From Phyllobates terribilis (lineage: Eukaryota), in contig NW_027362771.1 in the NCBI RefSeq assembly GCF_046119375.1, positions 261,764,001-261,828,000 of the forward strand: 64,000 nt of DNA, written 5' to 3'. The notes below the pieces were generated by a model, which had not been told where the DNA came from, did no database searches, and saw nothing but the letters and a program-made list of their open reading frames with translations. Both the position numbers and the translations under genes were made by a program. Of the stretch, positions 1 to 64,000 are shown piece by piece (position 1 is the first letter of the stretch; every line of letters starts with the position of its first letter).

Positions 1-1066
1 ATACGTGGAAGAAAACAGAAGGCTACCCTTCGAATGGATCGAAGTATAGCCGGAATGGCAAAGGCTCAGCCAATGATCAGCTCCAGGATGATCAAAGACA
101 GTCTCAAGTTACCTGTGAGTACTGTGACAGTTAGAAGACGCCTGTGTGAAGCTAATCTCTTAGCAAGAAGACCCTGCAAAGTCCCACTGTAAAAAAAAAC
201 AACATGTACTGAAGCAGATACAATTTGCCAAAGAACACAACCACTGACCTTAAGAGAAATGGACAAACATTTTGTGGACTGATGAAAGTATAATTGTTCT
301 TTTTGGGTGCAAGGGCCGCAGACAGTTCGTCAGATGACTCCCAAACTGCATTCAAGCCACAGTACACTCTGAAGACAGTGAAGCATCAGGATATGGCCAT
401 GTTTCTCTTACTACGGTGCCGGAACTATTTACCACATATACTAGGGATCATGGACCAGTTTGCATATATTAAAATACTTGAAGAGGTCATGTTGCCCTAA
501 GCTGAAGAGGATATACCCTTGAAATGGGTGTTTCAACAAGACAACGACCCTAAACACACCAGTAAACGAGGAAAATCTTGGTTCCAGCCCAACAAAATTG
601 AGGTTATGGAGTGGCCAGCCCAATCCTCGGACCTTCATCCGATACAACACTTGTGCGGTGACATCAAAAATGCCGTTTCTGAGGCAAAGTCAAAAAATTG
701 CAGGATGTAGTCAAAGCATCCTGGGCTGGAATAACAGTTGACGCTTATGTAACATAGATGTGAAGCAGTTCTAAAAAATAAAAAAAACTGTGGGTATACA
801 ACTAAATATAAGGTTAGTGATTCACAGTAATGCTAAATCCTCAAAAAAAGAGTACATATTGTGAGTTTGTAAAGACAAATGCGGACACATTTTTTTAGAA
901 CAGCCCAATGTTTATTTTATGTTATTTTCTGTAAAGTAGTTTAAATTATATAAATTTCTAATTTTGAATTAGAAAACAGTGTGCAATATTCAATGAATGG
1001 AAATAAAAACTAGTATAAAGACTGTGCTTAAATCATGTTTTTGAACACTTATTTTGAACACTACTG
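1..1066 (+). mobile_element. Degenerate Tc1-like DNA transposon, 5' part outside window, with right TIR
   Basis: Frameshifted transposase pieces (LWTDES-like motif near 267-287; [14 protein letters not shown]...EWPAQSSDLHPIQHL in ORF 519..710). Ends in ...TTATTTTGAACACTACTG|TA (reverse complement CAGTAGTGTTCAAAATAA), a Tc1-type terminus with TA target. Confidence 0.85.
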
Positions 1067-2263
1067 TAGATAAAGCATTTTGATGACTGACTTAACAAGT
1101 TTTGTAATCAGACATGGCTGTTAAAAAAAAAAATAGATAATACATCTCACTGTTAGGATTATGCTGATCTTACAACCATCTATCCACTACTTCGCAAAAC
1201 TGCCTTATATTTACACTTTAATAGTGACAAGTTGTTTTACATGCCCACTTGTTTGTAACCGATCCAGTATTGGGGAAAAAAACTGATACAAAATAGACTA
1301 AAGTTTGTTTGTGAATGGATGAGTCTTTCAGTTTTGCATCTTTGTTACGATTGTAATTGATCTGTTCTTACTAGAGGTGTCTCTGATGGTCAGTTATTTC
1401 ATCCATGACGATTTCATCCCCATTCAAATGAATGTGTGTACTTTGTTTTAATGATCCCAAAACCTAAAATAACTACTGCACATCGGAACAGAACCTTACA
1501 TTGCACATAGCCCTGGTCCGGGAAAAATGTATATGTTACCAATGTAAACTGTAGATAAAGGGAATTTATGATGTGAAAATGCTGTTGATCACATGGAACT
1601 GCATAGTACCTAGAAAACTTATTTTGGACTCAGTTTTTAATAGACAACTGTTCAGAAATATGTTCCTAGGATTGTTTCTTTAATGGAGCTGTGGCCAATT
1701 TAATGCCTCACAATACACATTAATATAACATTTATTGCTACATAACTAGAAAATACTGCTTGCTTTGTATTTCTTTGTGGGGATCCAAGAGAAAAAGTAT
1801 GCAAATTATCTCTCCTCCAGAGCGAGGATACTGACTCTAGTGCCAGCTATAGGGTGGGTTTCTCTGGTTTGGCTAATATTCCTAGTTGAGTTTCAAGGCC
1901 CTTTAATGGGTTGGATATTATATTACTAGAGCCAGATAGGAGTGTATATAACCTGTGTAAGATCTTGCACTTCTGGAGGAGAGCTATATTACTTGGATTC
2001 TAAACTACGTTCTATTAATTCCTTCCTTTTTTTCATGTTTACTGCCATATCCCTGTCTCCATAAAATGTGTGGTTAGAAAAATGTATAATTGACAACTAC
2101 CTTCTTTTATTGCACTTCAAAATGGTTAATGTTACAAAAGTTGCTTACTAAATTATTGAAATCTAAGGTGGATGATATAGTATTAATGTTTTATATTGTT
2201 ATTTATAAATTGGAAGTAATTAGGTCAAAAGCTAACTCATCACCTATGAAAACTAGAAAAGAG

Positions 2264-2816
2264 GGATTTTTGGTACTTACCGTAAAATCTCTTTCTTGGA
2301 GCCTTCATTGGGGGAAACAGGTAACTATGGAAAGTACCTCTTAACTGCTTCCCTAGAAGCAGCCAAATGCACAGCCCAGGCCAGCAGCAATACCTACATA
2401 TGGCTACGGTATTGCTGCTGGTCCAGCCTACGCAGTTGGCTGCATCTAGGGAAGCAGTTAGGTACTTTCCATAGTTACTAGGGTTGAGAGAGTATGTTCT
2501 GTCAGAGTATGCTCGGGCCGAGCTCCGAGTATTTATAGCTGCTCGGTGATAAGGTTAAATCGCTCCCGTGTGCATGATTTGCAACTGTTTGACAGCTTTA
2601 TTACATGGGAGGAATGTGTAAGAAATAGACATTCCTCCCATGTAATAAAGCTGTCAAACAGTTGCAAATCATGCACACAGGAGCGATTTAACCTAATCAC
2701 AGAGCAGCTGTAAATACTCGGAGCTCGGCCCGAACATACTCAGCGAAAGGGTTAATAGAACATACTCGCTCAACACTAATAGTTACCTGTGTCCCCCAAT
2801 GAAGCGATAAAGAAAC
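2264..2816. repeat. Palindromic element with DIRS-like terminal sequence, interrupted by a hAT MITE
   Basis: After removing 2479..2778 the sequence is an imperfect palindrome (CATTGGGGGAAACAGGTAACTATGG...ATAGTTACCTGTGTCCCCCAATG). The left end GGATTTTTGGTACTTACCGTAAAATCTCTTTC resembles, from memory, amphibian DIRS termini; family call is inference. Confidence 0.4.
2479..2778. mobile_element. hAT-type MITE (300 bp)
   Basis: TIRs TAGGGTTGAGAGAGTATG / CATACTCGCTCAACACTA; perfect 8-bp TSD ATAGTTAC (2471-2478, 2779-2786); internally palindromic. Confidence 0.85.
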
Positions 2817-2830
2817 CTAATTTTCTTAAA

Positions 2831-2969
2831 NNNNNNNNNNNNNNNNNNNNNNNNNNNNNNNNNNNNNNNNNNNNNNNNNNNNNNNNNNNNNNNNNNNNNN
2901 NNNNNNNNNNNNNNNNNNNNNNNNNNNNNNNNNNNNNNNNNNNNNNNNNNNNNNNNNNNNNNNNNNNNN
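2831..2969. other. Assembly gap (139 N)
   Basis: Run of N bases. Confidence 1.
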
Positions 2970-3098
2970 AAAAATCTGCATATAAAAGTAGCAGCATTGT
3001 GAATGAAATTTCACAAAATCTCATTGACGTGATGCAGAAAGAATCAGCAGTATAAATTCACTGGCACTGCGGATTTAAAATCTGCAGCATTTTCTTAA

Positions 3099-4036
3099 AG
3101 GGTTAGTCCGAAACCCAAAAGTAAATTTCAATTAGTAACTTTTTTGTAATAGATTAGTTTTTAAAGATTTAAGTCCTGGTAAAATTCCCTACCATTCACT
3201 CTATACTACAACTTAGGGTTCTGTTTATTGCACACTTCCTATGACGATTTGTTTGAGAATACCAGTGCAGGATGGGATTCTCCAGCGAATCGTTATCTGC
3301 TGGCTGAAACTGCTGTCACTCCCCTTTCTGCCCTGAAATAAAGCGTCAACGAGGGTGGGGGTTGGAAGCCGTGAAATGCCGACACTCTCCTTGCTGTGTT
3401 GAAACGAAGACTCATCAGTGACTCTTGTTTCAAGGGCTAGTCCCTGCGGTGTCTCCCTTATGCACCATCTCCCCGAGCGCAGCGTCGGGTTTGTTGTCTG
3501 TTTAGATGGGTCGTAATAATCAGGCATCAGAACGGTGTCACTATACCTGGTGTGCAGGAGGACTAGCGTTGCCCCCGCAGGCAATTTCATTGGTCTCTAT
3601 CGGGCATAGCGACACCACTCTGCTGCCGGCTTATTACTATTCATCTAAGCAGACCGGACCCTACGCTCATCACACAGGGGAGACACTGCACAAAGCAGAC
3701 AGAGCAGGGACCAGCCTCTGAAACGAGTCACTGATGATGCCTCGTTTCAGGGCGGCAAACTAAGCAAGAGCGTCTCGGGATGTCCCAGCCCCCTCCCCTC
3801 GATGCTTAGTTTCAGAGTGACAGCAGATTCAGCCAGCAGATGTCAATTCATTTGAGTATCCCATCATGCACTGTGATTCTTAAATGAATCGTCATAGGAA
3901 GTGGGCAATATAAACAGAACCCTCAGTTGCAGGACAAAGTGAATGGTAGAGAATTTTAGTTGACTTAACTTACAAAATGTATTTGTTTTTAAAGATTTAT
4001 TAATTTAAATTTACTTTTGTGTTTTGGACTAACCCT
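3099..4036. mobile_element. T2/Kolobok-like MITE with long imperfect inverted arms
   Basis: TTAA|AGGGTTAGTCC...GGACTAACCCT|TTAA; TTAA TSD; inverted similarity continues for several hundred bp. Confidence 0.8.
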
Positions 4037-5155
4037 TTAAATTCTTCCGAAATTCCACAGGATACAACCAGTGGCATGTTGACTAAGAAAAAGAAAAAAA
4101 AGTTACTTGAATAGATTAAATAAGGCTAAATTACATGAAGATTGTAAAGACGCATATCTTATCAGTCCTCACCCTATTTTTTAGTGTATATGTTATTTTC
4201 AGCCTCGTGTATGAAAGCTGAGAACATTTCAGCTATTACGGCCCAGATTCATTATTGCCATCGCATTTGTTTTGTCTAGTTTTGCGTATTTTGTGCCTTT
4301 CTTTGCTAACAGGATACAATTTCAAAAAACATCACAGAAAAAGATACAGCCTTACCCACACCTAAATCAGATTACCAATGCATTAGCAGGATGCAGCAGA
4401 CCCCATGATATAGGTGGGAGCAGCACAGGTGTAAATACTGAAGAAAACAACCACTCACAAACCTACCAATTCATGGAGGAAGTGGCTGTGTAGTATTTAA
4501 AATGCAGAGATGAGGCTTGCATAGGACTCCAGTCACACACACGTGTGATGCAGTGTGTCTGACTCACAGCCTGTTGATGACGCCCATACTATTAGATCAG
4601 ACAGGCTGTCCAGCATGATGTAAGTGCACAAGGACAGACCCCATTACACCCAACCAACACTAACGGCCTGACTGCATCCTTTTTAAGTCTACTTAATGTG
4701 TTTATTTTGTTTGATGCTGTGGCAGAGTACTGATTCCAGATGTTTTTTTTCTTGTTTCCTCAATTGCGTCTTTTCAAGTTTGCAAAATATGGTGCAAATC
4801 CACTTCAGTCTCCCCTTGGTGTATTTTTGGAGTATGCCAGTATTTTGGCACCAAAAAGTCACAAAAATGGTTCAAGACAGAAATAAGACCATTTTTGACC
4901 TTGACCTAAGTTTATGAATTGTGTGTGCCAATTTGAAGAATTTGGCACAAAAAACGGCAACTAATAAAATGCAAAACAGGAAAGTGACTTAAAAAGAAAT
5001 GCAAATGATGAATTGGGGCCAAAGTCTGGCAAAAAAAAAAAAATTCCCATCTACTTTATCTTGTACTACAAACATAAAATGTATTTCCATACACATGGTT
5101 ATAATGCACATTTGGATATATGTCTGGTCAGTGACCGTATGACTTCTATAATGGC

Positions 5156-5157
<2 letters not shown>

Positions 5158-5186
<29 letters not shown>
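5158..5186. repeat. (AT)n microsatellite
   Basis: Uninterrupted ATATAT run. Confidence 0.9.
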
Positions 5187-5190
<4 letters not shown>

Positions 5191-5855
5191 TTTTAAATCA
5201 ATGTTCAGTAAAGTTCAGATGAAGGAAAATACATACATGTGTTCCTGAAATCTATATAGCTTACTAATACACATGTATCAGCAAAGTACAGATACTGTAC
5301 TTCCACAAGAAATGCTCCTGTGTCGAGCACAAACCGGAAAAGAGCTGCTGGGATTGACAATGAAACAGGGACATAGGTGGAGCTATGCTTATACTAGTAT
5401 GAGTAAGTTCTAGATTTTTCAGGAAACATTTCCTCTAGGAGGTTGCTTTAAATCAGTATCTGTGCTATCATTATTATGGCCAAGTCCTTACCAACATAAT
5501 TTTACCATGATTTTATAGCACAACAAATGCCTCATTAAGAAGGTCCCAGGGTCTGTCAATCATATTAAAAAAGAAATACAACTACAATCGCCACCAGTTA
5601 ATTCAGTCAGTCACAAGCTCCCAATATTACTTACATCTGAAAGTGCTACAGAGGTTTTAATAAATATTCTAAATATTGTGTTTACTGAAATATTTGAAAA
5701 TGTTAGTGTTATGTTATTTGCCAATAGTCTATTTTTCTAGATATATATTTTTATGTTAAATACTACAAAGTGAACTTGCCTGATGAGAATATGGACAAAT
5801 AACTTCTCCAATTAAAATAAAATGATTTGACAACTTAACATGTTTTCTCATTCAT

Positions 5856-5861
5856 TTTATT
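5856..5861 (-). terminator. Candidate PSMC2 polyadenylation signal
   Basis: TTTATT on plus (AATAAA on minus) about 500 nt downstream of the PSMC2 stop codon. Confidence 0.5.
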
Positions 5862-6364
5862 GGTTACAAACAATGTCAGAAAAAGTGATTTCACATGTTT
5901 TATGTTAAACAAATAAAGTTTAGTTACTTTAAGTTATTACTGTAAGGCTTTTTTTTAACTAATTTGATCCAGCATAGAAAGTTCTGAAACTTTGCGAATC
6001 ACGTTCAGGGGATTTGCCTCATTCCTGTAAAAAATAGAAAATGCATGCAAGTGGCTTCTGGACTCCTGTTTTCCCATTGTATTTGCCTACCTTTAGCTGC
6101 ACGTGTGTTTAAATGAGTACATTCTGATATCAATGCAGCTCAAAACAAGCAGACTGGGGAAAAAAAGGAAGCCACTTACATGCATTTTTTTCACACAGGA
6201 ATGAGGACAATTGCTCTAATAAAGTGATTTCATGCTTTACCATGCTGGACAAAATGATTAAAAAAAAAGTTACTCAATTACACAACATGTCTAAAGGCAA
6301 TATTTAAATCGCAACTTTAACTGGGTCACAAACTGTGATCTGGCAATACATTGTCAATAAAGGT

Positions 6365-22387
<16,023 letters not shown>

Positions 22388-22451
22388 GGTGGTAGAGACA
22401 GGAGCAACGGCAGCGACAACACGGAGACGATTACACAGCAAACTGAAGACA

Positions 22452-22480
22452 ACTTCCGGGCGCAACCGGAACCGGAAGCT
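22452..22480. promoter_or_regulatory. Clustered ETS/GABP-type motifs near the PSMC2 start
   Basis: ACTTCCGG (CCGGAAGT on minus) and ACCGGAACCGGAAGC in a CpG-rich stretch 65-95 nt upstream of the ATG. Confidence 0.55.
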
Positions 22481-22617
22481 ACGTCTGCCGACAGCCGCAG
22501 AAAGAGCCTGTAGTGACCGGGCGCAGCAGCCACTAGTGACCACGAGGGGGAGCGAGCTTGCAGTCTGTGATCTTTAGTACACATCACACAGGAATACCTG
22601 CCATGGCTTCCACTCGT

Positions 22618-22695
22618 GTAACAATTCCCATAATGGTGGCCCTGGAATAATGTGCCTTATTTCCCAAATCCCCAGTTTATTAACCCGCAATGCAC
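22618..22695 (+). promoter_or_regulatory. Two ZNF143/SBS-like motifs
   Basis: ACAATTCCCATAATG (22621) and AACCCGCAATGCAC (22682) resemble the ZNF143 consensus common in housekeeping and bidirectional promoters. Confidence 0.45.
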
Positions 22696-23059
22696 CTGCT
22701 ACATGTGGCAAAGAAATCTATCTTTTTTTTTTCATTAGTCCAATAAAAATGAAGCAATTTACAACTAGTCATTAATAACTCCTATTGTTTTGTGTCTACA
22801 CTTGTATAATCCATGGTAACAGACTACAAGCCTGCGTAGTCTGGTCCTGCAGTCCTATTGCTGTCCATGTCCATCTGTCCCCTACTTTTTGTTACCATAC
22901 ATGAAAGAGAATTAGGCCGCACAAGAGTATTTCACCTAAGCCAAAATCCAGATTGGAACCTAAAGAGAAATAAATATAATGGGAAGATTTACACCTCTCT
23001 AAAACGCTGAGCAATGTACACAAGTGTAAAAGTCGCCTTGGAGATGTATTTCTCTCAGT

Positions 23060-23247
23060 AAGGCCACAGCCCCACTATCAGTATTTGGTCAGTATTCGGT
23101 CAGTATTTTTTCTCAGGAGTGGGTGATAAATGTAGAATTGGTGACTTGTTTCTATTATACCTTTTCTCTGATTGTTCCTCACCTGGTTTTGGCTCCCACT
23201 CCTGAGAATAAATACTGGCCAAATACTGATAGTGGGGCTGTGGTCTT
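23060..23247. mobile_element. Small Harbinger-like MITE family; related copies or fragments near 26700-27660, 28031-28206, 28230-28330, 34081-34210
   Basis: GGCCACAGCCCCACTATCAGTATTTGG / CCAAATACTGATAGTGGGGCTGTGGTC inverted ends with TAA/TTA flanks; shared core CAGGAGTGGGTGATAAAT...TTTCTATTATAC. Confidence 0.7.
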
Positions 23248-24089
23248 AGGCGTAATTTGTTTTGTCTGTTATGGAAACAGGTCTTCATAGGAGCTATACA
23301 CACTAAACAACAGATTGGAATTAAACGTTTTTACAAAGTTGACTTATTTTCTACATCTAAGGGAACCTGGCAGGTGTCTGAAGCCTCATAAGAGTATATC
23401 CCCCGACCTGACTGATGACTAGCCCACATAGCGCCTGCAGATAAAGCACCTCTCTAAACAGAGGCGACCTAGCATCTGATAAACAATAAAGGATGTTTGC
23501 GAGCTACAGTAAAGAGAAATACTGCTGAAGATGTGGAGCGCATGTAAAACATTTAACCAGGCTCCATGTGCTCCTAACGCGTAAGCGCTCCATATGTCAA
23601 CATATGAATGCCGTGTTAATGCGACCTACCAAACAAGCAAGCTTAATCACATGGTAATATCAAGTAAGAGACAAACACTCTAAGAAAACAAAGAGATGTT
23701 CACAAAAATGTGAAAAGATGGAGAGGCTATAGATAACACTAATTCACAGCAATGTAGGAAGTCATAATGGAAAGCAACTGTGATAATAAAACCACAGTCC
23801 AGGATGCTTAAAGGGAACCTCTCACCAGTTTTTTGGCTTATAAACTATTCCCATCAACTTTAAAATCATAAGAATGGGGTTCCTGCAACCCCTTTATGTC
23901 CTCAGACGTGTCCCTGCATACCTCAGAAAAAGTGTTTTATACTTGTCTGGCGCTGTATGTAAATTGCGCGGTCCGGTACGGTAGGTGTTTCCAGATTTTG
24001 ATCAGCGCCACCTTGGTCCCTTCCAACGCCGCCTCTTCTAACTGCATGTAAAATGCAATGTCTCTCATATAAAATTGTTTGCTTGTTTA

Positions 24090-25010
24090 GGCATAGGAAA
24101 AAGATCCTTATCCAGTTACAGAAACTGCAACTCCCACACCTAAAGGCACCACATATCCTACAGTCGAGCCAAGTTCCAGGACCTCTGGGTCTACAATAGT
24201 GGCTGTGTACCACTCTCCTGTAGGTAGCAGCTGGTTGTAAGGAGACTATGTCCTTAAAATCCAGATTGGAAAGGAGAATTCCCCAATATTTCCATAAGTT
24301 ATACAAAATATGATCGTTTTGGTAATCATATGTGCATTGGTCCCAGAGATGTTATTCTATAGCAAGACATCAATAATGCTTGTCTACTCCTAGCTGATTC
24401 ACATTTATAGGCTGAGTTAAAAACTGATGAAGGATATCCTTGCTAAGAGCGTCTTTTTTTGTAGCTCTCTCACTTGTTTTTGAAAATCATTATCAGAGGA
24501 ACAGTTCCTCTTAAGGCGTTAGAATTAGTCTTTCAATATATATTTTTTAAGAGGTAACAGGTGGTGGCTTTCCCACCTGAGTATATTATTTGTGACTGTG
24601 AGTTTTCTATACATCAGAGCTTTTAATTTCCCTACTGGATCTTTTTTTATATCCAGAAATGGTAGATAATCTTCAATAACTCAGATGTAAACCATAGACC
24701 GACCAAATTCTTATTTAAATGGAAGACAAACGTGACAAACTCAGCCACAGTACAGCACCACAGGACAAATATGTCATAAATGTACCTTCCATAGTATAAA
24801 ATCTTTGGCTTCACCACAAACCCTTATCTGGGTCTTCCACCAGGATTATTCTACCATCAGACCAAAAGCAAGTTGGCGCACGATGGGGCTGAAGGTTCCC
24901 CGTTCATGTTGCCCCTTAACTGGTGGTATAATTTGTCATAAACAGGAAGTAGTTATGGGACAATATAAATCCCAACAGCTTTATAACAAATTGGTTGTGT
25001 GGTCTAGTTT
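24090..25010 (-). pseudogene. Decayed Penelope-like element reverse transcriptase and Zn-finger linker
   Basis: Across frameshifts and stops: LLGFILSHNYFLF, LYHQLRG...APSCANL, YIYDIFVLW (YIDD motif), LPFLDI, MYRKLTVTNNILRWESHH, WKYWGILLSN, TYRR, GAFRCGSCSFC. Confidence 0.85.
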
Positions 25011-28000
25011 GCCTCTCAATTTGAGGAAACTATCAGTAGCTGTAAAACTGTTGAGGGATACAGCTGCATAATGCCTATACGGTTTTGGAGGCATTCATTT
25101 TTGTGGCAAAGTCACACAATTTTAGCCCAAATTGCAATTGCACATAAATTCTTTTGTGAGCATTAGAGTTTTTATGCTGTCTCAGCTAGTTCTGCCAACT
25201 TTTTGAAAATTGTGCAGACCTTAGATGAGAGTGTGACAGAGCGTAACAGAAAAAAATCATCATAATTTATGTCTTAAATTAAGACAGAAATGTACTTTCT
25301 CGTGGTGGCAATCGGCAGCTGAAAGATGAACAAATTGAATAAGAGGTGCACGATTCTTAATTCATTTGGTGAATCTTACTCCAGTGCACTCTTCATCAAA
25401 AAATGGCAAACAAAATGTCAGTCTTTAATCAGGGCCAAATTCTTCAAATTTACTTACTACCTCTTCGTGGAAGTACAGCTGATATTGACTTATGGTACGG
25501 ATAGGTGCCTATACAACCCTATGAACATCTGCCACACTAAGCCAAGCTATTTCTTCCATTGCTCGTAAGAAGAGGTGGAGTGATGTTGGGGATGCTCTGC
25601 CTGTAGATTAGTGTGCAGCCACATAATTTATCTGTTATTATTTGCTCAGTAGAGCCGTGAACTCTGCTTTCTTCCTAGCGTTGCTCCATTGGGAGGTTAG
25701 TTTGCCTTTCATTTTAAAAAGTTGGAATATAATTTACTATTTAATTGTGGATAGCTATTGTTGGCTGAGTTTAAAAGTTTAATTAGCTCTCAAAATGGTA
25801 AAGAAGAAACTAATTAGTACCGTTTGTCATAGTTTTGCAAAAATGTTATATGCTTAAGCGTCAATAAAATAAGATGTTATCTTTATGTAGGCAGTAACCT
25901 AAACGAGAAGATAAACAAGCAATATGAAAGGGGTGGCCAATCCTATCCTCGAACAACCCCTTCTCAATCCCTATGTTTTCCCCAGTAAATTAACAACACC
26001 TATACTCACCTCTGGTGCTGGCACTTGGGGCTCACATAATTGTTATGTCACGCAATCCCTGTGGCCAATCTGCACTGGCTTCATTCTCCCCGCTCTTGGA
26101 CAAATCATACACATCTGGAGGGAGAGGGAAGAATCCGCAAATAAAATGCATATTTACCGCACAAGAAATTGACATGTTGCAGATATCAAAAACGCATTGC
26201 AGGTCAGTTTATGCTGCGTAAAAAAAAAAGCAGTACAGTGGGCATGAGAGTTCTAAGAATCCAATCAAATTTGCTGGACCTGTAAAAGATTGCAAAGATA
26301 TTTGGCATCAAAAACACCCAAACACTCATCGTGGGAACTTAGCCTCAATGTGGCATTTTTTAGGTGTTTTTTTTTTTGTTGCTGTTGCCCTAAAACTATT
26401 TTTTACAAGAAAATAAAGGGGTCAGGCACTACTATGTCAGATATAAAAGGCAACGTCCACAGGTCTCTGCATTAAAAATAGGTGGTGCTTTGTGTAAATC
26501 AGAGTGATACAACAACATCGTTCATGAAGAGAGGTATATTCGTGGTACTCACCACATTAATATTCAGCTACTGCACATTAATCTCCCGTATATTTCCTGT
26601 ATGCAACTCATGTAAATGAACAGAAATCTTGGATAAAGATTTATGTGGTGAGTGTCGTGAATATACCTGGCTTCATGAAGGATTCTAAAGCAATTTTTGT
26701 TAGGCCATGTGCACACATTGAGTATTTGGTGAATTTTTACCTCAGTGTTAGTAAGCCAAAACCAAGAGTGGAACAATCAGAGGAAAAGTATAATAGAAAC
26801 ACGTCACCACTTCTGTATTTATCACCCACTCCTGGTTTTGCCTGTTACGCTGGTGGGTGTGGACCCACTGTGCCATGGGTCTGGCTTACTCTGGGGGGGC
26901 ATAACTAAGCTGCTACCTGGTCTTCACTAAAGCCTCTGATGGTGAGGTTAGGCTTGAGCTGCAGGTAGCCGCCACGTACCACTCCAGGGCAGTCCCTGGT
27001 ACTGCAGCAGCAGACCCCAAGGATCAGGAATGTAGGTACGGACTCGGAGTAGCAGGCAGGACAGGATCAGGATCACTGGCAAAATGGATACCGGTGCAGA
27101 TTTAGAAGAGATGGGATTAGGATCAGGTTTGGACTGAATGGCTCACACAGACAGGGCAGTTGCAGGATCACAGGACAGACTGTAGTAAAGGGTCGTAGGA
27201 CGGGTATAGAAACACACGACAGACTCTCTAGTAGAGTCACAGGACAGGTACAGGAGCACATTACAGACTCTGGTAGAGATTCGCAGGATGGGTACAGGAA
27301 CAGGGACCTAACAGCGGACTAGTGGGCTAAGACACATTAGAAAATAAAGTAGCTCAGACACTTTCCTAGAGGAGAGGGTGCCTTAAATACCTTATGCCTC
27401 CAGCTATAGGCTGGGGGCATTGCCGGAGTGCACACGCTACCCCTTTAAGAGGCGGGGCGCGTGTGCCCTAAGCATGTTGCCTGGAGACCTGCACCGTGGT
27501 GGTGAGGTAGATTTTTACCTCAGTGTTTGTAAGCCAATGTAACGACGGCGTCCCTGCATGGTTGCTCTCTCTCCTCCCAGCAGGGAGTTTATACTGTGTT
27601 TCATTGGCTTACAAATAGTGAGGTAAAAATCTAACCAAATGCTTAACGTGTGCACGTGGCCTTAATGTTTTGTTAACACTTCCTGATTACTGTTTATGTG
27701 GGTGATTTTCTCACTTTTTTTGAAGTTCATTAAGCAGTTAATAAATTGCTAGCATTTTTTTAGGTAAAAATGCATCAAAAAAAGCTTGCAAAACACTGAA
27801 AAAAAACACCAAGGCGTCTTTGAAGCATTTCAGTAGCATTCCCTGTGACTTCTGTTGTAAAGTATAAAGCGGTTTCCTAGCAGGAAACGTATGAAGTATG
27901 GTCTGGTCACTTATTTTAAAAGATTGTTGTTTTTGATGCCAATTAAAGGTGATCAAAGGACTGAGGGCCTGATTCATCAAAGAATTCTGCAGTAAAAAGC

Positions 28001-28758
28001 TTTGAAAAGTCACAACTCGAGGCAGCTTCCTTAGGCTACGGTCACACGCTCAGTATTTGTTATCCAAAACCAGGAGTGGGTGATAAATACAGAAGGGGTG
28101 ATGTGTTTCTATTATACTTTTCCTCTGATTGTTCCACTCCTGGTTTTGTCTTACAAATACTGAGGTAAAATACTGACCAAATACTGAATGTGTGCATGTG
28201 GCCTTATGCAAAAAATGTTACTCCCTGTCAGAGGAAAAGTATAATAGAAACACGTCACAACTCCTGTATTTATCACCCACTCCTGGTTTTCTCTTACAAA
28301 TACTGATGTAAAATACTGAACGTGTCCTTATAGGGAGTATGATCGGAGAGGTGCATGGCACAAGCAGCGCAGAATGGAGTTAATTAACAGTATTGGGGTC
28401 CATCAGGTTACCATCATGGAGTCTGTCATTTTACTAAGAACAGCATTATTTTTAATGAAGGATCCGTACAACTACGGTGCAAGAGCTTTATACAAAGAGG
28501 AAGCTTAGTCTCATCTGTCCACAGAAACACAAGAAACCGCAGCCTCACACAGTGTGTGCACCGAGAAAGGTGTTGGGAGAGATGGAAACTATGGCCTGTG
28601 TGGAACCATCGCTGCGGGGAATGTGCTGCTGCCCGGGCGGCATTGCATGTGACACCCGTAACCTGGAAGTGCTCTGTGCTTCCTCCATGCGGCTTTGTGG
28701 GTGAGTGCCGGCAGCAGTAACTCCGTGCACCGCTGACTGGCGTCCTCAGGCCGGCACC

Positions 28759-28816
28759 ATGCTGCTAGAAGCACGGACAGAGCTCAGTACGGCCGTCATC
28801 CGGCCCCTCAGTGCAG
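28759..28816 (+). CDS. DNAJC2: DNAJC2 exon 1 ([19 protein letters not shown])
   Basis: Kozak GGCACCATG in a CpG-rich patch; phase-1 donor G|GTACGT fits exon 2; sequence diverged from mammals. Confidence 0.82.
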
Positions 28817-31800
28817 GTACGTCCCGGCCAAACAAGCAGGTCCTGCAGCCTGTGGTGTGGGGTCATGTGTGCGTGGGATCGGCTCATGTACTGAGCGGGG
28901 GCGCTGAGACACATGGCGGTCGTGTAGGGAGCTGGGATAGTAATACTTCCATTATTAGCGGTTATACTGCTGCTGATTGGCTGCTTAGAGGAATTCTCCA
29001 CCTCTGTAGAGCAGTGATAAAGCTGCTTCCCGAGACTAGTCTTCTGCTGGCTTCCTTTAACACTTAATACAACACTATGGTATTAGCACGTCCATCTCTG
29101 CACAGTGTTACCTATGGTGTCCCAAGGCCATCCTGTGCTTTACTGCAAGTGATTGCTGTTTTCAAGGTGTTATCCTGCGCCTGCCATTCCCAAATTTAGG
29201 AGGGGAGAGGCGCTGCTGACATGTTATTTGCCGCCTGCCATGTATTAGCAGGTCATAGGCACGGGCGGCAGGTATCTCACACCTTTCTTGTTAAAGTGGT
29301 ATTATGCAAGATGGCAATTATTTAGGCAGGCCCAGCTCACTTCCCACATGTACAGAACGATGGGTAATAGATGGTCGTGTGCACATAGAACATCATTCTT
29401 CTCGGCAGCATATTACTATTTATACAGGAAAATCTGCAGCCAAGTACCATGATTTCAGAGCAAGTTTAAAGGGAATCTGTCAGTAGGCACAACCCCCCCC
29501 TAAGCTGTCTATATGGGCATGTAGGTCAAAGGAAGCTGAATAACATGATACCTGCGATCTGATGTCTTATTCCAGAGAAATCCATCTTTTATCACTTTAT
29601 ATAAATGGCCTCTTCCAGGCTATGAGGAGGACACTGCCTGGAAGATAACTCTGCCTCCAGAGCTTGTATTACATGAAGGGGGAGTTACCAATGTGAGACC
29701 AGGAACTAACACAGAACAGGAGAAATGAAATTTGTCTTCTTGCAAGCACATTTTTTTTGCTTCTCTCTCAGCTCTGTTGGATTGTAACAATATTACAACC
29801 CTGGCTGCCTGTGAGATGGAAGCTGGAGCTGAGAGGAACCTACAGATGTGTCAGGTATAATCACACACAGCTCTGCAGTGAGATCAGGAGAGCAGTGAGC
29901 GGCCATTACATATCACACTTCCATAGCCTGGAAGAGGTCATTTATATAAAGTGATAAAAGATGATTTATCCACAACAAGACATCTGATATGAGGTATACA
30001 GGGATCCCTCTCCTCAGCAGTCTATAACCTGTATGCCCATATTAAGGCTATGTGCCCACGATGCAGAAATGCTGCATATTTTTCCGCTTCTCCCTGGCAG
30101 GAAAAACGCATGCGGATTTTACGTGCTTTTTTCCCGCCAGGTAGAAGCGTTTGTCAAGCATTTTTGCATGCATTTCTGCATGCGGGTTATCAAGCGCTTT
30201 TCCAAGCTATTTTAGCATCACTTGGAAAAGTGCTTGACAACTTGGTCACACTATATAAATCCATGCAACTGGCATGGATTTATATAGTGTGACCAAGTAA
30301 TAGTTAAAAAAAAAAGAATAAGAATGGTAAAAAATAATGATTATACTTACCTTCCGATGGCCCCCGGTATCTTCTCTGCTCCGTCCGGTCTCCCCGGTGT
30401 CTCGCAGTGGTGTGAAAGGACCTGCGATGACGTCATTGAGTCATGTGACAGGTCACGCGACCGCCGACGTCAGCGGTCGCGTGACCTGTCACATGGCTCA
30501 ATGACGTCATGGCAGGTCCTCACACCACTGCAACCCGAACCAGAGACCGGAGGCGTCGCTGAGGAGGCCGGGGGACATCAGAAGGTAAGTATAATCTTTA
30601 TTTTTATTTTTAATTAATTTTTTTTTACAGGTACCATGGTACCCAGGTCTGGATGAGTCTCTCTTCTTCTCCAGGCCTGGGTACCATCCACACATTGAAA
30701 CGCTTAATATCCGTGTGTGCAAATGTGCTGACACGGATATTAAGCGTTTCAATGCAAGTCAGTGGCGGCAATTACGCTGCGTGTACGCAAAATTAATGGA
30801 CATGCGGATTATCATTGGGGACCATGGGGCACATATTACCAAGCGTTTTTTAAGCGTTTTCGCTGCGGAAAAACGCTTGAAAAACGCATAGTAGGCACGC
30901 TGCCTTATAGTTTAAATAGGTCAAATGTGGTGACAGATATCTTTTAGAAAAAATGCCACTGGCTCATTTGTTGGGTAATTGGTATCCTGTTTACTCTGGC
31001 TATTTATCGGGAAACAAACGTTCTTAAGGAATACTCATTCACGATAATCATGCAGTGGAAATACACCCTACAGCCACATTTAAGAGTCCATGGGTCATGT
31101 GCATGTTGTGTATTTGACTGTCTGGTGCCCCGAGACGAGGCTCGTTGGAGAGTAGATATTAACTTTTAGGATTGCTACTTCCTATAGGTAGCAGTAGAGT
31201 TCTAGTCCTCTTCCTCTCTGAAGAGACGATTTGGATATTTCCCAGAGGAGCATTGCAACTTAAAAGTCTCCTCACCTTGACATGTCACTCTCCGCAAGGA
31301 GAAAGATTACTCCTTGGATGATAAACATTGTAATGAATAAGAGAAGCTTTGCAATTATTTTTTTTTCCATGAGAAAATCACTGAAGAAATTCACATTGAC
31401 AGAAACCAAACACTGATGAAAATCTGATTCAAAACACTGATCGGACTGGTTTTTACGTACCAGCAAAAATCATTGACATCGGAGTAGAGTGTGTCCGCAA
31501 TACCTCCCTGCTGTGCAGCAGACCCATCGAGTGCCCGTGCTTCGTATTTTTAAAGCACCATTAATTCCATTTCTCTATACATGTGAAGAGTGATTACATA
31601 AATGTAATACACTTATAAAATACGGACTGGTACAGAGGGAGAGAAGACCATGCCCTCACAGTCTTACAATCTACACCAATAACAGGATGGCACATCCACT
31701 ATCCATCACAACTTACCCCACTTGTTTGCAAAACTGCATGCTGCTGATTCATGTGAAAAATTTGATGGATACCCCTTATTCAAACACTGTGCTGGCAAGC

Positions 31801-34800
31801 ATGGAGTTTCCCTGTTGGGTACACAGTTATGGCGAATCCAAATAGTTAAAAAAGACTGACGAGGAGGGGAATTCATCAAAAAAATGTCACATATCGAGAG
31901 TCAATGGATTCTTGAATTGAACACTTTGAGACCAAATGGCCTTAATAGTGAAATAGAGACGTTTGCATTCCAGTAACAAGACTGATTTACAGGTCACTAA
32001 CACTGATTGCCGGTAAAATTAACTGTTTGACCCTCCAGCTATATAAAAATTGCATTGTCTCTTGTGGACCATGCCTGAGGAAGAAAGGTGCCGCTTTTGA
32101 AACACGTTGGATTTGGTCCTTTTCAGCTGTGATCTTTGTGACTTCACGGAGTATCAGGTCACTGGAGTTCACCAAGGCAATCCGAGTTATGGAGACTTCA
32201 GCTCAGCCGGATGAGGATTTCAACGAGCACTGATCTTCTCAGATTCGCGCCGCCTGTATTTGAATTCAATGATCTCTGAACATCCTTACTACTCACGGTG
32301 GACTGAAGTAAGCATCTGTTGAATTCAGGATACCCAGAATACCCAAGTATCGTTACTTTTACGACTAATACGTTCAGATTTAAATTGTTCGTGCCACACT
32401 CTGACTACCACACTTATCAACCGTCTCTGTGTGATTCATGTCAGTGGTGGATGGTACTATCTAACATACTGATTACTCCCCTAAAGTTACCCACACAGAA
32501 GTCAGCAGTTTTTGTCAATGAACTCTTATACTTGTTAATATGGAGTTTATTTATTGACTCAAGCATGTGCTTTACTCGCCTCTGTGCACTTCTAGACCAA
32601 TAAACCTTATATTAATATAGTAGACTCACCTATATATGTGGATGAAGATTGAGTTTAGTGCAGCGTAACTTCACCTATTTATTGGGTACACGGTACATAT
32701 ATCTATCTCTCAACACAGTGCCCGTGCCCATACTCTAGTTCATGGATCCATATGAAAATAATTTTTTCCCATCTAATATATGTATTGCAATGTCAGCAAC
32801 GAAGAATAAGAGAGAAGGCAGCACTCACCATTTCAGTAAAAACATCTTAGTCCTTTTTTTTTCCTATGTGGGACTTGGACACGGTGTGCAGGTTTTGGAG
32901 GAATGCAGGGGGAGAAATAGGAGACTGGATGATGGCCGTTTCTCGCTGTAGTAGCGCTTCTACAGGTCCTGGTGCATTCCTCCAAAACCTGCACACCGTG
33001 TCCAAGTCCCACATAGGAAAAAAGGACTCAGGTGTTTTTACTGATATGGTGAGTGCTGCCTTCTCTCTTATTCTTTGTTGCTGATATTGAACAATCTCGT
33101 GGCAGAGCACCCAAGACATTTCAAAGTTATATTGTAAACTTTGGGTAATAATTGGGTCAGGCTATATTCACACCCTCAGTGGTGTAGTGCAGGTATACTT
33201 TTTTTTTTGTATACTATGTATTGCAATATTTATGCAAATTCTGTTATAGTGCAACATGACGTGGAAATTATTCGCAAGTATAAAATCCCCCTCTTGTGTG
33301 ATCCTCCCATAGCGTTATTTGGTTTGATTTTTTTTATCTTCATAGCAAAACGTGGACGTTGCTATCCAAACTTGCAGCTGGGAATAGATTTGAATACCAA
33401 GTGCCAGTGCATATATAAACAAACTATGTCACAATTTTGCCTAAGAACACTGACCTGAATAAAGAATGGTATCTAAATATCCTCTAAGAGTACCTTCTCC
33501 CAACGATCCGGGAGCAATTTGATGATGATCAATGTTTTTTCCAGCATGATGGAGACCATGTCACAAGGCAAAAGTGATAAACAAGTGGCTTGGTGAAAAA
33601 AACATTGAAATTTTGAGTCCAAGGCCAGGAAACTCTCCAGATCTCAATGCCATTGAGAACTTATGGTCAATCCTCAATGTAATGTCCAGCTCAATGGAAA
33701 GGGAGGCCACACCTTTATTTGCACAGAGTGCAAAAAAAAAGCTAACAAAAAAGTACATTCATGTGGTTCCCCATGGCTGTGTGTCCACTAGCCGGGTCTC
33801 AGTCCTTTTCAGCCCTTATCCACATGTATGTCAGCTATTAATATTAGAGGTTAGGACCGTCCCGTCACAAGTAGGGTCACCGTGACGTGGGGGAATGGCT
33901 CTTACATTTTATTTATCAAAATTATGTTAACTAAGCACCCTATATTATTATGATGCACTATTGCTGTTTATTTATTTACTGCACGGTATTTGCTTATGTT
34001 TTATCTTGGGTTTTGTCTGTTTAATGGTCAGTGTGAACATGCGCTTACACGCTGCATGCATACCAACTTATATTCCAATTCATCTCGGTATTTGTAAGCC
34101 AAAACCAGGAGTGGGTGAAAAATACAGAAGTGGTGAGGTGTTTCTATTATAATTGTCCTCTGATTGTACCACTCCTTGTTTTGGCTTACAAATACTGATG
34201 TAAAATGCTGGCCAGAAGCTGATATCCAGCTGCCAGGGAGAATTTCAAAAGTCTTGAAAAATAAGTCAACACTGTAAATATTGAGGCTTTGCATAAATTT
34301 CATATATTTATTGATAAAGGTTTAAAAATTTCTGAAATGATTATAATTGTACTTGAGAAACCATAGAAACATCTGACTAAAAGATATAAAAACACTGAAG
34401 CAACAAACTTTTTGAAAGCCAAAACTTTTGGTCACGACTGTGTATCTGGTGGTCAAAGGAACACTTGATACAATCCTGGCAACTAATACATGTTGCAGGG
34501 AGCCTCCTCTCCCTCTTTCATGTTTCTCTTTCTTGAAGAATATAAGGATTGCTTAAAGGGGTTTTCCCACGAACAAAAGTTAATTTTAATCAATAGATCT
34601 TGGAATAAAAATAAACTCCATAATTGGATGTGTTTAAAAAATAATGTTCCTGTGCTGAGATAATCTTATAAATGTGCCCCTGCTGTGTACTGTGTAATGG
34701 CTGTGTCTCATCGTACAGGGACAAGATCTGATCATACCACAGCTCCTGGGCAGGGGAGGGAAGAAAAAGAGTATACAGACAGGACAGCAGGGGATCACAG

Positions 34801-37800
34801 CTGATTATTTCTGTGAGGTAAAACATTGTTTTTGTGAGGTAAAACAATTCACTGCCTGTTTTTAAGCAATCAGCTGTGATCCCGTGCTGTAATGTCTGTA
34901 TATTCTCTTTTCCTTCCTCCCCTCAGGAGATGTGGTATGATCAGACCATGTTCCTGCACGGTCAGACACAGCCATTACACAGTACACAGCAGGGGGCATT
35001 TATAAGATTATCTCAGCACAGGAACATTTTTTTAACACATTCGATTGTGGAACTTATTATTATTCCAAGATCTATTGATTAAAATTAACTTTTGCTCGTG
35101 GGAAAACCCCTTTAAGTCTGCCAGAAAAGGAGTCACTTGTGCATGGACCCATATATCAAACCCTACAAAGCACCATTTTGAGTCAAATATAGTTTGAGTA
35201 ACTCGTAACAGTAATATAAAGTCATCATTTTATTGAATAACAAACTTACATTCATGAACATACATTAAAAATTCACCATGCTATTTAGCATTGGCGTATA
35301 AGGAAAATTCTTTTTTTATTTAGACAAGGTATCAGCGAGAAGCCAAAAATATATGAGATTAATGCATAGAACACAGATCAGGTGCAGCTTGGGGCACTGA
35401 ATTGGACAGGGAAGCACTCTGAGAAGGTAATAATCACAATGATGTGGTGCAACTGTTAAGCATTTTTTTCAAATTCACAATGAGTTACTATGATTTAATG
35501 TAGCGCTTGACTCTTGGGCCTTGACTAGTTTATTGCTGGATAATCTCTGTGATACACCCCATATATCTTTATCTCCCCACAGGAGTTTACCATTCTGATA
35601 TATATTGATCAGTTGATCATATTATACTATACATAAAGATCTTACAGTGTGGGGTGTGTCACACAGTCACCAGGACTAGTCAGATTATTTTAATGGGCTA
35701 TGACAATAAGCTGATGGACCAATGTGTACATTGTAGGCTGATAGCCTTAACTTTTGGAGACCTTTTTGATCCATTATAATAGATATAGTGACTACATGTG
35801 GTACTTGGACAGATATTTCGTAAAACAAGCTGCACCTGATCTGTGTTCTATGCATTAATCTCATATATTTTTGGCTTCTCGCTCTATGTCCTCTTGTTCT
35901 TGTCGTGAACCGTTACTGATACCTTGTCTAAATAAAAAAAGAATTTTCCTTATACGCCAATGCTAAATAGCATGGTGAATTTTTAATGTATGTTCATGAA
36001 TGTAAGTTTGTTATTCAATAAAATGATGACTTTATATTACTGTTACGAGTTACTCGGACTATATTTGACTCAAAATGGTGCTTTGTAGGGTTTGATAATC
36101 GTGAGTCTTTGTGGTTATCTATGATGTGGCTTGTTCTGGATTTTTCTGTTCTCTATGGACCCATATATGTTGTCCATACGTCCTAATAGGACATATGGAG
36201 AGGACTGTCCTTTTCAGACAGGTTCCCTATACAGAGGTTATCAGTCTGATACTGTACTGTATGTTATAGGGCCTTTCCACTTTAAGAAAAGCTCCAAAGG
36301 AATGATCTTGATGGTTTGTGTCGTCTAATTCAGCAAAGCCGCTGACTTTAGTGATTGGCTGCAGCGCTGATGTGCGCTGTTAATGTGACCGTGGGCAGCC
36401 AAAACACGGAGACTGGAATAGCAATGGAGTTAGCTCTGGACAGTGGGAGGGTGAGTACTCAGAGTTTGTTGGTTTACAAATATGCAATGCCTTGAGGACT
36501 ACTTTTCATAAAGTGGAAACCCCCTTAAATGCAGTGCTCGACACAGCCTTTGTGTGATGAAGAACATCAGCGTAACAGGTTCCCTTTAAGTAGAAATAAC
36601 CTCTTCCATTGTAACAGAACAGGTATCATACATAGGTGGCTAACATAGTTATTTAATTTGCGTGACATAACCTCATGCAGAATCTGACCGTTCTTTCCTA
36701 GTTTTTTTGTGTTTCCTAACCTTCCTGTGTATTTTCTGTGTTATGGCAGCCTCATTGCTGTGTCAGGTTGAACCAGTGGGACGATGGTTTGAAGCTTTCA
36801 TTAAGCGCAGGAACAGAAATGTGTCTGCCTCCTTTCAGGAGCTGGAGGATGAGAAGGAGAGCTCTGAAGAGTCTGAGGATGAAGAGTTTCAGATAGAGGA
36901 ATTTGCACTATTGAAAACCCTTGATCCTAAAGACTGGAAGGTTAGTATGAATGTATCATTGCATAACAGAAGGTGAAGTAACTTTTTGTATAGTACATTT
37001 TGCCTTATTTATGTTCAGAGAACTTGTTGATAAGAAAATGTGCTTTTGTATTTCTCTCTTTTTTTTTTTTCAATAGAACCAAGACCATTACGCAGTGCTT
37101 GGACTGAAGAACCTGAGGTATAAGGCTACGCAGAAACAGATTAAAGCAGCACGTAAGTTAAAAGGAAACTATTGTGCTGTGGATGAATGGCTGTGCACAC
37201 TTTTTCTGCTTTTGCTAATGTGTAAGAGAATGTGTTTTAATCCTTTGTATAAAGGAAGAAAGTGTTCAGTAAGAACCTCTCCTTTTCTTTAAAATGAGTG
37301 TTCAACCTCGAATAGCATTTTTTAGACTTTAGGCTCTATGTTCTGATTGATTTCTCTTTTTCTGTTAGCAGTTGAAGCTTTGCTTTTGTAATACAGAGCT
37401 CCAAATCCCCTGCATAGAGCGAAATCTAAACTGTACAGCACTCTGGCTTCCAGCAGCCATTACTTGAGGGAGCATACTATTAGACATTTGAAGAGGTTGT
37501 CTGAAACCTAATAGTCATTGTCTGTCTAATTTTAAAAACTAAGCACTTTTGTCATTTACATCAATTGAAAATTATATTCACACCTACAAAAGAGAGTAAA
37601 GCTAAGTGCCCACGATGCAGAAATTCTGCATATTTTTTCCGCTTCTCCCTGGCAGGAAAAACGCATGTGGATTTTAAATACGGTTTTCTCGCCAGGTAGA
37701 AGCGTTTGTCAAGCGTTTTTGCATGCATTTCTGCATGCGGGTTATCAAGCGTTTTTCCAAGCGATTTTAGCATCACTTGGAAAAGTGCTTGACAACTTGT

Positions 37801-40800
37801 TCACACTATATAAATCCATGCAACCGGCATGGATTTATAGTAGTGTGACCAAATTAGTTAAAAAAAAAGAATAAGAATGGTGAAAAAATAAATAAATAAA
37901 TAAAGTTTATACTCACCTTCTGATGTCTTCCCGGTGTTTTGTCTGCTCCGTCCAGTGTCTTGCACTGCTTGCGGGGGTGTGAAGGACCTGCGGTGACGTC
38001 ATTGTGCCATGTGATGGGTCACATGACTCAGTGACGTCATGGCAGGTCCTTCACATCAACGCGAACATTGCAAGACACCGGACGGAGCAGACAAAACACC
38101 GGGAAGACATCAGAAGGTGAGTATAAACTTTATTTTTTATTTTAAATTCTTTTTTTTACAGTTTCTATGGTACCCAGGTCTGGATGAGAGTCTTCTCTCC
38201 TCCAGATTTGGGTACCATCCGCACATTGAACCGTGTGATATCCGCATGTGCAAATGCAGTGATGCGGATGTCACGCGGTCCAATGCAAGTCAATGGCGGC
38301 GATTACGCCGACCTTCCGCAAAATTAATGGACATGCTGCAGATTTTTGAGCGCAGCATAAACGCTGCGGAAAAATCCGCAACATGGGCATTGAAAGTGGG
38401 GCTTGTCATTGGGGACCATGGGGGACAGAGTACCAAGCGTTTCCCAAGCGTTTATGCTGTGGAAATTCCGCAGCATAAACGCTTGTAAAACGCTACGTGG
38501 GCACCCAGCCTAATAGCATAAATAATGGACTAGTAAATAAGTCAGCTGTAAAGATACAGAAACATAATAACACCTACACAAGACCGATAATGAAATATTA
38601 AAATAATCTTTGTTTGAAAACAAAGTGGACAAGACACAAATTAAATTCATATACCACAAAAAAGACAAGATAAAATAAATAAAGGAGGAATACAGCGCAA
38701 AAATGATGTCAATATATAGTAAAGAGTGACCCAGACAAAATAATCAGATAGAAGATCCTATAGACCTTGTTAAAGATCAGAAGTGCTTGGTTCCTGATAT
38801 CCTGATCTATAAATATAGTAGTCAAAGAAAGTGCAGAGTGCAAAACTATGAATGTAGAAATACAAAAAATAAAGTGCCAGTGCACAACTGGCCCTTAATC
38901 ATACTTCCAGTTACTTTTTTAAAGTAGTAGCAGGTACAGAAAGCTCTCCATGGCTGTGATGTGGATTTAGAGCTCTGCATCTCAAAAACAGAATTCCCTA
39001 TGCTATCAAAATGTATTTTAAGGGCAGAGTTCTGGACCTTAGAGCGATGCTTCAATAATGTTTGAAAATTTGAATATACATGTGAAATGTGTATTCAGCA
39101 TACCTGCTGTCTATATTTTTAATTAGCTTGTAGTTGTTTCTTCATTCTGGAGCCCCAATTGCATCTTCCTAAATTAGCCGCCATGGTCTGTGACTTCTGT
39201 GGGAAAAGTGGTCTTAGAAGTCACAGTTACCCAGAATTCAGGATCATTGGAAAGTGGAGCACTGGGCATGTGGACTAGACATTTGAATTTACATGGCCAA
39301 ATTTCAATGTAGACTTGAAGGATCACTTTAAAAACAATATGGTGTTCAAAAAATAGAGATTCAATATAAGACATGAATTGAGCTCTGCGGAATAACTGTT
39401 ATTTCTTATTTGTGGCCAGATAAAGCAATGGTTTTGAAACATCACCCTGACAAAAGAAAAGCAGCAGGAGAGCAAATTGTCGAAGGTGATAACGATTATT
39501 TCACATGTATTACTAAAGGTAAGCTTTCCATGTAATCAACCTTCATTGATGTTTTAAAGGCAATGGACACCTTCTAAGGCTATGTGCCCACGTTGCAGAA
39601 ATGAAGCAGAAAATTTCTGCTTCATTTCTGCAATTAAAAACGCATGCGGAATTCCGCACGCGTTTATCGTGCAATTGCCACATGCGGAATTGCCTTGCGT
39701 TTTTTAATGCATTCCAAAAGGCAATTCCGCTTGCGGAAACGCAAAATTAATGAACATGCTGCGGATTTTTGAACGCAGCATAAACGCTGCGGAAAAATCC
39801 GCAGCATGTGCATAGAACTTGCGGAATCCCCTTGGGGACCATGGGGTGCGGATTACCTAGCGTTTAACAAGCGTTTCCGCTGCGGAAATTCCGCAGCATA
39901 AACGCTTGAAAAACTCTACGTGGGCACGCAGCCTTAGTGTAAAAAATGTTAATAGAACAACTAGCCTTTGTAAGAATAATTTTGAGTTAAAAAGTTGTAC
40001 TATGTTTAAGGCTTCTACTTCATTCATTTTTAGTTCCCCATGATATGCAGTTTACAAGCTGCTCCTAGAGCAGACTTTTTTCACTGTCTCTCCCAGTAAT
40101 ACATGGTGGATGTGAGGTCTGTGTTGTGTGTTGGATGCTGCTGTCTGCATTCACTCTCATGTATCAGCACAGATCATTCCTGCACTGCTTTTTCCTTTGA
40201 CAGTCCAAGGACTGCATCTCTGCTCCCCCCCCCCCCCCCCCGTACTGGACAGAAACTGATGCAGCACTACACATATATCTCGTGGCTGGCACCCTATAGA
40301 TGCCTTGGGTGCCTGTCCAGGACTAAACCATTGATGACATATCCATCAGATAGTTCATCAATACAGATGGGGGGGTTGGGGGGGTCATGCTTTTTTTTAT
40401 ATCTCTTTGAATACTTTTTTGCTGGACTAATGATTATAATTTTTACAAAGATTAAAAAATATATATTCCTAGAATTGTCTAAGCCTAATGTATTAATATT
40501 TATCCATTCTGTGCTGTTTGTTTTAGCAAATGAAATTTTATCTGATCCTGTGAAGCGACGAGCCTTCAACAGTATTGATCCCACCTTTGATAATTCTGTC
40601 CCCTCAAAAAGTGAGGGAAAAGACAACTTCTTTGAAGTGTTTTGTTCTGTGTTTGAGAGAAATAGCAGGTAAGAAATGTATAACTGAAAATGAAAGCTGG
40701 GTCTCTATATTTCAATGTAAAATGATTCATATGATGTGAACCTACTTAGCTGAACTCTTTAAGCTTTGTAATTGGCTGGATATGCCCACTTATCCAATCA

Positions 40801-43800
40801 CGGCAATGACCAGCCTCGAGTGTATTAAATATCCATTTGCGGTATGTAGACAGCATCACAAGTCAATGTGTAAATTCACATTAATGTTTTTTACATATGG
40901 ACCAATGGTCTGCGTGTAACAAATCGCAGCATGCACTACTTTGATCCATACTCTGGATCAGACTCTGTCATAAGTCAATGGGTGTGCAAAAAAATGGATC
41001 ATAAGTATATACTAAAGAGTTATATGGATAGCACACAAACATAAAAAACGGATATATGGATGCAATGCAAATATGAAAACAGACATAGGGATAGCACATG
41101 GACGTATGGATGAAAAAGGACATGCGAAACACAATAGAGATGCAAAAAACGACAGTTATTTTCTGGACGAAACGCAGATAATTTTGCATACGCTTCTGTG
41201 ATCTCGGCCTTACAACAGAAGGATGGTGTTTGTTTGTTGCAAGGAAAATATAATATTACATGATACCCATTGGAGAAGCAATCATGTAATACAAGGGGAG
41301 CTTTTCTTTTATATTTTGGAGAAGAATTTTTTTTTTGTAGCTTGTACTATAAAATAACATTGTAATAATATAATTCTATTTCACCATACTAGGTGGTCAA
41401 ACAAGAAAAATGTTCCAAGACTTGGCACCTTTGGCACTTCCATTGAAGATGTAGATGCATTTTATTCTTTTTGGTATGTTCTTATAAAACTTGTTATGGA
41501 TTAGTTTCTGCATTATTATTTTTCAGAATAATTCAATTGTAAATAAGCATAAACTTATTCTTTAGTACAGAAATTGATTCATTACGTTACGTGTATTGTA
41601 CATTCACATTAAATTACTTTATCCAAGATTAGAAAAACATGGCTGCTGTCATTCAAAAACAATGCCACTCCTGTGTACAGGTTGAGTATGTTATTACAGT
41701 TCTGTATCTTCACTGCAATACTAGACATAACCTGTAAACAGGGGTGACTCTTTTTAGAAGAAGGCAGCCATGTTTTTGTAATTCTTGACAACTCCTTTGA
41801 GCACTTTCTGCTCTGTTAGCTTAACTGTTCTGTTGAATTGAACTTTCCCTATTTTATTTTATTTTTTTTTTATGCCAGGTACAATTTTGATTCTTGGAGA
41901 GAGTTTTCTTACTTGGATGAAGAAGAAAAAGAAAAAGCAGAATGGTGAATAATACCTTAATTTCCTATGACTTTCATTCACATGTCTATTGTCTCTTAGC
42001 CTGGCACTTCTAGGGTATGTGCACATGGCATCCTAGATGCCGCCATCCCCCCTGAAACCACTCTGACATGCCTGCTCCTTGTCACCCTCCTCTAGAGCCT
42101 CCCTCCATTACAGCCCCCTCTTGGTCACCTTTCTCCTCCTATGTAGCTCTCCTACCACCTTCTCAGCTGACAGCTTTGTTCTCCTTTGCATCCAGCCTTC
42201 ATTCTCCTGTTTATCCAGCCTCCTCACTCCTACTCAGTAGCCAGCTCTGTTGCTCCTTGCATCCAGCTTTCCCCATCCTCCTCAGCAGGCTGCTCCTATC
42301 TCCATTCCTCTCTAGAGCCAGCCTCCTCCTCCTCTGATTTTTGTTCCTGTCCATGCTGTTCTCCCCTGTACACAGACATAGGGAAAGAAAAACGTCACCA
42401 ATAATGTCAAGGTCGCCTTACTCCATACTTACTAAACATGAATGAATATTGCAGTACCGTGCAACGTTTAGTCAAGTGTGTATTAAAAAACACTGACAAG
42501 TAAGAATGCTTTCAAAAACAGAAGTATTAATAGTTTATTTTTATCATCTAACAAAATCTACATCAAATCAGTATTTGATATGACCACTCTGCCTTCAAAG
42601 CGAGATCAGTTCTAGGTACACTTGTGCAAAGTCAGTGTTTTTGTAAGATTGTAGTCAGCTGTTGAGTAATTATACCATACAGGTGATAATGATCATCATT
42701 TTCAAGTGATAGTTTAATTAGTAATTAACCAAAACTGATACAGCTGTGTAGGAGGCTTAAAACTGTGAGTTTGTGAGGAATAACACAACTCTGCTACAAA
42801 TGTGAGATTGTGGAAGACAAGTTCATGTCACAGGTTATACACCACGGCAATCCTGAGCACAGCTACAAGGTAGTTATACTGCATTAGCAACTTCTTTCCC
42901 AGGCACAGATTTTTAAAGCAGACTGCGGTCTCAGGATTGTTCAAGCTGTTTTGAACACGCATAAAGAAATGGGCAATGTTGAGAGTTGGAGATGCAGTGG
43001 TAGGCTAAGGAAACTTGGTGCAGCAGATGAAAGACACATCATGTTTACTTCCCATCGAAATTGGAAGATGTCTAGCAGTGCCATCAGCTCAGAACTGGCA
43101 GCTCCCATCTACTATTCGGAGATGTCTGGGCAGAAGTGGTCTTCATGAATCATAAATTTATCGTTGACAAAGTTCTGATTTCGACACCATAGAGTCTGTG
43201 TGGGATCGCATCCATCCATGTCTAGGATCACCTTCCTTTTTGAGTTCCTTTTAAAAACTGTGGGCAAGTCTACCTGGAAATATTGATGCTGCTTTGAAGG
43301 CAAAGGGTGGTCACACCAAATATTGATTTGATTTAGATTTCTCTTTTGTTTTTTCACTTAGAATAGTTAATTATCACTTAACAAAATGCTATTTTTTAAA
43401 GCATTCTTACTTTACAGCATTTTTTCTCCACCTACCTAAAACTTTTACATAGTACTGTATTGCCCAAAACAAGTACATAGATTTACCTATAAGTGAGAGG
43501 GGAGGAACAAAGAATGAGCTGGAGAAATAATTGCCTGTGGCGATCACAGCTTCTAGCCGGTGGTTTGAGAAACTGAACCAGTTGCCGTTAGCTTTATTAA
43601 TTGAGTTATTGGTTAGAAACAACCACTTTTAAAGTCTGTTTTAAAATAGTTTGAAATAGGTATCTAACTTTACATTACTAATTTTGATAATCCTAAAAGA
43701 TGCAAAAATACAGAACCTCGTTGAATTTTGTTGTCACTTTTATTTGTGTTGTCAGTCGTGATGAGAGAAGGTGGATTGAAAAACAGAACAGAGCGGCCCG

Positions 43801-46800
43801 AGCGCAAAGGAAAAAAGAGGAAATGAATAGGATTAGAACATTAGTTGGTAGGTATCATTTTATTTTTTACATGAACATGTAGCGCTAGGAGGAACGTCTT
43901 GCACATTAATTTAATCCGCTAGTGCTTATTTTTATAATGGCTTAATAAATCTGTATGCAGTTATCTCTCCATAGTTATAAATAGGGGTTTATGGGGTATA
44001 TTAAAAATGTGTATAAAGTTTTCTAAAATCTGATCGCTGACAAATACCATAAATTGTTGAACAATGTAGACCCAAATGTTTGGACCCCACAATCTCTTGT
44101 TGCAGCAGTTCTAAAATTCCAAGTCCACTTTGATTTTTTTGGGTGCTGTTCCTGACCTTTCTAAGATCCAAGGGATACAATTTCTCCTTCTGGAGAGTGA
44201 CATGTCAAGCCTGACATGCCAAAGTGAGGAGACTTGTAAGCCGCAATGCTCCTCTGGGAAATATCCAAATTGTCTCTTCAGAGAGGAAGAGGACTAGAAC
44301 TCTAGTGCTACCTATAGGAAGTAGCAATCCTAAAAGTCAATATCGACTCTCTAGCGAGCCTTGTCACATAACTTGGGATAAAAGCCAAAACCAAAATCTC
44401 AATTTGCAAACACTGTGTTTCGGGGTACTGCCCCTCGACAGTGCAAAGTGTGAGATCTGGTTTGGTATTTCCCAAAGGAGCATTACGACTTAAGTCTCCT
44501 CACCTTGGCATGTCAGGCTTGACATGTCACTCTCCGCAAGGAGAAACGGACAGACGTCTCTCACCCAGCCAAACCAGATCTCTTACTTTTCACTGACGAG
44601 GGGCAGAACCCCGAATCACAGTGTCTGCAAATTGAGATTTTGGTTTTGGCTTTTATCCTAAGTCATGTGACAAGACTTGTTAGAGAGTCGATATTGACTT
44701 TTAGGATTGCTACTTCCTATAGGTGGCACTAGAGTTCTAGTCCTCTTCCTCTCTGAAGAGACAATTGACCGTTCTAAAAAATGCATGGCTGTATGCCGAA
44801 TTTCTATAGCAAAGAATAGAGCGTGCCTGTGCCTCATCAGCCACCTCTGCACTTACTGCTGGTCGGACACTCGCCAGAACAGGGGATCTGGGAACGCCCA
44901 TTCTGCTGCTGGGCCAACCTCCTTGACTCGCTCCTATCAGACATTTTTGGCATATCCTTTGGGTAAGCCATAGAAGTCTCTCATGAGACAGCCCTTTTAA
45001 CTTAAATGGGTATTCCCATCTCCAAAATCCTATCCTAATATGTAGTAGGTGTAGTAGTAATTCTATTAGCAAATGCCTCCAATTAGAAATGTAATCTAGT
45101 TCTTCTGATTAGCTATGTTGCTTACCCCATGTGCAGGACATTACAGTAGCTGATATATCCATGGTTACGAGTCACAACCACTATCAACTTACTGTCACTA
45201 ATTGGAGGTATTTGCTATTATTACATCTACTATATATTGGGATAGGATCTTGGAGATGAGAATACATCTTTTAAGTATAGAATCCCTGTAATGAATTTGT
45301 ATAGTAAAAATGTCCATTGGTAAGTCTCCCATTAATATAGAATGTTTAAAAATATAAAAACCTTTTGATACCAATTTTGTTTCAATCTTAAAAAGGTTCT
45401 CTTCTTTTCTGTTTCTAGATAATGCATATAGCAGTGACCCCAGAATAAAGAAGTTCAAAGAGGAAGAAAAAGCTAGAAAAGAAGCAGAAAAGAAAGCCAA
45501 GGCAGATGCAAGGAGAAAAGAACAGGAAGAAAAAGAAAAGGTATTTGCTATAAAGTGAAAAGTCAGCCAGTAACAATACACACTCCGTCCTTGTCACTAC
45601 AATTCTCCAGTGGTTTGGCTGCTAGGGGTGGAAATGTTGTTTTTGAAGCTAGGCCTGGTGCTCTAGTAATTAAGCTATGTGATCTTCCCAAACTGTCACT
45701 TTCAGATCACTCACAGCAATAAAGTCTGCTCCTCAATGTTTCTGTCAATATTGGTGAATTTTAACCCCTTCCAGACAGGGTGATTTTTTTTATTTATTTT
45801 TTTGCACTTTTGTTTTTTCCTCTACTTCTTCGAAGAGCCATAACTTTTTTATTTTTCCACCGACATATCTGTATGATGGCTTTTTTTTGCAGGACGAGTT
45901 GTTCTTTTGAATGACTCCATAAATTTTATTGTGATGCAGTGGAAAGCTGGGAAAAAAATTGCAAATGAGACAAAAAAAAATGCAATTACAGCCTTCATTA
46001 TGTGGTAAAAATGACCTGGCAATACTATTCTCCAGGTCAATACGACTATGTTGATGCAAATTTTCTGGAGGTACCACGTGGCTTTTTTTTTTTTTAATGG
46101 GGGTGATTCAAACATTTATTTTCTCCATATCTGTAAAAACATTTTTTTAAAACATTTTTGCTGTATTTTTAGTGATCGCCTGATTTGTACTGTTCACACC
46201 AATACCACATTACTGCTGTGTATAGCAAAAAAATCCTAGTTTAATATGAATGCCAACCACAGTTGGCTTTCATAGGATTACAGTCATGACAGGCACAGGG
46301 GTCTTCAGTAGACCCGATCATTATGGCAACCCATTGGCAAGCCACGATTGCACCAATGGACGGTTAGCAGAGCATGTCCCCTTAGGCCGTGCGTTGTAAA
46401 TGCCGTTGTCACAGGTTAACAGCCATAGTCTACATTTACCTTTTGTGCCGGAAAGGTGTTAATACATTAGCTCATTGGTATGGATTTTCCTTGGGTGCTC
46501 CAGTTGAGGGTATATTAGATGGGAATTTAAATTGTGACCTCTTTCAGGGACAGAGAATGATGTTCAGTGCTGTGAAAACTGCCTTTGCAAGATGTTTGTA
46601 CTTCTGATTAAAAAAAAAACAGCTTAACTTTAGAAAAGAAAATGCATATTATTTTTTTTATCCATATAACATCTGTATCCCATATTGCAATGGTAGTGTG
46701 CACTGGCTGGTTCTAAATATGCCAAATCATTGAGTTACTCATAAAAATTATTCCTTTTTTAAGAGGTATAATTGAACAATACTGGACAACCAGTATTTTT

Positions 46801-49800
46801 CAATTACAACTCCATATATACCTAAATATATTCTGTGTTCTTAAATTGAGCTGATCTGCGTTAATTGGAGATCATGTAGAAAACATGTCTAATTATTACA
46901 GCTAAGACAGGCAGAATTGGAAGCTGCACGGTTAGCAAAGGAGAAGGAAGAGGAAGAGGCTCGCCAGCAAGCACTTGTCCTGAAAAAAGAAAAAGAGATA
47001 CAGAAGAAAGCAATAAAGAAAGAACGTCAGCGGCTACGCACTACATGCAAGGTGGGTAAAACCATGGGGGGTGCCAAATTTATATTCAGTCAATTTGAAT
47101 ATGCTTTTTATAGCTAGGACAGTGTTTAACCATAAACCTTAATGTTATTACTAATCCCACTTTAAAACTGTATTCACTAGTACTTGATTGTGGTGTGTGC
47201 CTAACTCTCATACGATTCCCCCTATTAGAACACATGGTGGAATCTAAAAAACTCGGAGTTCCATTCTAGAAGCCCCAGCACAGAGCCACTAATATTTGTA
47301 TGGCCTCTATTTTTAATATTTCCCCTGAAGCAATAGAAGAAATGTGTGCCCAGCAGTAACATCCAATCGCTTCAGAAGCTGGGGCCACTGTATTCAACAT
47401 CTTAAAATACTCTGTAGATGGAGGCTTCTGTTGATAGGAGGATGTCCTAAAACGTGACTTTGATGCAGAGAGGACTACAAACATGGTGTGAAATAAAACT
47501 GTGACATGAAACATTTTACATTCTGTTTGAATTATATAATTTTTACCTTTTAAGAATGATGGCAGACTGGCGTCCGATTCTGTTGAGTGGGAATATTTAT
47601 GGGCGGTGTTGGAAAAGTTTGGTATAGGACCTAGTTTTATTTCATGGGTTAAATTGCAGTATGGTAGGCCAGTGGCTAGAATACGGGTAAATGGACACCT
47701 CTCCCCGGCTTTTGGACTGAGTAGAGGTATGCCGCAGGGGTGCCCGTTGTCCCCCCTGCTCTTTGCACTGGCCATTGAACCCCTGGCATCGGTTATCAGG
47801 GAGCATCCAGGAATAGTTTGGTTTCGTAGAGGGAATACTGAAGAGAAGGTCGCGTTATACGCTGATGACGCTTTATTATTTTTGGCTAAAACTTCAGAGT
47901 ACCTTCCTATAGCAATGGAAACAATAGAAACATTTGGAAAATACTTTGGTCTGAAGATAAATTGGAGCAAATCAGTTATACTTCCATTGGATAATACCGA
48001 TGAGAATGCTTCCCACTACATTAATTCGGGTTTACAAGTGGTATCGGAGTTTAAATATGTAGGCATCAATATATCAGCAAAAATAAATGATTGTGAGTTG
48101 AATCTTGACCCAGTCTTAATTAAATTTAGAGGTAAACTAGGTGCCTGGTCTAAGTTACCATTGTCGGTTGTGGGCCGTGCTAACCTGGTTAAAATGATCT
48201 GGATGCCACAATTGCAGTATGTTCTACACAACTCCCCAATATGGATAAACCAGAGGTGTTTCTTTAAAGTCAGTCAGGAGTTTAGAAAATTAATATGGTG
48301 CAAACAGACTGTGAGAATTAAACTGGAAACATTGCAAAGAAACAAAACAATGGGAGGGCTTGCGGTTCCTAACCCATGGGTATATTATGTGTCATCTCAG
48401 CTTCAACACATTCGGGATGGAATGACCCTGGGGGAGGGGGAACTCAGTGTATTTTGCTACAGCATTATTTCCAATCAGATAAACTCTATGAGGTATTGGA
48501 GGCGCATAAGTTCAGGACACTTGGAGGCAAAATACCGACTATCCTGTTATGTCACAAACTTTGGGGGACGGTGAAAAAATTACTTCCACAAGTTATATGT
48601 AATTGGATTGACTATTGTTACTATGTTCAAATATTTGTTCCTCTAATTATGCTGTTTTTTTCAGAGCCAGGATGTATAAATAACTCATGTTTAATGCTTC
48701 TTAAGGTTGGAGGGTGGAGAACTGTGTTTCTCCAATGTTTGTCTGGTTGTTGTTGTTGTTGTTTTTTTTTACCTTTGTGAAAATCTTTATAAAAATTAAT
48801 AAAAAAACATCTGATTTAAAAAAAATAAAAATGATGGCAGACTACTTTTCCACTTTTGAAATGTAAACCAGAATAGTGCAATGGCATTGAAAACCACATC
48901 ATAATGTGACAAACCCCAAATGCACACCATGCTTACACACTTTCATATAATATACATGGTACAGAAAAGGAATGTATACTGTTTTTTTATTTCCATTGGC
49001 TTTTGTTTATATTTTTTTTTTAAACTACAGAATTGGAATTACTTCTCTGAAAATGAGGCGGACAGTGTGAAAATGATGGAAGAAGTAGAAAAGTTGTGTG
49101 ATCGACTTGAACTAATTAGGTATGTGGTTTTTTTCATTGGAAAAAACGAGAGAAACGAACTGGAATATAAGTTGGCATGCATGCAACGTGTAGGTGCATG
49201 TTCACACTGGCCACTAAACAGACAAAACCTAAGATAGAAACATAATAAGCAAATACCCTGCAGTAAGTAAATAAATGGCAGAAGTGTATGTAAATATTAT
49301 AGGGTACTTCGTTAACATTGTTTTGGTCAAAAAAACATAATAGCCATCCCACAGCATCAAGGTGACCCTACTAGGGATGGTCCTAACCTCTAGTATTAAA
49401 ACCTTACCATATGTCTAATGACCTGAATGTGAATAAGGGGTGAGGCCCCGATTAATGGACACCCAGCCACGGGGAGCTATATAAACGTAATGTCCAGTTC
49501 AAAGAAAAGGGAGGCCATGCCATTATTTGCATAAGGTGCAAAATGTTAGTTTTTTTTTGTTGTTCTGCGTGATGTTGCTGAGCAAATGATGAATGCCTGA
49601 CAAAATGGCTTTGTATGGTATGTAATTCCCATACTTAATGGTGGTTACCATGCCTTATTTGACTTTTCCGGTGTCGTTTTCTGCTCTTAGTTTACAGTCT
49701 CTAAATGAGGCCCTTTCTGGAAGCTCGAAAGAAGAAAGTAAAAGTGCTGTGGAGAAGCAGGTATGTGAAAAGGACCCATCGGAAACTAATACAGATGTGA

Positions 49801-52800
49801 TATATTATGGTAGCTTTGTAGTAATGAGAAAAACTCCACTCAAAGCTTGTCTTAGTATTATATGGCACATATTCCAATGAATTGGTGATTGTCAATTCTG
49901 TGAGCAGAAAAGTATGCTTTGACGTAAAACAAAATACCTAAATGTCATTAAGATTGCAGAAGTAAATGCACAGATTAAGAGAGAGAAGGAGCAGGAGGAG
50001 GCTCGTATGAGGCAATCCACAAGAGGGGCAGAGCAGTCTTCTTCTGGTGGTGGAGGTGGTAGCAGCAAGTCTTGGTCAGAGGATGACCTGCAGCTACTGA
50101 TAAAAGCTGTGAACTTATTTCCTGCTGGAACGAATGCCAGGTAACAACAGAGCTGTCTGAATACTAAAACTGATCAATTATTCTTGCCAATATTATACTT
50201 ATAGCCATAAGTCAACTCTGGCTTTTTGTGTTGAATTTTTAGCTGAAGCTGCAAATTTTAGTGAAAATGGAAAATCTGAATAAAATATCACCCATTTGAT
50301 AGTGTATTGAATTTCCTTTTAAACATTTCTTTGATAAATCTTTTACCATTGTCGTTTTATCTCTAATGTGGAATCCAAATCTGTCTACAATATGTGGCTT
50401 GATGTATGCAATTCTAGAAACCTAGAGAGTAGTCTTGTACTGATAAGGGATGCAGCATTTCCTAGGGTTAAGAACAATTTCTAATGGATCAAAATAAATT
50501 GCCTGCAAATATTTCTTAGAAATTAAATAAATGGTTATTTTATGGACTTGTTTTCTGTCCCATAGGCCTTGCATACCCTCTACATAATGATCACATCAAG
50601 AAGTTAACCTATTCATTTTATTCTGCAGGTGGGAAGTTATTGCCAATTATATGAACTTGCACTCCGTTTCTGGAATAAAAAGAACTGCAAAGGATGTAAT
50701 AAATAAAGCCAAATCCCTACAGAAGCTAGGTAAGTCGTCTAATTGGCATACTTGATATAGGATAGGCCATAAATTGTACCTTTGCGACCCATGCCAATTG
50801 GTAATTTGAAGGGACAATAGTGAGTTCTGCATCCCATATACTGTTGATGTTGGCACATTGATTCATCTATATAGAGACCTGTGTCTTGTCTGGTGCTTAT
50901 CCCAAAACACAATGACCTGGAGCTACGCTATGACTTTGTCCATGACACAAATCACCATATGCCTTTGTTACATCACAACGTAATACGAGTGAATGGGGTC
51001 ACATTGTGACAAGCAAGTGACAAAGTTAGAACTGGTTGGGTTTTTTTGATACTTGCTTGGCACTGTATCGTACAGGATCACAATGTGACCTCATTCACTT
51101 GCACTATTCTGTGATGTAGCAATGACATACAGTGATCTTTGGCTGCACAACCTGTCATGGGCAAAGTCACCGTGTAGCTGCAGAATTATAGTGTTGATTG
51201 GCAGAAGTCCCAGAGGCCTGTTTTACGGATATACCACCAAGCTTATTGGAGTTGTCTATTAAAATTAGGTTGTCTGGGACCCACTCTGTGCAGTGTGTGG
51301 CTAGTTTTCCTCCCCTACCACAGTTTATATGCAAGAATACACATATTGAACATCTAAGGATTGGCTGATCTTTCAGAGTAATTGCTTAGATAAGCAAAAA
51401 CAATGACCTGTATACATTTATTGTATATCCTCAATACTGACTGACATTTTGAGAAGATACTAATACTTACCATGCATTTTTAGTTTTCAATATGGTTTTC
51501 ACTTAAAAAAAACCTGTTATGATCCAAGTACGGGTCAGATTTATTATTGCATTTGTGCCTTTTCATTCACTCATTTTTTTAATTTGTGCCTCATTTTAAA
51601 GTATACTTTATGTATTTTCCTGCTTTTTGTGTGGGGTTTATAAATAAATACATTTTTCACTGGAGATGGGGTTTGGGTTTCCCATATTCTCTGCTGCTTG
51701 ACCAACTGCGGTTTTTGTTTTTTCTTTTAGCTTTTTTTTTAATGTACTCTAGCATCCCTTTTGAAATAATTTTATTTACCCCAGGCATTTTTATACAAAT
51801 TTTGCAACATTTTAGTCACAAGAGGTTAAAAGCAAAAATAAAAAGTTTATTTTGTGCAAAATTCATGAACCATGTCATTTTAAAGATTGTCACAAAAACA
51901 GTCAACGAATACCACAACACAATAAGAATAATGTAAAGAAAAAACACAAATTATACTGGCCCAACATTTTTATTTTACTGGGGACAGAATATTGTGACCC
52001 TCCATCACTAGTGAGATTACCAGAATACCTACATTACGTGTCTGCTGAAGATTAACATTAATTTACTTTGACTGCAGATCCTCAGCAAAAGGATGACATT
52101 AATAAGAAAGCGTTTGATAAATTCAAGAAGGAACATAAGGTTGTAGCTCAGTCTGTAGACAATGCTATGCCTTCTGAGCGGTTTGAAGGTAAGTCACTGT
52201 TTGGCCAGAGGTATAGGCCAATGCCGTTTAAAAGGGAAACTGTAAACTTCATTTTCCATAGTCATGCAGAAGTATTTCTTTATATGTCAGTATGCCAAAA
52301 TTCCTATGATGCCTCCTTGATCCAGGTCTGTTGTGCCATTGTTGCTAAATCTTTCTTTAATCTATATGCAAATTTGGCTGCAACTGCTCTGGTGTGTGAT
52401 TCTACTACTGCATTTCCAGGTCTGCATGCTACTTATAGATGGCAGTTGTAACCAGGGCTGTGGAGTCAGTAAGCCAAACCTCCGACTCCACAGCACTGCT
52501 TCAGTACTGAGCATGTACATAAAGTGCAGCACAGATTCATCTCATCAAAAAGCCTAGACCCTTTAGATCAGGAAGAGAACAGTCATTTATAGGACATTTC
52601 ATAGCTTTCCCAAATTCTTATGAAAAATGTACAGCATATCCTACATTGTACTACTGTACCCAATTTATTATATATTTTAGGTGTCTGTCCATTTTTCTCC
52701 GACTCCACAGCAAACTTCAGTGTACAGATCTTTGTGGCTAAACAGTAGCACATTGCTCTGTACATGCAGTATTTACAGCACTGCGGTACTGTCTGGCCAC

Positions 52801-53547
52801 GGTGCAGGACGTCACTTGCGAGAGCATCGCTGTTCTCTGCTCCCAGGGTAGTCTTAGAAGTCACACCAACAATGCGCTCTGGTGATGGCTCGTTACTACT
52901 GATCCGAGCTGGCAACAGCAGCTGTCATTATGCACAGTGACAGAGCAGGGAATAGGCCAGCCCCTGAAACTAGCGTCAGACGCTTCGTATCAGGGAGGCG
53001 GCAGTGACCGCAGCCTCTGGCCCCTGCTAATGCTTAGTTTAAGAATCTCAGTGCATGTTGGGTTATTCAGTCATAAAAAAAAAAATGTTATACTTGAATT
53101 AAAAATTCCCTATTAGAAATTAGATCCGATTATTGCATTGAATAGATAGGGATTTACGATAAATTACTGTGTATGTCGGACAACTGCTTTTACCCCTTTA
53201 CCACCATGTTTTTTCAGTTTTCGTTTTTTGCTCCTCTTCTTCCCAGAGCCATAACTTTTCTTTATTTTTCAGTCCATAGAACCGTATGAGGGCTTGTTTT
53301 TTTCCGGGACAAGTTGTCCTTTTGAACCACAACATTGGTTTTACCATATAGTCTACTGGAAAACAGGAAAAAAATTCCAAGTGCGGTGAAATAGCACAAT
53401 CGTTTGTTTGTTTTTACCATGTTCACTAACATGTTCACTAAATGCTAAAACTGACCTGCCATTAAGATTCGCCAGGTCATTACGAGTTTGTAGACACCAA
53501 ACATGTATAGGTTCTTTTTTTAAGTGGTGAAAAAAAAATTCCAAAAG

Positions 53548-53578
<31 letters not shown>

Positions 53579-56500
53579 GCGCCATTTTCTGTAGTGTCTC
53601 CATTTTTCGGGATCTGGGCCTAGGTAAGAGCTTATATTTTGCTCGCCGAGCTGACATTTTTATTGATACCATTTTGGGGTCGATACGACGTTTTGATAAA
53701 CCATTATTGCAATGTTGCGGTGACCAAAAAAAACCATAATTCTGCTGGCGTTTTGATTTTTTTTCCTCGTTATGCTGTTTTCCGATCGGATTAATTTTTT
53801 ATATATATTGATAGATCGGGTGATTCCGAACACAGCGATACCAAATATGTATTTTGATTTTTTTTGTTTTATTTTGATAGGGCAAAAAAGGGGTGATTTG
53901 AACTTTTTTTTTTTAAAAAAAACAAAACTTTTTTTCAGTTTTCGCATACTTCAATAGTCTCTATGGGAGTATGACAATCACAGGGGTCTCCTGCAGATCC
54001 CGGATTGTCATGCCAACCCATCAGCAACCCGCGATCATATAATGAGCATGCCGATGGGTGGGTTTTATGACGCGCTTCCGGCGCTGCCATGTTAAATGCC
54101 GCTGTTGGAGTTTGATGTTAACAGCTGCGGGTGGATCGCGATTCCACCTGCGGCTGTTAAGTGCATATGACAGCTGATCAGATCAGCCGTCATGTGCCGG
54201 AAAAGATTTGGGCTTATTGCCGGAGCCTTCCTGGAGTGCAGGGACACGACCTTGGACGTACCTATACGTCCAAGGTTGTAAAGGGGTTAGTAGTAATTGA
54301 ATAGACAATAGTGTATATGAAATCCAGTTCATTGAAATTTATCTTGCCCATCTAAAAGTAAGTTTCTCATTCAGCATATCTGAAGTGAGGCACCTTTTGC
54401 TCTGTTATAGGGAGGTTATTCTGCCAACCATGAGCAACTGGAAGAAATCCACAGCACTACCGGTTTATGGTGCTCGAGGAGGGTCCAATACCAAACTATT
54501 AGTGAGAAACACCTCGGCAAAGCTACTTTGAATATATATTTTTAATGCAGTCCAAGAAAATCACAAAGTTTCGGTCAACATGACCTTCATCAGTGTAGTC
54601 CGACCGCTGTGGGTAATCAAGATTGGATGAAGGGGGAAGGGGACGCTGTGCTCCAGAAGGATTGGGTCCCAGGGATCTGTGGCTCTCAAAGAGTGGGGAA
54701 CGTGGTGGGCAGGCATCGGAACAAGCGGATTTCACTGATGAAGGTCATGTTGACAAAAACGTTTGTTTTCTTGGACTGCATTAAAAATATATATTCAAAG
54801 TAGCTTTACTGAGTGCCAAGGTCTTTCTCAACCATGAGCAACTATCTGCTTAAAGCGTAAGTTGTTTTAATCAGGGTGGATTTGATTTAAATCTAACTGA
54901 TTTAAATCACGATTTAAATCACTAGTCAGTAAGGCTTGATTTAAATCAGTGATTTAAATCAAAGTTTCTACCTAAACTAGTTCTTGCTACTTTAACATGC
55001 AAGTAGATGAAGATTTTTAGAATCACTTTTTATATTACTTTTTTCTCCCCAGTTTAATGGGTTAATCATTCATATTTGGACACCACTGTTCTGTTGTACT
55101 TAGGAAGGAGAAAAATAATCCTGACCTTAATAACAATTTAAATAGATTTATTCAACTGAAACCATAACAACATTACAGCATACGTTATTTGCTTAAACAA
55201 ACATCCATGTTTGTTAACTAATTTGGCTAAACAAAATATATATATATTTTAAGAAACTTAGACTGTCAGCCCAGCCGACACATGAAAAACTTAAATACTA
55301 CTGTCCCTGCTGTCCTCTGTAGCTCACTCGTCGTCATCTTCATCATCTTCTTTGTTCCTATTCATAATCTGGAAAAGAAAAACAAGCTTTCCTGCTTTAT
55401 TGGGTTCCAACCGATTTCTCAATTTAGAATGAATGAGTCCAAAGGAAGAGAATATTCTTTCAATGCCTGCAGAAGAAGCTACTGCTGTTAAAAGTGAAAT
55501 CATTACTTGAACAGTCTCTAAATCCAAGCGCTTAAGTGACTTCCACCAGTTTACTGGTGTGACCTTCCTTAAAATATCTTCAGCAAACATATATTTCTTG
55601 AATGGTTCCCCCTTAGCTCTGAAGTTTATTATAGTTGGCATTAAAGATGGATGATTGCTGGATACCCATGTCATAGCTAACTCCTCTTCCTCAGCACTTA
55701 GGTTTTGACCCTGATATTGGATATTGACAATATTTGCCAAAAAATGAGCTGGAGTCAGTGCTTGTCCCATTCGTTTGTTTACTGCTTGTAATTTAATTCT
55801 GTCATTGTGTAGTTCTGTTTTTAAGTGTTCACTCGGTTCCTTCCAAATTTCAACAGCATCCGCAATAAAACAGCTATTTTTCTGTATTTTGTTTAAAGCT
55901 TGAGAGATGGGTTTCAGGAAGCTCAGCATATGTTCAACATTTCTCTTACGGCCAAAATCCTCAACATTGGGCTTGACAGTGCCATCTATTTTATCTCTAT
56001 TTTCTTCACAAAGTGTCATCAGAATAGGCCAGTTTTTGATATACTGCTCAAAATAGTCCACCACAGAGTTCCATCTAACATCTTGTGGGAGCGTTAGCTT
56101 GGTTCCACCCATCCTTTTCAGAGCTGCTGCAGCAAAATGATTATTACGGAAGTATTTAGCAATTTCAACAACATTAGCCTTTATTTCTGGAACACTTAAG
56201 TCTTTGGCTAAGAGGTGCAGCAAATGAGCACTGCAACCATATGTTATTAGCAGCTTTGTATTCCCTCCCTGCTCTTCTAAATTTCTTCTCATCTTGGATA
56301 CGTTTGCAGCATTGTCAGTGACCAAACTGCGTACTAGACATTTGAATTTTTGTTCACATGTTGCTATAGCTTTTACTGCCACTTCTTGTAAGTATTCTGC
56401 TGTGTGTGCATTTCCTGACGTATCAGTTGTTTGTGCAAGGAAGACTTTACCTTCTTCTGTTGTTATACAAGCACATACAATAGGATCATTGTGGACATTA

Positions 56501-59500
56501 CTCCACCCATCAATACTTAGGTTAACAATTTTACCCTCCAGAGCTGTTGCACATTGCTCCATTTCTCTGTCATACACTTGATCCAGCAGTTTCCCTGCAA
56601 CATCAGCTCTGCTGGGTGGACTGTATCCTGGTCTCAGTGACTGAACCATATTAATGAAATGTGGGTTCTCAGTCAGACGGAAAGAAGAGTTCGTTGCATA
56701 AATAAACTGGGCAATTTTTTCATCAATCAACTCTTTTTCTAATCTGCTAGTTCTTATCACAAACCTATCTATGGTGGTTCCAGGAGGTAAAGGTTTTTTC
56801 TTCCTTTTGGGTGATGGTGATATGTGTCTGTGGGTGTCTGATGATGATGATGATGCTGCTGCTAATGAAGCACTATCCTGGATGGATAACTCTGAAACTG
56901 TAGAACAGGATGATGATGATCTTGGAGGTGGATAGTTTCCAGAATCCATGAATTCCCCTAAACAAAAAAAGTCAATGCTGTTATTTTATTGTTTATACAA
57001 TTTCTGCTTATTGTACACAACACATCACTGCCCCTGCCCCAAAAGGAATATTTGTTTTTCTTCATAACTGTACCAAATGACAGTAACATGCAGTAATAAT
57101 AAGAAATATAATTTTTCTCACACATGACAGTTCAGTCTTTAGAAATAGGATTCAATAAAAATGTTTACCAACAGATCCTGCCTGTTCAGAAGTGTTTCTT
57201 TGGTCATCTTCATCACCGCACTTCTCATGATGTTGCCTCATTCGCGCCACCAGGCCTTGCATCTCTTTATTGCATCGTTTGCATTTTGCACGCATGCCTG
57301 CCTTACCGATAGGCGAAGGAGCTTCATTAAAATATTCCCAAACTGGGTCTCTTTTACGGCCTGCTGCCATTATAAGGAAAGAATGTAATAAACCTCAGAT
57401 CGTACACACAAACAGATCCAGACTTGTCTGTCTGTGGCTATGCTGCAGTATTGTGCTCAAAGTTTCACTTTCATTTTCTTGTCTGCTTGCCCTTCCTCCT
57501 CCTCACACTTAGATTCACATTCTTCTTGTGTTGTGCAGAATAATTCCACTCCAAACAATCAGAAACATATTGTCTAACTTCTTGGACTTGGCACTGAAGG
57601 GGTTGATTCTGTATTCATAGGTTTGTAGAACAATAGGATTAAGGTCTTTTTCTCAACTTTGTTCATGTTGTAACATTTTTGCCGTGAAGAAGAGGCTGGG
57701 ACCTCTGCGGAGTCAAATTCAGTTTTGAGAACTGCGTAAGTAAAGCGAGCGTCTGTGATAATATAGGAGAGAAACTGCCCACTAATCCTACAGAAACCTC
57801 TGGAAGAGCATGGCATTGTGAATGTTACACATATACAGCCTTTATTCTACTGAGTTAAGCAACTCAGCTTTATCTCATGATGGAAGAACCTTTGGATGGT
57901 AAAATATTTTCCTCAAAAAGCAGTTTATTGAAAAAAATCCGATTTAAATAAAAAAAAATCAGATTTTTTTTTTTTATTTTTTTTTAAAAAAACATTGATT
58001 TTTATCCACCCTGGTTTTAATGGGAAAGTCTTTACTGAATACAGATTTTAGTTCAGAATTGAAAATTGTGATAATGACTGATCAATTCTGGCAGAGAAAG
58101 AAGCAGATTTGTCTGATAAGATATATCACAGAGTTGCTGATTTTCATGTGTATTATTGATTTATGAAATAAAAATTAAAATGATGGTTACACTTTAACCA
58201 TAAGGATATTAAAACTTGAGAGAACTTTTGAACATGCATAATACATTTATTTAGGAGGGCCTCCCAATGTTCTTTATTTCTTATATACATTTCTAAATTG
58301 TCAAATAAGTTCTGATCCATAAACTTTTGACCCTTGGGCAGGTCTACCTAATGTGAAGTGTGTTGCTTAACATCTAGGAGATTAGCCAAAGACTGCATAG
58401 GCAATTTATGGGCTGGTGTAAGGTACCACCTAATTACGATTGACACTGATCCTTGAAGTACAGAGGAAGCCTTGTGTGTAGGAGGTCCATATCTGGGAGC
58501 ATAGATCTTCATTTAGGGTTAACCAAGTGTAATCCCAATCTTGACATGTAAGATAGATGTATCAAAGGGAGCATGAAGTAAGTTACAATACAGCAGAGTA
58601 ATAATGCCTGGCGAATGGGAGCAGGATTCAGATCTTTGTTAATATGAGGGGTCTGGAGATGACAAAATTCAGATAATTTAGTATAATACAACTAGCTATT
58701 GAACCCGTTCTACGGGTGGCGAGCATTTTTAATGGTACATTTTTAATTTTATTAATGGCACCAGAGTCAGCACGTGTGCATACCACGCTATCCTGCACCA
58801 TTTTTTTTTAAAGATCCTGTGTCTGCAATAAAACGGCGCTGGAGACCGCGGTATCCGCACGCACTGACTCCGGCGCTGTTTTATTGAAGTAATGTACTAC
58901 GTCAATATAGTAGTGCGCAACCGCCGACCATAGGGATAATGATGATGGCCGGCATGTGCGCACTGCTAGGTTGACGACTTAGTAGAATTTTTCAATAAAA
59001 TGGTCCAGGAGTCAACGCTTGCGTATTCTGCTCCATTTTGTTGAAGACTTGTGTCTGTGAATTTGCATACACAGTGTCTACAATAAAATGGCGCCATAGT
59101 GCAGTATACGCACGTGCTGATTCCGGCGCCACCCATCCCGGCTTCGGACAGAAGGACACGTCCAGCATTATATACAAGATGTACTGATAATACTGGGATG
59201 TACTCACTTATGCTAAATGCTTTATATATAATCTACTGGTAATACAGGGGCTGCACTCACTTATGCTGAGCGCAGTATATATAATGTACTGATAATATGG
59301 GGGTGTACTCTCTCTCTCGTCCTGGACATAATGTCGTTATTGCGCCATACTGAGCATGCTCAGTCTATAGAGGCTTTGGACAGACTGATACATCCCTGAT
59401 ATATTCTAGATGTGTATTTAGTCAAAAATTGTATAGACTAGAATATCCCTTTAAATGATATGGATATCTTTGGGGGGACCATTTTTTCAAATACATGTAT

Positions 59501-59984
59501 TTTGGACAAAAAATGTTTGCAATTGTGTTTCATTGAAAAATTGTCACAGTTCGTATTCTTTAGCACAAAATGTGGTTAAGTAAAGAAAAGTTGCTGCCTC
59601 TCCCCTACAATGTGTCCATATTCTTTAAGGGATATATATTTACATGTGACAGCTTGATTCTAGGTCACAAAAGTTTTAGCAACCAATTTCATATATGTAA
59701 ATGGGGATGTTTTTGGTGTAAGCCCTGTTTTAGATGAATGAAATAGTTACATGGGGAAGATGAAATGTAGAAATAACTAACCTGATTTTGTATGAAGAAA
59801 GATGAAACATTTCTTTTTATTAAAAGCTCCTGGTGCAGACACCTCTACGCCGTGGACCACTGAAGAACAAAAACTTCTTGAGCAAGCACTGAAAACATAT
59901 CCTGTAAATACTCCTGAAAGGTGGGAGAAGATTGCAGATGCTGTCCCTGGCAGGTCCAAGAAGGACTGCATGAAAAGATATAAG
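28759..59984 (+). CDS. DNAJC2: DnaJ homolog subfamily C member 2 (MPP11/ZRF1), coding exons 1-16; last exon outside window
   Basis: 16 exons, all introns GT-AG, 1794 nt = 598 codons in frame; J domain with HPD, zuotin homology region, two SANT/Myb repeats (WSEDDLQLL; [10 protein letters not shown]). Head-to-head with PSMC2 as in mammals. Confidence 0.97.
30045..30905. mobile_element. Harbinger-like MITE family copy 1 (others 37600..38511 and 39577..39934)
   Basis: Ends AGGCTATGTGCCCACG / (C)GTRGGCACGCWGCCT with TWA-like flanks; interior shared with 37600..38511. Confidence 0.75.
31135..31305 (+). repeat. Partial copy of the Penelope-like terminal repeat seen at 44165..44765
   Basis: Near-identical TTTTAGGATTGCTACTTCCTATAGG...CACTCTCCGCAAGGAGAAA plus CCTTGGAT tail. 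Confidence 0.75.
32790..33085. repeat. Inverted-repeat module (~120-bp arms) with a degenerate hammerhead-like motif in the loop
   Basis: Arms 32790-32907 and 32971-33085; minus strand of loop reads GGAC CTGTAGA AGCGCTACTACAGCGA GAAA CGGCCATC ATCC. Confidence 0.65.
33470..34440 (+). mobile_element. 3' part of a second Tc1-like family, interrupted by another repeat (about 33680-34200)
   Basis: FQHDG...[31 protein letters not shown]; right TIR ...AAAACTTTTGGTCACGACTG near 34440. Confidence 0.75.
34557..35111. mobile_element. T2/Kolobok-like MITE
   Basis: TTAA|AGGGGTTTTCCCACGA...TCGTGGGAAAACCCCT|TTAA; long inverted arms. Confidence 0.88.
35143..36168. repeat. Near-perfect ~235-bp inverted repeat flanked by 14-bp direct repeats
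   Basis: Arms 35154-35391 and 35826-36097 (32-bp extra in right arm); ATGGACCCATATAT at 35143 and 36155. Confidence 0.85.
36750..36940 (+). CDS. DNAJC2: DNAJC2 exon 2
   Basis: [16 protein letters not shown]...DPKDWK; 191 nt. Confidence 0.96.
37077..37152 (+). CDS. DNAJC2: DNAJC2 exon 3
   Basis: [25 protein letters not shown]; 76 nt. Confidence 0.96.
37600..38511. mobile_element. Harbinger-like MITE family copy 2
   Basis: Colinear with 30045..30905. Confidence 0.75.
39420..39518 (+). CDS. DNAJC2: DNAJC2 exon 4 (HPD motif)
   Basis: [32 protein letters not shown]; 99 nt. Confidence 0.96.
39577..39934. mobile_element. Harbinger-like MITE family copy 3 (shorter)
   Basis: AGGCTATGTGCCCACGT / ACGTGGGCACGCAGCCT. 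Confidence 0.75.
40527..40668 (+). CDS. DNAJC2: DNAJC2 exon 5
   Basis: [13 protein letters not shown]...FERNS; 142 nt. Confidence 0.96.
41393..41473 (+). CDS. DNAJC2: DNAJC2 exon 6
   Basis: [11 protein letters not shown]...DAFYSF; 81 nt. Confidence 0.95.
41879..41944 (+). CDS. DNAJC2: DNAJC2 exon 7
   Basis: [21 protein letters not shown]; 66 nt. Confidence 0.95.
42452..43457 (+). mobile_element. Internally deleted, decayed Tc1-like element
   Basis: CAGTACCGTGCAACGTTT / AAAACTTTTACATAGTACTG|TA; HTH remnant HKEMGNVES...[15 protein letters not shown]. Confidence 0.75.
43756..43847 (+). CDS. DNAJC2: DNAJC2 exon 8
   Basis: [12 protein letters not shown]...IRTLV; 92 nt. Confidence 0.95.
44403..44447 (-). 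ncRNA. Minimal type I hammerhead ribozyme motif (A6 to U variant)
   Basis: TTTGCA CTGTCGA GGGG CAGTA CCCC GAAA C ACAGT G TT TGCAAA; stems I and II fully paired. Confidence 0.65.
44587..44631 (+). ncRNA. Minimal type I hammerhead ribozyme motif (GAAA to GAAU variant)
   Basis: TTTTCA CTGACGA GGGG CAGAA CCCC GAAT C ACAGT G TC TGCAAA. Confidence 0.65.
45419..45540 (+). CDS. DNAJC2: DNAJC2 exon 9
   Basis: [17 protein letters not shown]...EEKEK; 122 nt. Confidence 0.95.
46902..47051 (+). CDS. DNAJC2: DNAJC2 exon 10
   Basis: [18 protein letters not shown]...RLRTTCK; 150 nt. Confidence 0.95.
47569..48829 (+). mobile_element. 5'-truncated L1/Tx1-clade LINE in DNAJC2 intron 10 (sense orientation)
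   Basis: RT motifs [21 protein letters not shown] and LYADD (ORF 47606..48574); A-rich 3' end; 14-bp TSD AATGATGGCAGACT (47555-47568, 48830-48843) next to a TTTT/AAGA site. Confidence 0.92.
49031..49119 (+). CDS. DNAJC2: DNAJC2 exon 11
   Basis: [29 protein letters not shown]; 89 nt. Confidence 0.95.
49691..49760 (+). CDS. DNAJC2: DNAJC2 exon 12
   Basis: [23 protein letters not shown]; 70 nt. Confidence 0.93.
49953..50140 (+). CDS. DNAJC2: DNAJC2 exon 13
   Basis: [13 protein letters not shown]...[22 protein letters not shown]; 188 nt; AAG acceptor. Confidence 0.93.
50629..50729 (+). CDS. DNAJC2: DNAJC2 exon 14
   Basis: [12 protein letters not shown]...KSLQKL; 101 nt. Confidence 0.95.
52078..52188 (+). 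CDS. DNAJC2: DNAJC2 exon 15
   Basis: [19 protein letters not shown]...PSERFE; 111 nt. Confidence 0.95.
53193..54286. mobile_element. piggyBac-like non-autonomous element
   Basis: CCCCTTTACCACC / GGTTGTAAAGGGG ends with TTTA / TTAG flanks (degenerate TTAA). Confidence 0.6.
54425..54843. repeat. Inverted-repeat module with 15-bp flanking direct repeats and hammerhead-like motifs
   Basis: CAACCATGAGCAACT at 54425 and 54829; arms about 54503-54608 and 54723-54830; CTGATGA AGGTC ATGTT GACC GAAAC on minus at 54561-54598. Confidence 0.7.
54872..58013 (-). mobile_element. Full-length hAT DNA transposon (3142 bp) in DNAJC2 intron 15, antisense
   Basis: TIR core CAGGGTGGAT at both ends; perfect 8-bp TSD GTTTTAAT (54864-54871, 58014-58021); five palindromic GATTTAAATC subterminal repeats at 54884-54960. 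Confidence 0.96.
55324..57370 (-). CDS. Two-exon hAT transposase with BED zinc finger (predicted 611 aa)
   Basis: Exon 1 57370-57169 (VWEYF...CKRC...HHEKC); 211-nt GT-AG intron 57168-56958, phase 1; exon 2 56957-55324 with SIDGW, VTDNA, CSAH, RWNS, WWK, ERIFS; AATAAA on minus at 55147-55152. Confidence 0.88.
58691..58717 (-). mobile_element. Possible Helitron-type 3' terminus
   Basis: Minus strand: ACCCGT-AGA-ACGGGT hairpin, 7 nt, then CTAG|T; short tandem repeats follow at about 59170-59310. Confidence 0.4.
59827..59984 (+). CDS. DNAJC2: DNAJC2 exon 16 (second SANT)
   Basis: [18 protein letters not shown]...DCMKRYK; 158 nt. Confidence 0.95.
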
Positions 59985-61314
59985 GTGTGTACTGTTCAGC
60001 ATTGACAAATAATCGCTGTCTTTTCCCTTACATTTTTATGATCAAATGTCAGTTATCATATACCCTCTTGCGTATTAACCCCTTTACCCCCCAAGGTTGT
60101 TGGCACGTTAATGACCAGGCCAATTTTTTACAATTCTGACCAGTGTCACTTTGAGCTAATCACTCTGGAACACTTCAACAGATCCCACGGATTCTGAGAT
60201 CGTTTTTTCATGACATACTGTTCTTCATGATAGTGGTAAAATTTCTTCGATATCACTTGCGTTTATTTGTGAAAAAAATCTGAAATTTGGTGAAAATCTT
60301 GAAAATTTAGCAATTTTCAAACTTTGAATTTTCATGCCCTTAAATCAGAGAGTCATGTCACACAAAATGGTTAATAAATAAAATTTCCCATGTCTTCTTT
60401 ACACAAGCACAATTTTGGAACCAAAACTTTTTTTTGTTAGGAAGTTATAAGGGTTAAAAGTTGATCAGCAATTTCTCATTTTTCCAACAACATTTTCAAA
60501 ACCATTTTTTTGGGGTCCACATCACATTTGAAGTCACATTGAGGGGTCTATATGATAGAAAATACCCAGAAGTGACACCCCTCAAGGTGCTGAAAACCAC
60601 ATTCAAGATGTTTATTAACCCTTCAGGTGCTTCACAGAAATTTTTGGAATGTGGAAGAAAACCATGAACATTTAACTTTTTTCACAAAAATGTTACTTTA
60701 GACCCAAATTTTTATTTTCGCAAGGGTAACAGGAAAAAAATGGACCCCAAAATTTGTTGTGCAATTTCTCCTGAGCACGCAGATACCCCATATGTGGGGG
60801 AAAACCACTGTTTGAGTGAACGGCAGGGCTCCGAAGGGAAGGAGCGCCGTTTGACTTTTTGAATGTAAAATTTGCTTGAATAATTAGCGTACACCATGTC
60901 GCATTTGGGGAGCCCCTGATGTACCTAAACAGTGGAAACCCCCCACAAGTGACATTTTGGAAACTAGACCCCTCAAATAACTTATCTAGCTGTATGGTGA
61001 GCACCTTTAACCCCCAGGTGTTTCACAGAAGCTTATAACGTAGAGCCGTGAAAGTAAAAAAATCTAACTTTTTTCCACAAAATGATCTTTTAGCCCCAAA
61101 TTTTTTATTTTCACAAGGATAAGAGAAAAAAATGGACCCTAAAAATTGTTGTGCAATTTCTCCTGAGTACGCTGATACCCCATATGTGGGGAAAAACCAC
61201 TGTTTGGGTGCACAGCCGGGTCCGGAAGGGAAGGATCACTGTGTGACTTTTTGAATGCAAAATTGGCTGGAATCGAGAGCGGACGCCATGTCTCGTTTGG
61301 AGAGCCCCTGATGT

Positions 61315-61830
61315 GGCCACTACTTTTTGATTGCCCCAATCAATGGACCCTGTGCCCCTAAGTGTTTTTCTAATTACCTCCTGCTGTCCTTCTTGCCTGT
61401 GAGCGGCGCTACCGCTGGCCGCTCACAGGCATCACGTAATCCTGCCGCTGATGTCAAGTGAGGCGTGACATCAGTGACACGGCCCCCGCTGCCGGGTTGT
61501 GGGTGGGGTTACCCTGCGCGTCACACGAGCATCCACCGCGCGCTTTCCCAATGAATGGGGAGAGGGAGAGCGCGCGGTGGATGCCGGGTGTGACGTGCGG
61601 GGTAACCCCTTCCACATTCCAGCATCCACCGTGGAACGCAGAAGTAAGTCTCCCCCGGCTGCAGCCGGAACTTGACGTGACATCAGTGCATGTCAGAGCC
61701 GGCTGCAGCCGGGGGTCACGTGATGCCTGTAAGCGGCTAGCGATAGTGCCGCTCACAGGCAAGAAGGACAGCAGGAGGTAATTAGAAAAACACTTAGGGG
61801 CACAGGGTCCAATAATAAAAAGTAGTGGCC
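61315..61830. repeat. GC-rich palindromic insertion nested in the piggyBac-like element
   Basis: TGGCCACTACTTTTT...TGGACCCTGTGCCCCTAAG and its reverse complement near 61790-61830. Confidence 0.7.
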
Positions 61831-61985
61831 AACTTCTTTAAACAGTGGAAACCCACCACAAGTGACCCCATTTTGGAAACTACACCCCTCAAGGATTTTA
61901 TCAAGGGGTATAGTGAACATTTTGAACTCAGAGGTACGACGCAGAATTTTATAACATTAGGTCATCCTATTGAATATGTTGTCAT

Positions 61986-62282
61986 TAGTCTTGAGCACAA
62001 GTGCTAGCTACTTGAGTTTGCATCGGGTACGCACTATGTATCGTAGGTGCTCGAGTGACCTGCTCGAGTCCCCGTCCCGAATGTTTCACGGTTGTTAGAT
62101 ACACAAGCAATCTCCGCATATTTCTTCTGGGGTATGGCAGGCAATCCCCGTGTGTTTTTTTTTTTTGGCTATATAACAGCGAAACATGCGGGGAGGGAAC
62201 TTGAACATGTCACTTGAGCACCCGCGATACTTGGTGCATACCCGATGCAAGCTCAAGTAGCGAGCACTTGCGCTCATCATTA
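61986..62282. mobile_element. hAT-type MITE (297 bp)
   Basis: TAGTCTTGAGCACAAGTGCT / AGCACTTGCGCTCATCATTA; flanks GTTGTCAT / GTCGTCAT. Confidence 0.8.
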
Positions 62283-62884
62283 GTCGTCATCATTTTTTTT
62301 TTATTCTTTACTTTTGAAAAAATCCCAACCGTAATCCTAACACTATCCCGAGGGATCCATTCACTATAATGAGGCAGCAGAGATACTCTGGACTCCGTCT
62401 GGCCTCTGTTTAGCAGTGTCTTTTTTTTTCCCAGAAGTTCACAAAACTGTGTCCGACGGCACTTTTATGCACTCCTAATAAAAAGACTGACACTGTGGGA
62501 TCACAAGCCAGAGGGTGTCCACAGTGCCTCATTATAGGGAATCTTCCGCCGGGGGTTCCGTCTGAATCACATATTTCAGAGACTTGCATGGAAACCCTGG
62601 TGTAAGCGCTCAGCGTAGAGCGCAGGATAAATGTGAGCTGAGCCATACTGTGATCTCTGGGAGGCAGAATGAACAAATCTGCAGCAGGTGAAGAATTGGT
62701 TTTATTTATTTTTTTACGCTGTTCCGCGTGCGGTATAAGTGATTAGACAACTTAATTTTTCGGGTTGGTGTGATTACAGCGATACCAGATTTATATCAGG
62801 TTTTTATATTTGGCAGCTGTCACACTAAAAAAAATTTTTTTTTTTTTTTGCAAAGACTATTTCGCATCACTATATTTTGAGCTA

Positions 62885-63246
62885 CAGGTGCTTCTCACAA
62901 AATTAGAATATCATCAATAAGTTAATTTATTTCAGTTCTTCAATACAAAAAGTGAAACTCATATTATATAGAGTCATTACAAACAGTGATCTATTTCATG
63001 TGTTTATTTCTGTTAATGTTGATGATTATGGCTTACAGTCAATGAAAACACAAAAGTCATTATCTCAGTAAATTAGAATACTTTATAACAACAGCTTGAA
63101 AAATGTTTTTAAAACCCGAAATGTTGGCCTACTGAAATGTATGTTCAGTAAATGCACTCAATACTTGGTCGGGGCTCCTTTCACCTCAATTACAACGGAT
63201 GAAATAAACTAACTTTTTGATATTCTAATTTTGTGAGAAGCACCTG
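62885..63246. mobile_element. Tc1-derived MITE (362 bp)
   Basis: TA|CAGGTGCTTCTCACAAAATTAGAATATC...GATATTCTAATTTTGTGAGAAGCACCTG|TA; perfect 28-bp TIR. Confidence 0.9.
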
Positions 63247-64000
63247 TATAATTTTTCCAGATTTCGGCAGACAGTCATGTGACTGCTTGTTTTTTGCGGG
63301 ACAAGTTGACGTTTTTATTGGTACCATTTTCAGGCACGTGACATTTTTTGATCACTTTCTATTCCAATCTTTGGGGGGCAGAATAAACAAAAAAACAATT
63401 TAGGAATTGTTTGGTTTTTTTTTTATGCCGTTCCGCTTGTGGTAAAATTGATAAGGCAGCTTTATTCTTCAGGTCAGTACAATTACAGCGGTACCACATT
63501 TATTCTTTTTTTTTATGTTTTGGCGCTTTTACACAAACTATTATAGAAAAAAAAAATTTTTTGCATCGCTTTTTTCTGAGAGCTATAACTTTTTTCTTTT
63601 TTGGCTGATGGAGCTGTATGGCAGCTTGTTTTTTGCAGGACAAAGTTTTCAGCGGTACCATTTTTATTTAAATTTGTCTTTTTGATCGCATTTTATTCCA
63701 CTTTTTGTTTGGCGGTATGATTAAAACAATTTTTTTTTCCCTTAGTGTTTTACTAAAGGGGTTAACTAGTGGGACAGTTTTACAGGTCAGGTCGTTCCGG
63801 ACGTGGCGATACCAAATGTGTACTTTTATAGTTTTATTTTTTTATTTATGGGTTACAATTTTTTTTTTACCACTTTTAACTTAGTCCCACTCTGATCGCA
63901 GTTACAATGTATAGCAGTGCAGGATCACTGCTATACATTATAACCAGTCAGTGCTGCAAACACAAGTTAGTTTGACCATGCACTGCGCACATGATCAAAC

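What the first reader, a model, noticed from the sequence alone, without database searches (positions are those of the whole stretch)
54872..58013. Apparently intact autonomous hAT transposon with a spliced BED-finger transposase
Seen: perfect 8-bp TSD, matching 10-bp TIR cores, a strong-context ATG (ATAATGG), and a 211-nt GT-AG intron that joins the BED exon in frame to the 541-aa ORF. The predicted 611-aa protein has no stops and keeps all three acidic residues (SIDGW, VTDNA, IERIFS), CxxH, RW and the dimerisation domain, followed by AATAAA. Inference: a recent, possibly active family, of interest as a gene-transfer tool and as a horizontal-transfer candidate. I cannot assign a named family from memory.
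Basis: partly seen in the sequence, partly recalled or inferred. Interest (0 to 1): 0.75.

Follow-up and report, generated by a model that had tools for sequence, protein, structure and literature searches.

The report
Young frog hAT transposon, subtly damaged copy
This is a complete copy of a young cut-and-paste (hAT) jumping gene that poison frogs share almost letter for letter with a lizard and a cobra, so the family has crossed between species. This particular copy carries a small hidden inversion and two bad substitutions, so it probably no longer makes a working enzyme.

Summary
A 3,142-bp element lies on the minus strand at 54872-58013. It has a perfect 8-bp target-site duplication (ATTAAAAC) and perfect 10-bp terminal inverted repeats. 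Its two-exon gene encodes a BED finger, an RNase-H-like core (DUF659) and a hAT dimerisation domain. The 211-nt intron matches NCBI 611-aa gene models in Phyllobates terribilis.

It belongs to a young multi-copy family in dendrobatid frogs. Annotated frog copies differ from their majority residue at 0.6-2.1% of positions.

Full-length copies with their own perfect duplications occur in the lizard Hemicordylus capensis. They are 94-96% identical to the window copy per aligned base, intron included (dS 0.06). A decayed copy lies in Naja naja. Vertical descent cannot explain this, so the family has moved horizontally.

- a private in-frame 27-nt inversion (55948-55974) overwrites a conserved block;
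- L374P and G517E change conserved residues, and that Gly is shared with Hermes.

The copy is probably enzymatically impaired but could still be mobilised in trans.

Splicing is therefore supported only indirectly.

This is a new member of a known kind. hAT transfer between frogs and squamates has been published before.

The parts
58014..58021 (-). Target-site duplication, 5' side (ATTAAAAC)
   Evidence: Read directly from the sequence. It is identical to the 8 bp at 54864-54871.
58004..58013 (-). 5' terminal inverted repeat CAGGGTGGAT
   Evidence: One search found only two exact occurrences in the window, one at each end of the element. The same terminus is present in the lizard copies.
57930..58003 (-). 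5' subterminal region with AAATC/GATTT short repeats inside A/T runs
   Evidence: repeat families D3, D11, I12, I20. The arrangement is conserved in the lizard copies. I infer these are transposase-binding sites.
57371..57929 (-). 5' non-coding region (promoter and 5' UTR presumed)
   Evidence: 90.5% identical per aligned base to the lizard copy. The transcription start was not mapped.
57169..57370 (-). Coding exon 1: BED zinc finger (67 codons plus 1 nt)
   Evidence: Pfam zf-BED, E 1e-4. 65 of 67 residues are identical to residues 1-67 of the P. terribilis 611-aa model P0004.
56958..57168 (-). 211-nt GT..AG intron, phase 1
   Evidence: Sequence read. The gene spans of the 611- and 613-aa models (2047 and 2057 bp) imply introns of 211 and 215 nt. 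The donor and acceptor are aligned with the lizard, cobra and turtle copies.
57116..57125 (-). Alternative ATG (57125-57123) and donor (57122|57121, GTGAGA) inside the intron. Spliced to the same acceptor, it would give a BED-less 545-aa product beginning MWEFMDSG.
   Evidence: It matches the NCBI 'isoform X2' models P0003, P0005 and P0009 (545 aa), and P0013 (546 aa) begins the same way. The motif is present in the window. The donor G is absent from the lizard and cobra copies. Its use was not shown here.
55324..56957 (-). Coding exon 2 with stop codon: linker, RNase-H-like catalytic core with insertion domain, and hAT dimerisation domain
   Evidence: Pfam DUF659 and Dimer_Tnp_hAT. 96% identical to residues 69-611 of P0004. 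Foldseek's top matches are all Hermes transposase, E 5e-11.
55948..55974 (-). Private 27-nt in-frame inversion, giving KPNVEDFGR in place of the family's TAKILNIGL
   Evidence: When reversed, it matches L002 and L003 at 27/27 and L001 at 26/27. The alignment is shown. All 17 relatives aligned (A1), from frogs to Hydra, have the other orientation.
55834..55836 (-). Private Leu to Pro change (residue 374 of the exon-2 frame; WKEPSEHL)
   Evidence: Leu is at least 90% conserved across alignment A1. The site lies inside a predicted helix.
55405..55407 (-). Private Gly to Glu change (residue 517 of the exon-2 frame; RNRLEPNK) in the dimerisation domain
   Evidence: Gly is at least 90% conserved in A1 and aligns with Gly of Hermes 'RNRIGQ'.
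55147..55152 (-). AATAAA polyadenylation signal, 172 nt after the stop codon
   Evidence: It is conserved in the lizard and cobra copies.
54882..54963 (-). 3' subterminal region with five copies of the palindromic GATTTAAATC
   Evidence: The same array is present in L001, L002 and L003.
54872..54881 (+). 3' terminal inverted repeat (CAGGGTGGAT read on the + strand)
54864..54871 (-). Target-site duplication, 3' side (ATTAAAAC)

Best explanation
The stretch is one full-length insertion of a young, autonomous-type hAT DNA transposon family.

**Structure and mechanism**
- The element moves by cut-and-paste.
- A two-exon gene encodes a transposase of about 611 aa. It has an N-terminal BED zinc finger and an RNase-H-like DDE core with the CxxH and RW motifs. 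It also has an all-alpha insertion domain and a C-terminal hAT dimerisation domain.
- By analogy with Hermes (inferred), the enzyme would bind the GATTT/AAATC subterminal repeats. It would then cut at the CAGGGTGGAT termini and reinsert the element, making an 8-bp duplication.

**Family history**
- The family has amplified recently in dendrobatid poison frogs.
- Near-identical elements, including intron and untranslated regions, occur in a South African lizard and an Asian cobra. The family has therefore spread horizontally among tetrapods. Donor and direction are unknown.

**This copy**
- Its ends, TSD and open frame are intact.
- Since insertion it has acquired a 27-nt in-frame inversion and two substitutions at conserved residues.
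- It most likely encodes a crippled transposase. It could still be moved by enzyme from sister copies (inferred).
For: **Anatomy**
- The TSD, TIRs, exons and intron are as described.
- Pfam finds zf-BED, DUF659 and Dimer_Tnp_hAT.
- CxxH, RW and the catalytic Glu align with Hermes.
- An AlphaFold model of the exon-2 product finds only Hermes at the top of the PDB, E 5e-11.

**Splice model**
- Exon 1 matches residues 1-67 and exon 2 matches residues 69-611 of the P. terribilis 611-aa model.
- The gene spans of the frog models imply introns of 211 and 215 nt.
- In this frog lineage a 4-nt deletion at the end of exon 1 is offset by use of a donor 4 nt downstream. Phase is preserved.

**Young multi-copy family**
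- At least 17 protein clusters at 94-96% identity occur on many chromosomes of Dendrobates tinctorius and P. terribilis. Ranitomeya imitator adds P0021. Individual clusters hold up to 43 member sequences.
- Frog copies differ from the frog majority at 0.6-2.1% of residues.

**Horizontal transfer**
- Homology to the lizard locus starts and stops at the element ends.
- The lizard copies have the same TIR and their own perfect TSDs, GTTTGTGC and ACTCCAAA.
- Window-to-lizard ungapped identity is 90.5% (5' non-coding), 94.1% (exon 1), 96.5% (intron), 95.5% (exon 2) and 93.8% (3' non-coding).
- dS is 0.062 and dN/dS about 0.5.
- Lizard to cobra identity is 95% over 3.1 kb.
- In the tree, the dendrobatid clade is sister to the squamate clade and turtles lie outside both.

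**Damage to this copy**
- The inversion is confirmed at DNA level.
- The copy differs from the frog majority at 18 residues, 14 of them unique. Other copies differ at 3-11.
- Its terminal branch is the longest of the frog copies: 0.039 against 0.005-0.023.
Against: - No transposition, excision or empty-site allele was observed.
Transcription and use of the 57169/56957 junction in this genome rest on gene models from other genomes. They also rest on RNA-labelled runs that hold 44-58% of the sampled words. Those words could instead come from intronic pre-mRNA or from DNA.
- The effect of the inversion, L374P and G517E on activity is predicted from conservation only.
- The AlphaFold model is of middling quality (mean pLDDT 64).
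- Copy number in this genome was not measured. No second copy lies in the 64-kb window.
- The inversion could in principle be an assembly error.
Confidence: 0.85

Rival explanations
1. This copy is itself a currently active, fully functional autonomous element.
For: The frame is open across both exons. The DDE triad, CxxH and RW motifs are kept. The TIRs, TSD, subterminal repeats, splice sites and AATAAA are all intact.
Against: A private 27-nt inversion replaces 8 of 9 residues of a block conserved from frogs to Hydra. L374P and G517E hit nearly invariant positions, and that Gly is shared with Hermes. The copy has the most private changes of all the frog copies compared.
Confidence: 0.12
2. 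It is a domesticated hAT-derived host gene (ZBED-like), not a mobile element.
For: The open frame is long, and dN/dS between the frog and lizard copies is below 1.
Against: The TIRs and an 8-bp TSD are perfect. There are many paralogous copies on different chromosomes, and the insertion sites and TSDs differ between species. Non-coding parts are as conserved as coding parts, and each copy has its own private damage.
Confidence: 0.01
3. The similarity between the frog and squamate copies comes from vertical inheritance, or from cross-contamination of assemblies, rather than from horizontal transfer.
For: None specific. The donor and direction of transfer are unknown.
Against: dS is 0.06 and intron identity is 96.5% across a split that, from general knowledge, is about 350 million years old. 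Homology ends exactly at the TIRs. Each species has its own flanks and TSDs, on chromosome-scale contigs. There are fixed lineage differences: a 4-nt and a 14-nt indel, and about 5% substitutions.
Confidence: 0.02

Closest known systems
Hermes (Musca domestica hAT transposase; PDB 2BW3, 4D1Q, 6DWW, 8EDG)
   Same: Both have the same fold and motif set: an RNase-H-like core split by an all-alpha insertion domain, CxxH, RW, a catalytic Glu in an A-S-S-A-x-x-E-R-x-F-S block, and a C-terminal dimerisation helix. Hermes is the top sequence match (E 3e-5) and the top structure match (E 5e-11) in the PDB. Both make an 8-bp TSD.
   Different: Identity is only 17-19%. Hermes is an intron-less insect element with different termini. 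Here the BED finger sits on a separate exon.
Tol2 (medaka), the classic naturally active vertebrate hAT with a spliced transposase gene (own knowledge, not tested here)
   Same: Both are vertebrate autonomous hAT elements with an intron-containing transposase gene, short TIRs, subterminal repeats and an 8-bp TSD.
   Different: It is a different family. Activity of the present family is unproven.
hAT found in the tiger snake Notechis scutatus and the frog Limnodynastes dumerilii (Galbraith et al. 2022, PMC8872380)
   Same: It is also a hAT shared at very high identity (over 99%; 95-97% in other frogs) between a squamate and anurans, and it is interpreted as recent horizontal transfer.
   Different: The host species and continents differ. 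Whether it is the same family could not be tested, because no sequence was at hand.
hAT-6_XT (turtles, fishes, Xenopus tropicalis; Hassan et al. 2024, PMC11008031)
   Same: It is a horizontally transferred hAT of ectothermic vertebrates with intact TIR, TSD and DDE. Like the present family's distant relatives, it occurs in Malaclemys.
   Different: Its termini differ: the published sequence starts CAGGGGTGTCAAACC..., whereas this element starts CAGGGTGGATAAAAATC. The Malaclemys relative of the present family (L004) aligns only in the coding part, at 85%.
SPIN, hAT-HT1/2/3 and hobo_AC of Anolis carolinensis (Novick et al. 2010, PMC3014272)
   Same: These are horizontally transferred 2-3 kb autonomous hATs of squamates and other tetrapods, with an 8-bp TSD and a YARNG terminus.
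   Different: All five published TIRs differ from CAGGGTGGAT (Table 1).

Membership tests
hAT superfamily of DNA transposons | 8-bp target-site duplication | tested here: met
   ATTAAAAC on both sides in the window. GTTTGTGC and ACTCCAAA flank the two lizard copies.
hAT superfamily of DNA transposons | Short terminal inverted repeats with a YARNG terminus | tested here: met
   CAGGG-TGGAT, 10 bp, perfect at both ends and unique in the window. The definition is as quoted in PMC3014272.
hAT superfamily of DNA transposons | Transposase with an RNase-H-like DDE core, CxxH and RW motifs, and a C-terminal hAT dimerisation domain | tested here: met
   Pfam DUF659 (2e-11) and Dimer_Tnp_hAT (9e-8). CxxH, RW and Glu align with Hermes. 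D149, D214 and E499 are invariant or nearly so in alignment A1. Foldseek's top matches are Hermes.
hAT superfamily of DNA transposons | N-terminal BED zinc finger (present in most members) | tested here: met
   Pfam zf-BED on exon 1, E 1e-4, above the gathering score.
hAT superfamily of DNA transposons | Demonstrated excision or transposition | not testable with these tools
Ac-type versus Buster-type hAT, by TSD consensus (nTnnnnAn versus nnnTAnnn; Arensburger et al. 2011, own knowledge) | TSD consensus | tested here: inconclusive
   Only three TSDs are available. ATTAAAAC fits nTnnnnAn. GTTTGTGC and ACTCCAAA each fit half of it. None has TA at positions 4-5. The evidence leans towards Ac-type, but the sample is too small.
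hAT-6_XT | Shared terminal sequence and at least 75-80% nucleotide identity over the element | tested here: not met
   The published hAT-6_XT 5' end differs from base 6 onward.
SPIN / hAT-HT1-3 / hobo_AC | Family-specific TIR | tested here: not met
   None of the TIRs in Table 1 of PMC3014272 matches.
Domesticated hAT-derived gene (ZBED type) | Single syntenic orthologue without TIR or TSD | tested here: not met
   The family is multi-copy, with perfect TIRs and TSDs and different insertion sites.

The most novel reading that the evidence does not exclude
The family is still transposing today in dendrobatid frogs and in Hemicordylus. Some copies there have almost no private changes, and the two lizard copies are 98.2% identical. 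It would then be a naturally active vertebrate hAT that has recently crossed between amphibians and squamates on different continents. In the Phyllobates lineage it would also have gained an internal ATG and donor that yield a BED-less transposase acting as a self-repressor.
Probability: 0.25. Interest if true: 0.5.

Novelty: new member of a known kind. Interest (0 to 1): 0.3.

Why it matters
Naturally active vertebrate hAT elements are few, and they are useful as gene-transfer vectors. A family with dozens of open-frame copies in frogs and a lizard is a reasonable place to look for another one.

The near-identity of non-coding DNA between Neotropical frogs, an African lizard and an Asian cobra adds a clean case to the record of horizontal transposon transfer among tetrapods. 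It also raises the question of what vector carried the element.

For annotation, the case shows that 'open frame plus perfect TSD' is not enough to call a copy intact. An in-frame micro-inversion is invisible without comparison to sister copies.

Within a poison-frog genome crowded with young hATs, the element itself is ordinary.

Tried and rejected
- **RNA and DNA reads.** No test of splicing, expression or an empty site was possible. From then on, no letters of 54874-54910 were sent to any search tool, and scripts used 54911 onward.
- **Frog sister-copy DNA.** The P. terribilis and D. tinctorius files were too large to serve. Within-frog divergence was therefore measured on proteins only.
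- **Family naming.** I compared termini with hAT-6_XT and with the Anolis families. None matched. No Repbase or Dfam search was available, so the family remains unnamed here.
- **More copies in the window.** No further copy or MITE of the family was found.
- **Earlier notes of this scan.** Searches by words found other hAT families in the same genome but not this one.
- **Naja dN/dS.** This was abandoned because that copy is frameshifted and contains an N run, which I left as it is.
- **Joined product.** The two exons were never joined. All searches, alignments and the fold were done exon by exon, and the 611-aa figure is arithmetic.
Full report
**1. Observation**

Read on the minus strand, the element runs from 58013 to 54872, which is 3,142 bp.

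- It is flanked on both sides by ATTAAAAC (58014-58021 and 54864-54871).
- It ends in CAGGGTGGAT on each strand. These are the only two occurrences of that 10-mer in the 64 kb (0.11 expected; 0 of 100 shuffles gave two or more).
- The 3' subterminal 90 bp holds five copies of the palindrome GATTTAAATC. The 5' subterminal region holds AAATC/GATTT half-sites within A/T runs.
- The gene begins at ATG 57370, in the context tATAATGG.
- Exon 1 (57370-57169) encodes a BED finger (Pfam zf-BED, E 1e-4).
- A 211-nt GT..AG intron follows (57168-56958).
- Exon 2 (56957-55324, stop codon included) carries Pfam DUF659 (2e-11) and the hAT dimerisation domain (9e-8).
- AATAAA lies at 55152-55147.

The 611-aa length follows from arithmetic: 67 codons, one split GGG codon and 543 codons.

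**2. Splice model**

- Exon 1 is 65/67 identical to residues 1-67 of an NCBI 611-aa model from Phyllobates terribilis (P0004). Exon 2 is 96% identical to its residues 69-611. The missing residue 68 is the split Gly.
- The recorded gene spans of the 611-aa (P. terribilis) and 613-aa (Dendrobates tinctorius) models are 2047 and 2057 bp. These imply introns of 211 and 215 nt.
- Donor, acceptor, start context and AATAAA align with the lizard and cobra copies.
- Relative to the squamate copies, the window and the P. terribilis copies lack 4 nt (TCAG) at the end of exon 1. They use the next GT, 4 nt downstream, which keeps the phase. This is the pattern expected if splicing mattered in the active lineage (inference).
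- Four P. terribilis 'isoform X2' models start MWEFMDSG. In the window this corresponds to ATG 57125-57123 plus a GTGAGA donor at 57121, joined to the same acceptor. The product would be a BED-less protein of 545 aa. The donor G is absent from the squamate copies. Whether this isoform is real was not tested.

**3. Enzyme**

- phmmer against the PDB finds only Hermes transposase. CSAHLL aligns with CSSHLL, RWNS with RWNS, and [11 protein letters not shown] with ASSAASERTFS, which contains the Hermes catalytic Glu.
- The two Asp residues (SIDGW, VTDNA) are invariant or nearly invariant across an alignment reaching Hydra and insects.
- An AlphaFold model of the exon-2 product has mean pLDDT 64, with the core in the 80s. 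It retrieves Hermes chains as all top Foldseek matches (E 5e-11). More distant DDE transposases follow.

**4. Family and age**

- The word-based protein search returns at least 17 clusters at 94-96% identity from D. tinctorius and P. terribilis. Ranitomeya imitator adds P0021. They lie on many different chromosome-scale contigs, and some clusters hold 18 or 43 member sequences.
- Counting residues that differ from the frog majority, the annotated frog copies show 0.6-2.1%. The family therefore amplified recently.
- No second copy lies in this 64-kb window.
- The window copy shares lineage markers with the P. terribilis copies and groups with them in a quick ML tree. The markers are GSVG at the splice junction, RRNLEEQ, and the DDDE C-terminal end.
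- The source genome is therefore probably Phyllobates or a close relative. This was not verified, because run names are coded.

**5. Horizontal transfer**

- A copy in the cordylid lizard Hemicordylus capensis (L001) aligns with the window from terminus to terminus and not beyond.
- That copy and a second one (L002) have the same TIR and the same subterminal array. Each has its own perfect TSD, GTTTGTGC or ACTCCAAA. They are 98.2% identical to each other.
- Ungapped identity between the window and the lizard copy:

| Part | Identity |
|---|---|
| 5' non-coding | 90.5% |
| Exon 1 | 94.1% |
| Intron | 96.5% |
| Exon 2 | 95.5% |
| 3' non-coding | 93.8% |

- For exon 2, dN is 0.032, dS 0.062 and dN/dS about 0.5.
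- A 5'-truncated, frameshifted copy in Naja naja (L003) is 95% identical to the lizard copies over 3.1 kb.
- The Malaclemys copy (L004) is alignable only in the coding part (85%, dS 0.36). It belongs to a more distant subfamily.
- In the tree, the dendrobatid clade (support 100) is sister to the squamate clade. Cryptodiran turtles lie outside both, followed by a pleurodire/alligator pair (quick search only).
- Amphibians and amniotes separated roughly 350 million years ago (general knowledge). A dS of 0.06 and a 96.5% identical intron exclude vertical descent.
- At least two transfers are needed among dendrobatids, a cordylid and an elapid. The donor and direction are unknown.

**6. This copy is not pristine**

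- All 17 relatives aligned read T-A/V-K-I-L-N-I-G-L or a conservative variant. The pattern K-[VI]-x-N-[ILV] is kept as far as Hydra. At that place the window reads KPNVEDFGR.
- At DNA level, window 55948-55974 is the exact reverse complement of the squamate sequence: 27/27 with L002 and L003, and 26/27 with L001.
- It is therefore a 27-nt inversion that happens to stay in frame and free of stop codons.
- The copy also has private L374P, a proline inside a predicted helix.
- It has private G517E in the dimerisation domain as well. That Gly is conserved in Hermes.
- Altogether it differs from the frog majority at 18 residues, 14 of them unique, against 3-11 in the other copies. It has the longest terminal branch of the frog copies.
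- This is the signature of neutral decay after insertion.
- I infer that the encoded enzyme is impaired. I estimate about two chances in three for this. The intact ends would still allow mobilisation in trans.

**7. What is known**

- The termini differ from hAT-6_XT, the turtle/fish/Xenopus horizontally transferred family (PMC11008031 supplement).
- They also differ from SPIN, hAT-HT1-3 and hobo_AC of Anolis (PMC3014272 Table 1).
- hAT transfer between anurans and squamates has a published precedent in Notechis and Limnodynastes (PMC8872380).
- Poison-frog genomes are known to be rich in young transposons, with hAT making up 3.9% of the D. tinctorius assembly (PMC11152451). One hAT horizontal-transfer candidate was reported in Oophaga (PMC6278860).
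- Earlier notes of this scan describe several other apparently intact hAT families in the same genome (unchecked).
- I could not name the family, because neither Repbase nor Dfam was available.

**8. Limits**

There is therefore no direct evidence on transcription, splicing, the inversion in raw reads, or empty-site alleles.
- RNA-labelled runs hold 44-58% of the sampled 31-mers of the stretch. This is compatible with transcripts of the family. It could equally reflect intronic RNA, because the element lies a few kb downstream of a +-strand RAC_head (DNAJC2-like) exon and is antisense to it.

**Verdict**

This is a well-formed but subtly damaged copy of a young, horizontally transferred hAT family. 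It is a new member of a known kind and of modest interest.

Noticed in passing
window 57116-57125 (minus strand): Inside the transposase intron lie an ATG and a GTGAGA donor. Spliced to the normal acceptor, they would give a BED-less protein of 545 aa starting MWEFMDSG. This matches the NCBI 'isoform X2' models at four P. terribilis loci exactly. The donor G is missing from the lizard and cobra copies, so if the isoform is real it is a frog-lineage novelty and possibly a self-repressor.
   Followed up: partly
window 57169-57175 versus L001, L002 and L003 (alignment): The frog copy lacks 4 nt (TCAG) at the end of exon 1 relative to the squamate copies. It uses a donor 4 nt further downstream, which preserves the reading phase. 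This is a compensated indel and donor shift.
   Followed up: partly
window 48920-49234 (+): An open frame matches the Pfam RAC_head domain (E 2e-4, below the gathering score). This is consistent with a DNAJC2/MPP11-like exon on the + strand. The hAT element would then lie in or just beyond this gene, antisense to it.
   Followed up: partly
window 47606-48571 (+): A 322-aa open frame carries a reverse-transcriptase domain (RVT_1, E 2e-18). It is a retroelement fragment upstream of the DNAJC2-like exon.
   Followed up: no
L004 (Malaclemys terrapin pileata, CM051164.1): A turtle relative of this transposase lies inside the DNAJC9 gene. NCBI annotates it as 'dnaJ homolog subfamily C member 9 isoform X1'. 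That name looks like an annotation chimera between host gene and transposon, not a real DnaJ isoform.
   Followed up: no
one search hits P0023, P0025, P0044, P0077: Several other relatives are annotated as isoforms of host genes in lizard, turtle and frog: DZANK1, HNRNPUL1, LCORL and casein kinase I. These are probably transposase exons captured into gene models.
   Followed up: no
L003 3200-6400 (Naja naja CM019151.1): The cobra copy is 5'-truncated, is read in three different frames, and contains a run of 111 N, which I left as it is. It is nevertheless 95% identical to the lizard copies.
   Followed up: partly
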